From Escherichia coli phage vB_EcoS_Ace: 64,000 nt of DNA. The translations under genes were made by a program, and so were the position numbers. The stretch lies in sequence record MT833283.1; one strand, written 5' to 3'. A model generated the notes under the pieces. It saw only the letters and a list, made by a program, of their open reading frames with translations, searched no databases and was not told the origin of the DNA. Positions 1-64,000 of this stretch are shown here, piece by piece; within the stretch, counting starts at the first letter, position 1, and the number at the start of each line of letters is the position of its first letter.

Positions 1-33
1 TCGCATAAAGCCCTCCTCACTTTCAATACGAAT

Positions 34-62
34 ATTATACTAAATTCGAGGGCTTTAAGCAA
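34..62 (-). promoter_or_regulatory. Early sigma70-type promoter (TTGCTT-N17-TATAAT) reading leftward out of the window
   Basis: Reverse strand reads TTGCTT, 17-nt spacer, TATAAT, followed by GAGGAG RBS and an ATG near position 4-6; coordinates +/-2 nt. Confidence 0.5.
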
Positions 63-82
63 GTGAATTTTTAAATTATTTA

Positions 83-571
83 TTACATCTCAGCAAGTTC
101 TTGCTCAGTAATTACAGTATTGCATAGAGCATCAACTTCTTCATTACCACGAATACCTGAGTGACCTTTAACCTTAACAAAGGTTGGATTGGTATCATGG
201 AAGTTAATATACTGTTGAGTTAGTTTAAATGCTTCTTGCCAGAGTTCTAGATTAAGAGGAGTTTCACCATCTCCCTTCTTCCAGCCTTTCTTCTGCCAAG
301 ACCACATCCAGCTTTCCATACCATTTTTGCAGTAAGCAGAATCAGTGTAGATAATTACTGGACGATTATCTTTCTTAGTAGACCAACGAAGAACTTCTAC
401 AATTGCAGTAAGTTCCATTTCGTTATTAGTAGTTTTAGGGCTGAAGCCAGATTTAGAGCCAATACGATCATCATTATCATTATAGACAACGAATCCCCAC
501 GCACCTAAACCAGGATTGCCTTTACATGCACCATCTGTATATATGTGGAAAACCGACATTATTTGCTCCAA
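83..571 (-). CDS. rnh: Ribonuclease H
   Basis: 162 aa; N-terminal YTDGAC..GNPG and C-terminal VKGHSG..GNE..D motifs of the RNase H fold. Confidence 0.8.
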   Translation of the reverse strand: MEQIMSVFHIYTDGACKGNPGLGAWGFVVYNDNDDRIGSKSGFSPKTTNNEMELTAIVEVLRWSTKKDNRPVIIYTDSAYCKNGMESWMWSWQKKGWKKGDGETPLNLELWQEAFKLTQQYINFHDTNPTFVKVKGHSGIRGNEEVDALCNTVITEQELAEM

Positions 572-828
572 TCAATTTCAAGCCAAAAACCTTCACGTTG
601 CTCATACTTAGCTTCCACAACATAACCTAGTTTGCTAAGTTTTTGCATGACGCTATTTCTAGCGTTTTCTGAGTATTCAGTTAATCCCTGGATGTGACAA
701 TTAAATTCTTTATCTTTAATAGCTTTGTCAATCTCTACGGCAATAAGTGATTCTAGGTCAATTACTTCCTTTTTAATGCTAGCAATAGTATTTTGTTTTG
801 CTTCTAGAGCAGATAAAAGAATAGACAT
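559..828 (-). CDS. Hypothetical protein (89 aa)
   Basis: ORF overlapping the RNase H start by 13 nt (translational coupling layout); no recognisable motif. Confidence 0.4.
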   Translation of the reverse strand: MSILLSALEAKQNTIASIKKEVIDLESLIAVEIDKAIKDKEFNCHIQGLTEYSENARNSVMQKLSKLGYVVEAKYEQREGFWLEIDWSK

Positions 829-830
829 AT

Positions 831-1409
831 TTATTCTCCAATTACTAAAACATCATGTTGAGAAGATACACCACACATATAATCTGCACAATGCGTAAAA
901 GCCAGATCAATGATTTCAAATATATCATCTACATCTAAATCTGTGGCTCGACAATACGCAATAGCTAAACCTGTACGAATACTGGAAAGTACATCTTCTC
1001 CTCCACAGCCTACACCGGCATATTCAACTTCTAGAATAGAAGCATTAGATTGGAAAATAAAGATTCTTCCTTTGTAGAGCATAATAAATTGTCCCAGATT
1101 AGGTTCAGCATATTTTTCATTTTTCTTTTCGCCAAAATCTTTCTGGTTAAACATATCACGTAATTTAGGTACTATTTCCGTGTATAAATATTTATCATCA
1201 GAAATATCTGCTAAACGTGGTGGTACAGTAAAGCTATGCTCTAGTAATTGTCCCATGTAGAAGGAACTAGTGTATCCGAAGTACAAATCATCAGAGATTT
1301 TGAATACTTTCGGATTTTTAACCAGCAGTTTCGTATAGCCATTAGAACCCATACGATCACCAGCTAAGTATACTTTATCTTTATATTTAAATGCTACTAT
1401 GGCTGTCAT
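831..1409 (-). CDS. Putative Ntn-hydrolase, HslV/proteasome beta-subunit-like peptidase
   Basis: 192 aa; Met-Thr N-terminus followed by AIVAFKYKDKVYLAGD, later GVGCGG; resembles HslV TTIV..AGDGQ and GSGG motifs; by-eye similarity only. Confidence 0.4.
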   Translation of the reverse strand: MTAIVAFKYKDKVYLAGDRMGSNGYTKLLVKNPKVFKISDDLYFGYTSSFYMGQLLEHSFTVPPRLADISDDKYLYTEIVPKLRDMFNQKDFGEKKNEKYAEPNLGQFIMLYKGRIFIFQSNASILEVEYAGVGCGGEDVLSSIRTGLAIAYCRATDLDVDDIFEIIDLAFTHCADYMCGVSSQHDVLVIGE

Positions 1410-1439
1410 TATTAAATCCTTCTGTCAAATTAGAAGTAT

Positions 1440-1468
1440 ATTATATTTAAATTTCACTCAGTAAGCAA
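1440..1468 (-). promoter_or_regulatory. Early promoter TTGCTT-N17-TATAAT embedded in a 15-bp perfect inverted repeat
   Basis: Reverse strand: TTGCTT, 17-nt spacer ACTGAGTGAAATTTAAA, TATAAT; precedes the 831-1409 gene. Confidence 0.55.
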
Positions 1469-1484
1469 ATGAAATTTAAATATA
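1442..1484. repeat. Perfect 15-bp inverted repeat TATATTTAAATTTCA / TGAAATTTAAATATA with 13-bp spacer
   Basis: Arms at about 1442-1456 and 1470-1484 are exact reverse complements; spacer contains the -35 hexamer of the promoter above. Confidence 0.6.
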
Positions 1485-1485
1485 A

Positions 1486-1503
1486 TAGCCCCGAAGGGCT
1501 ATT
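1486..1503 (-). terminator. Hairpin terminator candidate downstream of the membrane protein gene
   Basis: ATAGCCC-CGAA-GGGCTAT stem-loop followed on the minus strand by a T/A-rich run. Confidence 0.4.
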
Positions 1504-1507
1504 TGAA

Positions 1508-1861
1508 TTAGATTATAATCAAGATTATTAGGGCGTATGTCAGATAATGCAGTAACTGATCAAATCCTAAAGCTATCCAAAACTTAGCATCGCTTATAGC
1601 GTATTTACAGCGTTGTGCTTTCCAATAATCTATAATAAAGTGTAGAATTAATTCCATAATAGCTAAAGCTATAGACATTCCTGGTGATGTGAATAGGATT
1701 AGAATTGCAAATGTTAATCCAGCATGTACTAGCGAATGGGTTAATAATGGAAGTTTCCACCCTATTTTATGCGTCTTTCTTAGCATATATGGTGTTTGGA
1801 GTGGATAATCGGCCATAAAATGTTTTAGAAATAATATGACAAATAATAGTATAATTAACAT
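1508..1861 (-). CDS. Hypothetical integral membrane protein
   Basis: 117 aa, at least three strongly hydrophobic segments (LIILLFVILFL, LTFAILILF, ALIILIII). Confidence 0.5.
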   Translation of the reverse strand: MLIILLFVILFLKHFMADYPLQTPYMLRKTHKIGWKLPLLTHSLVHAGLTFAILILFTSPGMSIALAIMELILHFIIDYWKAQRCKYAISDAKFWIALGFDQLLHYLTYALIILIII

Positions 1862-1864
1862 ATG

Positions 1865-2719
1865 TTACACCGTAAATGGATATGCAATAGCAGGATGGTG
1901 TTCATAGCCACGAACAGTAAAATCATCCTTACTTACCCACGTTAATACATCATCCAAAGTTCTAATATTTGGATTGATTTCTAAAGTAGGAGGTGCAAAA
2001 GGTTCACGATCGAATTGCTTGTGCTCCATCAGAACATTATACTGATCTTCATAGATATGAAGATTAATAATCTTTTGACGAGCAATACCTGGCTTAAGAC
2101 CTGTAATCTGTGCCATAATAGCTAGAAGTGCATAGCATTGCACCATATTAAATACTTGGCCCAGCAAGAAATCATTAGACCTCTGGAAAGAGTTTAGGTA
2201 TAGTGTATCACCTAAAATAGAGAATTGATGGGTATGCATACACGGACGTAGGCATCCTTTACGAAATTCCCCAGGGTTCCAAAAAGTTAAAATTTCTCCA
2301 CGATCGTCAATCCCTCTTTTCAAATTATGATAGACTTTGGCTAACTGATCAAATACCATACCATCAGAATTAGTCCAATGACGTCCTTGAACACCATAAA
2401 CTCGTCCCATATCATCCTCGCCTTTACGGAATGGATTACCTAGCCAGGCAATATTTTCATTTGCATTAGCATTCCATGTATTAACACCAATAGCGCGGAA
2501 TTGTGCTGCTGAGTCGTACCCACGGAGATATCCGATCATTTCCATTATTGCTTGTTTAGCAAATGCTTTACGAGTAGTTACTAGCGGCAGTTCTCCTGCT
2601 CCTACGTTAAAGGTAAAGTCTGCATCAATAATGGTTAGGCAACGAACCCCTGTTCTAGGATTCGTTACCCATACACCCTCTTCAAGAATACGTTTTCCAG
2701 TTTCAATATATTGCTTCAT
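1865..2719 (-). CDS. thyA: Thymidylate synthase
   Basis: 284 aa; conserved ThyA blocks including the catalytic Cys region [10 protein letters not shown] and the C-terminal HPAI..FTV. Confidence 0.9.
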
Positions 2720-3246
2720 TTAAATATCACCAATTCTTGTAAGAATGAAAGCGTTTTATCTGCATTCTGTCCTGCCACATAGTCCATTCTAGTTGCCATT
2801 GAATTAGTTAAAGTAATATGATGATGCAGATGTACATCAGCAGATAATGGTGTGGCTGAAGTAATAGTAGAGATATACGCCATATCTAGATGATTTTTGA
2901 CATACATTTCAAGAAGCAGAGTTGCTCCCCCTAATACTACAGTTACCTCTTCCTTGAGAAAATCAGGCAGACGGTATCCAATGTTGCTTATGCGTGTAGC
3001 TGATCCTACAGAGTTAGGTAGTGGTCTATTTGCATAAATAAATAGGTCAGAATCTCCTAGTATTCTTTTTTGCAGAGTCTCAGGGAAGGCTAACCAAGTT
3101 CCTGCTCCTACAATAATATTATCAGGTGCTAGAGAATCCAAAGTAGCATAGAAAGTATTTAGTTCTTCTTTGAAAGAACCCCAAGGGAGTTTACCATTGA
3201 GGCCGAACTCCCCATTCGGCCCAGTTGCATAGATTGCTGCTATCAT
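2716..3246 (-). CDS. frd: Dihydrofolate reductase
   Basis: 176 aa; N-terminal [22 protein letters not shown] matches the DHFR N-terminal NADPH/folate-binding signature; overlaps thyA start by 4 nt. Confidence 0.85.
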
Positions 3247-4391
3247 TAGAACATGCCCTCAAATTCGTTACCCAGATCTTTCAGGGTATCAGCAGAAGTT
3301 TCAGTTACCTGACCCACACGATATGCTGCACCAATCTGGATTTCTTGTGGGGCAGGCTGTAAGGAAGTAGTATCCAGCCAGTTCATAATCCACGGAATAG
3401 GGTTCTTAGTAATTACAGGTAAGTGGCTTGGCCATTCTACACCAATGTGCATAAATGCGTTACGTCCTACAAAGTAAAGGTATTCTTCAAGCAGTTCTGC
3501 GTTCAAACCAATCAGACTACGGCCTTTAAAGATAAAGTGACCCCATTCAATCTCAGTTTTCAGAGTTTTTAGGAGTTGTGTTGGTGCTTTAGCTAATGCT
3601 TCATCTACCAGATCTTTATCAAACTGCTGGAACATAATCTGGATGATAGCTTTAGACATTTGAGTATGTAGAGCTTCATCTTTAGCGATTAATTGCAGGT
3701 TCTTAGCAATACCTTGCAGAATATCGTTCTCTGCTAGAGCAAAGGTACATGCAAAGGATGCGTAGAACTGCATTGCTTCTAGACCGTAGATTGCAAAGTA
3801 AGCGTCTAACAGTTTAGCCTGAGTTTCACGTTTAACTTCAGGGAACTCAGTTTCTGGATAAGTATTATCACCACGATGATCACGTACTGCAAGGAAATAC
3901 TGGCCTAACAGATACAATTCATCAAACAGTTCAACAGAATCTGCGATACGTGCAAATGCTTCTTGGTTTTTAGTTACAGAATCAATAAATTCTGCTGGAT
4001 CAGTCAGAACGTTACGAATAATGTTACTATATGCACGGCTATGCAGATCTTCGAAGTAGCTCCACTGCTTGAGCATACCCTCCAATTCAGGACGGCTTAC
4101 AAGCGGCATAATAGCTGCTTCAGGAGCACGGCTAATGAAAGAATCTGTTTGGGTCTGCCATGCTAAGTTCAGGAGAGTAATTTCCTGAATATCACGCGGA
4201 AGGTTTGGCCATTGTTTCTTATCAGCTTCCAGACTGATTTCAGTTTCAGTCCAAAATTGAGAACGTTGCAGAAGTGCTAGACGCTCAAGTTCAGGATGTG
4301 CTACACGAACGTAATCTGCGATACCAAGAGAATCGCCCAGGAAAAGGTCAGCGTTAGTATGATCCCAATTCAGGTTTAGTAAAGTAGTCAT
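3246..4391 (-). CDS. nrdB: Ribonucleotide reductase class Ia small subunit
   Basis: 381 aa; ferritin-like di-iron/tyrosyl-radical protein signature (FYASFACTFALAE, EALH), located next to nrdA. Confidence 0.9.
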   Translation of the reverse strand: MTTLLNLNWDHTNADLFLGDSLGIADYVRVAHPELERLALLQRSQFWTETEISLEADKKQWPNLPRDIQEITLLNLAWQTQTDSFISRAPEAAIMPLVSRPELEGMLKQWSYFEDLHSRAYSNIIRNVLTDPAEFIDSVTKNQEAFARIADSVELFDELYLLGQYFLAVRDHRGDNTYPETEFPEVKRETQAKLLDAYFAIYGLEAMQFYASFACTFALAENDILQGIAKNLQLIAKDEALHTQMSKAIIQIMFQQFDKDLVDEALAKAPTQLLKTLKTEIEWGHFIFKGRSLIGLNAELLEEYLYFVGRNAFMHIGVEWPSHLPVITKNPIPWIMNWLDTTSLQPAPQEIQIGAAYRVGQVTETSADTLKDLGNEFEGMF

Positions 4392-4422
4392 TGATTTTCC
4401 TCTTTCTCACTATTTCAGGAAT

Positions 4423-4451
4423 ATTATAGCAAATCTGGTAGCGATTAGCAA
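4423..4451 (-). promoter_or_regulatory. Early promoter TTGCTA-N17-TATAAT upstream of nrdB
   Basis: Reverse strand TTGCTA, 17-nt spacer, TATAAT, followed by an AGAGGAAAA-type RBS and the nrdB ATG. Confidence 0.5.
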
Positions 4452-4458
4452 GTAAAAT

Positions 4459-4490
4459 TTCAAAGAAAAAGGAGACCCGAAGATCTCCTT
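4459..4490 (-). terminator. Rho-independent terminator downstream of nrdA
   Basis: AAGGAGA-CCCGAAG-ATCTCCTT hairpin with flanking T-runs on both strands. Confidence 0.55.
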
Positions 4491-4497
4491 GTTTTTA

Positions 4498-6828
4498 TTA
4501 TAGGTTACAACCACCGGATGCACAACCTGCTGCTTCTTCACCAGCTCCACCACCATTTTCAGTGTTGAAGTTAGCGTAGTACCAAGTTTTCCAACCGTAC
4601 TTAACAGCAGTCATGAAATCACGAACTACTACTGGACCAGGAATGATTTCATTCTCAAACTTGGTGTAGTCATAGTACATATTCGTACTGATAGACTGAC
4701 TGAAAAATTTCTGCATGGTTGCTACCCATTTGATCCACTCGATACGATCTACATCATAAGCCAGTTTATAGCTCATTAATATATCCCAATCGGTTGCACC
4801 TGGAGCAATTGCAATTACTTTATTCACTGCACTACCCTTGATAGATACAATCTTACGAGGTGGTTCAATAGAGTTAGTAACACCTAGCAGTACAGAGGAA
4901 CTTTCACCCGGCATCTGAGCAGTCAGAACAGAGTTACGCATACCGTATTTCAGGATATCTGCACGCAGAGATTCCCAATCCATTTCTAGACCTACGGTTA
5001 CCAGTTCATCAACAGTTTTCTTGTACGTGTCGATTACCAGAGTTCCTTTGGATGGCTTAGTACGATTAAACCAGTCACATGCACCTTGTTCTTTAGCCAG
5101 ACGTACAGATGCTTTGTGCAGGAAGTAAGACAGTTTTTCAGCTTCACGGTGAATCCAGTTACGAGCTTCAACACCTTCGTAAGCCAAACCTTCTGCTGCC
5201 ATTGCACCTGCTGCGTTCATCAGGCCAATACCAACGTTTCGACGTTTCTTAGCCGTGTATTCCATAGTTGGGAATGGGTAATCCTGAATCTCGATGATTG
5301 TATCAACTAATTTCAGAAGGATGTAGCAAGTTTTCTCCCATTCAGCCAGAGATTCCATGCGGCCTAGTACAACACCACCTAAGTTACACAGAGATACTTC
5401 ACCAATATCTTCTGGACGCATATCGTCTAACTGATCTTGGGTTTTATACAGTTCCGTAATGTGATGGAATGGACGGGTTGGCTGAGTAATTTCAACACAA
5501 AGGTTGGTCATACGAATCGGGTCAAGGAAGTTACCATGACGGTTAGATTCACCAATGTGATGAGCATACATACGCCCTGTTTCCATACGGATACGTAACC
5601 AAGTATCTAGGATTTCTTTTGCAGAGATTCTAGGAGCTGCTGGAATTGTTTTTCCTTCGTGGTCGGTCTTTGTAAGAGATGCCACACGTTTCTCCGCTGC
5701 CACGTAGATTTCTTCAAACTTAGCCTCATCTTCACCATAAAACGCTTCATGAACTTCTGGTGCGTAGAAGTAGGACATTAGCGTAATATCTTCGTTTTTC
5801 AGGTAACGTTTTAACAGAAGGTTGTTAAAGCTCAGAGAATAATCCATCTTATCGATTTTATTCTCGTCTGTAGCACGTTGCTGCTTAACCTGCATCAACT
5901 GAATGATTTCAGGATCGAAGTATGGATAAGACACAGTAGCAGAACCGCCACGGGTTTGCTGAGTGTTAGCTTTTACTGAACGGTCAATGTGTCTATAATA
6001 TGGCAGTTTTCCGGAATGCGGGAATGCCCCATTTCGCACCGGATCAGCAATTGATCGGCTTTCAAGATGATACCCGATTCCCGCTCTGGCTGCGACCATT
6101 TTGAAGACGATATGCTCGGCTGTGTCGATTGAATCGAGGGTATCAGTACTATCAACAAGACAACAAGAAGCAAAACCGCGGTCGCTGCTCCTAAGACCCA
6201 CGAGAGGTGGAGTAGGAACGTTGATTTTGTGGAGCGACATTGCATTGTAGAGGTCGATTGCATCTAGAATTGTCCAGTTAGGTTGAGATAACATCGCCAT
6301 TGCCATACCCATGTAAGCAAACTGCGGGGTTTCATAAATTTCACCAGTTGCAATATTACGACGGGAATACTTGTCGAAGAACTGTTTCAGCCCACCACTG
6401 GTGAATAAACGATCGCGATCATGATCAATAACTTGATTCAGAGCATCAAACTGATCATCGCTAATCCATGCACTCATGTCTTCCCAAGCTCCAACACTAA
6501 CCATATGATCGTGGAAGAAACGCAGAGAAGGAGGCTCGAAGGAGTCATATAGACGTTTACGCATCTGCGCAAGACGTAATTCCTTAGCTGGCACATCATA
6601 TGCTGGGTTATCTTTGATAAGACCTTCAGCGGCTTTAATTAACGCATCCATTAGGGTGTCGGAGTCTACAACACCTTTAGGTAGAGTTTTTTGAGCAGCC
6701 ATAGTGATGGATGACCAGCTTACATCAACTGTTTTGCAGCCATACACTGCCCAACCATTGAGTTTTTCAGGAGCAAAGTCTTCTACAGTACCGTCACGTT
6801 TGATTACTTTTTCTATGCGATGGCTCAT
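4498..6828 (-). CDS. nrdA: Ribonucleotide reductase class Ia large subunit
   Basis: ATP-cone start MSHRIEKVIKRDGT, catalytic-site CNLG block, C-terminal Cys pair; track ORF extends to 6933 but the internal ATG at 6828 has an AGGAAA-type RBS and starts the ATP-cone. Confidence 0.9.
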   Translation of the reverse strand: MSHRIEKVIKRDGTVEDFAPEKLNGWAVYGCKTVDVSWSSITMAAQKTLPKGVVDSDTLMDALIKAAEGLIKDNPAYDVPAKELRLAQMRKRLYDSFEPPSLRFFHDHMVSVGAWEDMSAWISDDQFDALNQVIDHDRDRLFTSGGLKQFFDKYSRRNIATGEIYETPQFAYMGMAMAMLSQPNWTILDAIDLYNAMSLHKINVPTPPLVGLRSSDRGFASCCLVDSTDTLDSIDTAEHIVFKMVAARAGIGYHLESRSIADPVRNGAFPHSGKLPYYRHIDRSVKANTQQTRGGSATVSYPYFDPEIIQLMQVKQQRATDENKIDKMDYSLSFNNLLLKRYLKNEDITLMSYFYAPEVHEAFYGEDEAKFEEIYVAAEKRVASLTKTDHEGKTIPAAPRISAKEILDTWLRIRMETGRMYAHHIGESNRHGNFLDPIRMTNLCVEITQPTRPFHHITELYKTQDQLDDMRPEDIGEVSLCNLGGVVLGRMESLAEWEKTCYILLKLVDTIIEIQDYPFPTMEYTAKKRRNVGIGLMNAAGAMAAEGLAYEGVEARNWIHREAEKLSYFLHKASVRLAKEQGACDWFNRTKPSKGTLVIDTYKKTVDELVTVGLEMDWESLRADILKYGMRNSVLTAQMPGESSSVLLGVTNSIEPPRKIVSIKGSAVNKVIAIAPGATDWDILMSYKLAYDVDRIEWIKWVATMQKFFSQSISTNMYYDYTKFENEIIPGPVVVRDFMTAVKYGWKTWYYANFNTENGGGAGEEAAGCASGGCNL

Positions 6829-6949
6829 TTGGCTTTCCTTTTTGTAGTTATCAGGATTTAGGAAATAGTTTACTTTATTCTCAGTCATTTGGCAAATAAA
6901 ATTTTCTGATAGAAAAGGCCCGAGTATTTTCATACCCAGGCCTTCTATA

Positions 6950-7192
6950 TTACCAGTCTAGTTTTTCGGCTTGATTAATTACTTTTGCTTTCGCATTCGC
7001 CCTCAGAAGAATATCTACTGATGTTGAAAGTTCATTATAATTAAAAGGCCGATTTGGATTAGAGGCTACAATTTTCCACGCTAGGGTAGTCTTAGGACTT
7101 TCTTCCCCTTCCTTACGTGTAATCATATTAGCAGCACTCAGTGAAGTACGGTGGATCTTAGTTTTGCGGTGCAGATGTACGACGTTTCCCAT
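6950..7192 (-). CDS. Hypothetical protein (80 aa)
   Basis: ORF packed between phoH and nrdA on the same strand. Confidence 0.4.
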   Translation of the reverse strand: MGNVVHLHRKTKIHRTSLSAANMITRKEGEESPKTTLAWKIVASNPNRPFNYNELSTSVDILLRANAKAKVINQAEKLDW

Positions 7193-7193
7193 A

Positions 7194-7955
7194 TTACACC
7201 TTCCCCATATCCTTAAAGATATCGTAGAATGCTTTAGACTCTGGTGAGCGAACGTTGTCGATCAGTTCGATCATAGAGAAAGGAGAGTTTTCATACTTCT
7301 CATAGACTTCCATAAGAAGTGCTAGACCTGAATCACCCTTGATGTCTTTCTGAGCTATATCTCCACAGATAATTAAACGACAATCTTGTCCTACACGAGT
7401 CAAAAGACAGATCATTGCTTCAACGGAGATATTCTGAGCTTCATCGACAATTACATAGGAGTTGTTGAAAGTTCGGCCACGGGCATGTTCGATAGCCAGG
7501 AATTTGATTTTCTGACGTTCGACATATCCTTTGTAGGCATGATCACCGATTGCCCATTTCATACCATCGGCTATTGGTTCCAACCAAGGCTCTAGCTTTT
7601 CTGCTAGATCACCTGGGAGCATACCAAGAGATTTACCTAGAGGTTCGTTCGGACGCACGAGGATCACTTGCTCAATATCTGAGTGAATGTCTACGAGTTC
7701 CTGAGCTGCAAGAACGGATGGAATAAAGGTTTTACCAGTACCTGGTTCACCTATACCCACAGTCACTGTGTTGTTCTTGATCATATTGATATATGATTTT
7801 TGCTCACGGTTTTTACCAACTAGGGATTTAGCAACTGGATTGGCGTAATCACCAGAGAAATCTGCTTGAATTACGTTACTCTCGTACTTGTTGCCACGCT
7901 TTCTTGAACCATTGCGGTTCTCTCTTTTTTGACGTGCTTTTCCCATAAATAACAC
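7194..7955 (-). CDS. phoH: PhoH-like ATPase
   Basis: 253 aa; Walker A GEPGTGKTF and the conserved PhoH core that follows. Confidence 0.85.
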   Translation of the reverse strand: MLFMGKARQKRENRNGSRKRGNKYESNVIQADFSGDYANPVAKSLVGKNREQKSYINMIKNNTVTVGIGEPGTGKTFIPSVLAAQELVDIHSDIEQVILVRPNEPLGKSLGMLPGDLAEKLEPWLEPIADGMKWAIGDHAYKGYVERQKIKFLAIEHARGRTFNNSYVIVDEAQNISVEAMICLLTRVGQDCRLIICGDIAQKDIKGDSGLALLMEVYEKYENSPFSMIELIDNVRSPESKAFYDIFKDMGKV

Positions 7956-8019
7956 TCCTATAGTGTACTTCGCTAACAGAGGATCAACAAAAAGATCTTG
8001 TTTATCAACTTACAAATAT

Positions 8020-8048
8020 ATTATACCAATATATACGGGAGAAAGCAA
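8020..8048 (-). promoter_or_regulatory. Early promoter TTGCTT-N17-TATAAT driving phoH-nrdA
   Basis: Reverse strand TTGCTT, 17-nt spacer, TATAAT in the divergent intergenic region. Confidence 0.55.
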
Positions 8049-8240
8049 CTACAATTTTAAATAAGCCTATGATATTGCATTTAAATAAAAAATTTGCTTG
8101 CTTTTATTGGGAAATGTATGGTACTAGATAATCATTTTATATCGCGTACACGGGTGCGTGATTATACTATTTTTAGTAGAGGTTGGCAAATAAAATTTTT
8201 TGACTCAGATCAATTTACAGAATGTTATAGTAAAATATTG

Positions 8241-8269
8241 TTGACATCCGCCTTCGAATGAGTTATAAT
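8241..8269 (+). promoter_or_regulatory. Consensus sigma70 promoter TTGACA-N17-TATAAT upstream of nrdD
   Basis: Exact consensus -35 and -10 hexamers with 17-nt spacing, followed by GAAGGAGAG RBS and ATG at 8299. Confidence 0.7.
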
Positions 8270-8298
8270 AGTAGTCTTAGTTAGAGAAGGAGAGTATA

Positions 8299-10173
8299 AT
8301 GAATCGCAATGAAGAACTAAAGTATAAAGGAATGCAGTCCTTGATTCGAAACTGCAAAGAAATTATCGAAGGTTCAGCAGATGAAGAGCTGCTGTTTAAT
8401 AATGCCAATAAGCCCTCAGAACGTTTCCCTACACAAAGGGATATGCTTGCAGGGGAATTGAGTAAATATCTGATTCTGGAAGAAATGCCAATCCAGATTC
8501 GAAATGCTCACATGATTGGTGATATTCACTTCCATGATGCTGATTACGCTGCATTAGGTATGACTAACTGTTGCCTGGTTGCTTTGGAAGATATGTTGAA
8601 AAACGGTATGAAGGTTGGTAATGCTGAAATCAGTACGCCAAACTCCATTACTACTGCGGCTGCTATTACAGCTCAGATTATTACTCAGGTTAGCTCCCAT
8701 CAATATGGTGGTACTTCTGTAGACCGATTAGATGAAGTACTGGCTCCTTATGTTCGTAAGTCTTATGATAAGAATCATGCGTTTGCAAAACGTTGGACTA
8801 AGGATGAAGCCAAAGCATCTGTAATGGCTACGGAAATGACTGAGAAAGAAGTTTACGATGCCTGTCAGGGCCTGGAGTATGAAATCAATACGATGTTCAA
8901 CTCTAATGGTCAAAGTCCGTTTATTACCTTTGGGTTTGGTCTAGGAACTTCTTGGGAAGCACGTCTTGTACAGAAAGCAATCCTAGAAGTGCGTATGGAT
9001 GGTTTGGGTATCAATAAACGTACAGCTATCTTCCCTAAACTGGTATTTGTTTTGCGTGATGGCGTAAACATGAAACCTGGTGATGTTAACTATGATATCA
9101 AGAAGTTAGCTATGAAATGTACTGCTGAACGTATGTATCCTGACTACATCAGTTATGATAAGGTTGTAGAAGTTACGGGAGACTACAAAGTCTCTATGGG
9201 CTGTCGTTCATTCCTGGCTGCTGCGGAAGATGGTGAAACTTCTGGTCGTAACAACTTAGGCGTTGTTTCCGTAAACCTTCCTCGAATCGCTATCGAAGCG
9301 GAAGGAAATATTGATCTATTCTTCGATCTACTTGAGCTGCGTGTGGATACCGCGTTAAAAGCATTGGAGTGGAGGGTTGATCGCTTAAAATACATTCAAG
9401 CTAAAGCTGCGCCCATCCTCTATATGTCAGGAGCCTTTGGATTACGTCTGGGGCCAGATGAATATGTATTTGATCATTTCTACAAGCGTGCTTCCGTATC
9501 TCTAGGATATATTGGTTGCCACGAAATGTTGCAGCTCATGTTTGGTAAAGATGTAGATACAATGTCTGAGTCTTGTATCAAGTTCGTTCAACGTGTGCTA
9601 CAATATATGCGTGATCGTGCTGATCAGAAGAAGGAAGAGACTCAGTTAGGTTATAGTCTGTATGCTACACCATCTGAATCTCTGTGTGATCGCTTCTGTC
9701 GTCTAGACCGTGAGTACTTCCCAGAGCATGAGGATATTCTGGCTAAAGGATATTACACTAACTCCCATCACCTTGATGTAGAACGTAAGGTTGCTCCAAA
9801 TGTGAAATTTGATTATGAGTCTAACTTTACTCCTATTGCTTCTGGTGGGTGCATTTCCTACGTGGAATTACCTGACATGAAGAAATTCCCAGATGCCCTA
9901 GAATGGGTAATTAACTATGCTGCAAGTAAAGTTCACTACTTTGGTATTAATACTCCAGTTGATTCTTGTGGTGAGTGTGGATTCTTAGGCGAAACAATTG
10001 CTTCTGAAGATGGATTTAAATGCCCAATTTGTGGCAACCATGATCCTGAGACTCTTGAGGTAACACGTCGTGTTTGTGGGTACCTTGGTAATCCAGGTGC
10101 ACGCCCATTTAACCCAGGTAAACAGCATGAGGTTATGGGACGAATCAAGCATGCAGATGTAAGAGCTAAATAA
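8299..10173 (+). CDS. nrdD: Anaerobic ribonucleoside-triphosphate reductase (class III)
   Basis: 624 aa; C-terminal Zn ribbon CGECG..CPICG and glycyl-radical motif RVCGYLG. Confidence 0.9.
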   Translation: MNRNEELKYKGMQSLIRNCKEIIEGSADEELLFNNANKPSERFPTQRDMLAGELSKYLILEEMPIQIRNAHMIGDIHFHDADYAALGMTNCCLVALEDMLKNGMKVGNAEISTPNSITTAAAITAQIITQVSSHQYGGTSVDRLDEVLAPYVRKSYDKNHAFAKRWTKDEAKASVMATEMTEKEVYDACQGLEYEINTMFNSNGQSPFITFGFGLGTSWEARLVQKAILEVRMDGLGINKRTAIFPKLVFVLRDGVNMKPGDVNYDIKKLAMKCTAERMYPDYISYDKVVEVTGDYKVSMGCRSFLAAAEDGETSGRNNLGVVSVNLPRIAIEAEGNIDLFFDLLELRVDTALKALEWRVDRLKYIQAKAAPILYMSGAFGLRLGPDEYVFDHFYKRASVSLGYIGCHEMLQLMFGKDVDTMSESCIKFVQRVLQYMRDRADQKKEETQLGYSLYATPSESLCDRFCRLDREYFPEHEDILAKGYYTNSHHLDVERKVAPNVKFDYESNFTPIASGGCISYVELPDMKKFPDALEWVINYAASKVHYFGINTPVDSCGECGFLGETIASEDGFKCPICGNHDPETLEVTRRVCGYLGNPGARPFNPGKQHEVMGRIKHADVRAK

Positions 10174-10178
10174 TGAAT

Positions 10179-10212
10179 CAGCCAGGTCGCTAGTCGATCT
10201 GGCTTTTATTTT
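10179..10212 (+). terminator. Rho-independent terminator after nrdD
   Basis: CAGCCAG..CTGGCT hairpin followed by TTTTATTTT. Confidence 0.5.
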
Positions 10213-10214
10213 AC

Positions 10215-10243
10215 TTGCTTTCTAGCTAAAACTTATGTATAAT
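10215..10243 (+). promoter_or_regulatory. Early promoter TTGCTT-N17-TATAAT with conserved ATAAATTTGAGAGGAG leader
   Basis: Hexamers and spacing read directly; leader motif shared with the PN25-like promoter at 16663. Confidence 0.6.
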
Positions 10244-10272
10244 TGATTTATAAATTTGAGAGGAGAAAACGA

Positions 10273-10491
10273 ATGGCAAAAGTACCACAAGAATTTACGG
10301 ATGGAATTAAGGCAGATCTAGATGTAATGCTAATGGCCCAATGGGAGTCTGGCTTCCGAGATGGAATTGATTGTTGTGTGGCCGTGCTCGATACTATTAG
10401 TTGGCAGCTTATTCAATCTGGAAATGATGCAGAAGGCAACCTTCTAGCTAACCTTTCTAAACAAATTAGGGAAATGAAATGCGCAGATTAA
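10273..10491 (+). CDS. Hypothetical small protein (72 aa)
   Basis: ATG at 10273 preceded by GAGAGGAG RBS; track ORF begins upstream at a TTG inside the promoter leader; stop overlaps the Sir2-like start. Confidence 0.5.
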   Translation: MAKVPQEFTDGIKADLDVMLMAQWESGFRDGIDCCVAVLDTISWQLIQSGNDAEGNLLANLSKQIREMKCAD

Positions 10492-11321
10492 TTATTGTTA
10501 GTGGTGCAGGTTTGAGTGTAGATAGTGGTGTTCGTGCTTTCCGTACTGATACTGCTAGTGGGAAATCCTTGTGGGATGAGTACGATCTAGAGGAAGTATG
10601 TAGCTTGCCTAACTTTGAAGCTGGCTTCCGTCGCTTCTGTGGTGAAGATGATCCTAACTACTTCAGTGCTCGTTTCCCTGGCATTGATGAAGATGGTAAC
10701 GATCTGTATCTCAAGACTCATGAGTTCTACAACATGCGTCGTCAGGAATTACAGACTGTTGAGCCTAACATTGCCCATCTGCGAATTGCAGAATGGTTCC
10801 AGCGTTATGATGCGGATAGCGTGAAGAACTTCACTACTAACGTTGATGACCTTCTGGAACGTGCTGGTATCCCTCGTGATGAAATCATTCACGCTCACGG
10901 GTACTTGAAAGAGGTGATCTATCGTCAGGGTCGCAATCAAATCATCGAAGATGTTGGGTATACTGCGATTGCCCCTGAAGATTACGAATGGGTAAAACCA
11001 AACGTAACATTCTTTGGTGAGACGGCTCCGTGGTATATGGGTCAGATTAACCTGTTTGATACGCTTACTAGCAATGATATGGTTATTGTGGTAGGTTGTA
11101 GCAACCAAGTGATTGACTTCAACTGGGAACTATTCCCTGCTGTATGTCGTGGAACTAAGATGATGGTTGTTAACCCTCAAGTTCGCTATGATGAACAGCT
11201 TGAATATGAGAAACGTGGTGTTACTGTATGGCGGGCTGGAGCTGCCGAAGTTTTTGGTAACAAGCATTTCATTGGTCAAGTAGAAGCCTTTATGGAAGGA
11301 ACTATTTATGTCGCATCCTAA
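10479..11321 (+). CDS. Sir2 (sirtuin)-family NAD-dependent protein
   Basis: 280 aa; GAGLSVDSGVRAFR (sirtuin GAGIS..SGIP.FR), HAHG (HG catalytic His), TFFGE (FGE motif), VVGCS; no Zn-ribbon cysteines seen. Confidence 0.65.
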   Translation: MRRLIIVSGAGLSVDSGVRAFRTDTASGKSLWDEYDLEEVCSLPNFEAGFRRFCGEDDPNYFSARFPGIDEDGNDLYLKTHEFYNMRRQELQTVEPNIAHLRIAEWFQRYDADSVKNFTTNVDDLLERAGIPRDEIIHAHGYLKEVIYRQGRNQIIEDVGYTAIAPEDYEWVKPNVTFFGETAPWYMGQINLFDTLTSNDMVIVVGCSNQVIDFNWELFPAVCRGTKMMVVNPQVRYDEQLEYEKRGVTVWRAGAAEVFGNKHFIGQVEAFMEGTIYVAS

Positions 11322-11523
11322 TAAGGGTAAAATGGGAGATATGGGATCAGACCCCCGATTTTACAAATCGCCTAAAAGACACCCTGATGATATAATTGTA
11401 TGGCCAGATAAAACATGGTGCTATCGTGAAGAGTTGTGGGAAATGGATTATATGTCAGATGATTTCTGTGTAATCTATATCGACACACCGGAACATAAAG
11501 CGTTCCTAGAGGAGAACGAATGA
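11308..11523 (+). CDS. Hypothetical protein (71 aa)
   Basis: ORF overlapping the end of the Sir2-like gene; Trp/Asp-rich, no recognisable motif. Confidence 0.4.
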   Translation: MSHPNKGKMGDMGSDPRFYKSPKRHPDDIIVWPDKTWCYREELWEMDYMSDDFCVIYIDTPEHKAFLEENE

Positions 11524-11705
11524 TAAAGAAGATTTTTAAGGGTATCTGGAAAGGTCTAGTATGGTTTGTCAACCTAATCGGTATGATTACCATTTATTCT
11601 CTGTTCCTATCTGTTATGTGGGGTAAAGGTGAATTGAAGGTTCCGGTTCCTTTTACTGAGGAAGTTAAAGTCTGGACGTGGGATGCTACTGGTGGAAATA
11701 AGTAA
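11520..11705 (+). CDS. Hypothetical small membrane protein (61 aa)
   Basis: One hydrophobic segment (LVWFVNLIGMITIYSLFLSVMW); overlaps neighbours. Confidence 0.4.
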   Translation: MIKKIFKGIWKGLVWFVNLIGMITIYSLFLSVMWGKGELKVPVPFTEEVKVWTWDATGGNK

Positions 11706-12198
11706 TACTCCTGTGATTTTCCTGGATATTGATGGGGTGCTCAATTCGAGCATCTCTCACCATCATGCTCCAGACAGTGAAAAGCTGTTCTTTGGCAGTG
11801 ATTGGGTTTATAAGCCATTACTCCAGGCTTTTCAGAACTTTCTTAAACCCTCCCCAATAATGATTGTTGGGGTCTCTTCATGGTTTTCTGTACGAAATGA
11901 AATGGAGAACGTTCAGATTATGACCGGACTCGGTTTGATCGATCGTTTCCTTGGTACAACAGATTTTACTGGAGGTGGTTTATCTCGGGGTAATTCTGTT
12001 TTACGTTTCGTCGAAAAATATAAGCTCAAGCATTGGTGTGTCCTAGATGATGCTGGTGCTATGATGTACCAATTCCCTACTGTTATTGTAAATGGCAGGA
12101 CTGGAATAAACCTTCAAGATTTAAATGCTATCAGCTATATGCTGGAGTTTAGTCCAGATCTTGAAATGTGTAAGGCTCTTCAGAAACTTAAGGTGTAA
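11683..12198 (+). CDS. HAD-superfamily hydrolase-like protein
   Basis: 171 aa; motif I FLDIDGVLN near the N-terminus and a C-terminal VLDD acidic motif. Confidence 0.5.
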   Translation: MLLVEISNTPVIFLDIDGVLNSSISHHHAPDSEKLFFGSDWVYKPLLQAFQNFLKPSPIMIVGVSSWFSVRNEMENVQIMTGLGLIDRFLGTTDFTGGGLSRGNSVLRFVEKYKLKHWCVLDDAGAMMYQFPTVIVNGRTGINLQDLNAISYMLEFSPDLEMCKALQKLKV

Positions 12199-12200
12199 AT

Positions 12201-12629
12201 ATGTTCGATAATCTTTTCATGAAAGAGGTAAACCCTATGCTCCTCAACTTCTGGCGTTCTCTCCCTAATGGTATGTATAATGAAACCATCAATCTGCTTA
12301 AGATTTGGTGTGAGAATAACGATATCTTCCTATCCTTTAAAGGCCCACTAGAGGAAGCTCCATGTATTGGAGTTAGCGTGGATTTAGGTGAGGGAGTAGA
12401 AGAAATTGTAGACTGGAAAGAACTCGATGAAATGGGTCTGGTTTTTGCCTTGAACCATAAGCTGTTTATGCCTGCAAATCACCGTCTTATTGTAAACTAT
12501 CGCACTGGTGAAGCTCCTGCTTTCCAGGTAAATGAACGTGAGGGCTGGTCATATTCGCCCAAAGAAGTAAATGAGGGGATTCAGAAACTTCGTCGTTTCG
12601 GGTATATGATCCCAGGTTTAACTGCTTAA
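12201..12629 (+). CDS. Hypothetical protein, tandem paralog A (142 aa)
   Basis: Shares with the next ORF the blocks DW.EL..MGL..ALN, ..TGE.P and R.G..(I/V)PGL. Confidence 0.5.
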   Translation: MFDNLFMKEVNPMLLNFWRSLPNGMYNETINLLKIWCENNDIFLSFKGPLEEAPCIGVSVDLGEGVEEIVDWKELDEMGLVFALNHKLFMPANHRLIVNYRTGEAPAFQVNEREGWSYSPKEVNEGIQKLRRFGYMIPGLTA

Positions 12630-12638
12630 GGAGGCAGA

Positions 12639-13034
12639 ATGGAACAAGTATTTTGGCGTCAGATAGATCCTAGTTTGGTAGAGCGTGCTGAAGGGCTCCT
12701 TGCACGTTGGTTGGGGGTTGACAAGGTTAGTGTAACATTTCCGTTTACTTCTGTAACAGACCCTAGTGTAGGTGTCTTTGTGGACGAAGATGAAGATGAT
12801 GGTTGGGAAGCTGACTGGAATGAATTGTCCAGTATGGGCTTGATTGTTGCCCTCAACTTCTCTATATTCCATCCACGTGGCTTAGCCATTACACGTGACC
12901 CCGAAACTGGTGAATCCCCTTATCTTTTGCAAGTAGAAGATGATATTTGGGAGTACACCGAAGATATTCTCGAAGAAGCTAAAGGTCAATTAAATCGCAT
13001 TGGGATCTATGTTCCAGGCCTAAATGATGATTGA
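12639..13034 (+). CDS. Hypothetical protein, tandem paralog B (131 aa)
   Basis: Paralog of 12201-12629; GGAG RBS upstream. Confidence 0.5.
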   Translation: MEQVFWRQIDPSLVERAEGLLARWLGVDKVSVTFPFTSVTDPSVGVFVDEDEDDGWEADWNELSSMGLIVALNFSIFHPRGLAITRDPETGESPYLLQVEDDIWEYTEDILEEAKGQLNRIGIYVPGLNDD

Positions 13035-13059
13035 TTTTCATTAGTCCAATCCTGATTAC

Positions 13060-13086
13060 CGAGTCATTTTGGCTCGGTTTTCTCTG
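13060..13086 (+). terminator. Rho-independent terminator
   Basis: ACCGAGTC-ATTTT-GGCTCGGT hairpin followed by TTTTCTCT. Confidence 0.55.
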
Positions 13087-13125
13087 TGCTCAAAGACACT
13101 GATAGCACCTTCGGAAAAATTTTAC

Positions 13126-13154
13126 TTGCAGGATGCTCAAAATCTTGATATAAT
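13126..13154 (+). promoter_or_regulatory. Early promoter (TTGCAG-N17-TATAAT) with conserved leader
   Basis: TATAAT followed by ATTTATATTGAATTGAGAGAC leader resembling other early leaders; -35 is weaker. Confidence 0.45.
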
Positions 13155-13647
13155 ATTTATATTGAATTGAGAGACATTAGTAAAAATTGATTTTGCTAAT
13201 TTTTCTTGTTTACAATCCGCAATACGGAACAGTTAGGCTGCCCCATTAAGGGTTGTTTTAACTATTACTAGTGTTTATACTGCATTAGTTAATTATCAAT
13301 TAAGTGATCTGCGTACCCTGAATTCGGAAAGGTAAATCCAAACCGTGCATATTTAGCTCGTTATATAGGCAGAGCTTTATATGGGGGTGCGAACGAAAAG
13401 AGCAGCGAATGGTGACACGTCCAGTAGCCACCTACCAATAGGATAGTGAGGGCAATCAGAATAGGCTTAGCGGCCAATGACCTAGGTTCTGATCTGGATA
13501 AGAGTTAAGAGAGCGCAGCACTGAGGTATGATAACTTATTCATACTGCTTGATGATTAATGTTTGTGTAAATGGTAGTAATAGTTGTTCTATTCTTTTGA
13601 ATAGTCCTAAAGAAAGATATCCGAATAACCAACATAGGAGTATTGTT

Positions 13648-16437
13648 GTGTTCTCAATCCTACAAGGTCACGCAGGATTTTCCAGAGATAAAGCCACTGG
13701 CATCTGGAAAGAGATCAAAGTGGAAGATTACACCTTTGCAAAGCGATTCTCTAAAGAGCATCCAGAAGGTAAACCAGCTTCCATGCCCTTCAAATTTGAT
13801 GTACTTGAAGAACTTGACCCGCAAAACCTTGCTGAAATGTTACCTATCATGCGTCGTCTTACCAAAGACCCGCATATTGTAGCTATTCGTGGTAAATGTC
13901 TAGCTCCAAAAGATAATGTGCGTCGTACCAGAGGAAACTTTAACGTATCCAATCCTAGTCATATTATCGCTATGGACGTGGATGGTATTGTAGATACTGG
14001 TGGCTATGACAAGTTTAATCTTGTTGGCATGGCACGTCATATTATTAAGATGTTGAATAGTATTAGTGAGGATATGTTTCCTCTTGATGCAGGGTTTATT
14101 GCTCATGCATCGTCTTCGGCTGGATTAAAACCAGGTATCCGAATGCACTTAATGCTAGAATCTAATGTCAAGGTAACGCAGGGGCAATTAAAATTCTTAT
14201 TTACATCCATCAATGACAGTAGTAAGCAAAAGTATGGCTTTGATATTGCTGACTTAGCTTATTATTCTTCTGTTCAGCTTCACTATTTCGCAGATCCCTT
14301 ATTTGATGATGGTATAGTCGATCCGTTTAAAGCGGAGAATAAACCACGTCTTGTGTATGTTAAGGGTTCGAAAGTGAATCTACCCAATAACCTAGTTGAC
14401 TTTGAAACAACTAGAGGTGAGTTTAAAGAAGAATTCTACTCCTTACTTGACCAAATTAAAGGCAAGAAGGCTGCATCTGATAAAGTGGAAGAAACCATCA
14501 GCGAACTAGAAGAAGCTGAGGATGGGGTGTACCTGCGTATTATCCCAAAACTTTATCACAGAGCGTTAGAAGATGGTGTTGACTTTACGTGGTTAGAACG
14601 TGAGATTAAACCAGCTTTATCTGAATATATTGCAACTAAAGATAATAGTCGTAATATTCAAGATTACTTTAATAACGGTCGTAAGCAGGCTCTAAAAGCC
14701 TTTGTGAATAACTCCAAACGTGAGATTCCACCCAACTTAAAAGGTGTACCACTAAAGCGTCTGGACACAGATTCACCGCCAGAAGTTCCATACTTGAAGA
14801 TTAACATTGTACCCCCAAAAGGACATTTAACATTTGTTAAGGCAAGTCTTGGTACAGGTAAAACCACAGCAGTAACTAAGTGGCTAGATGCAGGTGTTCT
14901 TCCAGGAAACTTTATTGCAATCACGAATACTAGGGCACTTGTATCTTCAAACGCGAAGAAATTCGGTGCTGGTCAGTATGATAAGTCAGTTGATATGCTG
15001 AACTTCAAACGTGGTGCTATTGATCGTATGTCTTCAACTATTCACTCTATCCATAAGTTCAAGAGCTTTGTGGGTCAGATTGATACGATCTTTATTGATG
15101 AATGTGACGCAGTAATGAATGATCTGTTATTCGCCCCGGTTGTTAAAAACCGTCGTGAATGTATTCAGGTTCTTCGCGATATTCTTATTACTGCAAAAAC
15201 GGTTATCTTATCTGATGGTGATATCAGTGCAGAAACGATTGAAGCCTATGGTTCTTTGATTGATTTTGATAAACCGGTCGCGTTCTATAATCATCACCGT
15301 AAAATGCTGGCAAAAGCTCATGCATATGAGTTCCCTGATGAATCCAGTATTTGGGTCGCACTCCAGACTTCACTAGAGATGGGGGAGAAATCAATCCTAG
15401 TATCTGACTGTGGGCCAGATGAACTGAATGAAAAGGGGATGGCGTTACGTCGTAACACTGGTGCGTTAGTTAAAGAAATTCACTCAAACTCTACGTCTGA
15501 TGTAGATATCCGACGTATTCTGGATTACACTACTAATGAGCTAATTGATCAACAGATTGATTGTTTGTTATGTAGTCCATCTGTAACGAGTGGCGTTGAC
15601 TTTAACTATTTTGATAACGTATTTGTTATCACTAGAACCTCAAACCAAGCGCCAAACATGCGTTTTCAAGCAATCAGGCGCGACCGTGGTGCTCAGAACA
15701 TTTATTATTTTATTGATAAATCTACGAGTGGATTTTCTGCGGGTTCCGAGCAATATAATATTGACGAAGGTTGGATTGAGTTAGCCCAACAACTGTACGC
15801 ACGTCGTCGTGAGCTGGAATCTAGAAACTATACTAGTACTTTGCGTTATTATCTGCTTGATCAGGGTGCAACTATCGATATTTTCAGCGAAAGCTGGGGA
15901 ACTATCGAAGGTGCAGGAAAAGAGTATACAGAAGAGCGAATCAAAGCTATTTTGCACTCAACTCCTGAATATTGTGCACCACGTCATGCAGATGCCTATG
16001 AAGCCAAGTTACTTCTGGTTCGCTATTATCATCTGGATTCTATTAAAGATGTAACAGTGGAACACGTTGAACAGTATATCAAGGATAAACCAAACGATAG
16101 AGCTGCATTCTTCCATAAGATGCACGACATGTTCTGGGAAGATATTAAAAAGTGTTCAAACGTAACAATCAAACCGTTTATCGAAGCTCTTAAGAATAAG
16201 AAGAAGGATTTCTTCCTTAAGACAGGTCAGAGCGCTAACCCAAAATATGCTCGTATGTATCTTGGCATGATGGGTATCGGTAAAGATCTGGATACGGAAA
16301 AGATTGTGGACTGGTACAGAACTTACTGTAAGATCGAATGTATGCCGATTCCAGTTAAGTTTATGACAGATGAAGAACGTCAGATGCATGAGGAAGCTCT
16401 TGCTGAATTGGGGGCTAGAAATGACAGCGAAGAATAA
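13648..16437 (+). CDS. Putative replication origin-binding / helicase-like ATPase
   Basis: Walker A GTGKTT and DExD-type IFIDECD; probable GTG start at 13648 with AGGAG RBS 7 nt upstream (track ORF begins at 13528 without RBS). Confidence 0.6.
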   Translation: MFSILQGHAGFSRDKATGIWKEIKVEDYTFAKRFSKEHPEGKPASMPFKFDVLEELDPQNLAEMLPIMRRLTKDPHIVAIRGKCLAPKDNVRRTRGNFNVSNPSHIIAMDVDGIVDTGGYDKFNLVGMARHIIKMLNSISEDMFPLDAGFIAHASSSAGLKPGIRMHLMLESNVKVTQGQLKFLFTSINDSSKQKYGFDIADLAYYSSVQLHYFADPLFDDGIVDPFKAENKPRLVYVKGSKVNLPNNLVDFETTRGEFKEEFYSLLDQIKGKKAASDKVEETISELEEAEDGVYLRIIPKLYHRALEDGVDFTWLEREIKPALSEYIATKDNSRNIQDYFNNGRKQALKAFVNNSKREIPPNLKGVPLKRLDTDSPPEVPYLKINIVPPKGHLTFVKASLGTGKTTAVTKWLDAGVLPGNFIAITNTRALVSSNAKKFGAGQYDKSVDMLNFKRGAIDRMSSTIHSIHKFKSFVGQIDTIFIDECDAVMNDLLFAPVVKNRRECIQVLRDILITAKTVILSDGDISAETIEAYGSLIDFDKPVAFYNHHRKMLAKAHAYEFPDESSIWVALQTSLEMGEKSILVSDCGPDELNEKGMALRRNTGALVKEIHSNSTSDVDIRRILDYTTNELIDQQIDCLLCSPSVTSGVDFNYFDNVFVITRTSNQAPNMRFQAIRRDRGAQNIYYFIDKSTSGFSAGSEQYNIDEGWIELAQQLYARRRELESRNYTSTLRYYLLDQGATIDIFSESWGTIEGAGKEYTEERIKAILHSTPEYCAPRHADAYEAKLLLVRYYHLDSIKDVTVEHVEQYIKDKPNDRAAFFHKMHDMFWEDIKKCSNVTIKPFIEALKNKKKDFFLKTGQSANPKYARMYLGMMGIGKDLDTEKIVDWYRTYCKIECMPIPVKFMTDEERQMHEEALAELGARNDSEE

Positions 16438-16654
16438 AAAGTGGGAAACAAGGAAGTTTCCCGTAAAAGAACGTAAAACTTCTGTTTACGATACTGCGGA
16501 GAAACTATGTAGGGTTGTACCACCTCGTCTCGCTGGCATCCCTAACGTCTCCATATGGTTACTTAAACAACGGAAGACTCGTGTGTCTCTTCGTATTGGC
16601 TTTGAGTTAGATAAAGTCTATGCTGAACTTGCTTCTTTGCTCAAAGAATCGTAA
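16421..16654 (+). CDS. Hypothetical small protein (77 aa)
   Basis: ATG at 16421 overlapping the end of the preceding gene; basic, KK-rich. Confidence 0.35.
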   Translation: MTAKNKKWETRKFPVKERKTSVYDTAEKLCRVVPPRLAGIPNVSIWLLKQRKTRVSLRIGFELDKVYAELASLLKES

Positions 16655-16662
16655 AAATTTAT

Positions 16663-16691
16663 TTGCTTTTAGGAAAATTTTTCTGTATAAT
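16663..16691 (+). promoter_or_regulatory. Phage T5 PN25-type early promoter
   Basis: Recalled PN25 sequence (pQE-vector T5 promoter) TTTATTTGCTTT.AGGAAAATTTTTCTGTATAATAGATTCATAAATTTGAGAGAGGAG matches except one position in the spacer. Confidence 0.85.
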
Positions 16692-16722
16692 AGATTCATA
16701 AATTTGAGAGAGGAGTTTAAAT

Positions 16723-17427
16723 ATGGCTGGTTCTCGTAGAAAGAAACTTATCCATGAAATCCCTGATGAAACCTTTAAAAAGGTTATTGAACATCTGGAG
16801 AATGGTGGTACTAAGAAAGCAGCATGTGAAATGCTCGGCGTTTCTTCTAACCCAACTATGGAACGAATGATCGAGGAATGGAGAGATCGTCAGGTTCAAG
16901 TTGCGGAAATGAAAAAGAAGAAGCGCGGAACACTGATTGAGGGGGTTGAGCTTGCAAACGTAATTGAACAGTATCTTTCTGGTGATTCTTTTGAAGAAAT
17001 TGCTGATCGTAACTATCGTTCTGTAGCGATGATTAAATCTGTTCTGGAACGTTATGGTGCTCTGCTTCGTTTAAACGATATTGTTGATCCATTGAATCCT
17101 CCGTTGATTCCTGATGATGCAATGGCAGAAGAATTTGAAGTTGGTGAACTTGTTTGGGTTCCTGGCTATCAGTGTATTGGTGAAATCAAGAAAGCAATGA
17201 CTAACCCAGTTGGCTGCTACCGTGTTTGGTTGTTATCAGAAGGTAAACAACAGAACGTTCACTATATGCACTACGAATTAGCTTCTGTTAAACATCTGGA
17301 AAAGCTGGGAGTTGATGTTAAGGCTCTGGGCTTTAAATGGAGTCGTGAAGAAGTTATCACGTTGGTTAATGAAGCTGTTAAAGCTGCCTTGAAACTCGAT
17401 AAAGAGAAAGGAAAACGCCGTGAGTAA
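16723..17427 (+). CDS. Putative DNA-binding regulator with two HTH-like motifs
   Basis: 234 aa; GGTKKAACEMLGVSSNPTMERMIEEW and SFEEIADRNYRSVAMIKSVLERYG resemble HTH units; expressed from the PN25-type promoter. Confidence 0.5.
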   Translation: MAGSRRKKLIHEIPDETFKKVIEHLENGGTKKAACEMLGVSSNPTMERMIEEWRDRQVQVAEMKKKKRGTLIEGVELANVIEQYLSGDSFEEIADRNYRSVAMIKSVLERYGALLRLNDIVDPLNPPLIPDDAMAEEFEVGELVWVPGYQCIGEIKKAMTNPVGCYRVWLLSEGKQQNVHYMHYELASVKHLEKLGVDVKALGFKWSREEVITLVNEAVKAALKLDKEKGKRRE

Positions 17428-17683
17428 ACTAACTGATCTGTTAAAAGCTGGAGACGTAAAATATCTCCAGCGAGATAGTTGGGTTAACTGGGATGTTCGT
17501 AGCTGCTACTCTACCATTATAAAGGTAGATGTTGATAATAATGATATTATCGAATTTACTTGGTGGCCTGATGTAGGTGGGTATACTAATCTCTCTTTTG
17601 AGAAAGCATCGTGGAAAACCACTGAGCTGACTCTAGAAGAAGCTCTGGCCGACGATTGGGAGATCGTTGAACTAGATATGTAG
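17420..17683 (+). CDS. Hypothetical protein (87 aa)
   Basis: ORF overlapping the preceding stop by 8 nt. Confidence 0.4.
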   Translation: MSKLTDLLKAGDVKYLQRDSWVNWDVRSCYSTIIKVDVDNNDIIEFTWWPDVGGYTNLSFEKASWKTTELTLEEALADDWEIVELDM

Positions 17684-17703
17684 CAGTTACTGAAAAATTT
17701 CAG

Positions 17704-17732
17704 TTGCTTAATCCTGTAATTCTTGATATAAT
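17704..17732 (+). promoter_or_regulatory. Early promoter TTGCTT-N17-TATAAT
   Basis: Hexamers and spacing read directly. Confidence 0.55.
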
Positions 17733-17790
17733 ATTCTCATAGTTTGAAAAAACTATTCTGTTTAATTCTTAATTAAGGAAATCGAAAAAT

Positions 17791-18201
17791 ATGACTACTC
17801 CAACTCAGTGGACTGATGAACTGTTCGAAAAAATGTCTTCCGACTACGTTGCTCGTATGGAGCAAATCCCAGAAGATGAGCGTCCGGGCGTTAGCATGGA
17901 AATTGTTAGCGAAATTGCTCAGGAAAATGGTGTAACTCCGAACGGTTTTCGTATGAAGCTGACCAAAGCAGGTCTGTATATCAAGAAAGCTGCTGGCTCT
18001 ACTTCTAAATCAAGCGCATCTACTGGAGAAAAAGCTTCTGGTGGTTCTCGTACTTCCAAAGCTCAGGCTCACTCCGATCTTCGCTCTGCATTCTCTGATG
18101 CTGGCTTAGCACCGGACTTCCTGGACGACGCAATCATCGACAAGCTGACCGGTAAAGCAGCTGCTCATCTAGCAGAAGCTATCCGAGCTATCACTAAGTA
18201 A
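17791..18201 (+). CDS. Hypothetical protein with one copy of the HTH-like module found four times in 21118-21885
   Basis: 136 aa; IAQENGVTPNGFRMKLTKAGLYIK parallels the repeat unit of 21118-21885; host-like codon usage (CTG, CGT, GGT). Confidence 0.5.
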   Translation: MTTPTQWTDELFEKMSSDYVARMEQIPEDERPGVSMEIVSEIAQENGVTPNGFRMKLTKAGLYIKKAAGSTSKSSASTGEKASGGSRTSKAQAHSDLRSAFSDAGLAPDFLDDAIIDKLTGKAAAHLAEAIRAITK

Positions 18202-18237
18202 TTCTTAGATAAATCCACCAACACAAGGAATACAGTT

Positions 18238-18534
18238 ATGAATAAAGCTGAAATTATTGCTCAATGCGAAAAATTTGGTGAGTTTTATCTTCATTACGAA
18301 AAACTTCGTCAGAAAGGAACCACGTACCTTCAGGGTACGATGGGATTTGATCCAGCTCAGGATAAATACCTGGCTGAGCGTATTAAACGTGAGCGCATCC
18401 GTAAGCCGAAAGAAGATGAAATCCTCGTTTTCTCTCGTACTAACGATAGCTTCCGTTTCATTCCTGTTGCGAAAGTTCGCCGTGTGACGAGCCTCCAGTC
18501 AGAGTTAGATCGTGCTTCTCCAGTAGGCCGATAA
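18238..18534 (+). CDS. Hypothetical protein (98 aa)
   Basis: AAGGAA RBS, basic C-terminal half. Confidence 0.45.
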   Translation: MNKAEIIAQCEKFGEFYLHYEKLRQKGTTYLQGTMGFDPAQDKYLAERIKRERIRKPKEDEILVFSRTNDSFRFIPVAKVRRVTSLQSELDRASPVGR

Positions 18535-18544
18535 GAAACCAATT

Positions 18545-18566
18545 AGCCCCTATATGGGGCTTTTTG
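18545..18566 (+). terminator. Rho-independent terminator
   Basis: AGCCCC-TATAT-GGGGCT hairpin followed by TTTTTG. Confidence 0.55.
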
Positions 18567-18584
18567 TGTATTTGGGATATGTAA

Positions 18585-18893
18585 ATGAGCGATCAGGTAA
18601 ATCAAAACTATGAAGGACACGTTGACGACCAGTCCATCATGCTTTGGGAGAAGGAGGGAGAACAAGTAAGACTAACCGTATCTGAATTTCGTGGGAATCT
18701 ATACATGGGAATTCGTTACTGGCTCCAAGATATTACTGGAGAGTGGTTTCCAACGAAATCCGGCTTCTCTTTTCCTTATACCCTAGAAACTACGTCACAG
18801 CTATTCTACGCTTTTACGCAAATCCTCAGTGAATCCGAGGTCTTGCATGAAGTACAGAAACGAGCTGAAGAACTCAAAGCCAAGAATGCCTAG
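18585..18893 (+). CDS. Hypothetical protein (102 aa)
   Basis: ORF with ATG start; no recognisable motif. Confidence 0.45.
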   Translation: MSDQVNQNYEGHVDDQSIMLWEKEGEQVRLTVSEFRGNLYMGIRYWLQDITGEWFPTKSGFSFPYTLETTSQLFYAFTQILSESEVLHEVQKRAEELKAKNA

Positions 18894-18910
18894 TTCTTGG
18901 CTTTTTCTTT
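18879..18910 (+). terminator. Rho-independent terminator overlapping the stop codon
   Basis: GCCAAGAA-TGCCTAG-TTCTTGGC hairpin followed by TTTTTCTTT. Confidence 0.55.
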
Positions 18911-18920
18911 ATAAATGTAC

Positions 18921-18949
18921 TTGCTTTCGACTCAGTTTTCATATATAAT
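18921..18949 (+). promoter_or_regulatory. Early promoter TTGCTT-N17-TATAAT with ATAAATTGATGAGAGGA leader
   Basis: Hexamers and spacing read directly. Confidence 0.55.
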
Positions 18950-18978
18950 ATTTATATAAATTGATGAGAGGATCAATT

Positions 18979-19179
18979 ATGGCAATGACAATAACACTTC
19001 CAAAGATTCAAGCAAAACTTAATTTGCTTTCCATAGCAAAGATCAATTATCAGGACAATATTGGCACTCCAAACCAGAAAGCGTACAAAGATGCGTGGTT
19101 AAAAGAAGCTGCTGATTTAGCTGGTATGGCTGCTCAGTATAATAAAGAACTCAAAATGGAAATCGCAGACGATGAATAA
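18979..19179 (+). CDS. Hypothetical small protein (66 aa)
   Basis: ATG at 18979 with GAGAGGA RBS; track ORF starts at a TTG inside the leader. Confidence 0.4.
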   Translation: MAMTITLPKIQAKLNLLSIAKINYQDNIGTPNQKAYKDAWLKEAADLAGMAAQYNKELKMEIADDE

Positions 19180-20143
19180 TGTAAAAGACTTTATCAAACG
19201 TTGTCAAGAAGCGTACTACCAGGGAATGAGTCTTATTTCCGATGAAGAATATGATCGTCTGATTAAAAGATTCCCACTAGAGGAAGAAATCGGACCGAAA
19301 GGTGATATTCCTCACTTGTATCGTATGTATTCTTTGCAGAAAGTCTATTACGGTCGTGGTGATAAAGCTCCATTCAATCCATTAGGTCAGGTTGAAACTG
19401 ATAAGTTAGATGGCTGTGCAATTTCTCTGTTATATATTAATGGTGAATTTGTTCAAGCGTTAACTCGTGGTAACGGTATTCTAGGGAATGATGTAACGCA
19501 TAATGTTAAAATGCTAAACATCCCCAAAACTATTTCCCAAAAAGTACCAACTCAAATCACTGGTGAAGTTCTCATTACTAAAGAAGTAGAGAACAAACGT
19601 AACTACGCTTCGGGTGCTATTAACCTGAAAGACAGCGATGATTTCATGCAACGTATTGGTGAAGGTGGTTTAATCTTCGTTGCATATGGTATCCAGTGTT
19701 CAGCGGAAACAGTCGGTATTACAGAAGCCTATTTAAAAGATATGCTTTGGCTAGAGAATGAGAACTTCTTGACAGTTGTTAATGTTCGTTCCTTCTTTAA
19801 GTGGATTCCGACGGATGGTAAAGTTGTTCGTATTAATGATAACAACAAATTCTTCCGTGAAGGTTGGACTAATAAATTTCCTCGCGGTGCATTTGCTATT
19901 AAAGAGGATGAAGAAGGCGAAATTACCACACTTGTTAAAGTTGAATGGCAAGTAGGGGCTTCTGGTAAAGTAACTCCAGTTGGTTATTTCGAGCCGGTGA
20001 TTATTGATGATGCCACAATCGTTAAAGCAACTCTTAATAACGTTGATTATATTAACGCTCTCGATTTAGAGATCGGTTGCCAGATTCGAGTGATTCGTGC
20101 TGGTGGTGTAATCCCTTGTATAGTAGAGCGAGTATACGACTAA
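19172..20143 (+). CDS. NAD-dependent DNA ligase, N-terminal (adenylation) subunit
   Basis: 323 aa; KxDG adenylation motif (TDKLDGCAISLLY) and LTRGNG block; ends without the Zn-finger/HhH/BRCT part. Confidence 0.75.
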   Translation: MNNVKDFIKRCQEAYYQGMSLISDEEYDRLIKRFPLEEEIGPKGDIPHLYRMYSLQKVYYGRGDKAPFNPLGQVETDKLDGCAISLLYINGEFVQALTRGNGILGNDVTHNVKMLNIPKTISQKVPTQITGEVLITKEVENKRNYASGAINLKDSDDFMQRIGEGGLIFVAYGIQCSAETVGITEAYLKDMLWLENENFLTVVNVRSFFKWIPTDGKVVRINDNNKFFREGWTNKFPRGAFAIKEDEEGEITTLVKVEWQVGASGKVTPVGYFEPVIIDDATIVKATLNNVDYINALDLEIGCQIRVIRAGGVIPCIVERVYD

Positions 20144-20193
20144 TTCGTAACCCTTTGCTACCCGTTTACCATGTCGGAATTATAAAGTGGTTA

Positions 20194-20222
20194 TTGACAT
20201 TTTCGCCGCTTAGGTATATACT
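20194..20222 (+). promoter_or_regulatory. Promoter TTGACA-N17-TATACT between the two ligase ORFs
   Basis: Consensus -35 and near-consensus -10 read directly. Confidence 0.45.
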
Positions 20223-20285
20223 ATTATCATTCAGTTGAGGGATAGAAAGTTATGGCGAGGGTAAGCAAAGTTAGTTAAAATTGTA

Positions 20286-20314
20286 GTTGCTAAATGCTTA
20301 AATACTTGCTATAA
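20286..20314 (+). promoter_or_regulatory. Early promoter TTGCTA-N17-TATAAT with ATAAATTGATAAGGAAG leader
   Basis: Hexamers and spacing read directly; immediately upstream of the second ligase ORF. Confidence 0.5.
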
Positions 20315-20345
20315 TATTTATATAAATTGATAAGGAAGAAATTTG

Positions 20346-21125
20346 ATGAAAATCGAAATTCCAACACAATGTCCCTCTTGTGGTTCTAAGCTAGATCTTG
20401 TCAACGGGCAATTATTCTGTAGGAATAAGTCCAACTGTCCAGCGCAATCAAGTAAGTTAATCGAGAACTTCTGCACAAAAATGAAGTTAAAGGGCTTTGG
20501 CCCGAAAACTATTGAGAAGCTGGAGCTGACTAAGATCTCAGAACTGTTTTACCTGACCGAAGAAGATTTGGTAGGAGCTGTGGGTAGCAAGGTTGCCGCT
20601 AAGTTGATTAGCGAGTTAAATACTAAGGTTCGCGGAGACATTGACTTTGGTTCAGTTCTCGGTTCTTTAGGAATTCCTCTTATTGGAGAGGTTGCAGCAA
20701 AGAAACTGTCCCAAAATTGCACTAGCTTCCACGATGTGAAGGCTGACGGCAAGGCTGGAGAAAATTACAAAACCTGGCTAAATTCCCCACAAGGCAAGGA
20801 TGTTATTGAACTACCGTGGAAATTCTCAACTGGTATTCGAGGTGCTAAAGCTGATATCATCATTACAGATGATTTAGTTGCCCAGCCAAATGGAATCACG
20901 GTCTGTATTACCGGATCTTTGCAAGACTTTGCAAATCGAACGGATGCAACAAACTATTTAGAAAGTCTAGGATATACGGTCAAGAAGTCCGTTACCAAAG
21001 ACGTCAAATACCTAATCTGTGAGGATGAATCAAAACGTTCTTCCTCATCTTATAAGAAAGCCGAAACGAATGGGATAGAAATCCTGTCGATTAAAGAACT
21101 ATTGGAGAAAAATAATAATGTCTAA
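20346..21125 (+). CDS. NAD-dependent DNA ligase, C-terminal subunit
   Basis: N-terminal Cys4 Zn finger (CPSCGSKL..CRNKSNCP), helix-hairpin-helix-like GFGPKTIEKL, then a BRCT-like tail. Confidence 0.7.
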   Translation: MKIEIPTQCPSCGSKLDLVNGQLFCRNKSNCPAQSSKLIENFCTKMKLKGFGPKTIEKLELTKISELFYLTEEDLVGAVGSKVAAKLISELNTKVRGDIDFGSVLGSLGIPLIGEVAAKKLSQNCTSFHDVKADGKAGENYKTWLNSPQGKDVIELPWKFSTGIRGAKADIIITDDLVAQPNGITVCITGSLQDFANRTDATNYLESLGYTVKKSVTKDVKYLICEDESKRSSSSYKKAETNGIEILSIKELLEKNNNV

Positions 21126-21885
21126 ACTGAACTGGAACGTAGAAGGTGTAACCGAGTCTCTGAAAGCAAAAGCCACTGCTCTGGGTGTTGCTGTAATCTC
21201 TCAAGAACAAGTAGCTGCTATCGCTGCTGAACTGGCTACCGAGACTGGCAAAGACGTTACCGCTCGCTCTGTTGGCTCTAAGCTGCGTAAAGAAGGTTTC
21301 GAAGTACAGAAAGCTAACGAAGTACAGAAATCCCCGTGGACTCCTGAGCAGGAAGCTGAACTAGTTGATTTCCTGAACGCTCATGCTGGTCAGTATACTT
21401 ACGCTGAAATCGCTGCTGCTGTAGCTGGTGGTCAGTTCGGTGCTAAGCAGGTACAGGGTAAGATCCTGAGTCTGGAAATGACCGCTTCTGTTAAGCCAAC
21501 TGAAAAAGCTGCTGCTGTTCGTTCCTTCACTCCTGACGAAGAAACTGATTTCGTTAATCAGGTTGTTGCTGGTGCTACTATTGAAGCTATCGCTGCTCAC
21601 TTCGGTCGCAATATTAAGCAGATTCGTGGTAAAGCTCTGAGCCTGCTTCGTGAAGGTCGTATCGCTGCTATGCCGGTACAGGAAACTTCAAGTGCTAAAA
21701 CTCGTGAAGATCTGTTAGAAGGTCTGGATCTGGCTAACATGACTGTTGCTGAGATCGCTGAGAAAACTGGTAAGTCTGAGCGCGGTGTTAAATCTATGCT
21801 GTCTCGTCGTGGTCTGGTTGCTAAGGACTATGATGGTGCCGCTAAGCGTGCTAAACTGGATGCAAAAGCTGCGGCTGCTGAATAA
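21118..21885 (+). CDS. Putative abundant DNA-binding protein built from four tandem HTH-like repeats
   Basis: 255 aa; four ~55-60-aa units each ending in a basic helix (SVGSKLRKEGF / GKILSLEMTA / KALSLLREGRIA / VKSMLSRRGLVA); strongly host-like codon usage. Confidence 0.5.
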   Translation: MSKLNWNVEGVTESLKAKATALGVAVISQEQVAAIAAELATETGKDVTARSVGSKLRKEGFEVQKANEVQKSPWTPEQEAELVDFLNAHAGQYTYAEIAAAVAGGQFGAKQVQGKILSLEMTASVKPTEKAAAVRSFTPDEETDFVNQVVAGATIEAIAAHFGRNIKQIRGKALSLLREGRIAAMPVQETSSAKTREDLLEGLDLANMTVAEIAEKTGKSERGVKSMLSRRGLVAKDYDGAAKRAKLDAKAAAAE

Positions 21886-21902
21886 TCTGGTAAATTAAAC
21901 CT

Positions 21903-21935
21903 AAGGGGAGGGGGCTATGCTCCTTCCCCTTTTTG
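21903..21935 (+). terminator. Rho-independent terminator
   Basis: AAGGGGAGG..CCTTCCCCTT hairpin followed by TTTTTGC. Confidence 0.55.
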
Positions 21936-21967
21936 CATTTAGAAGGCACGAAAGCGTGCAAAGGAGA

Positions 21968-23440
21968 ATGACCTTGTTTAACGTGCAAGCTGTAGTGTTG
22001 AAGATGCTTCTCGCTTCTGAACAGAAGCAAGTAGCATTGGAAACATTCTCAAAACTGCATAAAGATCATTTTAATGACGCTTTCTCCTCAATTTACCAAG
22101 CCGTCCAGAATTATTATAAGAAATATAACGCAATGCCGTCCATTGACGCACTGATGCTTGAGGCCAATAGGAACGCCCGCCTTTCTCAAGCTCTTGTCGT
22201 CTTAGCTAACACTCAAATTCCAGAAGTGAGCATGGAACAGGCACTTGAAGTCCTAGAAGCTGAATATACGCAGGATCTATTCCTGAAACTTCTAGAAACA
22301 GACGTGCTTCAAGATTTAACAATGCTGGATCAGGGAGAAATTCTCAACCGAGTTGCCTCCCTTCACTTAAAATTAGAAGAGAAAGTAACGAATACTGGAA
22401 AGGTATTCAACGCAGACACAATGCGTATTTTCCAGAGAGAAGAAGATACCAAACTGAACTTGATCGCTCTTGGTATTTGTAATGAGTTCGACGCTCAAAT
22501 TGGTTTAGCTCGCACAGAAACGTTACTGCTTGGTGGTTGGCGTGGTACTGGTAAATCCATTATCTGTTCAAACATACAGGTTCAGCAATATTTGAATGGA
22601 GACATTGCTCCATATTTCTCAATTGAGATGAAAGAGCACGAAGTGTTTAGACGTAATCTGGCTATGTTAGCTGGAGTATCTGCATTAGCAATGCGTAATA
22701 ACACTCTTGAAGGTGCTGCTCTGTTGAGATTAGCCAGAACTAGGGCTAGGATGTTTAATGGTGGTGAAGAGCTTTTCGATAACTTCGTTAAGCAATACAC
22801 TATGGCTAAAATGAGTGACTTCTATGATATGGAAAGTAAACTCCTTGAAGGCTATGAGCTTCACACTCCTATGATCATCGTTTACGATCCTGAACTGTCT
22901 ATTACGACGGTTGATGTAGAATTAAATAAACTAGTTGCTAAGTATGGTGATAAGGTTACTGTAGCTCTTCTAGACTATATTAACCAAACAAGACTTCCAG
23001 ATTCAAAGACCATTGATATGTATGACTGGAAAGAACAGATGGTTGTTAGTTCATCTTTCAAATCTATCTGCCAGAAACATAACGTGGCTGGTGTTGCCCC
23101 TTACCAGATTGACCAAGATGGTAGAACGCGTATGTCTAAAGGGATTCTTGATTCCGCAGATATGGCTGCTAATCTTAATGCTGCAAAAGCTGATAACGGT
23201 CAAGGTGCTATTATGTTTGACTTCGTTAAGACTCGTTCCTCTGATAGTGTGAAGTTTATGCCTAAGATGAACTGGGAAACTCTGCGAATGGATAACACTA
23301 CCAACCTAGCAATGGAAGATATTGCGCAAATGGAAGCTGAGTTCGTTATTCCTATTGAAAAGGATAAACCAGCTCAACCTAAACGTGCTAAGAAAGACAA
23401 AGCTGAAAATTCAACAGGTGAACAGGCCAGCGATATATGA
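21968..23440 (+). CDS. Putative DnaB-like replicative helicase
   Basis: Walker A GWRGTGKS, later VALLDYINQ (DnaB H2-like); start set at the ATG after the terminator, and is uncertain. Confidence 0.55.
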   Translation: MTLFNVQAVVLKMLLASEQKQVALETFSKLHKDHFNDAFSSIYQAVQNYYKKYNAMPSIDALMLEANRNARLSQALVVLANTQIPEVSMEQALEVLEAEYTQDLFLKLLETDVLQDLTMLDQGEILNRVASLHLKLEEKVTNTGKVFNADTMRIFQREEDTKLNLIALGICNEFDAQIGLARTETLLLGGWRGTGKSIICSNIQVQQYLNGDIAPYFSIEMKEHEVFRRNLAMLAGVSALAMRNNTLEGAALLRLARTRARMFNGGEELFDNFVKQYTMAKMSDFYDMESKLLEGYELHTPMIIVYDPELSITTVDVELNKLVAKYGDKVTVALLDYINQTRLPDSKTIDMYDWKEQMVVSSSFKSICQKHNVAGVAPYQIDQDGRTRMSKGILDSADMAANLNAAKADNGQGAIMFDFVKTRSSDSVKFMPKMNWETLRMDNTTNLAMEDIAQMEAEFVIPIEKDKPAQPKRAKKDKAENSTGEQASDI

Positions 23441-24327
23441 GTAGAATAACAGAACTACTTGATCTGAAAGGCATTGAATACAAAGACACAGGTGGGGATA
23501 TCCTCATCTGTTGTCTCAATCCAGATCATGATGATAAACACCCAAGTTTGCGTATTGATCCTGAATCAGGAATTATGCATTGCTTGAGTTGTGGCTTCGG
23601 TAGAGGAATACCGAGCATTTACCATTATTTTAATGAGACTCAGTACAGACAGTCACCAAGATTGTCACAAGTACGTAAAAAGATTTCAGAGATTAGGAAT
23701 GGATCTACGAATCTTGCAATTCCTGAATCTGCTTACCTTTTCGAAGGTGATTTCCGAGGTATCAGTTCTAAGACCTTGAAGAAATATTTTGCTTTCCAAC
23801 ATCAAGCAGACTGGGAAGGCAGAATTGTATTCCCAATAACAGATGCTGTTGGACGCAATATCCTATTCCTGGGACGTTCTATAAACAGTTCTGCCCCTCC
23901 TAAATACTTAGTAAAACCAAAACAAGTTTCACCACCGATTTTCCCCGTACGATATAATACACCAGTTCTTGTTCTAGTTGAAGGTATCTTTGATATGTTA
24001 AATCTAGAAGATAACGGTGTGGATTATGCTTCTTGCTGCTTTGGTACACATCAGTTTACATCTGATAACATTGCTGATAAGTTCAGTCCTTACATTATTG
24101 CTGGAGTAAGAGTAGTTGTTATCTTGCTAGATAATGATGCCTCTGGTAATAAAGCTGCTCAAGCACTAGCGAAGCTAATTCGTACAAAAACACGTTTAAC
24201 ACCTGTAGTTGGTAACTTCCTTCTTCCAGAAGGTAAAGACCCAGGTGATTTAAATAAAGAAGAGATCGATATGTTGGCTCAACGTATTGAAATTTTAGTT
24301 GCCGAATCGCTCAAAGATTTGGTATAA
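23437..24327 (+). CDS. DNA primase (DnaG-like: Zn-binding plus TOPRIM)
   Basis: 296 aa; CCLNPDHDDKHPSL..CLSCGFG Zn-binding motif; VLVEGIFDMLNL and LLDNDASG acidic TOPRIM motifs. Confidence 0.75.
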   Translation: MSRITELLDLKGIEYKDTGGDILICCLNPDHDDKHPSLRIDPESGIMHCLSCGFGRGIPSIYHYFNETQYRQSPRLSQVRKKISEIRNGSTNLAIPESAYLFEGDFRGISSKTLKKYFAFQHQADWEGRIVFPITDAVGRNILFLGRSINSSAPPKYLVKPKQVSPPIFPVRYNTPVLVLVEGIFDMLNLEDNGVDYASCCFGTHQFTSDNIADKFSPYIIAGVRVVVILLDNDASGNKAAQALAKLIRTKTRLTPVVGNFLLPEGKDPGDLNKEEIDMLAQRIEILVAESLKDLV

Positions 24328-24389
24328 TATATTGGTAAGTTAGAGAAGAAACACTGAAGTTATACTTACTTACCAAAAGGAGACTAAAT

Positions 24390-26957
24390 TTGAAAATTGC
24401 AGTAGTTGATAAAGCTCTAAATAACACTCGTTATGATAAACACTTCCAGCTTTATGGTGAGGAAGTTGATGTATTCCATATGTGTAACGAGAAGTTATCT
24501 GGTCGTTTGCTGAAAAAGCATATTACAATCGGAACTCCAGATAACCCGTTCGATCCGAACGATTACGATTTTGTTGTGCTAGTCGGTGCTGAACCTTTCC
24601 TGTATTTCGCAGGTAAGAAAGGTATCGGTGATTATACTGGTAAACGTGTAGAGCATGGTGGCTATGCCAACTGGATTGCAAGTATTAGTCCAGCTCAGCT
24701 ACACTTTAAACCTGAAATGAAACCAGTTTTCGATGCTACTGTTGAAAGTATTCACGACATTATTAATGGTCGTGAGAAGATTGCAAAAGCTGGTGATTAT
24801 CGTCCTATTACTGATCCAGACGAAGCTGAAGAATACATCAAGATGGTGTATAACATGGTTATCGGACCTATCGCATTCGACTCCGAAACCTCAGCTCTGT
24901 ATGCTCGTGATGGTTATCTTCTTGGTGTTTCTATGTCTCACCAAGAGTATCAGGGTGTCTATATTGACTCTGACAGCATCACCGAAGTAGCTGTACATTA
25001 TCTCCAGAAAATTCTGGATAGCAAGAATCATCAGATCGTTTTTCATAACTTGAAGTTCGATATGCACTTTTATTCCTATCATCTAGGACTTTCCTTTGAG
25101 AAAGCGCATAAAGAGCGTAGACTTCACGATACCATGTTACAACACTATGTTCTCGATGAACGTCGTGGTACTCACGGCTTGAAATCTCTGGCTATGAAGT
25201 ACACTGACATGGGTGACTATGACTTTGAACTGGATAAGTTCAAGGATGATTATTGCAAGGCACATAAGATCAAAAAAGAGGATTTCAGCTATGATCTGAT
25301 TCCTTTTGATATTATGTGGCCATATGCTGCAAAAGATACCGATGCTACTCTGCGTCTGCATAACTTCTTCTTACCAAAAATTGAGAAGAACGAAAAGCTT
25401 TGCAGTCTATACTACGAAGTTCTGATGCCTGGTTGTGTATTCCTGCAACGTGTTGAAGATCGTGGTGTACCGATTTCCGTTGATCGCTTGAAAGAAGCTC
25501 AGTATCAGTTGACACATCGATTAAATATGGCTCGTGAGAAGCTGTATACTTATCCAGAAGTCGTTCAGCTGGAGAAGGATCAGAACGAAGCGTTTAACCC
25601 GAACTCTGTTAAGCAACTCCGTGTTCTTCTGTTTGATTATGTTGGTTTGACTCCAACTGGTAAACTGACGGATACAGGTGCAGATTCTACAAATGCAGAA
25701 GCTCTGAATGAACTGGCTACTCAGCACCCGATTGCTAAAACTCTGCTAGAGATTCGTAAGCTGACTAAGCTGATTTCTACTTATGTTGAGAAGATTCTTC
25801 TGAGCATCGATGCAGATGGTTGCATTCGTACAGGTTTCCACGAACACATGACTACTTCTGGTCGTCTGAGTTCTTCTGGTAAGCTGAACCTGCAACAGTT
25901 ACCACGTGATGAATCTATTATCAAGGGTTGTGTAGTAGCTCCTCCTGGATATCGTGTAATCGCATGGGACTTAACAACTGCGGAAGTTTACTATGCTGCT
26001 GTTCTATCTGGTGACAGAAATATGCAACAAGTATTTATCAACATGAAGAATGAGCCTGATAAATACCCTGACTTCCACTCAAACATCGCACACATGGTAT
26101 TTAAACTGACTTGTGAACCACGTGATGTTAAGAAGCTGTTCCCAGCTCTGCGTCAGGCTGCTAAGGCAATTACCTTCGGTATTCTGTATGGTTCTGGCCC
26201 AGCGAAAGTAGCTCATTCTGTTAACGAAGCTCTTCTGGAACAGGCTGCTAAGACAGGCGAACCGTTTGTTGAATGTACCGTTGCAGATGCGAAGGACTAT
26301 ATCGAAACTTACTTCGGTCAGTTCCCTCAGCTTAAGCGTTGGATTGATAAGTGCCACGATCAGATCAAGAACTTTGGATTCATCTATAGTCACTTTGGTC
26401 GTAAGCGTCGTCTGCACAATATCCACTCCGAAGATCGTGGTGTTCAGGGTGAAGAAATCCGTTCTGGATTTAACGCAATCATTCAGTCTGCATCTTCTGA
26501 TAGCCTGTTGTTAGGTGCTATTGATGCTGATGAAGAAATCCTGTCCCTGGGTCTAGGAAAAGAGATGAAGATTGTCATGTTGGTTCACGACTCCGTGGTT
26601 GCTATTGTACGTGAAGATCTGATTGATCAGTATAACGAGATTCTGATTCGTAACATCCAGAAGGATCGTGGTATTAGTATCCCTGGCTGCCCAATCGGTA
26701 TTGATTCTGATTCTGAGAAAGGTGGTTCTCGTGACTACTCTTGTGGTAAGATGAAGAAACAGCACCCATCAATCGCTTGTATTGATGATGATGAATATAC
26801 TCGTTATGTTAAGGGTGTATTACTCGATGCAGATTTCGAGTATAAGAAGTTAGCTGCAATGGATAAAGAGCATCCAGACCACAGCAAGTACAAGGATGAT
26901 AAGTTTATTGCTGTATGTAAAGATCTGGATAATGTGAAAAGGATTTTAGGTGCTTGA
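24390..26957 (+). CDS. DNA polymerase, family A, with 3'-5' exonuclease domain
   Basis: 855 aa (the length recalled for T5 DNA polymerase); exo motifs (IAFDSET, YAAKD), pol motifs (RQAAKAITFGILYG, LVHDS); TTG start after AAAGGAGAC RBS. Confidence 0.9.
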   Translation: MKIAVVDKALNNTRYDKHFQLYGEEVDVFHMCNEKLSGRLLKKHITIGTPDNPFDPNDYDFVVLVGAEPFLYFAGKKGIGDYTGKRVEHGGYANWIASISPAQLHFKPEMKPVFDATVESIHDIINGREKIAKAGDYRPITDPDEAEEYIKMVYNMVIGPIAFDSETSALYARDGYLLGVSMSHQEYQGVYIDSDSITEVAVHYLQKILDSKNHQIVFHNLKFDMHFYSYHLGLSFEKAHKERRLHDTMLQHYVLDERRGTHGLKSLAMKYTDMGDYDFELDKFKDDYCKAHKIKKEDFSYDLIPFDIMWPYAAKDTDATLRLHNFFLPKIEKNEKLCSLYYEVLMPGCVFLQRVEDRGVPISVDRLKEAQYQLTHRLNMAREKLYTYPEVVQLEKDQNEAFNPNSVKQLRVLLFDYVGLTPTGKLTDTGADSTNAEALNELATQHPIAKTLLEIRKLTKLISTYVEKILLSIDADGCIRTGFHEHMTTSGRLSSSGKLNLQQLPRDESIIKGCVVAPPGYRVIAWDLTTAEVYYAAVLSGDRNMQQVFINMKNEPDKYPDFHSNIAHMVFKLTCEPRDVKKLFPALRQAAKAITFGILYGSGPAKVAHSVNEALLEQAAKTGEPFVECTVADAKDYIETYFGQFPQLKRWIDKCHDQIKNFGFIYSHFGRKRRLHNIHSEDRGVQGEEIRSGFNAIIQSASSDSLLLGAIDADEEILSLGLGKEMKIVMLVHDSVVAIVREDLIDQYNEILIRNIQKDRGISIPGCPIGIDSDSEKGGSRDYSCGKMKKQHPSIACIDDDEYTRYVKGVLLDADFEYKKLAAMDKEHPDHSKYKDDKFIAVCKDLDNVKRILGA

Positions 26958-27447
26958 TTTCAAATTGCCCGTATATGCTTTACGGGCATTTGTATCAATT
27001 GAGCAGGAAGGTGATTATTCCGTAATTACAACAAGATATAATAAATATGTGCTAGATAACAGGGAGTTGCCTGGCACATTCTCTCAACGTAGGTTAGCCT
27101 TATTTGAGAAGCGGAAAGAATTACCTTATAAGCTCTATCCTATTCGTGGTAGAATATCAATGTTGTCCCAATTAGTTGGGTCAAAGCGTAGCCAGTTCAT
27201 AGATTCTGATGGAAATCTCATTAACTGGAAGAAAACTACGTTCTACGATGTTATCACGTCTAAAGTTCTGCATTCTGCAAGAATTTATAATGGAAAGTAT
27301 CAATGCTATGTGGCTAAAGTCCCATATCCATTCGTGCTATCCTATGTTCCAGCTTATATAAGCTATATTCTGGTAAATAATAGCCCTGTTATTTATCAAG
27401 TCCATCAAGAGGAGCCTGAAATTCCTAGACTTAGAATAAAATTATGA
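26950..27447 (+). CDS. Hypothetical protein (165 aa)
   Basis: ORF between the polymerase and helicase genes, overlapping both. Confidence 0.4.
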   Translation: MLDFKLPVYALRAFVSIEQEGDYSVITTRYNKYVLDNRELPGTFSQRRLALFEKRKELPYKLYPIRGRISMLSQLVGSKRSQFIDSDGNLINWKKTTFYDVITSKVLHSARIYNGKYQCYVAKVPYPFVLSYVPAYISYILVNNSPVIYQVHQEEPEIPRLRIKL

Positions 27448-28796
27448 AGGTTGTTATATCTAATAAAGCCTATTTCAAGCCCGATGATGAACTCTGGGAT
27501 TATTGTAGTAAACAAACCACTTACCACATCGAGACAATGACTAGTAAATACCCTATTATGTATAAGAATAGTGGTGTTGTTGCTAAAGAGATTAAGTGGA
27601 TTCCCATTACGCGTCTGGATTTGCTAGATGCTAAGGGAGTAAAATACGAATTAGTTGATAAACGCACGTTAGCTCCGGTAAAAATACCAGAACCTCAGTT
27701 CAAGCTGCGTGAAGAAGATCAACTCCCTATATATGAAGAGTGTGATGATACTTGTATTATCAATGGTAAGCCCGGATTTGGTAAAACTATCCTAGCTTTA
27801 GCTCTTGCATATAAGTTTGGCCAGAAAACTCTGGTAATCTGCACCAACACATCCATACGGGAAATGTGGGCTGCAGAAGTTCGTAAATGGTTTGGATTCG
27901 AGCCTGGTATTATAGGTTCTGGAAAGTATAATATTGATCCACCAATCGTGGTCAGTAATATACAAACCGTGAATAAACATGCGAATAATCTTTCTAAGGT
28001 GTTCGGTACTGTTATAGTTGATGAAGTTCACCACTGTGTGGCTACAACTTTCACTAATTTCTTAGAGATCTCGTGTGCTCGCTACAAGATTGGTTTATCG
28101 GGTACGTTAAAACGTAAAGATGGCCTACAAGTTATGTTCAAAGATTTCTTTGGATATAAGATCTTTAGTCCGCCTGTCAATAACACTGTTCCACCCACAA
28201 TCCATAGGTACTCCGTGCCTGTTGAGTTATCAGGAAACCAGAACGTACCGTGGGCATTACGTGCTAACGATGTGTATAACCATCCTGAATATCGAGAGAC
28301 TATTATAAATCTAGCTCATTTATATGTGTCTATGGGGCATAAGGTTCTCTTTGTAAGTGATAGAACAGAACTAATTCAAACAATACTAGAAGCTCTCGCA
28401 CAACGTGGTGTTACAACCTATGAGATTATAGGTGCAACTCCTTTGGATGATCGATTGAGAATCCAGAAAGATGTAGCGGAGGGCGGACCTTGTGTACTTG
28501 CAGCAGCTCAGAGTATCTTCTCAGAAGGTATTTCTCTTAACGAGCTATCTTGTTTAATAATGGGGAGTCTCATTAATAATGAATCTCTCATAGAACAGTT
28601 AGCAGGCCGCGTTCAACGTATTGTTGACGGAAAGCTAGATCCGATTGTTGTAGATTTAATTATGAAAGGAGGTACTGGTTTAAGACAGGCTTCTGGACGT
28701 ATGGCCGTGTATCGCAATAATGCGTGGAAAACTATTACTATGACTCCGGAGAAAGCAGTACAATTAGCTAAAATTGCATTTGGCAACTGCTCATAA
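27444..28796 (+). CDS. SF2 DNA helicase (T5 D10-like)
   Basis: 450 aa; Walker A GKPGFGKT, DEVH box (VIVDEVHH), later helicase motifs. Confidence 0.75.
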   Translation: MKVVISNKAYFKPDDELWDYCSKQTTYHIETMTSKYPIMYKNSGVVAKEIKWIPITRLDLLDAKGVKYELVDKRTLAPVKIPEPQFKLREEDQLPIYEECDDTCIINGKPGFGKTILALALAYKFGQKTLVICTNTSIREMWAAEVRKWFGFEPGIIGSGKYNIDPPIVVSNIQTVNKHANNLSKVFGTVIVDEVHHCVATTFTNFLEISCARYKIGLSGTLKRKDGLQVMFKDFFGYKIFSPPVNNTVPPTIHRYSVPVELSGNQNVPWALRANDVYNHPEYRETIINLAHLYVSMGHKVLFVSDRTELIQTILEALAQRGVTTYEIIGATPLDDRLRIQKDVAEGGPCVLAAAQSIFSEGISLNELSCLIMGSLINNESLIEQLAGRVQRIVDGKLDPIVVDLIMKGGTGLRQASGRMAVYRNNAWKTITMTPEKAVQLAKIAFGNCS

Positions 28797-28808
28797 TTAT
28801 TGTATAAT
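28780..28808 (+). promoter_or_regulatory. Early promoter (TTGGCA-N17-TATAAT) with ATAAATTTGAGAGAGAAAG leader
   Basis: Read directly; followed by a short hairpin and no long ORF before the next promoter. Confidence 0.45.
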
Positions 28809-28879
28809 ATACACATAAATTTGAGAGAGAAAGTTTCGGATTGATAAGAAAGTCCGAAGCAGAAAAATAAAAATTGTAC

Positions 28880-28909
28880 TTGTCAAATCCTCCCGATTTA
28901 ATGTATAAT
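28880..28909 (+). promoter_or_regulatory. Early promoter (TTGTCA..TATAAT) with ATAAATTGATGAGAGAC leader
   Basis: Read directly; precedes the ATG at 28937. Confidence 0.5.
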
Positions 28910-28936
28910 ATATACATAAATTGATGAGAGACAAAA

Positions 28937-29299
28937 ATGAAATTCTTTGATTACGAGAGAATTTACCTCTTAGCTAGAGGAAACTCCGACCTGATTGTCA
29001 AGCTATTTAATAGAATGCTTGCAGAGCCTGATGCTCACCAGTTACTGGTCGGTTCTTCATTCATCTTGAATGAATCAACTATTGTTGATAACCCTTACAA
29101 ATTGTCTAATAGACAACTGGCAGAATATCTAGGAATTCTAAGTCTACGAAATTATGCCGAATATAAGTTTACAAACGATCCGAGTTTGGACATGCAATAT
29201 GTCCCCATATGGATACCACGTTCTGTAATCGACACTAACCCACTAATTGCAATCAATAAATCGAAGATAATCTTTAAAGAGGAAATAAAATATGGCTAA
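28937..29299 (+). CDS. Hypothetical protein (120 aa)
   Basis: ORF immediately after the tandem promoters. Confidence 0.45.
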   Translation: MKFFDYERIYLLARGNSDLIVKLFNRMLAEPDAHQLLVGSSFILNESTIVDNPYKLSNRQLAEYLGILSLRNYAEYKFTNDPSLDMQYVPIWIPRSVIDTNPLIAINKSKIIFKEEIKYG

Positions 29300-30065
29300 G
29301 TCTTGGGGCGAAACTACTGGCGGTTCTAACGATAAAATCGACTTCCTGAAATTCAACAACGGTGTAACTCGTGTTCGTATCGTTTCTGGTGTTCTTCCAC
29401 GTTATGTCTACTGGCTGACTAACAAAGATGGTAATGCAGCTCCGTTTGAGTGCCTGCGTTTCAACCGTACTAAAGAGAGCTTCGTTCGCGGTAAAGCTGA
29501 CCCGATTCACGAAATGGGCTTCTTCGAGAAAGAGCTGGACAAAGATGGTAATCGTGTTCCGCTGAAACCGAAGAAAAACTACATCGCTTTCGTTATCGAC
29601 CGTTCTGATAACAAACTGAAAGTTATGGAAGTTAAAGCTACGATCCTGAAAGGCATCCAGTCTATCATGAAGCAGCTGAAACTGTCCGACCCGTTCGATA
29701 TCGATATTTCTATCGAGAAGAAAGGTAAAGGCTTCGATACTGAGTACGATGTACAGCAGATCGCAGCAATGCAGTTCCAGATGGCTCTGAAAGATCCTAC
29801 TAGCGCAGAAGCTAAACTGCACGCCGCAGATGCCGATATCCTCGGTGAAGCTATGTGTGATGATACTGGTGAGTTCATCAAGTTTGAAAAAGTTCCTTCT
29901 CTGGAAGAAACCTACCCGGTTCCGTCCTACGAAGAGCAGAAAGAAGCTATTCTCGCCTTCATGGAAGGTCGTGAGAAGCAAGACGGCGGTGACGCTAAGT
30001 CTGGTGGTGATGCTGGTTCTCAGAAAGGCATCGACGCTGAAGCTGCTAGCGATCTGGACGACTAA
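29292..30065 (+). CDS. Putative ssDNA-binding protein (abundant, acidic C-terminal tail)
   Basis: 257 aa; host-like codon usage; RVRIVSGVLP..APFECL core and acidic tail ending DAEAASDLDD, reminiscent of gp32-type SSBs; by-eye only. Confidence 0.4.
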   Translation: MAKSWGETTGGSNDKIDFLKFNNGVTRVRIVSGVLPRYVYWLTNKDGNAAPFECLRFNRTKESFVRGKADPIHEMGFFEKELDKDGNRVPLKPKKNYIAFVIDRSDNKLKVMEVKATILKGIQSIMKQLKLSDPFDIDISIEKKGKGFDTEYDVQQIAAMQFQMALKDPTSAEAKLHAADADILGEAMCDDTGEFIKFEKVPSLEETYPVPSYEEQKEAILAFMEGREKQDGGDAKSGGDAGSQKGIDAEAASDLDD

Positions 30066-30075
30066 TAAACCAAGT

Positions 30076-30099
30076 GGAGCTACGGCTCCCTTTCTTTTT
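30076..30099 (+). terminator. Rho-independent terminator
   Basis: GGAGC-TACG-GCTCC hairpin followed by CTTTCTTTTT. Confidence 0.6.
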
Positions 30100-30104
30100 A
30101 ACTT

Positions 30105-31082
30105 ATGAGAATACTATTTAGTGCTGATCATCATATCAAATTAGGACAAGATAAAGTTCCAAAGGAATGGCAGAAGCGTCGCTTCCTGATGCTAGGAGAA
30201 CGGTTAAATGACATATTCCATAATCATAACTGTGATCTGCATATTGCTGGTGGTGATATTCTTGATGTTGCCGACCCATCGTCGGAAGAAATAGAACTTC
30301 TTGAACAGTTCATGTCAAGACTTGACCATTCAGGCAAGATCTTCACTGGGAACCATGAAATGTTAACTAAAACTATTTCATGTCTGTATCATTATGCAGG
30401 AGTTATTAATAAAGTAACAAACGGAAATTGGGAAGTCATTACTAAACCATATCGTTCTCCTGAATTTGATATTATCCCTTATGATGAAATCCACAAACCA
30501 AAGTGGAAACCATCTGAGTCAAAACTATGTTTCACGCATGTTCGTGGTGAAATCCCTCCACATGTAAAACCAGAGATTGATCTAACGAGGTATAACTGTT
30601 ATGACACTGTAATTGCTGGCGATTTACATTCTTATACTAATAGTCAAACTGTTGGTTCTACTAGACTTCTTTATCCAGGATCTCCATTAACTACATCGTT
30701 CCATAGAGAACGAACAAAAGGTACAAATGGTTGTTTTATCATTGATACCGACACATTAAAAGTAGAATGGATTGAACTTGGTGACTTACCACAACTGATT
30801 CGTAAAACAATCGGAGTTGGTGAGGAAATGGAGCCTAGTGACTATGACCGTGTAATTTATGAAGTCACTGGTGACGTCGTTCAGTTAAAGTCTATTAAAG
30901 ATTCTGATCTCTTAGATAAAAAGATTAACCATCGAGTTACTAAAGATGCTAAGTTAAATCTTGTTGATCTTGATATGTTAGGCGAGCTTGAGCTTTACTT
31001 CCGTGAAGTTGAAAAGCTGCCTCAAGACGACATTGATAGAATCTTGGCTAGAGCTGCTAAATATGTCAAAGATTATAATTAA
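30105..31082 (+). CDS. SbcD/Mre11-like nuclease (calcineurin-like phosphoesterase)
   Basis: 325 aa; DHH near the N-terminus, GGDILD, GNHE and later His motifs. Confidence 0.75.
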   Translation: MRILFSADHHIKLGQDKVPKEWQKRRFLMLGERLNDIFHNHNCDLHIAGGDILDVADPSSEEIELLEQFMSRLDHSGKIFTGNHEMLTKTISCLYHYAGVINKVTNGNWEVITKPYRSPEFDIIPYDEIHKPKWKPSESKLCFTHVRGEIPPHVKPEIDLTRYNCYDTVIAGDLHSYTNSQTVGSTRLLYPGSPLTTSFHRERTKGTNGCFIIDTDTLKVEWIELGDLPQLIRKTIGVGEEMEPSDYDRVIYEVTGDVVQLKSIKDSDLLDKKINHRVTKDAKLNLVDLDMLGELELYFREVEKLPQDDIDRILARAAKYVKDYN

Positions 31083-32901
31083 GACACTAAAATTCAGCAA
31101 CGTTATGTCTTACGGTAAGGATATCGTAATTCATTTCGATAAGAATCCAGTTACTCAGTTAATCGGAGGAAACGGTCTAGGGAAGTCCACTATTGCTACT
31201 GTTATTGAGGAATTGTTTTATAACAAGAACTCACGTGGTATCAAGAAGGACGCCCTATTCTCTTGGGGTTCTCCGAAGAAAGAGTATGATATGCATGCTT
31301 ACTTCTCGAAAGATGAAGATGAGTATGAATTGCATAAAGTAGTTAAATCAACTGCTAAGGTTACACTGATTAAGAATGGAGAAGATATCAGTGGACACAC
31401 AGCAACTCAAACGTACAAGATGATTGAAGAGATTATGGGTGGTGACTTCCAAACATTCACTAAACTAATCTATCAATCTGTTGGTTCCAATCTAGACTTC
31501 CTCAAAGCAACTGATGCAACACGTAAAGCTTTTCTTGTTAATCTGTTCAATCAGGAACAGTATAAAGAGATGTCAGAAACTATTAAGGCTGATCGTAAAG
31601 AAGTGGCAAGTACGTTAAGTAACTTGCAAGGCCAGATGGCCGTAATTACGAAGATCCTCAATGGAAAAGGTAATCTCGGAAGTTTACAGGAGCCAGTTGA
31701 AGTTCCAGAATTTGATGAAGAACCGTTAGCACAAGAACTTACTGAATCGAAAATTAAGGCGGCATTAGCCAAGTCACAAGAGGCTAATATTACTAAACTC
31801 CGTAATTTGGACAAAGCTGTACAAGTTGCCGAACAATCTTTCGAGCCTTTCAAAAATTTCCCTGCGCCCACTGACCAATCTGAAGAGATCTCAAGTGTTA
31901 CGCGTGACTTAACGATTGTTACCTCACGTGCGGGAGAAGTCAAGAAACGTTATCAGAAGTTTAAGCAAGAGGCTTCAAATACTGAATGTCCTACTTGTGG
32001 CACTCACCTTGATACAACTGCTGCTCAAAAAGCAATGGATATGGCTAGAACAGAATATGATCCTCTGTTTAAAGAGAAACAATCTCTTGAAGCTACATTG
32101 GAGCAGTTGAAGAAAGAACAAGTCGAGTACACTGCGTATACTAGAGCTAAGGATGCTTTGGATAAGGCAATAGCAGCTAGGGGCGAGTTCAAAAATTCAA
32201 TGAGTGATGCTTCTTTTGAAGAACTCAATGTGCAAATCCTACAGGTGCAAATCCGACAATTAGAACAGGAAATCGCAGATGGACGTTCTAAAGTTGCAAT
32301 TGCCAAAGAGCATAATGCAAATGTCGAGTTAGCCAATGCAAAGTATAAAGTGAAACTAGAACAGATTGAGAAAGCTGAGGCAGAAATGTCTGAGATAACG
32401 TCCAAACTGGATGGAGTATCAGAAGCTGTCGCTGATCTTGATATTCTGATAGCTGCATTGAAAAATCTGGTAGGATATAAACTAGAGCATAGTGTGAAAG
32501 TATTTGAGGAATTGATTAATAAATATCTTTCTATTATGACTGGTGGTAAGTTCGCACTTGGATTTGAGCTTGATGAAACTAAATTACAAGTAGTAATCTT
32601 CAATGATGGAAACCGTACCAGTATGGAGAACTGCTCTACTGGTCAGCAGAGTAGAATTAACCTAGCAACTCTGTTGGCAATTCGAATGCTGTTAACATCT
32701 ATCAGCAAAGTTAATATTAATCTTCTATTCCTTGACGAAGTTATTAGCTTTATTGATACGAAAGGACTTGATACTCTTGTTGAACTATTAAATGAGGAAG
32801 ATAGTCTGAACTCTATCATTGTTTCTCATGGGCATACGCATCCATTAGCCCATAAGATTACTGTCAAAAAAGATGCAGAAGGATTTTCCTACTTAGAATA
32901 A
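31063..32901 (+). CDS. SbcC/Rad50-like ATPase
   Basis: N-terminal Walker A GGNGLGKST, long coiled-coil middle with CPTCG zinc hook, C-terminal signature and D-loop (LLFLDEV); start set at the ATG at 31063. Confidence 0.75.
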   Translation: MSKIIIKTLKFSNVMSYGKDIVIHFDKNPVTQLIGGNGLGKSTIATVIEELFYNKNSRGIKKDALFSWGSPKKEYDMHAYFSKDEDEYELHKVVKSTAKVTLIKNGEDISGHTATQTYKMIEEIMGGDFQTFTKLIYQSVGSNLDFLKATDATRKAFLVNLFNQEQYKEMSETIKADRKEVASTLSNLQGQMAVITKILNGKGNLGSLQEPVEVPEFDEEPLAQELTESKIKAALAKSQEANITKLRNLDKAVQVAEQSFEPFKNFPAPTDQSEEISSVTRDLTIVTSRAGEVKKRYQKFKQEASNTECPTCGTHLDTTAAQKAMDMARTEYDPLFKEKQSLEATLEQLKKEQVEYTAYTRAKDALDKAIAARGEFKNSMSDASFEELNVQILQVQIRQLEQEIADGRSKVAIAKEHNANVELANAKYKVKLEQIEKAEAEMSEITSKLDGVSEAVADLDILIAALKNLVGYKLEHSVKVFEELINKYLSIMTGGKFALGFELDETKLQVVIFNDGNRTSMENCSTGQQSRINLATLLAIRMLLTSISKVNINLLFLDEVISFIDTKGLDTLVELLNEEDSLNSIIVSHGHTHPLAHKITVKKDAEGFSYLE

Positions 32902-32904
32902 AAC

Positions 32905-33387
32905 ATGGCCGTAGATAGTAGAGAGAAAGGTAAACGTGGTGAATATCAGGTAAGAGATATACTGCGTGAACGTACAGGTCTTGAGTGGGAACGTGTTCCA
33001 GGCTCTGGTGCTTTTGGCCAGAGCCATGGACTGAAGGGTGACATCTACCTTCCACCACAAAGCGGACACATTAGTAAATACTGCTTCGAAGTTAAGTGGT
33101 ATAAAGATGATAACATATCAAGTAATTTATTTAACGTTGGTGAATCCACTCTAGAGAAGTGGTGGCAGCAGTGTTCCCGTGAAGGTGAACAGATGAACTC
33201 CAAACCAGCCTTAATATTCAAGAAAGACAGAGGACAGTGGTTAATTGCTTTGGATAGCTCAGACCCGATGGTTGACAACTTAATGAGTCGCACCCATATG
33301 GTGTTAAATAAGAAAGACATGGAAATCGTAATCGGGTTATTCGAACCGTGGTTACATCACGCATCTGTTGAGGACTTAATTAAATAA
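32905..33387 (+). CDS. Putative Holliday-junction resolvase, Hjc-like PD-(D/E)XK nuclease
   Basis: 160 aa; GKRGEYQVRDILRERTG..VPGSGA..GDIY..FEVK reproduces the archaeal Hjc layout (Glu, GSG, Asp, E-x-K). Confidence 0.55.
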   Translation: MAVDSREKGKRGEYQVRDILRERTGLEWERVPGSGAFGQSHGLKGDIYLPPQSGHISKYCFEVKWYKDDNISSNLFNVGESTLEKWWQQCSREGEQMNSKPALIFKKDRGQWLIALDSSDPMVDNLMSRTHMVLNKKDMEIVIGLFEPWLHHASVEDLIK

Positions 33388-34262
33388 TGAGTAAATCCTG
33401 GGGAAAATTTATTGAAGAGGAAGAAGCTGAGCTGGCTTCTCGTCGCAACCTAATGATTGTTGATGGAACTAACTTGGGCTTCCGCTTCAAACATAATAAT
33501 AGTAAGAAACCATTCGCATCAAGTTATGTTTCTACAATTCAATCTCTCGCAAAATCCTATTCAGCTAGAACCACAATCGTTCTCGGTGATAAAGGAAAGT
33601 CTGTATTCCGTTTAGAGCATCTTCCTGATTACAAAGGGAACCGTGATGAAAAGTATGCTCAACGTACAGAAGAAGAGAAAGCACTAGATGAACAGTTCTT
33701 CGAGTATCTTCGTGATGCTTTCGAGTTGTGTGAAACCACATTCCCAACTTTCACTATTCGTGGTGTAGAAGCAGACGATATGGCAGCTTATATTGTTAAG
33801 CTCATTGGTCATTTATATGATCACGTTTGGCTGATCTCTACTGATGGTGACTGGGATACTCTATTAACTGATCGAGTTTCTCGCTTCTCCTTCACCACAC
33901 GTCGTGAGTACCATCTTCGTGATATGTATGAACACCATAACGTTGATGATGTTGACCAATTTATCTCTCTGAAAGCAATTATGGGAGATCTCGGTGATAA
34001 CATCCGTGGTGTTGAGGGCATTGGTGCAAAACGTGGTTATAACATTATCCGTGAATTTGGTAATGTTCTGGATATTATTGATCAACTCCCTCTGCCTGGA
34101 AAACAGAAGTATATACAGAATCTGAACGCATCGGAGGAGTTGCTTTTCCGAAACTTGATTCTGGTTGATTTGCCGACCTATTGTGTAGATGCTATTGCTG
34201 CTGTGGGTCAAGACGTATTAGATAAGTTTACGAAAGATATTTTGGAGATCGCAGGACAATGA
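33387..34262 (+). CDS. Flap endonuclease / 5'-3' exonuclease (T5 D15-like)
   Basis: 291 aa (the length recalled for T5 D15); N-terminal LMIVDGTNLGFR, acidic metal-site clusters, HhH-like C-terminal part. Confidence 0.85.
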   Translation: MSKSWGKFIEEEEAELASRRNLMIVDGTNLGFRFKHNNSKKPFASSYVSTIQSLAKSYSARTTIVLGDKGKSVFRLEHLPDYKGNRDEKYAQRTEEEKALDEQFFEYLRDAFELCETTFPTFTIRGVEADDMAAYIVKLIGHLYDHVWLISTDGDWDTLLTDRVSRFSFTTRREYHLRDMYEHHNVDDVDQFISLKAIMGDLGDNIRGVEGIGAKRGYNIIREFGNVLDIIDQLPLPGKQKYIQNLNASEELLFRNLILVDLPTYCVDAIAAVGQDVLDKFTKDILEIAGQ

Positions 34263-34705
34263 TTAAAATTAAACTAACTCATCCAGATTGCATGCCGAAG
34301 ATTGGTTCTGATGATGCCGCAGGTATGGATCTGCGTGCATTCTTTGGTACTAACCTTGCAGCAGATTTACGTGCTATTGCACCAGGCAAATCCCTTATGA
34401 TCGACACCGGTGTCGCGGTGGAAATTCCGCGAGGTTGGTTTGGTCTGGTAGTTCCTCGCAGCTCTTTAGGTAAGCGTAAACTAATGATCGCAAATACCGC
34501 AGGAGTGATCGACTCAGACTACCGTGGTACTATTAAGATGAACCTGTTTAACTACGGTTCTGAAATGCAAACTCTGGAGAATTTCGAGAGACTTTGTCAG
34601 CTAGTAGTACTACCACACTACTCAACTCATCATTTTGAAATCGTTGACGAACTAGAGGAGACTGATCGTGGAGAAGGCGGCTTTGGAAGCTCAGGAAGTA
34701 AATAA
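34259..34705 (+). CDS. dut: dUTP diphosphatase
   Basis: 148 aa; dUTPase motifs AAGMDLRA, PRSS, GVIDSDYRG and C-terminal RGEGGFGSSG. Confidence 0.85.
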   Translation: MIKIKLTHPDCMPKIGSDDAAGMDLRAFFGTNLAADLRAIAPGKSLMIDTGVAVEIPRGWFGLVVPRSSLGKRKLMIANTAGVIDSDYRGTIKMNLFNYGSEMQTLENFERLCQLVVLPHYSTHHFEIVDELEETDRGEGGFGSSGSK

Positions 34706-34931
34706 TTATTCAGATCTTAATATGGTAGGTAATTTTGAGCAGTCAAATACTTATCATGTAGCAGTTGCTGAACCTAATCTGAATAACGTGGTTCTTAAAG
34801 TAGACCGTGAAGGTAATGTAATCCATTGGGATGAAGACGCTTTTGTCGAATTGTGTAGTAAGTCTGAAGATCCTACACTCAGAGCTATGTTAGCAGTATT
34901 TAATTTAGGTGTTATTGCCGGAAGTAGATAA
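34668..34931 (+). CDS. Hypothetical protein (87 aa)
   Basis: Last plus-strand ORF before the strand switch. Confidence 0.35.
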   Translation: MEKAALEAQEVNNYSDLNMVGNFEQSNTYHVAVAEPNLNNVVLKVDREGNVIHWDEDAFVELCSKSEDPTLRAMLAVFNLGVIAGSR

Positions 34932-34936
34932 TAATA

Positions 34937-34970
34937 AACCCCAGTGGACAATCCACTGGGGTTTTCTTTT
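34937..34970. terminator. Bidirectional terminator at the convergence of early and late gene blocks
   Basis: CCCCAGTGG-ACAAT-CCACTGGGG hairpin with an A-run upstream and T-run downstream. Confidence 0.65.
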
Positions 34971-36735
34971 ACTTAGTGAGTAGTTGTTTTACTAATTCCT
35001 TGAGTTCATCAATTTCTTGCCTCTGTTGCTCAACAATCCCATTAAGTTCGTTAACAGCGCTAACTAGAAGAGCAGAAACACCACCATAACTAACACCAAG
35101 ATAACCGTCTTGGCTTACTTGGTATACAGCTTCAGGTAATACTTTCTGGAGATCCTGAGCAATAATACCTGCTTCCATAGAATAATCTTTGCTTTCAGGG
35201 TCATCAATATTAGTTCGTTTCTGGTAAGTATAGCCGCATAACAGCTTAACCTTACTTAGAGAATCTTCGATCTTAGTAAGATTAGACTTAGTTCTAATAT
35301 CAGAAACGTTAATCCAGTTAGATGCTCTAGCTCCCCCATCACTATGGAAATAGAATCTGGAAGCACCTGTCATTATATCCAGTTCAGAAGTGCCATCCCC
35401 CCATAGGATACCATCAACGTTACAAGCGTATCCCTTTCCAGGAATAGTTACTTTGGCAATACCTACAGCTACATCAGTAGTGTTACCATCTACGCTAACA
35501 GCTACAGGCCTATAAGACCAACTAGATAGAGCACCCCCATTAATTTTACAACCATAACCATACGACCAATCCCCTCCTTTATAGTCAGGCAGGTATACTG
35601 AGTCGAAAATTACTTGCTGACGTGTGCCAAGAGATAAGTTATTACGGGCAGTATTAACATCTGTACCTCCTGTACCTCCCGAAGCAATAGGTAGAGGTTT
35701 TCTAATAGCAGCAGACTTATCGTAGACACCCCAATCTCCTGCAGCATATACAAAGAAATAGGTATCTTTATCCGGAGCCCAAAGCATTGATTGTTCCCCC
35801 GCTCTATCTACCTGGTCTACTAAGAGATTCTCTCTTGCCTTAGCCACTGTAGTAGCTCCTGTCCCTCCATTTGTAATAGGAACGGTAGACTGACCGTTAA
35901 ATTGTTTTTGCCACGGCAACCAGTTACCAGTACCGTTTAGTATAGTAAGCCATGAGCTTCCAGATTTTCCTACCGCCTTCAATATACCGTATTGGGCGAA
36001 GCCATCAATATCTGTACTATGACAGTGAAAATTAAAAGTCCACCAATCCTCGTCTACTGGAGGACCAAAGGTAATTAGGTTACCTGAAGAGTAGTAACCA
36101 CTTTGCCCGGTAGCACCAATAAAACCAAGAACATTACTGTTAGGAGGAATAGGTACAGCAGTAGCCCCTACAGGAACATCTAGATTTTTTCTTGCTGTTT
36201 TAGCATCAGAAGCCCCTGTTCCACCGAACTGCACTTTCATGGCCTGGACGGCAGCGGTAGAACTATTGATTAATCCAAAGTCTCCGCTATTATAAACGAA
36301 TAAAGAATATTTTCCATCAGGAGACGTAATAAAGGTACCATTATCCTGCTGTCTTAAACGATCTATTTGTAAAGCTGTTTTTGCCTCTAATAAGGTGCTA
36401 GCACCTGTACCACCCTGAGCAATAGTAATAGCCTTAGTCAGTGCGTTTAATTCTGTAATATCGTTATTAGCACCTTTTGCCGCCTTCGTACCTAGGTTAG
36501 TGTTAATACCGCCAATAGCAGTATTGATATTACCTATTGATTCGTTAATACTATTAATATATGCGTCAGTAGCAGTCTTATCAGTAGTATATTTTGTAAG
36601 CTGTAGATATTTAGAGGTTAGTACAACAGCACCAGCCTCCCCATCAACAGAGAAAACACCAGCAACCGCCGCATCTCTGTTAACAACAACATAGGGGGCC
36701 ATAGCCCCACTTTTTGGCATTAATTGTCTAGACAT
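34969..36735 (-). CDS. L-shaped tail fibre protein B-like, with C-terminal intramolecular chaperone domain
   Basis: 588 aa; four GGTGA.T...AR.NL repeats; C-terminal block (…LLCGYTYQKRTNIDD…GIIAQDL…) alignable with the C-terminus of the next ORF. Confidence 0.6.
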   Translation of the reverse strand: MSRQLMPKSGAMAPYVVVNRDAAVAGVFSVDGEAGAVVLTSKYLQLTKYTTDKTATDAYINSINESIGNINTAIGGINTNLGTKAAKGANNDITELNALTKAITIAQGGTGASTLLEAKTALQIDRLRQQDNGTFITSPDGKYSLFVYNSGDFGLINSSTAAVQAMKVQFGGTGASDAKTARKNLDVPVGATAVPIPPNSNVLGFIGATGQSGYYSSGNLITFGPPVDEDWWTFNFHCHSTDIDGFAQYGILKAVGKSGSSWLTILNGTGNWLPWQKQFNGQSTVPITNGGTGATTVAKARENLLVDQVDRAGEQSMLWAPDKDTYFFVYAAGDWGVYDKSAAIRKPLPIASGGTGGTDVNTARNNLSLGTRQQVIFDSVYLPDYKGGDWSYGYGCKINGGALSSWSYRPVAVSVDGNTTDVAVGIAKVTIPGKGYACNVDGILWGDGTSELDIMTGASRFYFHSDGGARASNWINVSDIRTKSNLTKIEDSLSKVKLLCGYTYQKRTNIDDPESKDYSMEAGIIAQDLQKVLPEAVYQVSQDGYLGVSYGGVSALLVSAVNELNGIVEQQRQEIDELKELVKQLLTK

Positions 36736-36782
36736 TTTATTACCTTTATAGGGGCTTTCATAAGCCCCCTATTATACTTTTT

Positions 36783-39700
36783 TTATACTGGAGTTAAGGC
36801 AGCTACAACTTGTTTGAGTTGTTCTAACTCTTGTTCTAAAGTATTCATTTTATTACCCATGTACACCATAGCACAAGCCATATCCGTTAGAATAACGTTA
36901 CTATCAAGAGCAAGTGTGTCATCAGCTCTATCGGTTTCAATTTGACGATCCACATATTCGTTACCATCCGTGTCAACTCCAATTACGTCTTCAAAAACTG
37001 GAGAGCCAGGTACGATTTTTACATATTGAAGATCTATTTTTGCAAGATCCTGGGCTATAAGACCATAACGTTGAGTATCGCCCCACTTATATTTAAACAT
37101 AGTAGGCAACCACTGCATAACACGGTCATAACTTTCCTTTCCATCTGTGTAAATAATTTCTTTCTTTAAGTCACGGTCTGAAGTTGGGTTTTTTGCAAAA
37201 TCATAACCAACTCCCCACATATCCCCGGGCGCGTTTGCCCATGTTCCTAAACTACCATCTACGTTAAATTCAAATCCTCTATGTTTATCGTTATCACCTA
37301 GCAGCTTGAGTATTGTCCTGGACCATCCAGCGGCGCCCGGGGACAACATACCAATTGCGAAACGTATGTTATAACCGTTTGGAGTTGAAGTGCCTCCCGC
37401 GACTACCGGACTGAATGATGCGTTATTGTTAGTTGTACTCACTGAATTGAATGGAATTCCATTACCACTATCGTACTGCTCAATACCCCAACCATGAATG
37501 TTACCCACAGTGCCAGCATTAAATGCACGCGCTTTATGGTAGCCTGTTGGATAGAAATCAAAGTCCGCCACATCAATACTAGGACTATAAACTCTTAAAC
37601 GATGACATTTAATCTTGTCTGAACCAGATCTAACAGCACCGGATATTGACATATCATTATACCAGTTATACCTAGTAAAGTTAGCCCAATCATCCAAAGG
37701 AACACTAGCCCCGGCATAAAGCTCAAGATTGTTTCGCTCACCTCCTTCCATTGTAAAAGCGTAGTTAGCACCAATTTTTATTTTCTGAGCACTAAATTGA
37801 CCATTTTCGTCAAACTGGTAGAAGGCTGTTTTATCGGTGGTTGAGTTTGTAGTCCTTATTGTTGTTTTCGCTACACCAGATTGAAGTTCGTTGTAAATAG
37901 AGGAATAAGAAATTAAGTTTCTAGAAGCATCGTGATTCCTCATATATAACAGACCAGAATTGAATCCATTATATAAGCTAGCAGCAACTTCGGCAAAGCT
38001 AGGTGTATTAGTTTCTCCTAATTCTATGTTAGCCCTTGCACCTGCTGCATTCGTCGCCCCTGTACCTCCATTATTAATAGCTAGAATTCCCTGGGTATCA
38101 TTATTTAAATCAGGCTTATTTGCTGAACCGTATAGAATATTAGTATGGATAGTAGGATTTTCACTATCTAATTGATTATCATTTATAGTCCCGACAAAAA
38201 CAATACCACTAGAGTATTGGGGGCAAATAAATGAGTGAGTATCTGCAGTTTTAGAGTAAAATCCTGCAGAATACGCCGGTAGCCCACCTATTCCTATGTC
38301 GTTTCTATAGTAGCCAGAACCAAAAGCTCTCATAGCTTTAAAAAGAGATACTAAATCAGGCTCGTTTAAAGTGAGTCCTGCACCACCTAAGCCAAAAGCA
38401 CCACGAAGTAAAACCTCACCATTAATGCCATCCCAAACATTCTTAGTAACAACGTTACCTAGAGAAATATTACCACTCTCGTCTGGGCGAATAGTTCCGT
38501 TAACCATTGCTACATAAGGAAGTTTAATAGCTCCGGTATCATCAGCAGGACCAATTCCATTCACAGTAGTGATATAAGGAATCTGTTCCTTAATAGCACC
38601 GCCGTCTTCTTCTCCCTTAGTAGGTGCACGAAAAGCCTGCCCTTGCATCATATCTGGTAGGCGGAATGTGGTAGAACCGTCACCAGTGGAGAAGTAGAGA
38701 GTTGCACCGGCTTGCCATTCAGCTTCTGAAACAGAAGGAATTAGACCAGCTTCGATGGCTTCCCAAGTATCAGGATAGTCAACACGAAGTACTTCACGGC
38801 CATCAGCAGGTAGAACACCAGGGTAACCAACACCTGAATCCTTGTTATAAGGGAACCAAGTAACTTCACCCAACCATAGAGAAGGGTTACCACCCGGAAG
38901 TGTAATCTGTACGTTACCTGCATCATCTGCATGAACGTTGTTGATTGATACGAGTTTTTGCTCGGTTTCTACTAACTCTAGGACAGGAGCTTCAGCAGTA
39001 CCAGCAACTTTATACCAACCGTACTTTGAATCAGTTTGATTCCAGACTAGAACCTTTTCGTCTAGAACACGGTTTGCAACATCAGCATCAGCTTCTGCTT
39101 TCGTCTTATAAACTTTGATAAAACCAGAAATATCTACTTTATCAAGTTTACCATCAACAACCTGAGTAGCACGATCTGCCTCAGCTTTAGCACGATCTGC
39201 CTCAGTAGTAGCATCGATAGCTTTATCGCCAGCTTCAGTAGCAGAACCAGCAGCATTAGTTTCAGAAATCTTAGCGTTTAGTTCTGATTGCTTAGCAGCA
39301 GCAGCATGCTCACCAGCAGTTGTTGCAGCAGCATCGGCTCCTTCTTTAGCAGTTTCTGCACCAGTTTGTGCAGTTTCAGCGGCTACTTGAGCTTGTTGAG
39401 CAGCAGTTTTAGCTTGTTCGGCTAGTTCTCTACTTCTTTCAGCATTTTGAGCAGCTAACTGAGCCGCATCTTTGTGTGTGCCGGCTTCTGTAGCAGATGC
39501 AGCGGATTCTTCAGCGCTAGCCTTAGATAATCCAGCTTGTCTCTCAGATTCCGTAGCAGAAGTAGCTGCTTGAGTAGCAGAAGCTTCAGAAGAATCAGCG
39601 TAAATAGCAGCTCTATTTTCTGAGTCTCTAGCGTTAGTTTCAGATAATTTTGCTGCAATTTCAGAATCTTTTGCTGCCGCAGCAGAAGCAGCAGAGGCTT

Positions 39701-39845
39701 CTACAGCAGCAGTTAATTCACCAGCAGTAATAGAACTAATAGAATTACCTAAAACTACTGTATATTTAGGATACTTACTAGCAGTAGTTGTAGTGTCATC
39801 TATGTTCAGAATCTGCTGTACAATAATTTTAGTTTTAAGTGCCAT
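36783..39845 (-). CDS. L-shaped tail fibre protein A-like (pb1-like), with C-terminal intramolecular chaperone domain
   Basis: 1020 aa; Ala/Glu/Lys-rich coiled-coil N-terminal region, beta-rich Gly/Asn-rich body, C-terminal chaperone-like block (…DRDLKKEI…YGLIAQDLAK…). Confidence 0.65.
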   Translation of the reverse strand: MALKTKIIVQQILNIDDTTTTASKYPKYTVVLGNSISSITAGELTAAVEASAASAAAAKDSEIAAKLSETNARDSENRAAIYADSSEASATQAATSATESERQAGLSKASAEESAASATEAGTHKDAAQLAAQNAERSRELAEQAKTAAQQAQVAAETAQTGAETAKEGADAAATTAGEHAAAAKQSELNAKISETNAAGSATEAGDKAIDATTEADRAKAEADRATQVVDGKLDKVDISGFIKVYKTKAEADADVANRVLDEKVLVWNQTDSKYGWYKVAGTAEAPVLELVETEQKLVSINNVHADDAGNVQITLPGGNPSLWLGEVTWFPYNKDSGVGYPGVLPADGREVLRVDYPDTWEAIEAGLIPSVSEAEWQAGATLYFSTGDGSTTFRLPDMMQGQAFRAPTKGEEDGGAIKEQIPYITTVNGIGPADDTGAIKLPYVAMVNGTIRPDESGNISLGNVVTKNVWDGINGEVLLRGAFGLGGAGLTLNEPDLVSLFKAMRAFGSGYYRNDIGIGGLPAYSAGFYSKTADTHSFICPQYSSGIVFVGTINDNQLDSENPTIHTNILYGSANKPDLNNDTQGILAINNGGTGATNAAGARANIELGETNTPSFAEVAASLYNGFNSGLLYMRNHDASRNLISYSSIYNELQSGVAKTTIRTTNSTTDKTAFYQFDENGQFSAQKIKIGANYAFTMEGGERNNLELYAGASVPLDDWANFTRYNWYNDMSISGAVRSGSDKIKCHRLRVYSPSIDVADFDFYPTGYHKARAFNAGTVGNIHGWGIEQYDSGNGIPFNSVSTTNNNASFSPVVAGGTSTPNGYNIRFAIGMLSPGAAGWSRTILKLLGDNDKHRGFEFNVDGSLGTWANAPGDMWGVGYDFAKNPTSDRDLKKEIIYTDGKESYDRVMQWLPTMFKYKWGDTQRYGLIAQDLAKIDLQYVKIVPGSPVFEDVIGVDTDGNEYVDRQIETDRADDTLALDSNVILTDMACAMVYMGNKMNTLEQELEQLKQVVAALTPV

Positions 39846-40267
39846 TATTGAGTTACTCCATCGCTGATGTATACTTTACCTTCCATAATACGGAAAGAAC
39901 TGACTTCAGAGCCAATTACATCACGAGTCATTAGGATATCATAATAACCAGCAAAACGTTGTCTTGGGTTATACTTATCACGTTCTTTAGATGCTTTTTC
40001 ACCAATATTAGTAACGTCTGCAACGGAAAGACTAATTGCAGCAGCACCTTGAGCAGCATCAATAACACGAGTTTTAAAGTTAGCTAGAACCTCGGCGTTC
40101 TCATCTAAACTAGATTTAATAGTTCCTCGGAGTGAATACCCCGTCAAGTTAACAGGAACTTCTGTTGGTGGATATACACTATCATCAACATCCATAAATT
40201 GCATGATAAGACCATAAGGTACTTTTTCATCAACAACAATATCAATAACTCGGTTTTCTGTACTCAT
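39845..40267 (-). CDS. Tail collar protein (T5 p132-like)
   Basis: 140 aa (the length recalled for T5 p132), between pb4-like and tail-fibre genes. Confidence 0.5.
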
Positions 40268-40272
40268 TATAA

Positions 40273-42330
40273 TTACCTTATATGGATATACCCACTATTT
40301 AGGTCTATCTTCATCTTGTAGTATGCTTCAGGGTTCCCTGATAATGCAGCATTTCTATCGTAGATTATATTAACACCGATTTGCGATAAGAAGGCATTTC
40401 CTGCCACAATCTTATCCGCAGTAACAGTCCCATTAACAATCATATTGCCATGAAGAACCATTGCAGGGTTAATCCATCCAGCTCCGTTCCATTGACGGGT
40501 AAATGCTGTTTGCGGAGCATTACTGTTAAATTGTGTTAGAACATCATACTTAACCGGAGGTTTTCCAAAGTTATTTTGGAAGAATGCGTTAGCTTGTCCA
40601 TCATCCCAACCACCTAGTCCAGGAATACCCATGGAGTACATCCCAGGACCACGCTGTCCATCATGTCCTATAGTACCTTCAGTACCACTCCACTGAACTA
40701 CATCAGACCAGCTAGTACCTTCAAGAAGTTTGTTAGTAACTGGATCAAGTGTACCTGTAGTCGCATAGATATTTTGTGTCATATCTGTACGGTTAGGTGG
40801 AGTTTTTGCCCAACCAGGAGGCGGATAATCTTGTTCTAGCGGTTTGGCCGGTAAAGATGTTGCTAACTTATAAACAAATACTGTTTGCTTACCTTGTAAA
40901 CCAGTTCCAATATCTACGTCACCATTTGGCGTTCCAATTACTACACCACTAGAGATGCGCAGAGTAGTACCATCATAACGTATCCATTGTGTAGCATTAC
41001 CAATGTCTAGTTTCGCTTTGGCAGAGGTATTATCCATACCCATCCAAATACCAGAATTATTATCTCCCCAAGATTTACCTTGAGTGTAAATTGCTGGATT
41101 ATCTTTACCAGACAAGTTAGTCATGATAAAGTTCGCAGCATTAATATCTCTAGTAATTACTTTACCATCAACGTTAACAACACGATTTATAGGGTCGAAA
41201 GAAATAGGTGCTTTTCCTTCTTCATCGAGCAGACCAATGTTAATAGCACCAGTAGCTGCATCAATTAAGAATGTCTGTCTCCAGATTTCCCCATCTTTCA
41301 TACTACCCTTAATAAAGGCATAGTTAACATCAATACCCGTCTCATTGACAAAACTGTTATCTAGAGGAGTATCCTCATTCAGAATAAATGTTACAGGAGC
41401 TGATTCTGTTATATCTTGCTTATTTGGTCCCCAGGCAATTGATGAAACCTTAAAGGTATGTTCAACTTTCCATGGGAATGATATAATCGTTGCAGCTCTA
41501 GCAGCCCCCACGTTTATCTTTTGAGCTTTAGCCCAGCCAGTCTTAGCGTATTCTTCGGAGTTTATATAAGTAACCAAGAACTCACGAACATTAGCACCAG
41601 CACCGCGTTCCCAATCCCACTCAATTCTAACATCATATCGTTCTTTACCATCAGCAATTCGTGCAGCTTTAAAAACAATATCGATAGGTGCAGTAGGAGG
41701 AACAAAATTATAAGCTACAGTTAGAATACTAGGGAACTCATAGTAACCAGAAGAATCAACTGTAACACCATCAGGCATAGTTACTTGACCAGATATTCTG
41801 ATCTTATAATCTCCGATAGGAACTCCACCAAATTTAATAGTAGAACCTAAAGCCCCAATGTAATACTTAGTCCAAGGACTATCTTCCGTGGCTGTACTTT
41901 TTAACTCAATAGTACAGTAACTTGCTTCACCAGTAGTTTCCACAACAACTATCGGTGCGCCCACCCCAACATCCACTGGTTCTGACTCAGACCTTGCTGT
42001 AACAATTATTGGCTTCTCTTTTGTTTTAAAGTTAGTTTCATTAGAGAGGTTAATACCAATTTTTGCATTTAAAAGTTCTGAGTCAATAATTGAGTCATAA
42101 AAAGCTCCCTGAACCTGATAGGTAGTTGAGGGAGTTAAGTTATTGATCATAACAAAGAAAGTGTCGATTCCAGTGAAATCTCTTCTATCCACTTCTTCGC
42201 CAAGTTTAAGCCAGAATGATCTACCGATAACATCGTAGTCGGTATAGATAGAATGCTGGATATACGCCATAGTATATCCAGTCATAATACTATTTAAGAC
42301 CATCTTGGCTGGTGCATTATTCGAAATCAT
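40273..42330 (-). CDS. Baseplate/tail-tip protein pb4-like
   Basis: 685 aa; Gly/Thr/Asn-rich beta-type protein following the hub protein (T5 pb4 recalled as ~688 aa). Confidence 0.55.
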
Positions 42331-45180
42331 TTAAATAGATGCCCAATCCACAGATTGCTCGCCATTATCACCTTCTGCTCTTATACGGAAGCGTAACTTC
42401 CTATTAATACCTAGAGCATCCTCGTTATGAAGAGCATAGTCTGCCTTATTGTATATCAGTAGATAATCGTAGACATACTGATCTTCAATTCGTACACTTC
42501 TTAATAAACGATCTAGGTTATCGTAGATTTCGAGAGTGTAGAAGATTCCATCAATGATATCTTCTTCTGGAATTCTATCCCAGGCCAACTTAACGTCTGG
42601 TCCTACAAACTCCGATGCATCTCCTGAAGCTGTATTAGTAACCCTGAAATTACTAACGACGCTTAAGTTTTTAGCAGAGTTAAGTTCTACCGATAGTGTT
42701 ACAGGAGAACTTCGTCTACCATTAATATCTACAGCTCTAATCTCAAAGACTGCTAAACCAGCAGGTTCTCCAATAATTTCTTGGATCATTCGTAGATTTG
42801 GATTAGTTTCTAATTGCTGTACGATGTAAGGATCAGCATGTCCAGAATGAACAATGGAGTAGTAAACAACGTTATTAGTTAAGCTAGGAAGCCAAGATAA
42901 CTCACCATTCTTACCAATAGATCCTACTTGTCCACCCGGTGTTGGTGTATACATAAAGTCTCTAGGAGGCAGTACATTATTACTAACATCAGGGATATCG
43001 TTACCACTATTATCAACCTGCTCGGAGTTAATGAATACATCCTCACCATACTCTTGCAGTGTAATATTAATCTTACCTTCTCTAGAGTTTTCAACCTCAT
43101 CAACTAGGAAGTATTTCTTATTCCAACCATAACGACCATATGTAAAAGCAATCGGATCGTTAGGCTCAATGCCTATGAAATGATATGGTAATGAGAATGT
43201 GAGAGTTCGTGAGTAACGAGACTTTTTCAGTTCTCTATCTGCAAAGCTACGTGCAGTATAGTAGTTAGTGATATTTGCAAAAGAAAGCTGAAGTTTTTTA
43301 TCTAATCCTTTATCTTGTTCCTTAAATATAGAGTTAAAGAATGTAATGGAGTTAGTCTTCCAGCTTAATGCAGGATCTAATATGGAGGCTTGTACTGAGT
43401 TGAACTTATTTCTACCTGTGGTATCTGATAGCTCCAAATCACCGTAGGTATCTAAGAAGTCAATCTCTAATGGGGTGTTTGAGAACTTCTCAACAGTTAT
43501 TCTATATTGACCAGATAAGTTGTTGATAGCACCACCATAAGACTCTATTAATCCCTGCACGTTTTTAAATACTGACTCAGAGGTATCGAGAATAGTGTTC
43601 ATTTGAACTATTTGTCTATTCTCTCCTACAGCATCAGTCCATCCAACGTATCTCCAATAGGGTTGCCAAGAAACCTGGTAGGATTCATCAATGATATCCA
43701 AAATAGCTGCTTCTTGAATAAGTTGCTGGAGTGGGAACTGATCGATAGTGATATTAGCACCGTAGCGATCAGAGGTTAGGTAGTCCAGAGTTTGCCATAT
43801 ACCATTTAAGCTGGTCTTATCAGCAGTTACTCTACCATCTGAATGATAGATCTTAATCTTCTTACCTTGAACTTCAGCACTAACTTCTGGAATTTCTGTT
43901 CTGTTTTCATTAATAGTAAAGCGAACGATAGCATAAGCAGTATCTAACAGTTTATAACGAGAGTCCCAGTATTCCGGTCCATTCTCATTCATGTTCTGTA
44001 GATAGAAACCTTTCTCTTTTGCAATGTTAACTAGAACATCAGCAGCAGATTGATCAGCCTTACCATGATAAGTCCAGATACGGATATCGCCATTACCATC
44101 ATTATACTTATATTCCTGTCCATGAATAGAAGGTTCAGAGCTTGGTTGACCAGAAGCAATACGTTGCATGGTATCACCAGCTACTTTCTTAGTACCAAAA
44201 CAAGTACGAGACTTACTATCATTAGGATCAATACAGATCATTGGTACATCACCAAAGTAGAAATCTAGAAATCCATCAATCTCACCCTCACAGAAAGCGT
44301 ATACTACATATACGATATTAGGGTTATGCAGTTCAGTATCTGCAAATACTGGGATTCCAGGAATTTTCTGAACTCCGTATACTACTGGAAGGAATTTAGC
44401 TGCTAAGTTAAAATCAAGATCTACTTCCTTAGTTACAGTCTCATAGTATTTCTTTAGGCTATAGCTTCTAGAAAGACCAAATAACTTTTTCTTAGATTGT
44501 AACTTATAACGTTCTTCCTGAACCTGATACTTAGCAAGAATAGAAATACTCTTGTTAGCGTGGAAGAATCCGTAGTCCTCTTGATATTCAGGTCGTTTAG
44601 CACCATTAGATGGAACTAATTGGCCAGCAACAATCTCAAGTCCCCTATGGTCAGCATCATCTGTGAAACGTCCGTTTACTCTATCAAAGTCATAGAATTG
44701 GTTTGAACAGTTCCATGTAATAACAGATGTACTAACTCCAGAAGTACCAATGTTATCCTTAATACCACCACCAGTGATTTTACCACGGAAGTAAAGTAAA
44801 GGACCATTAGTGTCTGGATCTACAGGAAGAATGTTACCTTCTTCATCAATAACCGCTTGATGGATTGAGATGGATCTATCTAGGAAGGATACACCATTTT
44901 GGACTAGTTTTAATACTTCATCTTCAGCAGTACCTGTGATAGTAAAAGAAAGGCTACCAATGGAAAGTTTTCTATTTTGTTTATGTGTTGTTATAGACTT
45001 AACTTTACCAGATGTGTAAAGAATACCATTATAAATTACATCCCTAAAATAGTCTGTAAGATAAATGTACGCAGAACTTGATCCGGTAGAGCTTGGCAAT
45101 TCAAGAGTAATAAGGCATGCAGTTTTTATTTTATTATTGGTTCTTAAATACTCTCTTGCACTGTCAAGAATTTTCTTCAT
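42331..45180 (-). CDS. Baseplate hub protein pb3-like
   Basis: 949 aa (the length recalled for T5 pb3); position after the Dit-like gene. Confidence 0.6.
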   Translation of the reverse strand: MKKILDSAREYLRTNNKIKTACLITLELPSSTGSSSAYIYLTDYFRDVIYNGILYTSGKVKSITTHKQNRKLSIGSLSFTITGTAEDEVLKLVQNGVSFLDRSISIHQAVIDEEGNILPVDPDTNGPLLYFRGKITGGGIKDNIGTSGVSTSVITWNCSNQFYDFDRVNGRFTDDADHRGLEIVAGQLVPSNGAKRPEYQEDYGFFHANKSISILAKYQVQEERYKLQSKKKLFGLSRSYSLKKYYETVTKEVDLDFNLAAKFLPVVYGVQKIPGIPVFADTELHNPNIVYVVYAFCEGEIDGFLDFYFGDVPMICIDPNDSKSRTCFGTKKVAGDTMQRIASGQPSSEPSIHGQEYKYNDGNGDIRIWTYHGKADQSAADVLVNIAKEKGFYLQNMNENGPEYWDSRYKLLDTAYAIVRFTINENRTEIPEVSAEVQGKKIKIYHSDGRVTADKTSLNGIWQTLDYLTSDRYGANITIDQFPLQQLIQEAAILDIIDESYQVSWQPYWRYVGWTDAVGENRQIVQMNTILDTSESVFKNVQGLIESYGGAINNLSGQYRITVEKFSNTPLEIDFLDTYGDLELSDTTGRNKFNSVQASILDPALSWKTNSITFFNSIFKEQDKGLDKKLQLSFANITNYYTARSFADRELKKSRYSRTLTFSLPYHFIGIEPNDPIAFTYGRYGWNKKYFLVDEVENSREGKINITLQEYGEDVFINSEQVDNSGNDIPDVSNNVLPPRDFMYTPTPGGQVGSIGKNGELSWLPSLTNNVVYYSIVHSGHADPYIVQQLETNPNLRMIQEIIGEPAGLAVFEIRAVDINGRRSSPVTLSVELNSAKNLSVVSNFRVTNTASGDASEFVGPDVKLAWDRIPEEDIIDGIFYTLEIYDNLDRLLRSVRIEDQYVYDYLLIYNKADYALHNEDALGINRKLRFRIRAEGDNGEQSVDWASI

Positions 45181-45791
45181 AGACTTTCCCTCAAGGAAAG
45201 TGAAATACCAGTATATGTACCATTACTATTTAACGTAGAGCCAAAACTGTCTCCGTTCATTAATTTAGTTCTAAACAGAATACCATTAAATACCGGTTTC
45301 TCACTACCCGTAGTAGTAATGAATAGATCAGGATAAACACTTATATTCCAAGTATTTCCTGCTGTGTTGATAGAAGTGATTTTATACACTTTTGGATGGT
45401 TGGACAATTTAAATAAATCGCCTGGTTTAGGCAGTCCACGAAGTGTACCTTTAGTGTCCATAATAACTGTTGAACCTTTTTGTCCAGCAGGAATATTTAC
45501 AGCACTAGTATCACCACGAACTCGGAAAGCTTCATATTGTGGTAATAACACATCAATATAGCTACCTGTTCTTTTATAATCTAGAATGAATGAGTCTAAT
45601 TTAGCAAATTCATCTGGGAATAATTCTGGATAAGAGATATTAATACCCCAATATTGAGCAGACACCTTAACCTCCCTAACTTTACCATTAGGTAATTCAT
45701 CACGAATCATAGGGTCATTGTCTACTAAGTTAACGCTTTCAAAACCTAACCCTGATAGCTCTGGGTTCGTGTATGGGTCTGGTAGTCTCAT
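45177..45791 (-). CDS. Distal tail protein (Dit, pb9-like)
   Basis: 204 aa, between tape-measure and hub genes; AAGAGGAG RBS. Confidence 0.55.
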   Translation of the reverse strand: MRLPDPYTNPELSGLGFESVNLVDNDPMIRDELPNGKVREVKVSAQYWGINISYPELFPDEFAKLDSFILDYKRTGSYIDVLLPQYEAFRVRGDTSAVNIPAGQKGSTVIMDTKGTLRGLPKPGDLFKLSNHPKVYKITSINTAGNTWNISVYPDLFITTTGSEKPVFNGILFRTKLMNGDSFGSTLNSNGTYTGISLSLRESL

Positions 45792-45817
45792 AGTTAATTT
45801 CTCCTCTTAATAACAAT

Positions 45818-45846
45818 ATTATAATAGGATTGGAAAATTTTATCAA
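45818..45846 (-). promoter_or_regulatory. Consensus-like sigma70 promoter (TTGATA-N17-TATAAT) inside the tail gene block
   Basis: Reverse strand TTGATA, 17-nt spacer, TATAAT, then AAGAGGAG RBS and the Dit ATG. Confidence 0.45.
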
Positions 45847-45868
45847 GAAATTTTTATTTTTCCATAAA

Positions 45869-45897
45869 GAAAAGGAGGACTTTATGTCCTCCTCCAG
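45869..45897 (-). terminator. Hairpin (terminator/attenuator candidate) downstream of the tape-measure gene
   Basis: GGAGGAC-ATAAA-GTCCTCC stem-loop followed by a T-rich run on the minus strand. Confidence 0.45.
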
Positions 45898-45899
45898 TA

Positions 45900-48800
45900 T
45901 TAAGAATTACCAAGTGATTTCAGGGTGGTTCCATTCTCATTAAGAGCCTGTTCCACGGCATCCCTGAAAGCAGCACTGTTGCTCGAAGCAAAGTCTCGGA
46001 AGCTAGCCGCATCCATCGTACTGATGTTCAGCACAATAGGTCTACCCGATGTACCCTTTGAAGATCCTTTGAGTTCATCAGTAGGAGTAGCCTTCATCGG
46101 AACCATAGGAGTGATTACTTCGGTACCATGCTCACCCATCTGGTAACTAACTCCAGGATACATATTACCACCTTCTGCACGAGGTACGAAAGAGTTAGCA
46201 TTACCAATCCCTTGATCACCTCGAATATAAGAAAGTTCTCCTGCGTTAGCCGACATAGAAACGTCTACGTTCTTCTGGCGCTCTCCAAGAGTTAAGTAAC
46301 CAGCTGTCTCAGCACCAGAGTCCCCAATAGAAGACATACCAGATGCAGAGGATGCTTGAGCAAGAGCCATAGCACCTGCTAAACCAGCCGCAACCATCAG
46401 AGGAATAGAGAATGGATACGGAACAGCTGTTGCTGCCTGCATCACCGCTACTGCCGTCTGGATAATGATTTGCTTCTTAGCCGCATCTTGCTGGATCTTG
46501 AGCTTTTCAGCCTCTAACTTCTTGATCTTAGCTTTGGATTGCTCAGATTTACCATCACGTTTCTGTTCTGCTGCAATAGCTGCATCAATAGCACTTACCT
46601 GTTGACCAACACTATACTGAATCATTGAAGATACAGTTTGCATACCCGCCGCTACTAGAGAAGTGGTATCCAGAGATCCTTGAGAGAACTGGATCATAGC
46701 GTTAGTTAGGTTACCCATGCTTTGTGCTACAGCAGTTGCTTCGGAGTTCAGCTCAGACAGCTTAGAAATAGCCTGGTCGTAAGATGCCATTCTATTCTGC
46801 ATATCTGCGAAGTTTTTATCTTCTCCAGTTAATCCAGTAGTAGGAGTATACGTAGCCCCTACAGCTGCACCTACAGAAGACTGCATTTCTGCATCACGCT
46901 GTACTCTTAGAGCCGCAAGCTGGGCTCTAGTTTCTGCTAGCTTTTTGTTATATTCTAGCTGAGCAGCAGCATTCCCTAAAGTTTTTTGCTTAAGGTCTTC
47001 GAATAACTGGATTTGCTCCTTGATACGTTCCGCAGCTCCCATTAAAGGATTTGCAGTAAATTTTCTTTGTTGCTCCTCCTCCCTGCCAGCAGCCATTTCC
47101 CTTTGCTGATCCTGACGGAATTTCCATATTTCACGTTCAATTTGTGCCTGAGCACGTCTTGATTGTTCAGCTTCCTTATGCTTATCAACCTGTTTGGAGT
47201 ACCATTCATACTTTTCTTTCTCGACAGTCAGTTCAAGGTTCAACTGAGCTAAACGATATTGAGTATCTGTCATAGTACGGTTATTCAGGAGAGCAATTTC
47301 ACGATCAACACCAAGAATCTTATCGGTATAATCCTTAACCTTCTTCTGAGCTTCCATACCCTGGTTAGTGATCTTGATACGTTCTAACTGAATCTTAGCT
47401 ATCTCACCTTCGATTGCTTTGTTACCCTTGTTAGTTTCTAGGACACGCTTAAGAGCTGCTTCCTGTTCTTCTAACTGTTGGATTTCCAGACGTCTACCAG
47501 CTTCCTGTGCTTTCTCTTTGTCCTTAGTCTGGTTATACACTTCGGCAATCTTCTGCTGAACTTCTAACTGATTCTTAGTTTCATTACCGGTTAGTTTTAC
47601 ATAACCAGCAAGAGCTTGTGAAGCAGTCTTCATCTCACTAAGGGTATTATATCCTAAGTTCAGGCTCTTAACATACTCATCAGCATTTTTACCAGTACCA
47701 GCAGAAAGAGACTCAATAGTCTTAATCGTATCTGATAGGGATGCACTAGTTTTAGCCGCAGTATTAGTATTCTGAGCAATGTTCTGGATATCGTTAGCTA
47801 AATCACTAGCAGTTTTCTTAGCCTGATCATATGCTTTCTGCTGTTCTGTCAGTCCTTTCAGAGTTGCGGAGTTAAAGTCATAAACCGCATCAGGGTCATT
47901 CATATCCTTCTGCAGATTAATCTGCTTCTGAAATTCTGGAGTAGCCTTAGCAGCCGCAGCACCAGCAGCTTGATATGCAGATTTCCATGCACCTAAGTTA
48001 TCGGTTGAATCAGTAACTTCCTTATCCAAACGTTCTACTTGGAGTGCCATAGCCGCAGTTTCAGCTACGAACTTCTTGTTTTCCTCCGAAGCACCAAGAG
48101 CCGCAGCACTTACCGGAACACCTTGAGCTACAGAACGAATTGCACCTGCGGTAAAGAAGTCAGCCTGTTCCATACGCTTGTCTAGATCAGCTTTTAACTT
48201 ATTACGCTTTTCTAGAGATTCTTTATACATATCAAGCGCTTTATTATATCCTTCCTCAGAAGCGGAAAGACTTAAAGCTACAGCACCAACATTAGTTGGG
48301 TCAATCTGACGGTTAGTTTCTTCCTGTGCTCTAGCAGCAGAAGCCGAGATAGATGCTTGAGAAGTATAGAATACTGCGTTGATAGAATCAATTACCGGCC
48401 CTAAATACTTAGCAGCAGCCTGTTGAACCTTTCTCAGGGCAGCATCAGCATTAGCAGCAAACTGTTCCCATGGAGTTGCACGAAGTACGTCATCCAAGTA
48501 GCCGAAACGTTTAGTAGATTCAGCGATTACTGCGTTAGCATATGCTTGTTGCTTTTGGAAAGTGGAAAGACTATTGACGTTATACGTAATACCTGTGTTA
48601 GCAGCATTTAACTGTTTAACGTAGTCAGCGTAAGCATCATTAAGACGAATAGTAACACCAAGTTCGTCCAGAAGTTCGATTTCTTGTTTGGATACACCCT
48701 TGATTACACGGTTAAGTGCATCAGTCATATCAACACCAAGAACAGCAGCAGCACGACGAGCTACTAGACCAAATTTATTAAGTTGTTCAGCATCAAATCC

Positions 48801-49580
48801 ATATGCGGAAGCAGAGGATGCTTGTCTCATTGCTTCTTCGAAGGAGATTGCATAACCAGCAGCCTCTTGTAGAGATCTAGCTAGAGTTTGTACCGGAGTA
48901 CCTGTTTGAGTACCAACAATAGTACCAAACTTCTCAAGACGGTTTAACTGGTCACCCATCTTAAGTTGTTCGAATGCAGATTGTAGAACGAACACGTTAG
49001 ATGCGATAGCAGCGTACATAAGAGGTAAACCACCACCCACTTTAGCCATAGCTGCAAAGTCACGAGTTGCACCACGTGCTGAACCAGAAGTATTACCAAT
49101 TGCACGACTAGCACGTCCTGCAGCGGTAGTTGTATCATTAAAGCCTCTAGCAGTATTACCTAGTGCTCGGTTAGTATCATATAATCTATCTTGAACTTTT
49201 TCAGTTGCAGCAGCTACATCGTTACCCATCGCCTTAACAGATTTACCAACGTGTGTAAATCCAGACTCTAGCTTATCGGATACCTCGATCATAGCAATAG
49301 CAAGGTCATCTAACTTAGCACCAATACTATCCATAGATTTGGTGATACCAGTCATGCCTCTACTAGCCTGCATTTTAGTTAGACTTTTAGCTGCTCTATC
49401 CGCCGCCCTCTCAATGGAGTAAAGAGTTTTGGGCATTTTTCCTAACTGCTCATTAGTCAGTTCGGAAGCGGCAGCAGCATTTTCTAACGCATCGGAAACG
49501 TTCTCAATAGATTTTGCAGTACGGGTTGCCCCTTTCTGCTTTACATCTATAAGTAGTTCTCGTATTAGCTTATCAGTCAT
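45900..49580 (-). CDS. Tail tape measure protein (pb2-like)
   Basis: 1226 aa; long Ala/Gln/Lys-rich coiled-coil, hydrophobic segments near the C-terminus (IIIQTAVAVMQAATAV..MVAAGLAGAMALA) and a Gly-rich C-terminal domain. Confidence 0.8.
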   Translation of the reverse strand: MTDKLIRELLIDVKQKGATRTAKSIENVSDALENAAAASELTNEQLGKMPKTLYSIERAADRAAKSLTKMQASRGMTGITKSMDSIGAKLDDLAIAMIEVSDKLESGFTHVGKSVKAMGNDVAAATEKVQDRLYDTNRALGNTARGFNDTTTAAGRASRAIGNTSGSARGATRDFAAMAKVGGGLPLMYAAIASNVFVLQSAFEQLKMGDQLNRLEKFGTIVGTQTGTPVQTLARSLQEAAGYAISFEEAMRQASSASAYGFDAEQLNKFGLVARRAAAVLGVDMTDALNRVIKGVSKQEIELLDELGVTIRLNDAYADYVKQLNAANTGITYNVNSLSTFQKQQAYANAVIAESTKRFGYLDDVLRATPWEQFAANADAALRKVQQAAAKYLGPVIDSINAVFYTSQASISASAARAQEETNRQIDPTNVGAVALSLSASEEGYNKALDMYKESLEKRNKLKADLDKRMEQADFFTAGAIRSVAQGVPVSAAALGASEENKKFVAETAAMALQVERLDKEVTDSTDNLGAWKSAYQAAGAAAAKATPEFQKQINLQKDMNDPDAVYDFNSATLKGLTEQQKAYDQAKKTASDLANDIQNIAQNTNTAAKTSASLSDTIKTIESLSAGTGKNADEYVKSLNLGYNTLSEMKTASQALAGYVKLTGNETKNQLEVQQKIAEVYNQTKDKEKAQEAGRRLEIQQLEEQEAALKRVLETNKGNKAIEGEIAKIQLERIKITNQGMEAQKKVKDYTDKILGVDREIALLNNRTMTDTQYRLAQLNLELTVEKEKYEWYSKQVDKHKEAEQSRRAQAQIEREIWKFRQDQQREMAAGREEEQQRKFTANPLMGAAERIKEQIQLFEDLKQKTLGNAAAQLEYNKKLAETRAQLAALRVQRDAEMQSSVGAAVGATYTPTTGLTGEDKNFADMQNRMASYDQAISKLSELNSEATAVAQSMGNLTNAMIQFSQGSLDTTSLVAAGMQTVSSMIQYSVGQQVSAIDAAIAAEQKRDGKSEQSKAKIKKLEAEKLKIQQDAAKKQIIIQTAVAVMQAATAVPYPFSIPLMVAAGLAGAMALAQASSASGMSSIGDSGAETAGYLTLGERQKNVDVSMSANAGELSYIRGDQGIGNANSFVPRAEGGNMYPGVSYQMGEHGTEVITPMVPMKATPTDELKGSSKGTSGRPIVLNISTMDAASFRDFASSNSAAFRDAVEQALNENGTTLKSLGNS

Positions 49581-49590
49581 TTATTTTTCC

Positions 49591-49625
49591 CAATAAAAAA
49601 GGCTCTGGGCAAATCACCCAGAGCC
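49591..49625 (-). terminator. Rho-independent terminator immediately upstream of the tape-measure start
   Basis: GGCTCTGGG-CAAATCAC-CCAGAGCC hairpin followed (minus strand) by TTTTTTATTGGGAAAAATAAATG. Confidence 0.55.
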
Positions 49626-49660
49626 AAGCCTCATCGTGGAACGCCCATTGGAGGAAACTT

Positions 49661-50029
49661 TTACTGAGCTCGAGATCTAGCATGCGGTTTAATGTTCGGA
49701 GTGCGACCATTTTGTTTACCATGCTTCTCGGCTCTCTTACGAGCTGCATCTACAGCTTTCGAATCAAATATATTGATGATGTGTAGAACAAACTCTTTCT
49801 CTATAGGATCAGTAATCCCATAGATATCAAATAAAACACCTAGTGCACTTTTGTCTTTTCCTATAAAAATAGGAAAGTCACCTGGTATGAAACAGTCAAT
49901 AAGACTGTTATAAATATTCATACTAGTAGATACAATAGGTGGAAAATCTTCGAGTTCAACAGGCATTGCCTTAGGATCAGGTTCAATACCTAGCGACTCA
50001 CAAAGCATTAAATATTGTTGTTTTGTCAT
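49661..50029 (-). CDS. Hypothetical protein, possible tail assembly chaperone (122 aa)
   Basis: Position between tail-tube-side genes and the tape measure; basic C-terminus. Confidence 0.4.
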   Translation of the reverse strand: MTKQQYLMLCESLGIEPDPKAMPVELEDFPPIVSTSMNIYNSLIDCFIPGDFPIFIGKDKSALGVLFDIYGITDPIEKEFVLHIINIFDSKAVDAARKRAEKHGKQNGRTPNIKPHARSRAQ

Positions 50030-50090
50030 TTTAGATGCTGATGATTTAATGCATTTATCAGCAAAATCGGCAACAGCATCTAGTAACTGC

Positions 50091-50495
50091 TTACGCTTTT
50101 GAGCTACGAAAAGTGTCTAAGTGGAACACTGTCTGGTTGATCCAAGAATCAAACGCAGCAGAGTTCTGCATAAGCATGATAGCATTATCGCGACTAAATG
50201 GAACTTCAGTAGTAGGATCAGCTTCAGTTTCGATAAGCATCAGCTTCTCAACATCTCCAATCGTCAAGCCAGTCCAGCCAGCAATTGCAGTATCAACGAA
50301 AGCTTCAATAAACTTATCATCGTCCTGAACTTGAATCATAGTACCGTTAACCCACTCGTCACGCTTAGCGGAAGAGATAACACGCTTAGATGCAGCACGA
50401 GACATGTAGTTCAGTTGCAGCTTGAAGTTAGGCATACCTGGGTAAGCCAGCTCAATAGTACGAGTTTCAAGGGTAATATCTTTTAAATTGATCAT
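50091..50495 (-). CDS. Hypothetical protein, possible tail assembly chaperone (134 aa)
   Basis: Position upstream of the tape measure; overlaps the stop of the preceding gene. Confidence 0.4.
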   Translation of the reverse strand: MINLKDITLETRTIELAYPGMPNFKLQLNYMSRAASKRVISSAKRDEWVNGTMIQVQDDDKFIEAFVDTAIAGWTGLTIGDVEKLMLIETEADPTTEVPFSRDNAIMLMQNSAAFDSWINQTVFHLDTFRSSKA

Positions 50496-51391
50496 TTCTT
50501 TATTTCTCCAAAGAAGTCGATTCTTACCGGATCAGAGTCTGCAGTAGGGATTACATCCCATTCAACTCTGTATATATCCGAGAATTGTAGGCGTTTTGTT
50601 ATACGTGCTGAAGGAAAGTCAATCGAAATATGTTCATTTCGGATGGTTAATGGTATGTCAGTTTCGGGTTCAATATTATAAAACATATCACCAGCAAATC
50701 GCTTAGTGTAGTAAAATGCAATTGTTGCCGAAGCATTCATTTCATTAACATAAGCTCTCTTATTATTATATATTTTGTTTATGTCAAATACGCTTTTATC
50801 TTCTCTCCAAGAACATTGTTGCTGGAATGACATAGAAGCGGATAAAAGAGCTGGTAAAACATTACTGTTGGTAGATACTCTAGGAGGACTATATGACATA
50901 ACTTCACCCTGAACAATAGAACCAGCAGGAGTAAAAGTAGACACCTCAGAGAACTTACCAGATTCAATTCCTACGTTTAGGATAGGAACGCTTTTGTCTA
51001 GAGAAAAGTCTACAGTAGATACATAGCAATTCTCAAAGTACACACAGTTATTATCTTTATTAACTATGTATATATTAAACATTGTTGGCTCAATATTTGT
51101 ACTATAAAGTGGTAGTAAGAATGTGTTACCCTCTCGGTCAAAGCCCATCCATTCAAAGAAGTTAGCTTCAGTAAGGGTATTACTAAAATTTATAGCCAGC
51201 GATATTGAAGATGGAGTTTGTGCATTAATAATAGAGTCAGCATAGTTGGTTCTACGATGGATAGTCCTACGAAGAGTTTTAAATTCCTCATAGGACGTAT
51301 TGATATCGTAATTTGACAGGGCATCAAAATGATAAGCCCTGCCATCATACTCAACTATAACTTTTGACTCCCTCATTAGAGAGTAGTACAT
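50492..51391 (-). CDS. Tail protein (T5 p140-like)
   Basis: 299 aa, immediately after the tail tube gene. Confidence 0.45.
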   Translation of the reverse strand: MYYSLMRESKVIVEYDGRAYHFDALSNYDINTSYEEFKTLRRTIHRRTNYADSIINAQTPSSISLAINFSNTLTEANFFEWMGFDREGNTFLLPLYSTNIEPTMFNIYIVNKDNNCVYFENCYVSTVDFSLDKSVPILNVGIESGKFSEVSTFTPAGSIVQGEVMSYSPPRVSTNSNVLPALLSASMSFQQQCSWREDKSVFDINKIYNNKRAYVNEMNASATIAFYYTKRFAGDMFYNIEPETDIPLTIRNEHISIDFPSARITKRLQFSDIYRVEWDVIPTADSDPVRIDFFGEIKK

Positions 51392-51395
51392 TTAA

Positions 51396-52805
51396 TTAGC
51401 CACCAGAAGCAGTAACTGTAATGCTCTTAGTACCTTCTACACCAGAACCATCTTTAGCTACAGCTTTCACAGTAACTGCACCAGTCTTAGAAGCATCAGC
51501 GGTTAGTAACCCAGAAGTTGCATCAATAGTGGCAGCAGTACCAGAGGAAATAGACCAAGTTACTTCCTTATTAGTAGCTTCGGCAGGTAAAACATCTACA
51601 GTCATCTGAAGAGTTGCACTATTCTCGACGGAAGTTGCATCACCCGCAGATTTAACAGTAATACCTGTTACCTTAACCGGAGCTGCTTTACCACCGTCAC
51701 CAGTTGCAATCAGATTTGCAATAGTAGTTTTGGTGTACTTATTAGAGAAACCAAGATAACCTTCATCACCAGTATCCAGATCAGTAGGAATTGCTTTGAA
51801 CTCTACAGAAGTACCAAGTACATCGTCAGTCTCAATAGTTGGGATGTTAACGTGAGCTTGCTTAGCAACTAGAACAGCGGCTGGGCGCTCATCATCATAT
51901 TCACCGCCAAGTACTAGAGCGATTTCGAAACGGTTAACTACCTTCAGGGTCTTAATCAGATCTTTATACAGATCCATAGAACCTAGAGCTTTATCGTTAA
52001 GATAAGCGGTCAGAGAACCAGTTAACTCGAATGCACCAGTAAATGAACCGATTGGGATGTTAACACGGGACATGACGTTAGGAGTCAGATAGGTGATGTT
52101 GTTGTTAATTGTAAAGCTACCACCAGTGATCGGAATGTCATATGCCTTACCAGTATCCATATCCTTAATTTTGAGGATAGTCAGTTTGTTCTTGATATAA
52201 GAACCCTGGATAGTCATGTAAGTTTCATCATCAATACCCACAGTATCAGGATCAAATGGAGCAGCGTCCAGAGGGATCAGCTGGTTACCATTACCTGACC
52301 AAGTTACACGACCTATATCTTCGATATCAACGTTTACTTCAGCCTGGTTGATCTGACAGGAATCGATGTAGCTCCATGCTTTATCAGTAAGGATGTAAAT
52401 ATGTAGCATTGCCAGCTCGTGGTATGCGTTATCCTTAAAGTTAACCATGAAGTTAGTTTCGTTAGTGTGAGCACCTGTATCGCCATCTAGGTTGATAGGC
52501 TTACCACTAGAAAGAGCATGCCACAGCATGTAGTCCGGAACGATCTGCTTACTAGTAGTCTTATCTAAGTAAGGCAGGATGTAAGTAGAGAAACTCCACT
52601 CAGCTGCGTTCAGGGAGTCGTTGAAACGTTTTGAACCACGAGTTGGACGCGGACCAGCTTCGTTAACAGTAATATCGGTTGAGTTACTGTCCTGACCCCA
52701 AGAAATATCATCTTGAACTAGAATCTCTTGCGTGTTGGTCTTATCGTGACCAGTCTTAACCGTAGACACGAAGATTCGAGTATTACGTAATAGTTGTAAA
52801 GACAT
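51396..52805 (-). CDS. Major tail tube protein (pb6-like) with C-terminal Ig-like domain
   Basis: 469 aa; C-terminal ~90 aa has a BIG2-like pattern (ATLQMTVDVLPAEATNKEVTWSISSG..TVKAVAKDGSGV). Confidence 0.7.
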   Translation of the reverse strand: MSLQLLRNTRIFVSTVKTGHDKTNTQEILVQDDISWGQDSNSTDITVNEAGPRPTRGSKRFNDSLNAAEWSFSTYILPYLDKTTSKQIVPDYMLWHALSSGKPINLDGDTGAHTNETNFMVNFKDNAYHELAMLHIYILTDKAWSYIDSCQINQAEVNVDIEDIGRVTWSGNGNQLIPLDAAPFDPDTVGIDDETYMTIQGSYIKNKLTILKIKDMDTGKAYDIPITGGSFTINNNITYLTPNVMSRVNIPIGSFTGAFELTGSLTAYLNDKALGSMDLYKDLIKTLKVVNRFEIALVLGGEYDDERPAAVLVAKQAHVNIPTIETDDVLGTSVEFKAIPTDLDTGDEGYLGFSNKYTKTTIANLIATGDGGKAAPVKVTGITVKSAGDATSVENSATLQMTVDVLPAEATNKEVTWSISSGTAATIDATSGLLTADASKTGAVTVKAVAKDGSGVEGTKSITVTASGG

Positions 52806-52831
52806 TTATTTATATTCTCCTAATCTGTAAC

Positions 52832-53317
52832 TTATCTGCGAAGTGCCCTACGAGGTGGCTGATACCTCACTGTTACATTTATTTCCGCTAAACCATATGG
52901 GGCCAGTAGACCCTCATCTGTAGCTACTGAGGTGATGCTCATATCAGTTGCCTCACATGGGAAGGTCGATCCATTAGGTTTACTAACAGTATATTCTAAA
53001 TTTCCACCTGTGTCAATGACGGTTTTTATGTCAGCTACGAGTTTTTCAAGTTGCTCTTGAATATCTGTTTTCTCTTTGTCATACACGAGGATTGGAAGTT
53101 CTAAAAACATCCACTGTTGGCCTGAGGGAAGATACTGCCCAGTTTCAGTTCCGATATGGACTGCCACATAAGGAAATTCTCGGATTTCCTCGAATTTATA
53201 AGTTTGACGAGAAACGTTTCCATAAAGGTTATTGAAATACTCGTCAGGTTGTGAACCATCCATTTGTGTGGCGATTCGGTCAACCACTGCTTGTGCAATA
53301 CTTGTTCTGTGATCCAT
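52832..53317 (-). CDS. Tail terminator-like protein (T5 p142-like)
   Basis: 161 aa; between head-tail joining genes and the tube gene. Confidence 0.45.
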   Translation of the reverse strand: MDHRTSIAQAVVDRIATQMDGSQPDEYFNNLYGNVSRQTYKFEEIREFPYVAVHIGTETGQYLPSGQQWMFLELPILVYDKEKTDIQEQLEKLVADIKTVIDTGGNLEYTVSKPNGSTFPCEATDMSITSVATDEGLLAPYGLAEINVTVRYQPPRRALRR

Positions 53318-53320
53318 TTA

Positions 53321-54088
53321 TTAGGTTCCTTGATTAACCTTGATTTTATATCTAGAGTGAATCAGGTCTCTTGCAGCTTTTGCGATTGCTTCCCCAATAA
53401 GTTTTTGAGGGTTTCGAGCGCCAGGGTAAGGTCGTAGAGAAAGTCTTCGATATGTAGAAACTGCGGGGTTGAACACAGAGTAAGGACGAACCATATAGTT
53501 ATACGTCACATTCAGCTCTGGAGCACCTTTACTAGTTTCTGCATCACGTAACATAACATCTTTAATCTTTAAGGAGTTAGCAAAGCGACCAGTTCTGAAC
53601 TTCAATGGTGCCCCTGCTTTTTTCATATCCTTGATTAAGTATTCCTTAGCTACTATCTCAAGAATAGCACGCATGTTACTATTTGATACGAAACGACCGG
53701 AAGCACCTGTTACTGCACCTGAATAGCCATCTTCAGTATCTCTAGGATCTCCAAAGTTTACCTGAACTCTACCGGTAGAACGTTTTTTACCTACAGCAGA
53801 ACGTTTACCTGCGGTTGCTTGAATTAAATTCTCTAGAGCGCCTAAATCACCAGAAAGATCTAAGTTAGAAGAAACAGCCTTCAGTATAGATGCTGTCCTA
53901 ACATTTAATAAGTCTTGTGATACTGGTTTTGAGAATTTGAAAGATACCTGTGCAACTGTGCCATCTCTTGTAGGATCCTTCAAACCAGTCTCAACTGTAT
54001 ATACAACAGTATTCTTATTATTCTCAGATCGTCCTGCAGTATCTAGCTGCTCTTTAATAATTTGTCTAGCTAGATCAGAAAGAGCCAT
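53321..54088 (-). CDS. Head-tail connector/completion protein candidate
   Basis: 255 aa; position only. Confidence 0.4.
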   Translation of the reverse strand: MALSDLARQIIKEQLDTAGRSENNKNTVVYTVETGLKDPTRDGTVAQVSFKFSKPVSQDLLNVRTASILKAVSSNLDLSGDLGALENLIQATAGKRSAVGKKRSTGRVQVNFGDPRDTEDGYSGAVTGASGRFVSNSNMRAILEIVAKEYLIKDMKKAGAPLKFRTGRFANSLKIKDVMLRDAETSKGAPELNVTYNYMVRPYSVFNPAVSTYRRLSLRPYPGARNPQKLIGEAIAKAARDLIHSRYKIKVNQGT

Positions 54089-54600
54089 TACACTCTCCTA
54101 TAGACTTCGATGATTGTACGAATATGTTCTGGAATACCAGACTTAGTATTGTTAAACGTAACTGTCTCACCACCAATAGTCTTGGCTTGACGATAATCTT
54201 GCTTATGCCAGTGATCTACTAACAGACATGCTGCCAGTTTAAGATCTTCAGGCATTGGATTGAAACCACCTTGAGTATACTCTACATCCATATATCCTTC
54301 AGGAGGATTAAACTTAAGGAGAATAACACCATCAGGATACAGTTTAAACTGTTCCGGATCTATTTCATTCTCGTTAATAGTCATCTTTGTAATAGATGTG
54401 GCTGAAGGAGAACTCAGGAAATATTTCCTACGGCTAGGTTTTGTGGTGATTAATTGATCTACCGCATCTGCATCATCCATACCTAGAAGGCTTGTAATCA
54501 GCGTATTGGCAGCTTTAATCATCATCTCAACCTGAGTTTCCATATCAGGACGTTTTAAATTCCCATATAGTTTATAATCTTCAACAGTGATGATTTGCAT
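54088..54600 (-). CDS. Head completion/adaptor protein candidate
   Basis: 170 aa; first gene after the capsid-gene terminator. Confidence 0.4.
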   Translation of the reverse strand: MQIITVEDYKLYGNLKRPDMETQVEMMIKAANTLITSLLGMDDADAVDQLITTKPSRRKYFLSSPSATSITKMTINENEIDPEQFKLYPDGVILLKFNPPEGYMDVEYTQGGFNPMPEDLKLAACLLVDHWHKQDYRQAKTIGGETVTFNNTKSGIPEHIRTIIEVYRRV

Positions 54601-54610
54601 TTATTTTTCC

Positions 54611-54640
54611 CAATAAAAAAGGAGAGCCGAAGCTCTCCTT
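54611..54640 (-). terminator. Rho-independent terminator downstream of the major capsid gene
   Basis: AAGGAGAGC-CGAA-GCTCTCCTT hairpin followed (minus strand) by TTTTTTATTGGGAAAAATAAATG. Confidence 0.6.
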
Positions 54641-54659
54641 ATCGGCTGAAAAGCCTGTA

Positions 54660-56036
54660 TTAAGATGCAGCGTACGCACCAGATACAACGCCATTTTCGA
54701 AGTAACGTTGCAGGTTAACACGCTGAGTAACGTAGTATGCGTCACGCTGTTTGCCAGCTTGGCGCTCACGTTCAACAGTAACAGCACGCTGACGCGGCAT
54801 TACGAAGTTATCTTTATAAACAATAACTGCGAATTCAGCGGAAGCAGCTTTAGCTGGGAAGTACTCAGAAACTACAACTGGCAGACCATAAATACGACCA
54901 ACCTGACCCTGCAGTTTAACAGCATCATTACCAACCTGGGCAACATCCTGCCATTCTTCATCTTCCAGCAGATCGTAGTAAGCATCCATAGATACGATCA
55001 GTACCAGTTTGCTCAGTTTCAGACCATGACGGCCCAGTTTACGACGTAGCTTGGAGATAGTCTTAGCAGTTACCAGAACAGAACCGTCAGCTTTAGCTTC
55101 GGTAACAACCTTAGCACCATCATCAGCAGCTAGTTTCAGCAGACCCTTAGGCTGACCAGTACCATTACCGGACATGAAAGCTTCTTCGATAGAAACAGCG
55201 TGTGCTTCGATCAGACGCTTACGCAGCAGAGGCAGCAGGGAGAAGATTGCATCTTCTTCAGTTTCATCAGTGATGAAGGACTTAGCAGCCAGCTTGTAAG
55301 TTTTGAAGCTGATTTCAGTCAGTTGACCTTTAACTTCGTCACCAACAGTTTCGTCAGTACCGAATTTGGAAGCATCTACCCAAGTAGCACGACCAGCTTC
55401 TGGTTCAACGAGCATTGTAAGGATTTTGCTGGACATTGGCAGTTCATCGAACAGTGCACCAACTACCAGTTCCTTCTGCAGGTCACGGATAATACGGGTA
55501 GAGAAGATAGTTTCGTATGCTTCGCTAGACATGGAAACGGAAGAAGAACCGTTAACAGCTTTAACGTGAGCCTTACCGTGTTCAGTTTCGAATACGTCCT
55601 TCTCCATCATATAAGACAGAAGAACCAGTTTCTCAACTTCATCTTCGAAAGCATCCTGAGTGCCATAAAGAGCTTTAGCTACGCTATCACCAACGAAGGA
55701 ACGACCTTCACGAGCTGCCAACAGAGACTTAATTTCGTCCTGAAGACCAACGATAGTTTCCTGTTGCTTTTCTACAGTCTGTGCAAACAGTTCTGCGCTC
55801 TTCTTAGACTTCTCGTCCAGGTTCTTAACTAGATCCAGAGCTTCTTCCAGACGCTTACGGTCTTCACCAACAGCTTTAGATACTAGGTCGTTCATACGAG
55901 CCAGTTCTTTTTCTTCCTGCTCTTCACGCAGACGCTTAGCTTCCGCAGCTTTCTGAGCAGCAGTCAGACCTTCCAGAGATTTAGCCAGATCACCCAGACC
56001 AAGTTCTTCCTTCAGCTTATTAATATCAATAGTCAT
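54660..56036 (-). CDS. Major capsid protein precursor (pb8-like, HK97 fold with N-terminal scaffolding domain)
   Basis: 458 aa (the length recalled for T5 pb8 precursor); ~160-aa coiled-coil N-terminus then HK97-type body; host-like codon usage. Confidence 0.85.
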   Translation of the reverse strand: MTIDINKLKEELGLGDLAKSLEGLTAAQKAAEAKRLREEQEEKELARMNDLVSKAVGEDRKRLEEALDLVKNLDEKSKKSAELFAQTVEKQQETIVGLQDEIKSLLAAREGRSFVGDSVAKALYGTQDAFEDEVEKLVLLSYMMEKDVFETEHGKAHVKAVNGSSSVSMSSEAYETIFSTRIIRDLQKELVVGALFDELPMSSKILTMLVEPEAGRATWVDASKFGTDETVGDEVKGQLTEISFKTYKLAAKSFITDETEEDAIFSLLPLLRKRLIEAHAVSIEEAFMSGNGTGQPKGLLKLAADDGAKVVTEAKADGSVLVTAKTISKLRRKLGRHGLKLSKLVLIVSMDAYYDLLEDEEWQDVAQVGNDAVKLQGQVGRIYGLPVVVSEYFPAKAASAEFAVIVYKDNFVMPRQRAVTVERERQAGKQRDAYYVTQRVNLQRYFENGVVSGAYAAS

Positions 56037-56053
56037 TTTTAAATAATTCTCCG

Positions 56054-56686
56054 TTATTCTTTAACGTAGCCTAAAGCTATCGCAAGTTTTTCTAGTTCAG
56101 AAAGATTACGTTCTTGAGCTGGGACAGCCTTAGAACTTGTTGCAGTAAAAGATTTGCGCCATTCAGTGTAATCGTGGCCATTCATACTCTTAGCGAGGTT
56201 GAACGTTGAGTCCTGATTACAAGGTACAGAAACTACCGAGACTTCGTATAGTTCTAAATCTTTAATAATAAATATGTCAGTAGCTTCATCCCATTCTGCG
56301 TCTAGGCAGCGGAATCCGATACTGAAGGTTTTCAGTACACCGTTTTTAATTAGTGAAAAGATAGCTGGATCAGAACTTTCATAAATCTCGCATTCAATTT
56401 CGAGACCCATTTCAGTAGGATTAAGATCAATACACTTGCCGATTGGACGACGATGGTCGTGGCCGAAAAGAATAATAGGATTTTTCATGTAGTTAGCAAG
56501 TGCATTGGACGTTTTCCATGCCGAAGCAGGAATTACGTCACCAGCGCGATCTTTACTAATTGTATTAGCGAATCCACGGATTTTTACAACACCCTCTTTG
56601 GATTCGCTATCAATAGACTTAATGTAAGCGTCTAAATGAACCGGTGCTGATTTTAACTTGTTATAGTCAATAGCAGCATTTGTCAT
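56054..56686 (-). CDS. Prohead protease (pb11-like)
   Basis: 210 aa, immediately upstream of the capsid gene; His/Ser-containing blocks (ILFGHDHRRPIG). Confidence 0.7.
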   Translation of the reverse strand: MTNAAIDYNKLKSAPVHLDAYIKSIDSESKEGVVKIRGFANTISKDRAGDVIPASAWKTSNALANYMKNPIILFGHDHRRPIGKCIDLNPTEMGLEIECEIYESSDPAIFSLIKNGVLKTFSIGFRCLDAEWDEATDIFIIKDLELYEVSVVSVPCNQDSTFNLAKSMNGHDYTEWRKSFTATSSKAVPAQERNLSELEKLAIALGYVKE

Positions 56687-56689
56687 TTA

Positions 56690-57172
56690 TTAAGCCTCCG
56701 GCGCAGGGTTGATAGTTGTTACACACTCGTTAGAAGTAATAGAAGTAGATTTACTATCCGTTACAACAACTTTGTAAGTACCAGCATCTTCTGCAGCAGC
56801 TGTAGCTTTGTTGAAATTAGGGCCAGTAACACCACTTAGTGGAGAACCGTCCTTAGTCCAAGCATAAGTATATGGTGCAGTACCACCAGTAACTGTTACG
56901 CCCAGATTAATTGCTGCACCAGTATCAACAGCTAGAGTTTTAGCCAGATTCTTCGTGAAAGCTAGAGCCGGAACAACCGGAACAGTAACTTCGTATGCTT
57001 CTTTGAACTTATTCCAAACCTTGCGGTTGGTATGTGCAGTGGTCATTCCAAACTCTTTACGTAGAGTAGCGTAGTTTGGAACGAACTTGTGTGCTGCAAC
57101 CGTAGCAAAGAAGATATGAGATTCTGGCAGCTTTTCACCAAAAATGGCCTTTAGACCATCATAATCAATCAT
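56690..57172 (-). CDS. Capsid decoration protein (pb10-like) with Ig-like domain
   Basis: 160 aa; C-terminal Ig-like pattern (GVTVTGGTAPYTYAWTKDGSPL..AGTYKVVVTD). Confidence 0.6.
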   Translation of the reverse strand: MIDYDGLKAIFGEKLPESHIFFATVAAHKFVPNYATLRKEFGMTTAHTNRKVWNKFKEAYEVTVPVVPALAFTKNLAKTLAVDTGAAINLGVTVTGGTAPYTYAWTKDGSPLSGVTGPNFNKATAAAEDAGTYKVVVTDSKSTSITSNECVTTINPAPEA

Positions 57173-58386
57173 TCTTTATCCCCATCGGTAGTGCCTTGCG
57201 GTCTACCACCTTCTTGACCAGATATACCTGTTGCAGAACCAGCAACGTTAGCAGGAATACGAATCTTATTCATCTGCTCATCATCTAAAGGTTCAAGGTT
57301 AAGCTCTTCACGAGCTTCGTTACCAGTCATGATACCGTTATTAACCAAAGAGGTTAAATGTTTAGCCTCAGCTTCTTTATCTGGCGTCAGTGCAGCTACT
57401 TCCTTAGTATTAGGAGTAACCTTGTAGCCAAAGAAGAAAGTAAGAGAACTAGTCAGCTTGTTCAGCATAGGAATGATAGTCATGTAATAGAACAATTCGA
57501 TGTTTGGTCGAATGTTAGCATTATTACCACCATCAAGTAACACTTGCGGAACACCAAAGGCAAGACAGATGGATTTATTAAATCCTTCGATATCTTCCTT
57601 GAAGTCTAGATCTTTAAAAGAGGATATTTGGGAGTACGGTTTTGCTTTCATACCACCATCTAGAATAAGGACAGTAGACTGACCCGTACTAGGATTATAA
57701 TCGAGTTGTAATTCTTCTTGTTTACGCTCACGCAATTTCTTGTTCAGGATTTCATCCGTCTCAAGAATAAGACCAATCACTGTGCCGTTATCGAGGAACT
57801 TCTCTTTAAAGTTAAGCATTTTAGAACGCTTCTCAAGAGAGTCAATAACTGTAGCAACACGAGATTGTCCAGAAATTTGGGAGTTTGTGCCACACACGTA
57901 ACTGTTATCCTTTATAAAGATAATCTCATCTACGCGATAGTCTATCTGGTTATTAAATATGAATTTTTTGATAAACTTATTGGCATCTGCCTCTACTTGC
58001 ATTAGTGCAGCAGGGACATGGTAAAGTGCTGTGCCATCCCAATAGATGTATGCACAACCCTCAAAAAGTAGGTCAGTGACTACAAGTCTACGGAATGTGC
58101 TTATATCCATGAATGGATTAGGTCGTACATTTAAGAGAGTGTCTAGAGTCTTTGCCTTGACGCCATTAGCGTACGTGACAATATTATATTTATCTCCGAC
58201 AGTATAAGAACACTCCGCCGCACTATCGATAACCATGTTAGCAGTTCGGTTGAGAATCTCAATCTTACTGTAGGCTTGTCCAGTGGTAAATGGCTTACGG
58301 TTAGTGCGATGACTAACTGGTTCCATGTCTCTTATAATACGTTGACCCGGATTTAGCTTTTCAGTAATCCAGCTTTTTAAACCCAT
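57169..58386 (-). CDS. Portal protein (pb7-like)
   Basis: 405 aa, between the terminase/HNH and decoration/protease genes; acidic Gly-rich C-terminus. Confidence 0.7.
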   Translation of the reverse strand: MGLKSWITEKLNPGQRIIRDMEPVSHRTNRKPFTTGQAYSKIEILNRTANMVIDSAAECSYTVGDKYNIVTYANGVKAKTLDTLLNVRPNPFMDISTFRRLVVTDLLFEGCAYIYWDGTALYHVPAALMQVEADANKFIKKFIFNNQIDYRVDEIIFIKDNSYVCGTNSQISGQSRVATVIDSLEKRSKMLNFKEKFLDNGTVIGLILETDEILNKKLRERKQEELQLDYNPSTGQSTVLILDGGMKAKPYSQISSFKDLDFKEDIEGFNKSICLAFGVPQVLLDGGNNANIRPNIELFYYMTIIPMLNKLTSSLTFFFGYKVTPNTKEVAALTPDKEAEAKHLTSLVNNGIMTGNEAREELNLEPLDDEQMNKIRIPANVAGSATGISGQEGGRPQGTTDGDKE

Positions 58387-58910
58387 TATAAGAACCTTGC
58401 GAATCCTGATTTAGTTTCAGTCTTGACTTGTGTCTTTTCTTGAGGATTCTGTAGCTTTTCCTTTTGTTTAAGAACCCATGCCTTCTGCTTATTAGCAGAG
58501 AAAAGGGGAGGTTCTTTAGTGTACACCTTATGTAATAGTTGGTGATGGTGGACACAAAGGGTAACAGTGTCATCTACTAGCTCATGCCTATATCTTTCAT
58601 AGAATGCCGTCCTATTTGAGAGGACTGTTTCTTCGTCAGTGAAATCCAATTGGAGTTCTTTAGCAAATTTTTTAACTAGTAGAGACACTGTATGGTAATG
58701 ATGAAGCTCTAATTCTTCACCACAACCACAGATTTCGCAGCGATCGGCTTTTTTATATTGACTTTTTATACCGTCTCGCATGAGTGATATAGCATCACGT
58801 TTATATTTTACATTTCCTGCCACAGTATTCTCCTCAACTGTATGAATATAGTATACATAATCATGTCGAATTTGTAAAGGGGATTTTAAAATGCAGGAAT
58901 GGGATACCAA
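58386..58910 (-). CDS. HNH endonuclease
   Basis: 174 aa; CEICGCGEELELHHYH ... CVHHHQLLH (Cys pairs with HH/H-N-H spacing). Confidence 0.7.
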   Translation of the reverse strand: MVSHSCILKSPLQIRHDYVYYIHTVEENTVAGNVKYKRDAISLMRDGIKSQYKKADRCEICGCGEELELHHYHTVSLLVKKFAKELQLDFTDEETVLSNRTAFYERYRHELVDDTVTLCVHHHQLLHKVYTKEPPLFSANKQKAWVLKQKEKLQNPQEKTQVKTETKSGFARFL

Positions 58911-58937
58911 CTGAGTAGTATCCCATCCTATACTTAT

Positions 58938-60254
58938 TTATTTCCCACGGGAAATTGAGTAAATTCCATAACGCAGTGCGTCACAAAGGTGAGAGTTCGC
59001 ATCATGACGTGGTTTTTCACGTGATAATTTCTCTTCGCCCTCCTGGAAGTCCCACTTGTAGTTCGCTAGGGCGTGGATCAATGAGGTACATGAAGCATCT
59101 ACGATGATCTTACCTTGCTGGAACAGTGCTTGTAGGCATGCCAGACCATCTAGGACAGATTTCTTAGCAGGAGCAGAAGCGATTTCATGTTCATATGCCA
59201 AGTCCTGACGGAACTGAGCAGCAGCGGAGTCTACAAATATACGATCAACGTTATAACGATCTATACAGTGCTGTATGTAAGCAGCGTGTTGAGCTGTAGT
59301 CTTTTCAGCCTGCTGATACTCTTCTAGTACGTAATAAACATCAGTATCATAGTGATACTTGATAGTAAGAACTGCTGTAGGGTCACGATAACCAACGTCG
59401 ATACCAAGTAATGTTTCGAAAGCCTCATCATCTTTAAAGAAGTGACGCATACCTTTGAGGTCTTTAACGTGCTCGATAGCATTGAAGGTATCAAAGATCT
59501 GACCTTCGAATACGGAGAAGTCAGCCTCATATTCTTGACGGAAATAGTTTTTACTAACAGTACGACGCGCTTCTTCGATATCGTTCAGGTCAGCACGTGG
59601 GTTATCCCGATAGGTACCATGAATAGATACCCAGTTAGGCAGCGTCTCATTAAATCCTTTCTCATAGAACTCTTTGAACCAGTTACCACCACGAGGTGTG
59701 GAAATAAACAGAGCCTTAGAGTTTGGCTTATCTAGGGTAGGACGTAGCTGAATATCGAAAGCTGCACCACCAACATCGGAAATCGCTGCTTCGTCAAAGA
59801 TGATGAAGTCATACGAACGACCAACCGCGGAGTCAGCCTGCGCCGCAGAAGCCAGCTTAAAGAGAGAACCATTCGCTAGTTCAATCTCTTTATCTTTTGC
59901 GTTCTCACGTTCAGTCTGTAACCCATACTTCTTAATAAGACCACGAATCTGTGACCAACCTATGTTAGCCAGTGAGTAGTTAGGTGCAACTACTAGCACC
60001 TTTACATTAGGCTCCAGAAGTTTTAGGAACCCAAGTGTATATGCGATGAATGACTTACCTACACGACGTGATACACATGCAGTCACGAAGCGGTGTCTTG
60101 GGTCTTCCAGCGCATTAATGATTGCAATCTGAGGGGCATTAGGTGTAATCCCCTCTTGAGCTAGAATGTTAGAGACTGGCAGACGGAAGAATCGTTTGTC
60201 AATACCAAAGTCAATAACATCTGTGGTGTTAATATAGTCTCTAGAGACTTTCAT
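58938..60254 (-). CDS. Terminase large subunit
   Basis: 438 aa; Walker A-like VSRRVGKSF, Walker B IIFDEAA, C-terminal RNase H-like nuclease fold with acidic residues. Confidence 0.8.
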   Translation of the reverse strand: MKVSRDYINTTDVIDFGIDKRFFRLPVSNILAQEGITPNAPQIAIINALEDPRHRFVTACVSRRVGKSFIAYTLGFLKLLEPNVKVLVVAPNYSLANIGWSQIRGLIKKYGLQTERENAKDKEIELANGSLFKLASAAQADSAVGRSYDFIIFDEAAISDVGGAAFDIQLRPTLDKPNSKALFISTPRGGNWFKEFYEKGFNETLPNWVSIHGTYRDNPRADLNDIEEARRTVSKNYFRQEYEADFSVFEGQIFDTFNAIEHVKDLKGMRHFFKDDEAFETLLGIDVGYRDPTAVLTIKYHYDTDVYYVLEEYQQAEKTTAQHAAYIQHCIDRYNVDRIFVDSAAAQFRQDLAYEHEIASAPAKKSVLDGLACLQALFQQGKIIVDASCTSLIHALANYKWDFQEGEEKLSREKPRHDANSHLCDALRYGIYSISRGK

Positions 60255-60736
60255 TATCTCTTACCTCCTCCTGCTAGAGCGGTAATAAGATTCATATAGT
60301 TTTCGTCACCACTTCCAGCAATAATATTATTCTGAATATTAGTCTGGTTAGCCGGAGTACGGGCTGCTGCCTTCACTTTCTCCAGTTCTACCATCATTTT
60401 CATTTCTTCCATCTTCATCTTGTGCGCCTTCCAGAGAATATCCATGATATCCTGGTCAGAACCCATGCCAGTTTCTTCAAGTTCTTCCAGCTTACGCTTG
60501 ATAACTTCATCAAGAACTCCGAATAAACGGTCACGATTACGGAAGCCACTTTCCATAAATATATCGTTGAGATAGTTTTTAACTTCTCCACGATTCATTA
60601 TATCACGAAATGCAATCTCAGACATACCAAGACTACGAGCAGCGGCAGGAACATCACTACCACACTGTAAATAGGCTTCAATAACATCCATGCCTTCGGG
60701 AGACATGAGATCGGGAACTAATACATCATTTGCCAT
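60254..60736 (-). CDS. Terminase small subunit candidate
   Basis: 160 aa, directly upstream of the large subunit with overlapping stop/start; HTH-like segment [17 protein letters not shown]. Confidence 0.5.
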
Positions 60737-60746
60737 ATATCCTCCT

Positions 60747-62528
60747 TTAGGTTAGGCGTTGAACTGTTACACGTAGTCTTGGTAAGAAGATAGCAGCTGC
60801 TTCTGCAGCATGGATAATAACACCCAACTCAACGTTGCCATTACCAAGGTTTTTAATAGTATAAATATAACCATTCCTTCTAAAAATCATACTATCTGGT
60901 CGGCTCGCCCATTCCTGTGTATAACTATATGCTGTAGTACTATGATATGGTACTAGATATCCTGGAGGCAATGTTAGTATTTGATGAAATATACCATCAC
61001 CAGCAGTATAACTTTGTTGCCGTCTACCTTGTACCTGCCAAGCACTACCTCCGTAAGTACGCACAGGCATTCCAGCAGTATTAATATTACCCATAATAAC
61101 TTCAGTGGTTAGTATAATAGTAGAATGAGCATTAGGCAGACCCAACCATACAGTAGCTAAAGGCTGATAATAGTTGCCTGCCGCTGGGTAAGATGGATTT
61201 ATATCATCCCCAACATAAGTACTAGCAACGTTACCAGGGAATAATCGTAGTGGAACTGTAGAGGGACTCCAAACTGGACCATGTTCATTTCCTATGGAAT
61301 TACTATTAGTATCTACATACCATTGTTTACCTGCACCAAACTTATATAAACTAATCTGAGAGGCAGCACCCCCATAGTTAACTGGAGACCATAATCCACC
61401 ATTGCTAGAGCCAATGAATTCACATCGCGCAGTAGTATCCCCAAAAACCCCAGTATACGCAGCATTATTACCTATATATTCCATATCTGAACGATAACCT
61501 AGATTACCAAAGGCATTCTGATTAATAAATTTATAACCAGAGTTAGGTAAACTTACCCCTTTAATAGTAAAGTTAGATGGAGAGATAAGGATATCAGAAC
61601 CAGTAAATGGATTACCAGAAACCACCATATTACCATTAGAGTAACGTAGGTTTAAAACATACCAGATAACCTTAGTAGGTGTAATATTATACCAGTCCTG
61701 AATATAAACAGTGTTAACAGACTGAGAACCCATATTACTAGCCGAACCTCTACAGGTATATAGATAAGGAAAAGTAGGGGAGGAATAGATATGATTTACA
61801 TTTGCCGGTATTTCTTTTTTCTTACCTATATAGCTGCGAATATTTGAGTTACATACGTAGAAATGATCATGACCTCTACCGGCAGAACCAATAGGTGCCT
61901 GCCAGTTAGGATCCCAATAGTTTAAATCTCCGGCATTTATAGGTACATTAATAGTTCCTCTAGGAAATCCAAGCATTTCATATGCTCTGGCAACCGCTTC
62001 CCCTACCGGAACACCCCCAGGTCTCACTATACCCACATCTGATGATTGTATAATTGTTCCGCCAGTACCTTGTCTGGCTATAGACTCTTCATGTCCTAAT
62101 CCACTATTATAAATATAAGTACCGTGTGCTAGGCTATCGCCGATTGCAAAAGCAGAACTTAAGCCTACTTGAGCGAATGCTCTAAAACCTGGATCCTCCG
62201 CAAGAGTTAAATAGCTACCAACCTGAGATTGAGTACCATTGAGGAATCCTCTATGGGTACCATTAATCTCAATAGCAGTTAATATAACTCTACCCGGATC
62301 ATTGGATTTAATATTTATAATATCCCAAGGCATCTGAGTAACAAAGTATCCATTACCTGCATTACCTAGAGCCGCTTCATAAGTCCCATCAACCAGGACG
62401 AAAGGCATATCTGAGTGAAAGATACTATTAGTATTTGGAGAGTAGTGTTCACCAGTATCACCACCATTAGCAGCGTTTAGCGATAATACAGTTTTACCAT
62501 CACTAAATTTTCCTGCGAAAAAACTCAT
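60747..62528 (-). CDS. Receptor-binding tail protein candidate (pb5-like)
   Basis: 593 aa, Gly/Asn/Tyr-rich beta-type protein, divergently adjacent to the llp-like lipoprotein gene as in T5 (oad-llp); by position and composition only. Confidence 0.5.
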
Positions 62529-62552
62529 ACAATCTCCTTCTTTAAAAATGTA

Positions 62553-62581
62553 TTTGCTTAGATCCCTCTATTTTGCTATAA
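62553..62581 (+). promoter_or_regulatory. Early promoter TTGCTT-N17-TATAAT upstream of llp
   Basis: Read directly; followed by ATAAATTAAACAGAGGAAC leader and ATG at 62612. Confidence 0.55.
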
Positions 62582-62611
62582 TATATTTATAAATTAAACA
62601 GAGGAACGATT

Positions 62612-62878
62612 ATGAAAAAGTTACTAGCTATCGTAGTTGCAGCAGTAGTGTTGACGGGTTGTGTACCAGCTCCCGAGCCATTTTGTAAGGCATATGTGAA
62701 GTCTTATGGTCATGTTGGTGAAGAACACTATGCTTTAGATATTCGAGAAGCACGTACTGTGGGCTACCGATTCCCTAAAACTCAGTTACGCACTAAGTTT
62801 GGGTGGTGGGATTTGTCACAGTTTGATCTCAAATATGGCGATTGCAAATTTAAACTAGAACAATCTGGTCACTTGTAA
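62612..62878 (+). CDS. llp: Lytic-conversion lipoprotein (Llp-like)
   Basis: 88 aa; signal peptide with lipobox (MKKLLAIVVAAVVLTGC), small mature domain with two more Cys; divergent from the pb5-like gene. Confidence 0.65.
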   Translation: MKKLLAIVVAAVVLTGCVPAPEPFCKAYVKSYGHVGEEHYALDIREARTVGYRFPKTQLRTKFGWWDLSQFDLKYGDCKFKLEQSGHL

Positions 62879-62952
62879 TTAGTATAAAGTAAAAAGATCT
62901 CGAAGTAAACAAAAATTTTTATTTCTGGGATGAGGTACAGGTAGCAAACACA

Positions 62953-63267
62953 ATGCAAGATGAAGAAAAGTCCTTTCAGGAACCTGTTAACTTTGAAATA
63001 GATCCCAGGACTAAAGCAATACATGATGCAATTAACGAAATCATTCAAGACGTCATAGAAGATACAATAGAAGACGTGATGGGAACATCCTTCTTAATAG
63101 AAGAATCCGGCTTCGATGAAGTAATGGATCTTATCGGGACAGTCATAATGGTTCGTGCAATTGCTAGGATATTCCAAATACCAGGACTACAGGAGAAGCA
63201 AAGAGATGTCAGACGACAACAGAAGAAAGAACAGACGCGGGGAAGTGTACGAAAGTTGGATAAATAG
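62953..63267 (+). CDS. Hypothetical protein (104 aa)
   Basis: Acidic N-terminal half, basic C-terminus. Confidence 0.4.
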   Translation: MQDEEKSFQEPVNFEIDPRTKAIHDAINEIIQDVIEDTIEDVMGTSFLIEESGFDEVMDLIGTVIMVRAIARIFQIPGLQEKQRDVRRQQKKEQTRGSVRKLDK

Positions 63268-63443
63268 TTTCGGATTCGGGACTGTGTTATTCTTTATCTT
63301 TGTACTCTTTTGGTTAGCAGCTATGGCGGGGTGGTTATAATGGAAGTAGTAATTATTGCTTTACTAGTTGTGGTAATTATCGGACAGTGCATTCTAGATA
63401 ACCACTTAGCTCGTATAGAACGTAAGCTGCGGGGAGACAAATA

Positions 63444-63638
63444 ATGGATTGGCTAGGACTTATTACACTTGTAGTATGGCTTGTCTGGATTGTTGGATAT
63501 ATGACGTCACATCGTAATCGTATACAGCGGCTAGAGGATAAAGTCGCCCAACTGAATATTAATATGGATAAGTTACTGGACTCCCAACGTAATGATCGGG
63601 CACGTATTCACCAACTTGAGAGGGAATTAGATGTTTAG
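63444..63638 (+). CDS. Hypothetical small membrane protein (64 aa)
   Basis: N-terminal hydrophobic helix (LGLITLVVWLVWIVGYM) then charged coiled tail. Confidence 0.4.
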   Translation: MDWLGLITLVVWLVWIVGYMTSHRNRIQRLEDKVAQLNINMDKLLDSQRNDRARIHQLERELDV

Positions 63639-63876
63639 CTTTGTAGCTATCTTTATTATCTGGGTGCTTGCGGGAATCTTCGGAACACTCGGGGCGATTA
63701 ATAAGCATCGTGAATATATTGCGGGAGTATCGCGGGAGCTTTCGGAAAGGGAGCGGAAGTTTGCGGAGAAACGGGAGGAGTTTGAGCGAGAGTGGTCGGA
63801 TGGATCTCGGGCATCGCGGAGGAGATTTCGTATGTCAGAATCAGGAGACAAGCCGGTAGACCGGTGTTCCTCCTAA
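63631..63876 (+). CDS. Hypothetical small membrane protein (81 aa)
   Basis: N-terminal hydrophobic helix then Arg/Glu-rich tail (ERERKFAEKREEFEREW). Confidence 0.4.
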   Translation: MFSFVAIFIIWVLAGIFGTLGAINKHREYIAGVSRELSERERKFAEKREEFEREWSDGSRASRRRFRMSESGDKPVDRCSS

Positions 63877-64000
63877 GTTAGCGCTAATTACCAATTCTCG
63901 AAATCTCATAAGATTACACATGAAGGTGTGCCCAGAGGTTCCCTAGATGAGAATGAGTCTCATTACCGCCCCGGTACTTAGCAAGCTAATAGTCACACCA

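What the first reader, a model, noticed from the sequence alone, without database searches (positions are those of the whole stretch)
34969..39845. Two consecutive L-shaped tail-fibre genes, each with a self-cleaving chaperone-like C-terminus
The 1020-aa and 588-aa proteins both end in a related ~120-aa block typical of intramolecular chaperone (S74-like) domains. Both contain the short repeat GGTGA(S/T)..(A/K)(A/T)AR.NL (four copies in the smaller protein). Classical T5 has a single, longer pb1; a two-fibre arrangement is known from branched-fibre T5 relatives that recognise two O-antigen types. This is the probable host-range determinant and a likely site of horizontal exchange.
Basis: partly seen in the sequence, partly recalled or inferred. 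Interest (0 to 1): 0.6.

Follow-up and report, generated by a model that had tools for sequence, protein, structure and literature searches.

The report
Two-gene branched T5-like tail fibre
These are the two lateral tail-fibre genes (ltfA and ltfB) of a T5-like E. coli phage already in GenBank as vB_EcoS_Ace, each ending in a self-cleaving folding domain; the arrangement is well described, so the finding is correct but ordinary.

Summary
Two minus-strand ORFs of 1020 aa (36783-39845) and 588 aa (34969-36735) sit directly downstream of ltfC and pb4 in a T5-like genome. Both end in a Pfam Peptidase_S74 intramolecular-chaperone domain. Each keeps the Ser-x4-Lys cleavage motif, which aligns with S1264/K1269 of T5 pb1. 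The GGTG motif occurs once in the large protein and four times in the small one.

Both proteins are 100% identical to the "tail fiber protein" entries QNR52187.1 and QNR52196.1 of Escherichia coli phage vB_EcoS_Ace. The DNA is 97% identical to BASEL phage IrmaTschudi.

The architecture matches the LtfA/LtfB branched fibre described for DT57C in 2016:
- a T5-like N-terminal anchor on LtfA;
- a region of LtfA related to SU10 gp12 / phiEco32 gp14;
- an LtfB N-terminus 70% identical to SU10 gp13;
- an S74 domain on each protein.

The distal modules assort independently among relatives, so the locus is a recombination hot spot.

New details are minor. LtfB contains an 86-aa internal duplication that flanks two unrelated knob domains. 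Homology breakpoints cluster at the GGTG motifs. IrmaTschudi carries a nonsense mutation in ltfA.

Receptor specificity, self-cleavage and branching are inferred, not shown. Verdict: already known, low interest.

The parts
39845..40267 (-). ltfC (140 aa), the collar protein that anchors the lateral fibre. It is context rather than part of the finding. Its stop codon overlaps the ltfA start (TAATG).
   Evidence: Pfam PF23926 LtfC, 57.6 bits. 95% identical to DT57C LtfC. TAATG overlap.
36783..39845 (-). ltfA, 1020 aa (108.8 kDa). The predicted mature protein is residues 1-888 (93.7 kDa).
   Evidence: ORF. Exact match to QNR52187.1 of phage vB_EcoS_Ace. PHROG tail-fibre families.
39156..39845 (-). 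LtfA aa 1-230: N-terminal anchor plus an Ala-rich helical shaft.
   Evidence: 86% identical to DT57C LtfA and 49% over 226 aa to T5 pb1. Aligned to the solved chain 8hqz_d over residues 1-442.
38520..39155 (-). LtfA aa 231-442: conserved module related to SU10 gp12 / phiEco32 gp14, containing a collar-like motif. It is the inferred docking site for LtfB.
   Evidence: 90-99% identical in all two-fibre relatives and absent from T5 pb1. 42% identical to SU10 gp12 residues 239-461, E 5e-45; PDB 7z47_D, E 1e-42. Pfam Collar hit is sub-threshold, 17.9 bits against a cut-off of 24.
38070..38519 (-). LtfA aa 443-592: variable shaft segment and recombination patch.
   Evidence: 85% identical to IrmaTschudi but 98-99% to EH7 and EscoHU1. 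122 of the 144 nt differences from IrmaTschudi lie in nt 1200-1799 of the gene. AF2 confidence is low here.
38025..38069 (-). LtfA GGTG connector motif (aa 593-607, GGTGATNAAGARANI).
   Evidence: The motif is conserved in distal-module homologues.
37182..38024 (-). LtfA aa 608-888: beta-rich distal domain, the presumed receptor-binding domain.
   Evidence: No Pfam family. AF2 pLDDT roughly 50-90, mostly above 70. Best PDB fold match is the T5 pb1 C-terminus 4uw8_A, E 7.6e-5. 98-99% identical in IrmaTschudi, EH1 and EH7; absent from DT57C, JNwz02 and TrudiGerster.
36786..37181 (-). LtfA aa 889-1020: S74 intramolecular-chaperone domain. Predicted cleavage is at T888|S889, with K894 as the paired lysine.
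   Evidence: Pfam PF13884. The Ser, Asp and Lys are invariant. Aligns with T5 pb1 S1264/K1269. Fold match to MyRF ICA 7dc3.
36736..36782 (-). ltfA-ltfB spacer: 8-bp GC-rich hairpin (AGGGGCTT-ATGA-AAGCCCCT) followed by an AAGG ribosome-binding site.
   Evidence: Hairpins with different stem sequences sit at the same place in IrmaTschudi, EscoHU1, DT57C, JNwz02, EH7, TrudiGerster and SU10.
34969..36735 (-). ltfB, 588 aa (62.5 kDa). The predicted mature protein is residues 1-477 (50.2 kDa).
   Evidence: ORF. Exact match to QNR52196.1 of phage vB_EcoS_Ace.
36595..36735 (-). LtfB aa 1-47: conserved N-terminal adaptor peptide, inferred to dock on LtfA.
   Evidence: At least 88% identical in the two-fibre relatives compared. 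70% identical to the SU10 gp13 N-terminus. Found in 235 phage records, all T5-like or Kuravirus-like among those listed. Disordered in the monomer AF2 model.
36175..36432 (-). LtfB aa 102-187: repeat unit 1 (GGTG motif, small beta domain, GGTG motif).
   Evidence: Gapless alignment with aa 284-369 scores 155, against 34.7 +/- 6.6 in shuffles (z 18). AF2 secondary structure.
35887..36174 (-). LtfB aa 188-283: knob domain 1, with a collar-like SGYYSSG...PP motif.
   Evidence: AF2 pLDDT about 82-93 over aa 191-280. No Pfam family. The profile aligns the motif with the collar-like segment of DT57C LtfA.
35629..35886 (-). LtfB aa 284-369: repeat unit 2.
35305..35628 (-). LtfB aa 370-477: distal knob domain 2, the presumed receptor-binding tip.
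   Evidence: AF2 beta-sandwich. No Pfam family. Unrelated in sequence to knob 1 (z -0.5). 88% identical in JNwz02, 71% in TrudiGerster, at most 32% in EscoHU1 and EH7.
34972..35304 (-). LtfB aa 478-588: S74 intramolecular-chaperone domain. Predicted cleavage is at V477|S478, with K483 as the paired lysine.
34936..34964 (.). Bidirectional intrinsic terminator closing the fibre operon and the convergent early genes.
   Evidence: 13-bp stem with a T-run on both strands. T5 annotates a bidirectional terminator at the equivalent position.

Best explanation
The locus encodes the DT57C-type, two-protein, branched L-shaped lateral tail fibre of a T5-like siphovirus (Epseptimavirus-like; the deposited phage vB_EcoS_Ace).

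Proposed mechanism, with each step marked as shown or inferred:

1. ltfC, ltfA and ltfB are co-directional. The ltfC stop and ltfA start overlap. ltfB has its own ribosome-binding site, and a bidirectional terminator follows it. These features are shown in the sequence; co-transcription is inferred.

2. Each fibre protein trimerises from its C-terminus with the help of its own S74 intramolecular-chaperone domain. That domain then cuts itself off at Ser889 (LtfA) or Ser478 (LtfB) using a Ser-Lys dyad, leaving mature proteins of about 94 and 50 kDa. The domain and catalytic residues are shown; cleavage is inferred from the family.

3. The LtfA N-terminus inserts into the LtfC collar on the tail. 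This is inferred from 86-99% identity to the part of DT57C LtfA seen by cryo-EM.

4. The conserved 47-aa N-terminus of LtfB docks on the conserved gp12/gp14-like module of LtfA (aa 231-442), giving a branched fibre. This is inferred from co-conservation of both modules in T5-like phages and Kuraviruses, and from DT57C genetics.

5. The variable distal domains (LtfA aa 608-888; LtfB aa 188-283 and/or 370-477) bind different surface polysaccharides, most likely O-antigens, reversibly and without enzymatic activity. That binding lets the central fibre reach its outer-membrane protein receptor. This is inferred.

6. The distal modules are exchanged between phages by recombination, with junctions preferentially at the conserved GGTG connector motifs and at the chaperone boundary. 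The mosaic pattern is shown.
For: Gene order pb4-ltfC-ltfA-ltfB and domain content.

LtfA aa 1-442 aligns with DT57C LtfA (PDB 8hqz_d) at E 1e-236, and aa 232-442 with SU10 gp12 (7z47_D) at E 1e-42.

The LtfB N-terminus is 89% identical to DT57C LtfB and 70% to SU10 gp13. SU10 gp12 and gp13 are adjacent genes and form one fibre.

T5 pb1 is a single 1396-aa protein and lacks the aa 231-442 module.

S74 evidence.

No separate chaperone gene lies downstream; a terminator follows ltfB directly.

No enzymatic domain was found. Pfam and PHROGs return only tail-fibre families. Fold matches are to fibres: pyocin R1/R2, Mu, T4 gp34 and T5 pb1.

Mosaicism: EH7 shares LtfA at 95-99% from aa 231 onward (84% over aa 1-230) but not the LtfB distal part (25-61%). 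JNwz02 and TrudiGerster share LtfB (71-95%) but not the LtfA receptor-binding domain.

Breakpoints: megablast tracts end at LtfB aa 113, 174, 183, 191, 191, 249 and 297. 27 of 47 change-points lie within 15 aa of a GGTG motif, against 23% expected.

Literature:
- DT57C genetics: LtfB depends on LtfA, and the two recognise different O-antigens (PMC4728585).
- DT57C cryo-EM found no LtfB density on the tail core (PMC10713586).
- Phage Ace is reported as highly specific for O157:H7, with some Citrobacter freundii and Shigella sonnei hosts (PMC9512901).
Against: Nothing contradicts the model, but several steps are not shown for this phage.
- Self-cleavage, branching and receptor identity were not tested.
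- The docking site on LtfA is only a homology argument. The aa 231-442 module also contains a collar-like (T4 gp12-like) motif, which in other fibres is read as a receptor-binding domain.
- In SU10 the homologous pair is described as proximal and distal parts of one fibre with an elbow, not explicitly as a branch.
- The AF2 models are monomers of proteins that fold as intertwined trimers. Confidence is moderate (pLDDT 75.9 and 64.8) and TM-scores are low.
- The breakpoint statistics use related sequences and an alignment anchored on the conserved motif, so the P value is overstated.
- The hhalign comparison of the two families shares one chimeric sequence, P0028.
- The nearest relatives of the LtfA receptor-binding domain are Salmonella phages, so no link to the O157 antigen can be drawn from sequence.
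Confidence: 0.85

Rival explanations
1. LtfA and LtfB form a linear, end-to-end fibre with a proximal and a distal half, as described for the SU10 long tail fibre, rather than a branch. In that case only LtfB carries the working receptor-binding tip.
For: The LtfA aa 223-442 / LtfB N-terminus pair is homologous to SU10 gp12 / gp13, which the SU10 paper calls the proximal and distal proteins of one fibre with an elbow. IrisVonRoten has a proximal fibre without an S74 domain plus a distal fibre.
Against: Beyond the shared module, LtfA continues for 578 aa. That stretch includes its own variable distal domain with a T5-pb1-like fold and its own complete S74 chaperone with invariant Ser and Lys. 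This is the mark of a free C-terminal tip. The LtfA distal module varies and recombines independently, like a receptor-binding domain. DT57C genetics assign separate O-antigen specificities to LtfA and LtfB.
Confidence: 0.07
2. The two proteins form independent fibres, with LtfB attached to the tail by some site other than LtfA.
For: No physical data exist for this phage. Weak low-contour densities near the DT57C tail tip were tentatively assigned to LtfB ends.
Against: Among the phages searched, the LtfB N-terminus matched only the corresponding fibre gene of two-fibre T5-like phages and of Kuraviruses. In the phages compared, the gp12-like module of LtfA accompanies LtfB, and T5, which has no LtfB, lacks that module. 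In DT57C no LtfB density was seen on the tail core, and ltfA mutants lose LtfB function.
Confidence: 0.05
3. One or both proteins are enzymatic tailspikes (O-antigen depolymerase or deacetylase) rather than simple binding fibres.
For: The distal domains have no Pfam family. The LtfA distal model gives weak Foldseek hits to glycoside hydrolases (E 0.016-0.04, probability 0.2-0.25).
Against: Those hits are not significant. The top matches are non-enzymatic fibres. The domains are small (about 100-280 aa) and lack a beta-helix. T5 and DT57C fibres bind without degrading.
Confidence: 0.03
4. The 588-aa ORF is a frameshifted or decayed fragment of a single long pb1-like gene.
For: None found. IrmaTschudi does show that this locus can acquire disruptive mutations.
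Against: ltfA ends after a complete S74 domain. ltfB is in another frame, with its own ribosome-binding site, a conserved N-terminus and its own S74 domain. Every relative examined that has an LtfB keeps the two-gene layout, and 235 phage records hold the LtfB N-terminus.
Confidence: 0.01

Closest known systems
LtfA/LtfB branched lateral tail fibre of T5-like phages DT57C and DT571/2 (Golomidova 2016, PMC4728585; Ayala 2023, PMC10713586; PDB 8hqz)
   Same: Same gene order, ltfC-ltfA-ltfB. LtfA aa 1-442 is 86-90% identical, the first 53 aa of LtfB are 89% identical, and LtfC is 95% identical. Both fibre proteins end in pfam13884.
   Different: The distal parts are unrelated: LtfA from aa 443 and LtfB from about aa 126. 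LtfB is shorter (588 aa against 788). There are no long ltfA-ltfB direct DNA repeats; the longest is 28 nt at 82%. The A-B fusion deletions seen in DT57C relatives are therefore less likely here. The genus differs (Epseptimavirus-like against Tequintavirus).
Escherichia phage IrmaTschudi (Bas28, MZ501076) lateral-fibre locus
   Same: 97% DNA identity over the whole finding. LtfB is 99.7% identical, and the LtfA receptor-binding domain and chaperone are 99-100% identical.
   Different: IrmaTschudi ltfA has a GAA-to-TAA change at codon 680 and is annotated as two CDS. It also has a divergent patch at aa 415-592.
T5 pb1 (Ltf), PDB 4uw7/4uw8
   Same: The N-terminal anchor is 49% identical. The C-terminal receptor-binding domain plus intramolecular chaperone has the same fold class. 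The Ser-x4-Lys motif aligns with S1264/K1269.
   Different: T5 has a single 1396-aa protein with no gp12-like module, no LtfB partner and no GGTG motifs. T5 pb1 binds polymannose O-antigen (record annotation).
Kuravirus long tail fibre: SU10 gp12 + gp13, phiEco32 gp14 + gp15 (PMC9509320, PDB 7z47)
   Same: LtfA aa 223-442 is 42% identical to gp12 residues 239-461. LtfB aa 1-47 is 70% identical to the gp13 N-terminus. The genes are adjacent with an intergenic hairpin. gp13 ends in an S74-type SDxxxK domain. gp12 contains GGTG motifs.
   Different: The host is a podovirus with a different virion anchor. No C-terminal SDxxxK motif was found in gp12. The rest of gp13 is unrelated to LtfB.
Peptidase S74 / intramolecular-chaperone domains (K1F endosialidase 3gw6, GA-1 gp12 3gud, S16 gp37 6f45, MyRF ICA 7dc3)
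   Same: Pfam membership, C-terminal position, Ser-Lys dyad, terminal long helix and fold matches.
   Different: The LtfA copy carries an insertion of about 27 aa before the terminal helix. Cleavage has not been demonstrated here.
T-shaped dual-RBD tail fibres (IrisVonRoten Gp24, Gordonclarkvirinae Gp10; bioRxiv 10.1101/2024.09.12.612763)
   Same: A distal fibre protein with two globular domains in one chain, the last one T5-like and followed by a chaperone domain, attached to a proximal fibre. LtfB likewise has two knobs plus a chaperone.
   Different: There is no significant sequence similarity between LtfB and IrisVonRoten Gp24. The N-terminal adaptor differs, and IrisVonRoten's proximal fibre lacks an S74 domain. 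The T-shape of this LtfB is untested.

Membership tests
DT57C-type LtfA/LtfB branched lateral tail fibre | Two adjacent fibre genes directly downstream of ltfC, in the order ltfC-ltfA-ltfB. | tested here: met
   The same layout is found in IrmaTschudi, EscoHU1, DT57C, JNwz02, EH7 and TrudiGerster.
DT57C-type LtfA/LtfB branched lateral tail fibre | LtfA N-terminus homologous to the T5 pb1 N-terminus (collar attachment). | tested here: met
   49% over 226 aa to T5 pb1 and 86% to DT57C LtfA. Aligned to 8hqz_d over residues 1-442.
DT57C-type LtfA/LtfB branched lateral tail fibre | LtfA region homologous to phiEco32 gp14 / SU10 gp12. | tested here: met
   LtfA aa 223-442 against SU10 gp12 residues 239-461: 42% identity, E 5e-45. 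7z47_D, E 1e-42.
DT57C-type LtfA/LtfB branched lateral tail fibre | The first ~45 aa of LtfB homologous to phiEco32 gp15 / SU10 gp13. | tested here: met
   70% identity over 47 aa to SU10 and phiEco32.
DT57C-type LtfA/LtfB branched lateral tail fibre | Both proteins end in a pfam13884 autocleavable chaperone domain. | tested here: met
DT57C-type LtfA/LtfB branched lateral tail fibre | LtfB is physically attached to the virion through LtfA, giving a branched fibre. | not testable with these tools
   Only co-conservation of the two modules supports this. It needs microscopy or virion proteomics of ltfA mutants.
DT57C-type LtfA/LtfB branched lateral tail fibre | The two proteins recognise different O-antigens. 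| not testable with these tools
   The distal domains are unrelated to each other and assort independently. The host report for phage Ace is. No binding data exist.
Peptidase S74 / intramolecular-chaperone domain | Pfam PF13884 match at or above the gathering score, located at the C-terminus. | tested here: met
   27.8 and 47.3 bits against a cut-off of 22.
Peptidase S74 / intramolecular-chaperone domain | Conserved catalytic Ser and Lys (S-x4-K) at the start of the domain. | tested here: met
   S889/K894 and S478/K483. They are invariant or at least 90% conserved in relatives. They align with T5 pb1 S1264/K1269. That S1264 is the T5 cleavage site is taken from my own knowledge of Garcia-Doval et al. 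2015.
Peptidase S74 / intramolecular-chaperone domain | Fold like the solved chaperone domains, with a terminal helix. | tested here: met
Peptidase S74 / intramolecular-chaperone domain | Autoproteolytic release after trimer folding. | not testable with these tools
   Needs protein work. The predicted products are 93.7 + 15.1 kDa and 50.2 + 12.4 kDa.
Enzymatic tailspike / depolymerase | A recognisable hydrolase, lyase or esterase domain, or a beta-helix. | tested here: not met
T-shaped dual-RBD fibre (IrisVonRoten Gp24 type) | Sequence homology to Gp24, including a Gp12-like RBD1 (SSF88874 / Pfam Collar). | tested here: not met
   LtfB has no BLASTP hit to Gp24 at E < 1e-3. There is no Collar hit in LtfB knob 1. 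Only a short collar-like motif aligns at profile level.

The most novel reading that the evidence does not exclude
LtfB may itself be a dual-receptor fibre. An 86-aa cassette (GGTG motif, small beta domain, GGTG motif) has been duplicated, and the two copies flank two unrelated knob domains, aa 188-283 and aa 370-477. Each lateral fibre would then present three different binding domains: the LtfA tip, a lateral LtfB knob and the LtfB tip. More generally, the GGTG connector may be the standard junction at which such knobs are inserted, duplicated and swapped between T5-like, T1-like, Kuravirus and pyocin-type fibres. That would make it a usable splice point for host-range engineering.
Probability: 0.25. 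Interest if true: 0.4.

Novelty: already known. Interest (0 to 1): 0.15.

Why it matters
This locus is the likely host-range determinant of a phage being developed for biocontrol of E. coli O157:H7. Knowing that the fibre has two (possibly three) independently exchangeable binding modules, and where the module borders lie, helps in several ways:
- predicting or engineering host range;
- explaining why close relatives infect Salmonella or K-12;
- recognising laboratory-acquired fibre defects, such as the IrmaTschudi nonsense mutation.

It does not open a new biological question. The architecture, the chaperone domains and the modular exchange have all been published for close relatives.

Tried and rejected
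- Direct pairwise similarity of the two C-termini was not significant. The relationship was established through Pfam, profiles and fold instead.
- PDB sequence searches with the LtfA distal profile gave only a weak chaperone hit (6f45, E 0.093). T5 pb1 appeared only in the fold searches.
- Searching the LtfB N-terminus against solved structures found no docking-interface structure. The only hits were to the GGTG / GANxDIT motif region.
- Pfam scans of the isolated knob and distal domains found nothing except a sub-threshold Collar hit in LtfA aa 231-442.
- The idea that LtfB equals the published T-shaped Gp24 fibre was rejected by sequence.
- RNAalifold on the intergenic hairpins gave only weak alignment-based covariation, -0.55 kcal/mol, because the hairpins do not align in register. 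The window hairpin alone is not exceptional against shuffles (z -1.5).
- The promoter scan found no excess over shuffles (25 against 21 +/- 5), so no internal promoter is claimed.
- Attempts to infer the receptor from relatives' hosts failed. The same modules occur in phages isolated on Salmonella, on K-12 and on unspecified E. coli.
- The original description of phage Ace is not in the searchable library.

Full report
**What is there.** The window holds two consecutive minus-strand ORFs at exactly the stated coordinates: 36783-39845 (1020 aa) and 34969-36735 (588 aa). Upstream on the same strand lie a 140-aa LtfC collar protein (Pfam PF23926) and the pb4 straight-fibre protein, which carries four pb4-specific Pfam domains. 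Downstream, a 13-bp-stem bidirectional terminator at 34936-34964 separates the fibre genes from convergent genes for dUTPase and flap endonuclease. T5 annotates the same arrangement. The ltfC stop overlaps the ltfA start as TAATG. The two fibre ORFs are in different frames and are separated by 47 nt carrying a hairpin and an AAGG ribosome-binding site.

**Identity of the sequence.** Both proteins are letter-for-letter identical to QNR52187.1 and QNR52196.1, each annotated "tail fiber protein" in Escherichia coli phage vB_EcoS_Ace. The best DNA match in the phage collection is BASEL phage IrmaTschudi, at 97% over the whole finding. The rest of the window is about 97-98% identical to Epseptimavirus genomes. 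The genes are therefore already public and annotated. A later paper describes phage Ace as highly specific for O157:H7, with some Citrobacter freundii and Shigella sonnei hosts (PMC9512901).

**Checking the observation: C-termini.**
- Pfam Peptidase_S74 passes its gathering score in both proteins: LtfA aa 889-937 at 27.8 bits and LtfB aa 478-538 at 47.3 bits, against a cut-off of 22.
- Each domain starts with S-D-x-x-x-K: S889/K894 in LtfA and S478/K483 in LtfB.
- These residues are invariant in 55 relatives of the LtfA distal part and at least 90% conserved in 60 LtfB relatives.
- They align with S1264/K1269 of T5 pb1. That this is the known cleavage site is from my own knowledge of the T5 pb1 structure paper.
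- The two C-terminal blocks are not similar to each other pairwise. They are joined by profile comparison (hhalign probability 100%, with the caveat that one chimeric sequence is in both alignments) and by fold.
- The AF2 model of LtfA aa 443-1020 has the T5 pb1 C-terminus with its chaperone (4uw8_A, E 7.6e-5) as its best PDB match, followed by MyRF ICA.
- The LtfB family profile hits S16 gp37, MyRF and GA-1 chaperone chains by sequence.

**Checking the observation: the GGTG motif.** It occurs once in LtfA (aa 593) and four times in LtfB (aa 108, 171, 290, 353). Four copies never arose in 20000 shuffles.

**Anatomy of LtfA.**
- aa 1-442 is 84-100% identical in the two-fibre relatives compared. 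It aligns end to end with the DT57C LtfA chain of PDB 8hqz.
- The first 230 aa are 49% identical to T5 pb1.
- aa 223-442 is 42% identical to SU10 gp12. This module is absent from T5 pb1. It contains a sub-threshold phage-collar motif.
- Next come a variable shaft (aa 443-592), the GGTG connector, a beta-rich distal domain with no Pfam family (aa 608-888) and the chaperone domain (aa 889-1020).

**Anatomy of LtfB.**
- A 47-aa N-terminus is at least 88% identical in the T5-like two-fibre phages compared and 70% identical to Kuravirus gp13.
- It is followed by a helix.
- Then comes an 86-aa cassette present twice: aa 102-187 and aa 284-369 align without gaps, z 18. Each copy is a GGTG motif with a helix, a five-strand mini-domain, and a second GGTG motif with a helix.
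- The cassettes flank two mutually unrelated knob domains, aa 188-283 and aa 370-477, before the chaperone domain (aa 478-588).
- No enzymatic family or fold was found. The matches are to phage and pyocin fibres.

**How it most likely works.** The locus meets every sequence criterion used to define the branched LtfA/LtfB fibre of DT57C (PMC4728585):
- gene order;
- a T5-like anchor;
- a gp14-like region in LtfA;
- a gp15-like N-terminus in LtfB;
- pfam13884 on both proteins.

By homology, LtfA trimers plug into the LtfC collar. LtfB trimers dock through their N-terminal adaptor on the gp12-like module of LtfA. Each chaperone domain drives C-to-N trimer folding and then cuts itself off, leaving proteins of about 94 and 50 kDa. 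The two or three distal domains then bind surface polysaccharide.

Indirect support for docking:
- The adaptor and the partner module are conserved together in two unrelated phage groups.
- They are missing together from T5.
- DT57C cryo-EM saw no LtfB on the tail core.

Cleavage, branching and receptor identity remain inferences for this phage.

**Horizontal exchange.**
- Segment-by-segment comparison shows independent assortment. EH7 shares the LtfA distal domain (98%) and chaperone (95%), but its LtfB diverges after about aa 125.
- JNwz02 and TrudiGerster share LtfB (71-93% beyond the N-terminus) but have unrelated LtfA distal domains.
- The LtfA distal module has 40-48% relatives in lateral fibres carried on ~50-kb contigs (including phages FritzSarasin, egaa and atuna) and on ~60-kb contigs.
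- Against IrmaTschudi, 122 of 144 nucleotide differences in ltfA lie in one patch, and the last amino-acid difference of that patch falls at aa 592, immediately before the GGTG motif at aa 593.
- Megablast homology tracts from relatives end at LtfB aa 113, 174, 183, 191, 191, 249 and 297. Six of these seven are within or just after a GGTG motif.
- In a change-point analysis, 27 of 47 strong breakpoints lie within 15 aa of a GGTG motif, against 23% expected. Ten more lie at the chaperone boundary. The sequences are related and the alignment is anchored on the motif, so this is suggestive rather than proof.
- Unlike DT57C, ltfA and ltfB here share no long DNA repeat.

**Comparison with what is known, and novelty.**
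- The arrangement was published in 2016, extended structurally in 2023, and noted for the BASEL T5-like phages in 2021. The exact proteins are in GenBank.
- A 2025 preprint proposes dual receptor-binding domains in a single distal fibre chain for IrisVonRoten and Kuraviruses.
- LtfB here is not homologous to that Gp24. Its two-knob layout makes an analogous reading possible; I rate it about 25% likely.
Interest is low.

Noticed in passing
window 37806-37808 (ltfA codon 680); L001 (IrmaTschudi MZ501076) locus 5815-8877: In the closest relative, IrmaTschudi, ltfA codon 680 is TAA instead of GAA. Its record therefore annotates two CDS (679 and 322 aa), and the fibre would lack its distal domain and chaperone. 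The window has the intact gene. IrmaTschudi was isolated on E. coli K-12, which lacks O-antigen and does not need lateral fibres, so this may be a tolerated or laboratory-selected defect.
   Followed up: yes
window 38070-38645 (LtfA aa ~401-592): 122 of the 144 nucleotide differences from IrmaTschudi in ltfA fall in nt 1200-1799 of the gene. The amino-acid differences run from aa 415 to aa 592, ending immediately before the GGTG motif at aa 593. Across aa 443-600 the window is 98-99% identical to EH7 and EscoHU1 instead. This looks like a recent recombination patch.
   Followed up: yes
window 36736-36782; same position in L001-L006 and L008: The ltfA-ltfB spacer holds a GC-rich hairpin in every two-fibre T5-like phage examined, and also between SU10 gp12 and gp13. 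The stem sequences differ and most lack a T-run. Its role is unknown; candidates are mRNA 3' stabiliser, processing site or weak attenuator.
   Followed up: partly
window 35629-36432 (LtfB aa 102-369): LtfB has an internal duplication of an 86-aa cassette, aa 102-187 against aa 284-369. The alignment is gapless (score 155 against 35 +/- 7 in shuffles). This accounts for the regular 63/119/63 spacing of the four GGTG motifs.
   Followed up: yes
window 34969-36735, and alignment A1: Homology breakpoints between LtfB and its relatives cluster at the GGTG motifs and at the start of the chaperone domain. This suggests that these conserved connectors are the junctions at which modules are exchanged.
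   Followed up: partly
window 39843-39847: The ltfC stop and ltfA start overlap as TAATG, which suggests translational coupling of the collar protein and the fibre.
   Followed up: no
whole window; The nearest genomes are classified as Epseptimavirus, whereas the paper using phage Ace calls it a Tequintavirus. The Ace genome itself appears to be absent from the phage DNA collection searched (best hit 97%), although its proteins are in the protein collection.
   Followed up: no
window 36433-36474 (LtfB aa 88-101) and relatives: A second conserved motif, GAN(N/S)DIT(E/S)L(N/S)xLT, precedes the first GGTG motif. It recurs in SU10 gp12 (7z47_D) and in the tail fibre gp47 of PDB 8vbx. It seems to be part of a widespread fibre connector that Pfam does not model.
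   Followed up: partly

What the first reader, a model, noticed from the sequence alone, without database searches (positions are those of the whole stretch)
45818..45897. Consensus-like sigma70 promoter and hairpin between tape-measure and Dit genes
On the coding strand, a hairpin after the tape-measure stop is followed by TTGATA-N17-TATAAT and a strong RBS before the Dit gene. T5-like late transcription is not thought to rely on consensus sigma70 promoters, so a near-perfect one here suggests either early/constitutive expression of the distal tail genes or an internal boost.
Basis: partly seen in the sequence, partly recalled or inferred. Interest (0 to 1): 0.45.

Follow-up and report, generated by a model that had tools for sequence, protein, structure and literature searches.

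The report
Known T5 late promoter PG25 orthologue
The hairpin and near-consensus promoter between the tape-measure and Dit genes are real, but they match the terminator and late promoter PG25 of phage T5, which were mapped in 1985 and annotated in the T5 genome, so the feature is ordinary and already explained.

Summary
On the minus (coding) strand, the tape-measure stop codon (45902-45900) is followed by four elements:
- a 10-pair hairpin with a U-tract (45895-45861)
- an A-rich block
- TTGATA-17-TATAAT (45846-45818)
- an AAGAGGAG ribosome-binding site 9 nt before the Dit ATG (45791)

The window is a T5-like phage, 99.8% identical to Escherichia phage GreteKellenberger. Two T5 GenBank records annotate the homologous gap. 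They mark it as the pb2 terminator plus "promoter P-G 25", citing Gentz & Bujard 1985.

The window differs from T5 PG25 by one spacer base. The intergenic module is 91-95% identical across Tequintavirus and Epseptimavirus, while the flanking coding DNA is 72-87% identical. Distant Demerecviridae of Erwinia, Pectobacterium, Klebsiella, Proteus and Vibrio keep a terminator followed by a sigma70-like promoter in the same gap, although the sequence itself has turned over.

Published work states that all three T5 gene classes use sigma70 holoenzyme and that strong sigma70 promoters precede late genes. Primer extension in T5 shows that PG25 transcripts are late, so "early/constitutive" expression is contradicted. 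"Internal boost" (re-initiation after a terminator) fits the evidence.

Verdict: real, functional and already known; low interest.

The parts
45900..49580 (-). Tape-measure / pore-forming tail tip protein gene (pb2 orthologue, 1226 aa). Its stop codon TAA is at 45902-45900.
   Evidence: ORF list; PHROG 3779 tail length tape measure protein, E = 0; T5 D18-19 pb2 under the match.
45861..45895 (-). Intrinsic (Rho-independent) terminator. Stem GGAGGAGGAC/GTCCTCCTTT, loop ATAAA, U-rich tail TCTTTAT.
   Evidence: Terminator scan; RNA fold -17.1 kcal/mol, z = -3.85; annotated as terminator at the same place in T5 records AY303686 and AY543070; stem invariant in A1.
45847..45863 (-). A/T-rich upstream block GGAAAAATAAAAATTTC, UP-element-like and invariant among T5-like phages.
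   Evidence: Alignment A1, invariant columns. The UP-element role is inferred from established sigma70 promoter architecture.
45818..45846 (-). Core sigma70 promoter, orthologue of T5 PG25: -35 TTGATA (45846-45841), 17-nt spacer, -10 TATAAT (45823-45818).
   Evidence: Promoter scan, 11/12; shuffle tests; 'promoter P-G 25' annotated at the homologous position in AY543070; both hexamers invariant in 10 phages.
45811..45811 (-). Predicted transcription start (A, 7 nt downstream of the -10). This would give a 20-nt leader.
   Evidence: Inferred from spacing rules only; not measured here.
45801..45808 (-). Shine-Dalgarno AAGAGGAG, 9 nt upstream of the Dit ATG.
   Evidence: Read from the sequence; conserved in A1.
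45177..45791 (-). Distal tail protein (Dit, pb9 orthologue, 204 aa), the first gene of the promoter's transcription unit.
   Evidence: ORF list; PHROG 1302 distal tail protein, E = 4e-66.
34936..34964 (.). 13-pair bidirectional hairpin at the convergent gene junction. It is the probable 3' end of the roughly 10.9-kb unit started at the PG25-like promoter (Dit, baseplate hub, pb4-like, 140-aa, 1020-aa and 588-aa genes).
   Evidence: Terminator scan; ORF map. The extent of the unit is inferred.
49601..49625 (-). Upstream terminator between the tail assembly chaperone gene and the tape-measure gene, 20 nt before the tape-measure ATG with no promoter in between.
   Evidence: Terminator scan; homologous terminator annotated in T5.
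52988..53016 (-). Orthologue of T5 late promoter PJ5 (TTGACA-17-TATACT), inside the tail-terminator gene and upstream of the major tail protein gene.
   Evidence: alignment with the annotated T5 'promoter P-J 5', identical across the core promoter.

Best explanation
The 108-nt gap between the tape-measure and Dit genes is a terminator-promoter module. It is the direct orthologue of the pb2 terminator and late promoter PG25 of bacteriophage T5.

Proposed mechanism:
1. Transcripts coming from the upstream late promoter (the PJ5 orthologue at 53016-52988) are thinned at two intrinsic terminators, 49625-49601 and 45895-45861. This keeps the low-copy tape-measure protein scarce.
2. Host sigma70 RNA polymerase then re-initiates at TTGATA-17-TATAAT, probably at A45811.
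3. The resulting transcript has a short leader with a strong Shine-Dalgarno sequence. It covers Dit, the baseplate hub, the pb4-like protein and the fibre genes, and probably runs to the bidirectional hairpin at about 34950.

The promoter needs no phage sigma factor. Its late timing in infection is imposed by a T5-type mechanism that is still unresolved.

What is shown here: the sequence elements, orthology to the annotated PG25, conservation, and non-random occurrence.
What is taken from the literature on T5: sigma70 dependence and late kinetics.
What is inferred: the start site, the extent of the transcription unit, and the attenuation/stoichiometry role.
For: - The elements are present at the stated coordinates, and the hairpin is stable.
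- Chance is excluded.
- AY303686 annotates the D18 terminator and the '-35 signal of promoter G25 (Gentz & Bujard 1985; M11609)'. AY543070 annotates 'promoter P-G 25' and a rho-independent terminator between pb2 and T5.139.
- The window differs from T5 in the core promoter by one spacer base.
- The intergenic region is 91-95% identical across Tequintavirus, against 72-87% for the flanking coding DNA.
- Seven more distant Demerecviridae, with Dit at 42-63% aa identity where measured, have a hairpin with U-tract followed by a 9-11/12 promoter in the same gap. Six of the seven reach their score in <=7% of shuffles, and four in <1%.
- Klimuk 2020 reports that all T5 classes use sigma70 holoenzyme and that PG25 and PJ5 primer-extension products appear late.
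- No promoter lies between the upstream terminator and the tape-measure ATG.
Against: - No transcript data exist for this particular phage.
- Terminator efficiency is unknown, so the relative contributions of read-through and re-initiation are not established.
- The stoichiometry argument is weak. Dit, the hub and pb4 are also low-copy proteins (my knowledge of T5 tail composition), so it is unclear why a strong promoter is needed here.
- In sequence the promoter resembles the early-region promoters of the same window: it shares the AAAATT...TTG block and TATAAT-AT. Nothing visible in the sequence explains late timing.
Confidence: 0.9

Rival explanations
1. The promoter drives early or constitutive expression of the distal tail genes as soon as the second-step-transfer DNA enters the cell.
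For: The element is a near-consensus sigma70 promoter that needs no phage factor in principle. It shares upstream and discriminator features with the early-region promoters in the same window. From my own knowledge, cloned PG25 is active in uninfected E. coli (Gentz & Bujard 1985; Deuschle et al. 1986); those papers are not held in the library.
Against: In T5 infection, primer-extension products from PG25 appear only at 30 min, together with PJ5. That is after the pre-early (15 min) and early (20 min) transcripts, and they then accumulate. The core promoter differs from T5 by one spacer base.
Confidence: 0.06
2. It is a chance sigma70-like match in AT-rich intergenic DNA. The Dit genes are expressed only by read-through from upstream.
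For: The gap is 74% A+T, and weak promoter-like matches (>=9/12 or >=10/12) are no more frequent in the window than in shuffles.
Against: An 11/12 match arises in only 0.2-0.3% of shuffles of the gap. Both hexamers, the spacing and the upstream A-block are invariant in 10 phages whose flanking genes are 72-87% identical. The same architecture recurs after full sequence turnover in distant genera. A terminator lies directly upstream. The T5 orthologue is experimentally active.
Confidence: 0.02
3. The main function of the module is 3'-end formation and mRNA stabilisation for the tape-measure transcript, and the promoter contributes only a little to downstream expression.
For: The hairpin is strong and conserved. 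Terminator hairpins are known to protect 3' ends (established knowledge).
Against: If termination is efficient, the downstream genes need a promoter. The promoter is conserved at least as strictly as the hairpin, whose loop varies and is even inverted. PG25 transcripts are readily detected in T5.
Confidence: 0.1

Closest known systems
Bacteriophage T5 late promoter PG25 with the pb2 (D18) terminator (Gentz & Bujard 1985; annotated in AY303686 and AY543070)
   Same: The position is the same, between the pb2/tape-measure and pb9/Dit genes. The -35 TTGATA, 17-nt spacer, -10 TATAAT, upstream A-block, terminator stem and Shine-Dalgarno sequence are the same. 103 of 109 intergenic positions are identical.
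   Different: One spacer base differs (ATCCTAT vs ATACTAT). There is one A fewer before the SD (ATTAAGAGG vs ATTAAAGAGG). The hairpin loop is the reverse complement (ATAAA vs TTTAT). The host phage belongs to the Epseptimavirus-like group rather than being T5 itself.
T5 late promoter PJ5 (upstream of the major tail protein gene)
   Same: It is a strong sigma70-type late promoter in the same late region, it is also conserved in the window (53016-52988), and it has the same late kinetics in T5.
   Different: PJ5 lies inside a coding sequence and has no terminator in front of it. Its hexamers differ (TTGACA/TATACT).
Terminator-promoter punctuation inside phage late or structural operons in general
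   Same: An intrinsic terminator is followed within about 25 nt by a promoter, which resets transcript levels between structural gene blocks. A second such pair occurs in this window at 58928-58850.
   Different: This is a general design principle rather than a defined family. The comparison rests on inference.

Membership tests
Orthologue of T5 promoter PG25 | Located in the gap between the pb2 (tape measure) stop and the pb9 (Dit) start | tested here: met
   ORFs and PHROG hits; T5 annotations at the homologous place.
Orthologue of T5 promoter PG25 | Sequence homology to the annotated PG25 region | tested here: met
   103/109 identical across the gap; hexamers and spacing identical; one spacer substitution.
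Orthologue of T5 promoter PG25 | Late kinetics of the transcript during infection | not testable with these tools
   Shown only for T5 by primer extension (PMC7472727).
Sigma70-dependent promoter | -35 and -10 hexamers close to TTGACA/TATAAT with a 16-18 nt spacer | tested here: met
   TTGATA-17-TATAAT, 11/12; reached in 0.2-0.3% of shuffles.
Sigma70-dependent promoter | Correct orientation and distance to a downstream gene with an RBS | tested here: met
   The -10 ends 26 nt (45817-45792) before the Dit ATG; SD AAGAGGAG.
Sigma70-dependent promoter | Open-complex formation and initiation by sigma70 holoenzyme | not testable with these tools
   Reported for T5 PG25: in vitro by Gentz & Bujard 1985, as cited in the GenBank note and by Klimuk 2020.
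Intrinsic (Rho-independent) terminator | G+C-rich stem-loop directly followed by a U-tract, downstream of a stop codon | tested here: met
   10 pairs (5 G-C), 5-nt loop; the 3' arm ends in TTT and is followed by TCTTTAT; the hairpin starts 4 nt after the stop codon.
Intrinsic (Rho-independent) terminator | Structure conserved while the sequence diverges | tested here: met
   The gaps in My1, Klebsiella P5010, Vibrio Wyman/70E36-1/VCPH, Proteus Stubb and Erwinia KEY each fold into a different hairpin followed by a T-run.
Intrinsic (Rho-independent) terminator | Measured termination efficiency | not testable with these tools
   No transcript 3'-end data are available.

The most novel reading that the evidence does not exclude
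The terminator-then-strong-sigma70-promoter punctuation between the tape-measure and Dit genes may be an obligatory feature of the whole family Demerecviridae, not a T5 peculiarity. It persists in Escherichia/Salmonella, Erwinia, Pectobacterium, Klebsiella, Proteus and Vibrio phages through complete sequence turnover. In addition, the PG25-type promoter looks like the early promoters of the same genome in its upstream block and discriminator. The set of orthologous late promoters could therefore be used comparatively to find what actually distinguishes late from early sigma70 promoters in T5-like phages, a question Klimuk 2020 calls unresolved.
Probability: 0.3. Interest if true: 0.35.

Novelty: already known. 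Interest (0 to 1): 0.1.

Why it matters
For annotation, the gap should be labelled 'pb2 terminator / late promoter PG25 orthologue'. The distal tail genes should be treated as a separate late transcription unit.

The finding does not challenge the current picture of T5 transcription. It illustrates that picture: host sigma70 RNA polymerase reads strong consensus-like promoters in all temporal classes, and timing is set by factors that are still poorly understood.

The one modestly useful by-product is the family-wide conservation of the module. That gives a comparative handle on the early/late discrimination problem.

The T5 version of this leader and RBS is also in everyday laboratory use. 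The 24-mer ATTAAAGAGGAGAAATTAACTATG occurs verbatim in 13 papers. My recollection, not verified here, is that it is the pQE-type 'RBSII', derived from PG25.

Tried and rejected
- Rfam scan of 45500-46200 at E <= 1: no RNA family. The hairpin is not part of a known structured RNA.
- Literature searches for T5 RNA-seq or TSS maps and for newer work on T5 late transcription returned nothing beyond Klimuk 2020.
- Gentz & Bujard 1985 (PMC214212) and GenBank M11609 are not held. The original PG25 sequence and its in vitro data are therefore cited only through the GenBank notes and Klimuk 2020.
- The supplement of Klimuk 2020 (Figure S5, the promoter alignment) is held as legends only.
- A search for 'RBSII' together with 'phage T5' found no paper.
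- I considered the overlapping weaker site TGGAAA-16-TAAAAT (45864-45837, 9/12). I set it aside as indistinguishable from background in AT-rich DNA.
- I considered a short plus-strand ORF created by the hairpin (GGAGGA...ATG at 45884). I rejected it as a by-product of the stem sequence and of the flipped loop.

Full report
**Observation**

The genes around the finding lie on the minus strand:
- a 1226-aa ORF at 45900..49580
- a 204-aa ORF at 45177..45791
- a 949-aa ORF at 42331..45180

PHROG profiles identify these as the tail length tape measure protein (E = 0), the distal tail protein (E = 4e-66) and a central fibre/baseplate hub protein.

Reading the minus strand, the 108-nt gap contains, in order:
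- the stop codon TAA (45902-45900)
- a hairpin GGAGGAGGAC-ATAAA-GTCCTCCTTT (45895-45871) followed by TCTTTAT
- an A-rich block GGAAAAATAAAAATTTC (45863-45847)
- TTGATA (45846-45841), a 17-nt spacer, and TATAAT (45823-45818)
- the Shine-Dalgarno sequence AAGAGGAG (45808-45801)
- after 9 more nucleotides, the Dit ATG (45791)

The consensus scan ranks this promoter-like site first in 40-52 kb, at 11 of 12 positions, and lists the hairpin as terminator-like. As RNA the hairpin folds at -17.1 kcal/mol, with z = -3.85 against shuffles. Only the RBS falls outside the given coordinates.

**Is it more than chance?**

Weak promoter-like matches are not enriched in this A+T-rich genome. There are 28 in the region against 33 expected, and 25 sites at >=10/12 against 27 expected in the window.

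Near-consensus sites are enriched: 7 at >=11/12 against 2.4 +/- 1.1. All 7 lie upstream of, and are oriented toward, a gene. Six are intergenic, and the seventh is the PJ5 orthologue, which sits inside the tail-terminator gene.

Shuffling the 108-nt gap itself produces an 11/12 site on the coding strand in 43 of 20000 trials and 13 of 5000 trials.

**What it is**

The window is a T5-like phage. A 1.3-kb query around the gap matches 442 phage records, and the best match is Escherichia phage GreteKellenberger at 99.8%.

Two GenBank records of T5 itself annotate the homologous gap:
- AY303686 marks a terminator after D18 (pb2) and the '-35 signal of promoter G25 (Gentz & Bujard 1985, J. Bacteriol. 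164:70-77; M11609)'.
- The complete genome AY543070 marks a 'putative rho-independent transcription terminator' at 92087-92113 and 'promoter P-G 25' at 92013-92087, between pb2 (T5.140) and T5.139, the Dit/pb9 gene.

I aligned the window with T5, EPS7, slur09, Gostya9, DT571/2, SP3, X5, APCEc03 and Erwinia phage KEY. Both hexamers and the upstream A-block are invariant. The spacing is 17 nt in all but KEY, where it is 16, and the stem is nearly invariant. The window differs from T5 PG25 by one spacer base, by one A before the SD, and by the hairpin loop.

The gap is 91-95% identical between the window and Tequintavirus members. The adjacent 200 nt of coding sequence are only 72-87% identical. 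The non-coding module is therefore under stronger constraint than the genes around it.

The second annotated T5 late promoter, PJ5, is also present in the window at 53016-52988. Its core is identical to T5.

**Depth of conservation**

A tblastn search with Dit finds 907 records across Demerecviridae. I fetched six distant genomes:
- Pectobacterium My1
- Klebsiella P5010
- Vibrio Wyman, 70E36-1 and VCPH
- Proteus Stubb

Their Dit proteins are 42-63% identical to the window's. All six, together with Erwinia KEY (fetched earlier), keep a 107-160-nt gap between the tape-measure and Dit genes.

The gap sequences are unrelated to the window's. Each one still begins with a stable hairpin followed by a T-run, and each then carries a sigma70-like promoter scoring 9-11 of 12. 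The observed score is reached in <1% of shuffles for KEY, P5010, Wyman and Stubb, in 2% for 70E36-1, in 7% for My1, and in 20% for VCPH.

The architecture, rather than the sequence, is what is conserved. This argues for function.

**How it works**

Klimuk et al. 2020 (PMC7472727) state that all three T5 temporal classes are transcribed by sigma70 holoenzyme, and that strong sigma70 promoters precede both early and late genes. Their multiplex primer extension on infected cells detected PG25 and PJ5 products from 30 min onward. These kept accumulating, whereas pre-early products peaked at 15 min and early products at 20 min. Loss of the RNAP-binding protein gpT5.026 lowered late transcripts about five-fold.

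On that basis the element in the window is a late promoter read by host sigma70 RNA polymerase.

The local layout suggests why it is there. A strong terminator-like hairpin (49625-49601) lies 20 nt before the tape-measure ATG, with no promoter between them. The tape-measure gene must therefore be expressed by read-through from the PJ5 unit. A second terminator follows the tape-measure gene, and the PG25-like promoter then restarts transcription for the following genes:
- Dit
- the hub
- the pb4-like protein
- the fibre genes

This unit probably ends at the 13-pair bidirectional hairpin at 34936-34964.

The predicted start is A45811, 7 nt after the -10. The start site, the extent of the unit and the dosage-setting role are inferences.

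The premise that late T5 transcription avoids consensus sigma70 promoters is contrary to the literature. Early or constitutive expression is contradicted by the T5 kinetics. Internal boost, or re-initiation, is the reading the anatomy supports. The proposed decisive experiment, TSS mapping over time, has already been done for the T5 orthologue with a positive, late result.

**What remains open**

Nothing in the sequence explains the late timing. The PG25-like promoter shares the AAAATT...TTG upstream frame and the TATAAT-AT start of the discriminator with the early-region promoters of the same window. Klimuk 2020 suggests that discriminator differences matter, but calls the mechanism unknown. 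This open question concerns T5 biology in general and is not specific to this locus.

**Verdict**

This is a real, functional and well-conserved terminator-promoter module. It is already known as the T5 pb2 terminator and late promoter PG25. Novelty: already known. Interest: low.

Noticed in passing
window 45881-45885 (-), compared with L002 (T5), L003 (EPS7) and L004 (slur09): The terminator loop is ATAAA in the window but TTTAT in T5, EPS7 and slur09. These are exact reverse complements, with identical stems. It looks like a small hairpin-loop inversion ('flip') polymorphism.
   Followed up: partly
window 8241-8269 (+) and 8189-8161 (-): A perfect 12/12 consensus promoter TTGACA-17-TATAAT lies 30 nt upstream of an NrdD-like anaerobic ribonucleotide reductase gene (8299-10173). 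A divergent 11/12 site (TTGCCA-17-TATAAT) faces a PhoH-like gene (7194-7955). My recollection of Gentz & Bujard 1985 is that both full consensus hexamers never occurred together in the strong T5 promoters they studied.
   Followed up: partly
window 20287, 24299, 28780, 28880 (+); 4451, 8189 (-): Early-region promoter-like sites share a common frame: AAAATTnnnn-TTGnnA, a 17-18-nt spacer, TATAAT, then mostly AT(A/T) (8189 continues CAC instead). The PG25-like late promoter shares much of this frame, so the sequence alone does not separate early from late.
   Followed up: partly
window 58928-58850 (-): There is a second terminator-then-promoter pair in the late region. A 13-pair hairpin (58928-58897) is followed by TTTACA-17-TATACT (58878-58850), upstream of the ORF 58386..58910(-) (174 aa from TTG; 131 aa from its first ATG at 58781).
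   Followed up: no
window 49581-49660 vs L002 4635-5445 (T5): T5 carries an extra 250-aa gene, T5.141 (annotated as similar to RB49 ORF239c), between the chaperone-gene terminator and pb2. The window lacks it, and the terminator sits 20 nt from the tape-measure ATG.
   Followed up: no
L002 9185-9213 (T5 leader); window 45812-45789 (-): The T5 PG25 leader and RBS, ATTAAAGAGGAGAAATTAACTATG, appears verbatim in 13 papers. The window's version has one A fewer. That this is the pQE-type vector 'RBSII' and that it was derived from PG25 are my recollections, not verified here.
   Followed up: partly
window 34936-34964: A 13-pair perfect palindromic hairpin with T-runs on both strands lies at the convergent junction of the late (minus) and plus-strand gene blocks. 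It is a likely bidirectional terminator.
   Followed up: no

What the first reader, a model, noticed from the sequence alone, without database searches (positions are those of the whole stretch)
49578..54640. Duplicated 25-nt terminator/translation-initiation element in the late operon
The sequence CATTTATTTTTCCCAATAAAAAAGG occurs identically at ~49578-49602 and ~54598-54622. In each case a different GC hairpin follows on the plus strand. Read on the coding strand this gives hairpin, then TTTTTTATTGGGAAAAATAAATG ending in the start codon of the next gene (tape measure; head completion protein). The same module therefore couples termination after a highly expressed gene to initiation of the next, a possible attenuator that sets stoichiometry (capsid versus connector; chaperones versus tape measure).
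Basis: seen in the sequence. Interest (0 to 1): 0.55.

Follow-up and report, generated by a model that had tools for sequence, protein, structure and literature searches.

The report
Two T5-type terminators sharing one tail
The repeated 25 bases are the T-rich tail and ribosome-binding site that follow two different terminator hairpins in the late genes of a T5-like phage, an ordinary way of making less of the downstream proteins, and phage T5's own GenBank record already marks both sites as putative terminators.

Summary
CATTTATTTTTCCCAATAAAAAAGG occurs exactly at 49578-49602 and 54598-54622, with none expected by chance. The window is a T5-like phage (Epseptimavirus, 99.3% identical to Escherichia phage GreteKellenberger), with its late genes on the minus strand.

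Read on that strand, each copy is CC + UUUUUUAUU + GGGA + AAAAUAA + AUG: the last two stem bases, the U-tract, the Shine-Dalgarno site, an A-rich spacer and the start codon. One copy follows the major capsid gene and starts the head completion gene. The other follows the tail-chaperone pair and starts the tape measure gene.

The T5 record AY543070 already annotates both sites, and a third after the tape measure gene, as putative rho-independent terminators. The Stitch record annotates the GGG(A) as the ribosome-binding site.

The same layout sits at both junctions across Demerecviridae, out to Proteus, Providencia and Vibrio phages. Terminator B's stem shows compensatory changes, and both intergenic regions are nearly invariant. 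Identity through the ATG is confined to the Epseptimavirus-type genomes; the Tequintavirus-type genomes share 23 nt.

This is a leaky-terminator arrangement of a known kind. Termination itself is inferred, not measured. Two things remain unexplained: a conserved 22-nt box upstream of terminator B, and a terminator A hairpin unchanged across several genera.

The parts
54660..56036 (-). Major capsid protein gene, upstream of element A
   Evidence: ORF. Annotated major capsid protein in the 99.3%-identical GreteKellenberger record.
54644..54655 (-). Small hairpin GGCU-UUUC-AGCC between the capsid stop codon and terminator A
   Evidence: Predicted in the MFE fold. The stem is kept and the loop varies in relatives: GGCTCTTTAGCC, GGCTAATAGCC, GGCTTAACGCC.
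54621..54638 (-). Terminator A hairpin GGAGAGC-UUCG-GCUCUCC (-12.0 kcal/mol)
   Evidence: The orthologous T5 site is annotated as a putative rho-independent terminator. L012 and L021 carry a compensatory G-C to A-U change. Other lineages have a different hairpin at the same place.
54598..54622 (-). 25-nt repeat copy A: CC + U-tract TTTTTTATT (54620-54612) + Shine-Dalgarno GGGA (54611-54608) + AAAATAA spacer + ATG (54600-54598) of the head completion gene
   Evidence: The Stitch record annotates a 4-nt ribosome-binding site 7 nt upstream of the orthologous start codon, which by offset corresponds to window GGGA 54611-54608. Only 1 of 59 intergenic columns varies among 23 genomes.
54088..54600 (-). 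Head completion / head-tail adaptor gene, downstream of element A
   Evidence: annotation; phrog_442 head-tail adaptor, E=5e-50.
49661..50029 (-). Second tail assembly chaperone ORF (T-like part), upstream of element B
   Evidence: phrog_3914 and the C-terminal half of phrog_313, both tail assembly chaperone.
49634..49655 (-). Conserved box TCCTCCAATGGGCGTTCCACGA upstream of terminator B; function unknown
   Evidence: Unique in the window. TCCTC...TTCCACG is invariant in 12 diverse Demerecviridae, including Proteus, Providencia and Vibrio phages. A 1-nt indel between lineages argues against coding.
49601..49625 (-). Terminator B hairpin GGCUCUGGGU-GAUUU-GCCCAGAGCC (-19.1 kcal/mol)
   Evidence: Six of 9 stem pairs have compensatory changes across 12 sequences. 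The T5 orthologue is annotated as a putative terminator.
49578..49602 (-). 25-nt repeat copy B: CC + U-tract (49600-49592) + GGGA (49591-49588) + spacer + ATG (49580-49578) of the tape measure gene
   Evidence: The Stitch record annotates a 3-nt ribosome-binding site that by offset falls on AGG, overlapping the first two G of the Shine-Dalgarno GGGA (window 49588-49591). Only 1 of 80 intergenic columns varies among 24 genomes.
45900..49580 (-). Tape measure protein gene (T5 pb2 homologue)
45851..45895 (-). Third terminator (hairpin 45895-45871) with a 76%-similar tail TTTTCTTTATGGAAAAATAAAAA. Here the tail runs into a promoter rather than a start codon.
   Evidence: (family D7). The T5 orthologue is annotated as a terminator.
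45818..45846 (-). Sigma-70 promoter TTGATA-17-TATAAT (orthologue of T5 promoter P-G25) ahead of the distal tail protein gene
   Evidence: 11 of 12 consensus match. T5 annotates 'promoter P-G 25' at this place.
52988..53016 (-). Sigma-70 promoter TTGACA-17-TATACT inside the tail terminator protein gene (orthologue of T5 P-J5). It is the first promoter downstream of terminator A.
   Evidence: T5 annotates 'promoter P-J 5' inside T5.146.

Best explanation
Elements A and B are two independent intrinsic (rho-independent) terminators inside the late structural gene cluster of a T5-like phage. Each is a GC-rich hairpin followed at once by a near-perfect U-tract (UUUUUUAUU).

The intergenic space is minimal, so the U-tract runs straight into the translation start region of the next gene: a weak Shine-Dalgarno GGGA, a 7-nt A-rich spacer and AUG. 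The 25-nt identity is exactly this terminator tail plus start region.

Inferred mechanism:
- Most host RNA polymerases coming from the heavily used capsid gene (A), or from the tail tube and chaperone genes (B), release within the U-tract.
- A minority read through and make the only mRNA for the next genes. After A these are the head completion, tail completion and tail terminator proteins; after B, the tape measure protein.
- There is no room for a promoter between terminator and start codon.
- The weak GGGA site lowers the yield of these low-copy proteins further.

Shown here: the sequence anatomy, the predicted stability, stem covariation at B, conservation of position and sequence, and the existing annotations. 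Inferred: that termination happens, that it is partial, and that it sets protein ratios.

The two tails resemble each other because both sites have kept TTTTTTATT plus a G-rich Shine-Dalgarno site across the sampled family members. A 3-nt shorter spacer in copy B of the Epseptimavirus-type genomes (direction of change not determined) makes the match run through the ATG.
For: - Exact repeat, not expected by chance.
- Hairpin plus U-tract detected at both sites; they are the strongest terminator-like sites in the late region. Fold z-scores are -3.75 and -3.11.
- T5 GenBank AY543070 annotates the three orthologous sites as putative rho-independent terminators, with promoters P-G25 and P-J5 placed where the window has strong sigma-70 matches.
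- The Stitch record annotates a short RBS by each repeat: on GGGA at copy A, on AGG overlapping it at copy B.
- Terminator B stem: 6 of 9 pairs have compensatory changes in 12 Demerecviridae.
- Junction A: 23 of the 28 loci sampled (capsid identity down to 36%, most at 47% or above) have a GC hairpin, T-run, Shine-Dalgarno site and ATG at the same place, with lineage-specific hairpins.
- In distant relatives the G-rich block is a canonical Shine-Dalgarno site: GGAGG and AGGAG in Vibrio JSF12, GGAG elsewhere.
- Intergenic columns that vary: 1 of 59 at A and 1 of 80 at B, against 15 of 32 and 17 of 30 flanking third-codon positions (p=1e-7 and 5e-11).
- High-copy late genes (tail tube, capsid, protease) use GGAG-type sites, whereas the two genes after the repeats use GGGA.
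- Leaky terminators that balance phage gene expression are an established concept (T7; LUZ7 data in PMC9163698).
Against: - There are no transcript 3'-end or readthrough data for this phage or for T5 in the literature I could search.
- The whole intergenic regions, including loops and linkers, are almost invariant. Hairpin A is identical in phages whose head completion proteins are only 33% identical. That is more constraint than a plain terminator needs.
- A conserved box upstream of B has no role in this model.
- T5 late transcription uses a phage-modified host polymerase, so terminator efficiency could differ from what the sequence suggests.
Confidence: 0.75

Rival explanations
1. The hairpins act mainly as mRNA 3'-end protectors or processing barriers. 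Readthrough is the rule. The upstream capsid or tail-tube/chaperone message is then stabilised after endonuclease cutting in the A/U-rich tail, so protein ratios are set by mRNA decay rather than by termination.
For: - Each terminator is preceded by a second conserved hairpin.
- The A/U-rich single-stranded tail next to a hairpin resembles typical RNase E substrates (my own knowledge).
- All intergenic positions are conserved.
Against: - A protective hairpin does not need a U-tract, yet TTTTT(T)ATT directly after the stem is the most conserved feature at both junctions across the family.
- The elements meet every sequence criterion of intrinsic terminators.
Confidence: 0.1
2. The cassettes are recognition sites for a phage or host factor that regulates readthrough (antitermination) or translation late in infection. 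The candidate sites are the shared tail, the unchanging hairpin A and the box upstream of B. On this reading the shared 23-25 nt is a common operator.
For: - The 41 nt of hairpin A plus tail are 100% identical in Providencia phages whose capsid proteins are about 55% identical, and differ at 1 nt in Proteus PM135, whose head completion protein is 33% identical.
- The box TCCTC..TTCCACG is invariant in 12 diverse genomes and has no supported structure.
- T5 late regulation is poorly understood (PMC10644984).
Against: - The part of the tail downstream of TTTTTTATTGG is not conserved between A and B in other genera (Sugarlandvirus, Novosibvirus, Vibrio phages), so no common operator is kept.
- There is no conserved alternative structure.
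- The box occurs only at B and has diverged in L026.
- Rfam has no match.
Confidence: 0.08
3. The 25-nt identity is a by-product of recent duplication, gene conversion or recombination between the two junctions, for example as module-boundary linkers. The shared sequence has no function of its own.
For: - Perfect identity over 25 nt with abrupt ends.
- Homing-endonuclease genes have inserted at or next to these junctions in some genomes: T5.141 at B, and an extra ORF before hairpin A in L012, L019 and L021.
Against: - Both sites already carry TTTTTTATT plus a Shine-Dalgarno site in Vibrio, Proteus, Providencia and Klebsiella phages.
- Variants at one site are not mirrored at the other: L013, L019, L029, L012 and L021 vary at A; L005 and L014 vary at B.
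- The Tequintavirus-type genomes differ by 3 nt between A and B.
- Each part has an evident role as U-tract, Shine-Dalgarno site, spacer or start codon.
Confidence: 0.04
4. The ATTGGGA segment is sequestered in a long-range helix with sequence next to the upstream stop codon. Translation of the upstream gene would then open the downstream ribosome-binding site, giving translational coupling.
For: - The MFE folds pair UCUUAAUA (capsid stop region) with UAUUGGGA at A.
- They pair UUCC/CGAUGAGG with UUUUAUUG/GGAA at B.
Against: - The pairing probability of GGGA (0.73 at A, 0.59 at B) is reached by about 25% of controls with shuffled upstream sequence.
- RNAalifold does not recover the helix, and I saw no covariation.
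Confidence: 0.03

Closest known systems
The putative rho-independent terminators annotated in phage T5 (GenBank AY543070: after D20-21/pb8, after T5.142, after D18-19/pb2)
   Same: They are orthologous sites with the same flanking genes, the same hairpins and the same U-tracts. The third is likewise followed by promoter P-G25.
   Different: - In T5 an HNH endonuclease gene (T5.141) sits between terminator B and the tape measure gene, so T5 has only one copy of the tail.
- The annotation does not mention the shared tail.
- In the window the identity runs through the ATG.
T7 T-phi terminator after major capsid gene 10, and leaky internal terminators in phage operons generally
   Same: A terminator directly after the most highly expressed structural gene lets a fraction of transcripts continue into lower-copy genes. 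The concept is cited in PMC9163698 and is also from my own knowledge.
   Different: - T7 uses its own RNA polymerase and a class I terminator, whereas these are host-polymerase intrinsic terminators.
- Here the U-tract abuts the next ribosome-binding site.
- Nothing has been measured here.
Terminator-promoter modules of the T5 early region
   Same: They also have a GC hairpin plus T-run and a compact intergenic layout. The early-region hairpin near 4470-4492, GGAGATC-TTCG-GGTCTCC, has nearly the same design as hairpin A.
   Different: The early modules are followed by a promoter (TTGCTT...TATAAT), as element C is. A and B are followed directly by a start codon with no promoter.
Regulated transcription attenuators (leader-peptide, riboswitch, T-box, protein-mediated)
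   Same: A terminator upstream of a coding sequence that lowers its expression.
   Different: There is no conserved antiterminator alternative, no leader peptide and no ligand or protein sensor. It works like a fixed partial terminator, not a switch.

Membership tests
Intrinsic (rho-independent) terminator | GC-rich stem-loop of about 5-12 bp with a short loop | tested here: met
   A: 7 bp with a UUCG loop, -12.0 kcal/mol. B: 10 bp with a 5-nt loop, -19.1 kcal/mol.
Intrinsic (rho-independent) terminator | U-rich tract immediately 3' of the stem | tested here: met
   UUUUUUAUU (8 of 9 U) starts 0 nt after the stem at both sites. It is conserved family-wide.
Intrinsic (rho-independent) terminator | Lies downstream of a stop codon, on the transcribed strand | tested here: met
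   A lies 21 nt after the capsid gene stop and B 35 nt after the chaperone gene stop, both on the coding (-) strand.
Intrinsic (rho-independent) terminator | Stem maintained in evolution by compensatory change | tested here: met
   B: 6 of 9 pairs have double changes. A: a G-C to A-U change in L012 and L021, and different hairpins at the same position in other lineages.
Intrinsic (rho-independent) terminator | RNA 3' ends in the U-tract and reduced downstream transcription | not testable with these tools
   I found no transcript-end data.
Shine-Dalgarno translation initiation region | Purine-rich match to the anti-Shine-Dalgarno sequence 5-10 nt upstream of the start codon of a real gene | tested here: met
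   GGGA lies 7 nt before the ATG, a weak 3-4 nt match. The Stitch record annotates an RBS there: on GGGA at copy A, on the adjacent AGG at copy B. Distant relatives have GGAGG or AGGAG in its place. The downstream ORFs are conserved genes.
Regulated attenuator / riboswitch-type leader | Mutually exclusive antiterminator structure, or a sensor element, conserved with the terminator | tested here: not met
   Nascent-RNA folds differ between lineages. The consensus fold finds only the terminator. Rfam gives no hit.
Bidirectional terminator | A-tract 5' of the stem that gives a U-tract on the opposite strand | tested here: not met
   The sequences upstream of the stems are GATAA and AGGCTT, not A-tracts. 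No + strand terminator was called there.
Dispersed repeat / mobile intergenic element (REP- or MITE-like) | Many copies with shared ends or inverted repeats | tested here: not met
   There are only 2 copies in the window plus 1 partial, and at most 2 per T5-like genome in IMG/VR.

The most novel reading that the evidence does not exclude
The near-total invariance of both intergenic cassettes may mark binding sites for an unidentified phage or host factor that tunes late-gene readthrough or tape measure translation. The relevant features are hairpin A, identical across genera whose flanking proteins are 33-55% identical; the TCCTCC...TTCCACG box upstream of terminator B; and the shared tail. 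If so, these are a conserved cis-regulatory RNA or DNA element of Demerecviridae rather than plain terminators.
Probability: 0.1. Interest if true: 0.55.

Novelty: already known. Interest (0 to 1): 0.2.

Why it matters
As it stands this is housekeeping biology. It confirms that a T5-like phage places terminators after its capsid gene and before its tape measure gene, which fits the large differences in copy number among virion proteins.

It is of practical use for annotation and for engineering T5-like phages, because these 60-80 nt junctions should be kept intact. It also gives compact terminator-plus-ribosome-binding-site parts.

The unusually strict conservation and the box upstream of terminator B would matter only if they prove to be factor-binding sites in T5 late regulation, which is still poorly understood.

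Tried and rejected
- **Shine-Dalgarno sequestration or translational coupling.** The helix is present in the MFE folds but is no better than with shuffled upstream sequence, and the consensus fold does not support it.
- **Antiterminator alternative for B.** Nascent-RNA folds are inconsistent between lineages.
- **Hidden promoter in or after the tail.** No sigma-70 match of at least 9 of 12 lies between the terminators and the start codons. My manual reading found only weak candidates that would start inside the coding region.
- **Coding explanation for the conserved box.** A 1-nt indel between lineages and shifting stop-codon positions exclude a conserved reading frame. A 58-aa overlapping ORF (49573-49749) is probably chance.
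- **Known RNA family.** None in Rfam at E<=1.
- **Ongoing gene conversion between A and B.** Variants are not shared between the two sites.
- **Bidirectional terminator.** There is no upstream A-tract.
- **CCAAT/ATTGG pairing between the box and the tail.** By inspection of KPN4 and PM135 it does not covary.
- **Literature.** Searches for T5 late transcript mapping or transcriptomes found nothing usable, and the BF23 late-gene paper PMC197117 is not held.
- **Technical note.** Loci from the search for related loci were mostly not exported to the Python sandbox, so I did the comparative work through DNA alignment exports.


Full report
**1. What the window is**

The region 49000-55200 is 99.3% identical to Escherichia phage GreteKellenberger and about 99% identical to Salmonella phage Stitch and relatives (Demerecviridae, Epseptimavirus). 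Several hundred T5-like phages match at lower identity.

The late structural genes lie on the minus strand. Their order is terminase, portal, decoration, protease, major capsid (54660-56036), head completion (54088-54600), tail completion, tail terminator protein, tail tube (51396-52805), minor tail, two chaperone ORFs (50091-50495 and 49661-50029), tape measure (45900-49580), distal tail protein and baseplate hub.

PHROG matches confirm the head-tail adaptor. They also show that the two small ORFs are the N- and C-terminal halves of one tail assembly chaperone family.

**2. The observation**

The 25-mer occurs exactly twice, at the stated coordinates. There are no further matches at up to 3 mismatches, and shuffles give none.

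On the coding strand each copy is CC-TTTTTTATT-GGGA-AAAATAA-ATG, and the ATG is the start of the tape measure gene or the head completion gene.

Each copy is preceded by a different hairpin:
- A: GGAGAGC-UUCG-GCUCUCC (54638-54621).
- B: GGCUCUGGGU-GAUUU-GCCCAGAGCC (49625-49601).

Both were called by the terminator scan and by my own scan, at -12.0 and -19.1 kcal/mol.

A third, 76%-similar tail at 45851-45875 follows a third hairpin after the tape measure stop codon. There it runs into a TTGATA-17-TATAAT promoter and a strong ribosome-binding site for the distal tail gene.

**3. These sites are already annotated in the type phage**

GenBank AY543070 (T5) marks 'putative rho-independent transcription terminator' after D20-21 (major head), after T5.142 and after D18-19 (pb2). 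It also marks 'promoter P-G 25' after the last of these and 'promoter P-J 5' inside T5.146.

The window has 11-of-12 sigma-70 matches at the corresponding places, 45846-45818 and 53016-52988.

The Stitch record annotates short RBS features by both repeats: on GGGA at copy A and on the adjacent AGG at copy B.

**4. Comparative evidence among close relatives**

I compared 23-24 Tequintavirus and Epseptimavirus genomes from IMG/VR. Both intergenic regions are almost invariant, while the flanking codons vary:

| Junction | Variable intergenic columns | Variable flanking third positions | p |
|---|---|---|---|
| A | 1 of 59 | 15 of 32 | 1e-7 |
| B | 1 of 80 | 17 of 30 | 5e-11 |

In the Tequintavirus-type genomes copy B reads ...ATTGGGAAAAATAAAA(C/T)ATG. 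The shared core is therefore the 23 nt CCTTTTTTATTGGGAAAAATAAA. The 25-nt identity through the ATG reflects a 3-nt difference in copy B seen only in the window, L002 and L004; which state is ancestral was not determined.

Rare variants at A are not mirrored at B, and the reverse also holds. At A these are a T-run expansion in L029, GGG to GG in L012 and L021, and ATTATTAGG in L013 and L019. At B they are L005 and L014. So there is no ongoing gene conversion.

**5. Comparative evidence among distant relatives**

| Phage (locus) | Site | Hairpin and tail |
|---|---|---|
| Klebsiella KPN4, Sugarlandvirus | A | GGAGAGCTTCGGCTCTCC-TTTTTTATTGGGTAAAATATG |
| Klebsiella KPN4, Sugarlandvirus | B | GGCCTAGGG..CCCTAGGCC-TTTTTTATTGGAAAAAATCATG |
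| Proteus PM135 | A | same hairpin as the window, then TTTTTTATTGGGTAAAATAAATG |
| Proteus PM135 | B | GCTCTAGGCG..GCGTCTAGAGC-TTTTTTATAGGTGAAATTCATATG |
| Vibrio JSF12 | A | GGGTAGGGC..GCCCTGCCC-TTTTTTATTGGAGGTAATAAAATG |
| Vibrio JSF12 | B | GCTCTGAGG..CCTCAGAGC-TTTTTTATTAGGAGAAAACTCATAATG |

- PM135's head completion protein is only 33% identical to the window's.
- RNAalifold on 12 diverse B junctions finds the terminator stem, with compensatory changes in 6 of 9 pairs.
- Of the 28 junction-A loci sampled (capsid identity down to 36%), 23 have a GC hairpin (-12 to -20 kcal/mol), a T-run, a Shine-Dalgarno site and an ATG at the same place. Their hairpin sequences are lineage-specific.
- The G-rich block of the repeat sits where distant relatives have GGAGG or AGGAG. 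That supports reading it as the Shine-Dalgarno site.

**6. How it most likely works**

There are only 11 nt between the end of each U-tract and the next start codon, and they are taken up by the Shine-Dalgarno site and spacer. I detected no promoter there.

After A, the next known promoter (P-J5) lies inside the third downstream gene. It follows that the head completion, tail completion and tail terminator genes, and the tape measure gene after B, can only be transcribed by readthrough. The terminators must therefore be partial.

This matches the large copy-number differences between capsid and connector proteins, and between tube and tape measure proteins (my own knowledge of T5 virion composition).

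The late-gene start regions point the same way. Tail tube, capsid and protease use GGAG-type sites, whereas the two genes behind the repeats use the weaker GGGA.

Leaky terminators used to balance phage gene expression are established for T7 and were seen transcriptome-wide in LUZ7 (PMC9163698).

All of this is inference from sequence. I found no transcript mapping for T5-like late genes.

**7. Why the two tails are alike**

Each segment of the tail is under its own constraint: U-tract, Shine-Dalgarno site, A-rich spacer, start codon. Both junctions carry TTTTTTATT followed by a G-rich site in all sampled lineages out to the Vibrio phages.

Downstream of TTTTTTATTGG the two tails drift apart independently in other genera. 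So the identity here reflects old similarity kept by purifying selection, plus one lineage-specific 3-nt difference. It is not a recent duplication of a module.

In IMG/VR the 21-mer occurs at most twice per T5-like genome. It occurs once in T5 itself, where an HNH endonuclease gene, T5.141, replaces the B start region immediately after TTTTTTATT.

It also turns up in three non-T5 contigs. In one of them (L106) a different hairpin plus the same 25 nt precedes an unrelated tape measure gene. That fits a generic low-complexity sequence that can arise independently.

**8. What remains unexplained**

- Hairpin A plus tail (41 nt) is 100% identical in Providencia phages PR1 and PSTCR5, whose capsid proteins are about 55% identical. 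It differs at one base in Proteus PM135.
- Loops and linkers are invariant among close relatives.
- The box TCCTCCAATGGGCGTTCCACGA (49655-49634) upstream of terminator B is unique in the window. Its core, TCCTC...TTCCACG, is invariant in 12 diverse genomes. It has no supported structure or reading frame.

These features exceed what a plain terminator requires. They leave room, at about 10%, for a factor-binding or processing role.

**9. Tests that failed**

- Shine-Dalgarno sequestration is no better than with shuffled controls.
- There is no conserved antiterminator.
- Rfam gives no hit.
- There is no A-tract for bidirectional termination.

**10. Verdict**

The terminator-plus-start-region reading is right in outline and was already annotated for T5. 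The 'duplicated module' and 'attenuator' wording overstates what is there. This is an ordinary, known kind of feature, with a small unexplained residue of extreme conservation.

Noticed in passing
window 49634-49655 (-): The box TCCTCCAATGGGCGTTCCACGA lies between the chaperone stop codon and terminator B. Its core is invariant from E. coli to Proteus, Providencia and Vibrio phages. It is non-coding (1-nt indel between lineages), contains an anti-Shine-Dalgarno-like CCUCC, and has no known function.
   Followed up: partly
window 45818-45895 (-): A third terminator follows the tape measure gene. Its tail, TTTTCTTTATGGAAAAATAAAAA, is 76% like the repeat and here serves as the A-rich upstream region of a TTGATA-17-TATAAT promoter (T5 P-G25 orthologue).
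   Followed up: yes
window 50029-50120 (-): The second chaperone ORF (49661-50029) has no Shine-Dalgarno site. Its frame, +1 relative to the first chaperone ORF, stays open back over the last codons of that ORF near ACTTTTCGTAGCTCAAAAGCG. The two ORFs match the two halves of phrog_313. This suggests a programmed +1/-2 frameshift producing a fused chaperone.
   Followed up: partly
L033 7778-8530 (T5 AY543070 95777-96529); L012, L019, L021 junction A: Extra genes have inserted at these junctions in some genomes. In T5 an HNH endonuclease gene (T5.141) sits right after TTTTTTATT of terminator B. In three IMG/VR genomes a different ORF sits between the capsid gene and hairpin A.
   Followed up: partly
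L106 9486-9545 (-), IMG/VR contig 3300032255_000005: An uncultured 42.6-kb phage with no BLAST match among phage records has another hairpin (AAGCCGC-TTTTAA-GCGGCTT). It is followed by the same TTTTTTATTGGGAAAAATAAATGAC in front of an unrelated 639-aa tape measure gene.
   Followed up: partly
window 10210-10262, 13103-13173, 16658-16712, 17681-17735, 18916-18970, 20264-20336, 28775-28930, 62531-62603 (+): A family of about 53-nt direct repeats with TTGCTT-type -35 boxes, TATAAT, and a conserved ATAAATTTGAGAG downstream. These are the classic strong T5 early promoters, often placed directly after a terminator hairpin.
   Followed up: no
window 4445-4492 (both strands): The hairpin GGAGATC-TTCG-GGTCTCC is almost the same design as terminator A. 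It has T-runs on both strands (a bidirectional terminator) and is followed by an early-type promoter.
   Followed up: no
window 54644-54655 (-): The small hairpin GGCUUUUCAGCC lies between the capsid stop codon and terminator A. Its stem is conserved and its loop varies in relatives, so each late terminator is preceded by a second hairpin.
   Followed up: partly
window 49557-49580 (-): The first 24 nt of the tape measure gene (ATGACTGATAAGCTAATACGAGAA) are invariant, third positions included, in 24 genomes. The constraint therefore extends into the coding start.
   Followed up: no

Follow-up and report, generated by a model that had tools for sequence, protein, structure and literature searches.

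Background

Phage BF23 reportedly carries, in the hrs (oad)-llp pair described by Mondigler et al. 2006, genes for a BtuB-binding receptor-binding protein (RBP) and a BtuB-blocking lipoprotein (Llp). The T5 counterpart, oad (pb5)-llp, is represented by solved structures (8A8C, 8B14, 8A60 and 7QJF), and its receptor is FhuA, not BtuB. T5 pb5 inserts loops L1 and L2 into FhuA (Gln115, Phe170), and T5 Llp is a lipidated, periplasmic protein with a Cys11-Cys58 disulfide that binds the FhuA plug in a non-native state, with EL7 and EL8 folding inward over the pb5 site; the same mechanism was proposed by the authors for other TonB-dependent transporters (PMC9586334). BtuB dependence has been described for BF23, SPC35, DT57C, EPS7 and phiR2-01 (PMC10644984; PMC8624392), and the RBPs of the subfamily form three clusters that predict the use of BtuB, FepA or FhuA (PMC8594841). 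BF23 Llp was shown experimentally to be a BtuB-blocking lipoprotein, and DT57C Llp, which is one substitution away from it, reduces the plating of BF23-type phages more than 100-fold while leaving T5 unaffected (PMC4728585). The RBP-llp module is already known, both generally (BF23, 2006) and for the exact proteins described here (BASEL, 2021).

Results

Gene anatomy and promoter of the locus

The window is the whole stretch of DNA analysed, 64,000 nucleotides of Escherichia coli phage vB_EcoS_Ace (MT833283.1), a phage of the genus Epseptimavirus (Demerecviridae, Markadamsvirinae). Near its right end lie two divergent open reading frames (ORFs) separated by an 83-bp spacer, and both are found at exactly the coordinates given here in the program-made ORF list. 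The features of the locus are as follows.

60747..62528, minus strand: RBP gene, 593 aa, ATG start (ORF list)
60800..62240, minus strand: predicted recombination patch in the RBP gene, ~aa 96-575, most diverged at aa 96-280 (DNA and protein comparison with chee130_1)
62534..62539, minus strand: RBP ribosome-binding site AAGGAG, 5 nt before the ATG (read from the sequence)
62554..62582, plus strand: llp T5-type early promoter, -35 TTGCTT, 17-nt spacer, -10 TATAAT (exact motif and conservation)
62601..62604, plus strand: llp ribosome-binding site GAGG, 7 nt before the ATG (read from the sequence)
62612..62662, plus strand: signal peptide of the lipoprotein, aa 1-16, carrying the lipobox L-T-G-C; the mature protein is predicted to begin at Cys17, which would be lipidated (sequence)
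62612..62878, plus strand: llp gene, 88-aa precursor (ORF list)

The promoter is flanked by an A-tract upstream and by ATAAATT downstream. The window has eight exact copies of TTGCTT-N17-TATAAT where shuffles predict 0.04, a 200-fold over-representation, so the motif is no chance match; the A-rich upstream tract is common to all eight copies, and an ATAAATT-like downstream stretch to most. The llp promoter stands at the same position in T5, BF23, SPC35 and HildyBeyeler, as well as in phiR2-01, where the -10 element is TATACT, and its alignment holds column by column even between phages whose flanking genes no longer resemble each other at the DNA level. The T5 record has a promoter annotated at the equivalent position. 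On the strength of this over-representation, the shared flanks and the conservation across phages, we consider the predicted promoter sound, and llp is predicted to be expressed early from its own promoter, divergently from the RBP gene. A generic sigma-70 scan of the window did not list the llp promoter, because TTGCTT fits TTGACA at three of six positions and falls under the per-hexamer threshold of the scan, and it returned sites no more numerous than in shuffles. T5 early promoters have TTGCTT as their -35 element, and for this reason the generic scan is uninformative here.

The other seven exact copies lie at 34-62, 1440-1468 and 8020-8048 on the minus strand and at 10215-10243, 16663-16691, 17704-17732 and 18921-18949 on the plus strand; the copy at 16663 is presumably the counterpart of the classic T5 PN25. 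Jointly these seven trace the early transcription units of the window.

The RBP gene is the promoter-proximal first gene of a minus-strand structural block of ~27 kb, directly upstream of terS and terL, which are followed by an HNH-like ORF, the portal gene, and then capsid and tail genes. The order terL-terS-RBP, followed by divergent llp, small ORFs and the terminal repeat, is the same in the window, T5 and BF23. Before any database search, a sequence-only reading of this DNA had described an 88-aa lipoprotein precursor with an LTGC lipobox, transcribed from an early TTGCTT-N17-TATAAT promoter and divergent from a 593-aa tail protein, as a mirror of T5 llp-oad. The genes, signal peptide, lipobox and promoter were all recovered, and the likeness to T5 holds in synteny, in the early promoter and in the homology of the RBP to pb5 (see below). 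That reading had also placed the 593-aa gene at the end of the late operon, and in this it was mistaken; the gene is the first of the leftward block and is last in window coordinates only.

Between terL and portal, at 58386-58910 on the minus strand, is a 174-aa ORF with a TTG start and a Cys/His-rich HNH-like motif (CEICG...HHYH...HHH). A 'nicking endonuclease' is annotated at the matching position of the BF23 record, and the ORF may be tied to the site-specific nicks of T5-like genomes.

The receptor-binding protein

The 593-aa protein matches phrog_4815, 'receptor binding tail protein', with an E-value of 1.1e-268 (residues 1-593 against profile positions 1-650). A sequence search of the PDB with it matched T5 pb5 alone (8a8c_B and 8b14_B, E ~6e-46, aligned over aa 1-156 and 273-593) and included no BtuB-type RBP structure. 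T5 pb5 is 640 aa long and 33% identical to the window RBP, whose aa 157-272 are not alignable to it. Neither Pfam nor NCBIfam has a family above threshold for the RBP or for Llp, and T5 pb5 and T5 Llp likewise lack a Pfam family; the silence of these libraries reflects the fact that they do not cover the module. Global identities of the window RBP to RBPs with assigned receptors are listed below.

chee130_1 (common Epseptimavirus allele), BtuB cluster: 86%
SPC35, BtuB: 80%
BF23 Hrs, BtuB: 73%
HildyBeyeler, BtuB cluster: 73%
phiR2-01, BtuB: 60%
H8, FepA: 34%
T5, FhuA: 33%

A tblastn search with the RBP showed a gap in identity from 59% (phiR2-01) down to 28-35% (H8, S124 and S131), and homologues of pb5 of any type were found in 538 phage records. 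By sequence the protein groups with the BtuB-type RBPs of BF23, SPC35, EPS7, DT57C, phiR2-01 and S126, apart from the FhuA and FepA clusters. We therefore assign it, as a prediction from these comparisons, to the pb5/Oad/Hrs family as a full-length tail-tip receptor-binding protein with a BtuB-type allele. The sequence-only reading had supposed that the shorter protein recognizes a receptor different from that of T5, and had proposed comparing it with FhuA-, BtuB- and FepA-type RBPs; that comparison sets 60-86% identity to the BtuB type against 33-34% to the other two types, and the RBP and Llp identities, together with the Bas26 table entry discussed below, point to BtuB. Its assumption that the protein is related to receptor-binding proteins at all is borne out by the full-length phrog_4815 match and by 8a8c_B.

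The lipoprotein

The llp product starts MKKLLAIVVAAVVLTGC, with a KK n-region, a hydrophobic core, the L-T-G-C lipobox, and Val instead of Asp at position +2. It thus shows the lipoprotein signal pattern MKKLLAIVVAAVVL-TGC-V with no Asp at +2. Against Pfam LPAM_1 it scored 18.6 bits (E 0.0025), just under the cut-off of 20. In an alignment of 11 homologues G16 and C17 are invariant, as are two further cysteines of the family, C25 and C78. The protein matches phrog_1119 (E 1.2e-23). Aligned without gaps over 88 aa, it shares 68% of its residues with BF23 Llp; its identity to the SPC35 protein is 69% and to phiR2-01 g145 65%. BF23 Llp has the stretch QLRTKFGWWDLSQFDLKYGDCKFKLEQS unchanged, and residues 57-85 are almost identical in the two. 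At least 99% identity is found in 133 phage records, and more than 100 of them carry the identical protein. An AF2 model (pLDDT 82.7) has five strands and a C-terminal helix; Foldseek of this model against the PDB returned nothing significant, and a phmmer search of the PDB with Llp, which included no BtuB-type Llp structure, gave no match at E<=10. From these identities the 88-aa protein is predicted to be a BF23/BtuB-type receptor-blocking lipoprotein, acting in lytic conversion or superinfection exclusion.

Homologues of Llp were found in 397 phage records, and the BtuB-type RBP segment aa 91-270 likewise in 397, as totals compared; the organism and host breakdowns of the two sets are near-identical. 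The genes for Llp and the BtuB-type RBP thus appear to travel together.

The BF23 module (OR083247) has the gene order, orientation and promoter of the window. Its proteins are 595 and 88 aa long versus 593 and 88 in the window, although BF23 belongs to the genus Tequintavirus and the window phage to Epseptimavirus. The two RBPs differ most at aa 150-270, and the two Llps differ in the N-terminal half whereas the C-terminal half is nearly identical.

Close relatives and their annotation

The 2,132-bp region of the two genes matches 239 T5-like records in total. It is 99.7-99.8% identical at the DNA level to five phages: Escherichia phage GreteKellenberger (BASEL Bas26, MZ501072) and Salmonella phages vB_SenS-AKM_ECS, vB_SenS-AKM_HA2021_32, SLAM_phiST45 and RA40. 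Across vB_SenS-AKM_ECS, SLAM_phiST45, RA40, MSP1, Sw2 and Bas26 the DNA identity of the locus is 98.5-99.8%. The best record for the last 24 kb of the window is RA40 at 98.4%, which makes the window phage closely related to catalogued phages without being one of them. GreteKellenberger shows essentially no difference at the locus; its bas26_0209 and bas26_0208 products are both 100% identical to the window RBP and Llp and are annotated as 'receptor-binding tail tip protein' and 'superinfection exclusion protein'. Near-identical relatives are annotated in the same sense (receptor-binding protein; superinfection exclusion or receptor-blocking protein).

In the supplementary table of the BASEL study the terminal receptor given for Bas26 is BtuB, and the main text of the study states that some Markadamsvirinae receptors were predicted from RBP clustering (PMC8594841). 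Since some receptors were assigned in that way, the BtuB entry for Bas26 is possibly a prediction and not a measurement.

The RBP gene is mislabelled in PP948674 (SLAM_phiST45), MG387042 (SP3), KY677846 (phiLLS) and NC_106513 (ESCO30), where the labels across these records are 'terminase small subunit', 'receptor-blocking protein' or 'super-infection exclusion protein'. MG065642 (Campylobacter phage A148) and OR849067 (Listeria phage LM 4-14-1) contain a BtuB-type RBP at 84% and ~50% identity, respectively, and their host names are likely due to mislabelling or contamination.

A recombination patch in the RBP gene

Compared with chee130_1, DNA identity is 93-100% in terS, in the first ~95 RBP codons, in the intergenic spacer, in llp and in the DNA downstream, versus 63-93% at ~60800-62240. 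At the protein level, in bins of 30 aa, identity is lowest (53-83%) at aa 91-270. Only 14 records have this segment at 95% identity or more, and among the matches listed the next best reaches 73%. The segment overlaps the part of the protein that aligns with the T5 pb5 loops L1 and L2. As judged from these profiles, intragenic recombination swapped most of the RBP gene, and llp stayed identical to the common allele.

Such a patch raises the possibility that the architecture was kept but the RBP tip allele (aa 96-280) came to recognize a different outer-membrane protein, leaving a non-cognate BtuB-type Llp beside it. The tip segment would suit this explanation, as it reaches 66-73% identity at best to alleles outside the 14-record clade and came by intragenic recombination next to an llp 100% identical to the common allele. 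However, the whole RBP remains 60-86% identical to BtuB binders, against 33-34% to the FhuA and FepA types, Bas26 with its identical RBP is tabulated under BtuB (PMC8594841), and the preservation of llp at 100% identity argues for a partner that is still cognate. DT57C and BF23 are related by a like intragenic exchange with llp unchanged; their RBPs, as different in the tip segment as those compared here and strongly different in the first 200 aa, nevertheless both use BtuB (PMC4728585). By analogy with DT57C and BF23, we read the patch as one that probably retained BtuB use; a change of receptor specificity through the patch is highly improbable, and a module with a switched tip and a non-cognate Llp is given correspondingly little weight.

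Relation of Llp to T5 Llp and Cor

The Llps of T5 and BF23 have been called non-homologous (PMC10644984). T5 Llp is 77 aa long versus 88 for window Llp, and their global identity is 21%. Both match phrog_1119 over the full length (E 1.1e-19 for T5 Llp and 1.2e-23 for window Llp), and both keep a cysteine soon after the lipidated one and another near the C-terminus, C25 and C78 of the window family corresponding to the Cys11-Cys58 pair of T5 Llp. A profile-profile comparison of BtuB-type and T5-type Llps with hhalign aligned residues 1-29 only, that is, the signal peptide and the first cysteine, and homology of the mature domains therefore does not follow from sequence alone. Distant homology between the two types is plausible but unproven.

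The Cor proteins of phi80, N15 and T1-like phages are, like Llp, small lipoproteins of the outer membrane that block a TonB-dependent transporter, but they act on FhuA, unlike BtuB-type Llp. Llp was considered as a Cor equivalog and rejected, with 13.7 bits against a cut-off of 31 for the NCBIfam model. PHROGs names the family of Llp 'Cor superinfection exclusion protein', and Llp carries this label in many records even though the NCBIfam Cor model is not reached; in those records 'Cor' is a family name and not an assignment of function.

Pairing in other phages

No lipobox ORF of at least 25 aa was found within ~1.2 kb beside the RBP gene in the FepA-type phages H8 (L005 1-1250) and S124 (L010 1-1250) or in the Klebsiella Sugarlandvirus JIPh_Kp127 (L011 1-980). 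The neighbouring ORFs of S124 and JIPh_Kp127 were rejected as members of the T5-type Llp alignment, as they are not lipoproteins. The S124 gene labelled 'receptor blocking protein; T5 Llp-like' is a homologue of the window ORF at 62953..63267 (104 aa, phrog_16810, unknown function), which makes the label a positional one.

For Citrobacter phage Cit2, an RBP 96.9% identical to T5 pb5 was reported, from which FhuA use and a 'decoupled' BtuB-type Llp were inferred (PMC12980165, 2026). Such a case, if it held, would have weakened the rule that RBP and Llp are paired. In the deposited genome (OP745948; L013 358-2115) the RBP is 30% identical to T5 pb5 versus 68% to the window RBP. On these values we rejected Cit2 as a combination of FhuA-type RBP and BtuB-type Llp; it looks like an ordinary BtuB-type pair.

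Discussion

We consider it highly probable (about 0.93) that the window carries a T5-like Epseptimavirus host-recognition module composed of a BtuB-binding tail tip and an early BtuB-blocking lipoprotein. What we observed here is the layout of the genes, the promoter, the homologies, the cluster membership and the synteny; that a phage with the same two proteins depends on BtuB, and that the BF23 and DT57C Llps act in exclusion, comes from the literature.

In the mechanism that we propose, the RBP, carried on the tip of the straight central fibre, would bind BtuB, the outer-membrane vitamin B12 transporter, irreversibly, leading to DNA ejection. The llp gene would then be transcribed early from its own strong T5-type promoter. 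After export and lipidation at Cys17, Llp would be delivered to the inner leaflet of the outer membrane, and by binding BtuB there it would render the transporter unusable for further phage, which would exclude superinfection and spare progeny from loss on the debris of lysed cells. The PDB copy searched holds no structure of a BtuB-type RBP or Llp, and for that reason we infer the inactivation of BtuB by the lipoprotein from the FhuA case. The most likely mode, carried over from FhuA-Llp across a pair of Llps with 21% identity, would be periplasmic plug-jamming, in which Llp sits on the periplasmic face and plug of BtuB and the extracellular loops are allosterically refolded.

Less probable even than a switched tip is another envelope role for Llp, as an outer-membrane spanin-like lysis component or a generic moron whose adjacency to the RBP gene is incidental; the lack of a Pfam or NCBIfam family above threshold and of a significant sequence match to solved structures would fit it, but the protein is 68% identical to BF23 Llp, from a family with shown exclusion activity, its promoter is early and not late, it co-occurs with the BtuB-type RBP in an equal number of records, and its position is that of T5 llp.

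More speculatively, and at slightly worse than even odds, BtuB-type Llp may belong with FhuA-type Llp/Cor to a single ancient family, in which a disulfide-clamped small SH3-like barrel was retargeted to the plugs of different TonB-dependent transporters; separately, under the same reservation, the rare RBP tip allele (aa 96-280, 14 records) might contact other BtuB loops than the common allele does, with the unchanged Llp still protecting. If Llp and Cor do form one such family, the two types would be homologous, contrary to the published description ('non-homologous'), and plug-jamming as described for FhuA would apply to BtuB as well.

Conclusions

The locus is an ordinary T5-like host-recognition module, and the significance of the BtuB reading is mainly one of correct annotation. 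The module governs the choice of host cell and the exclusion, or not, of related phages from a cell already infected. It is relevant to the design of phage cocktails because, when several phages depend on BtuB, the resistant mutants that they select are the same and each phage shuts out the others.
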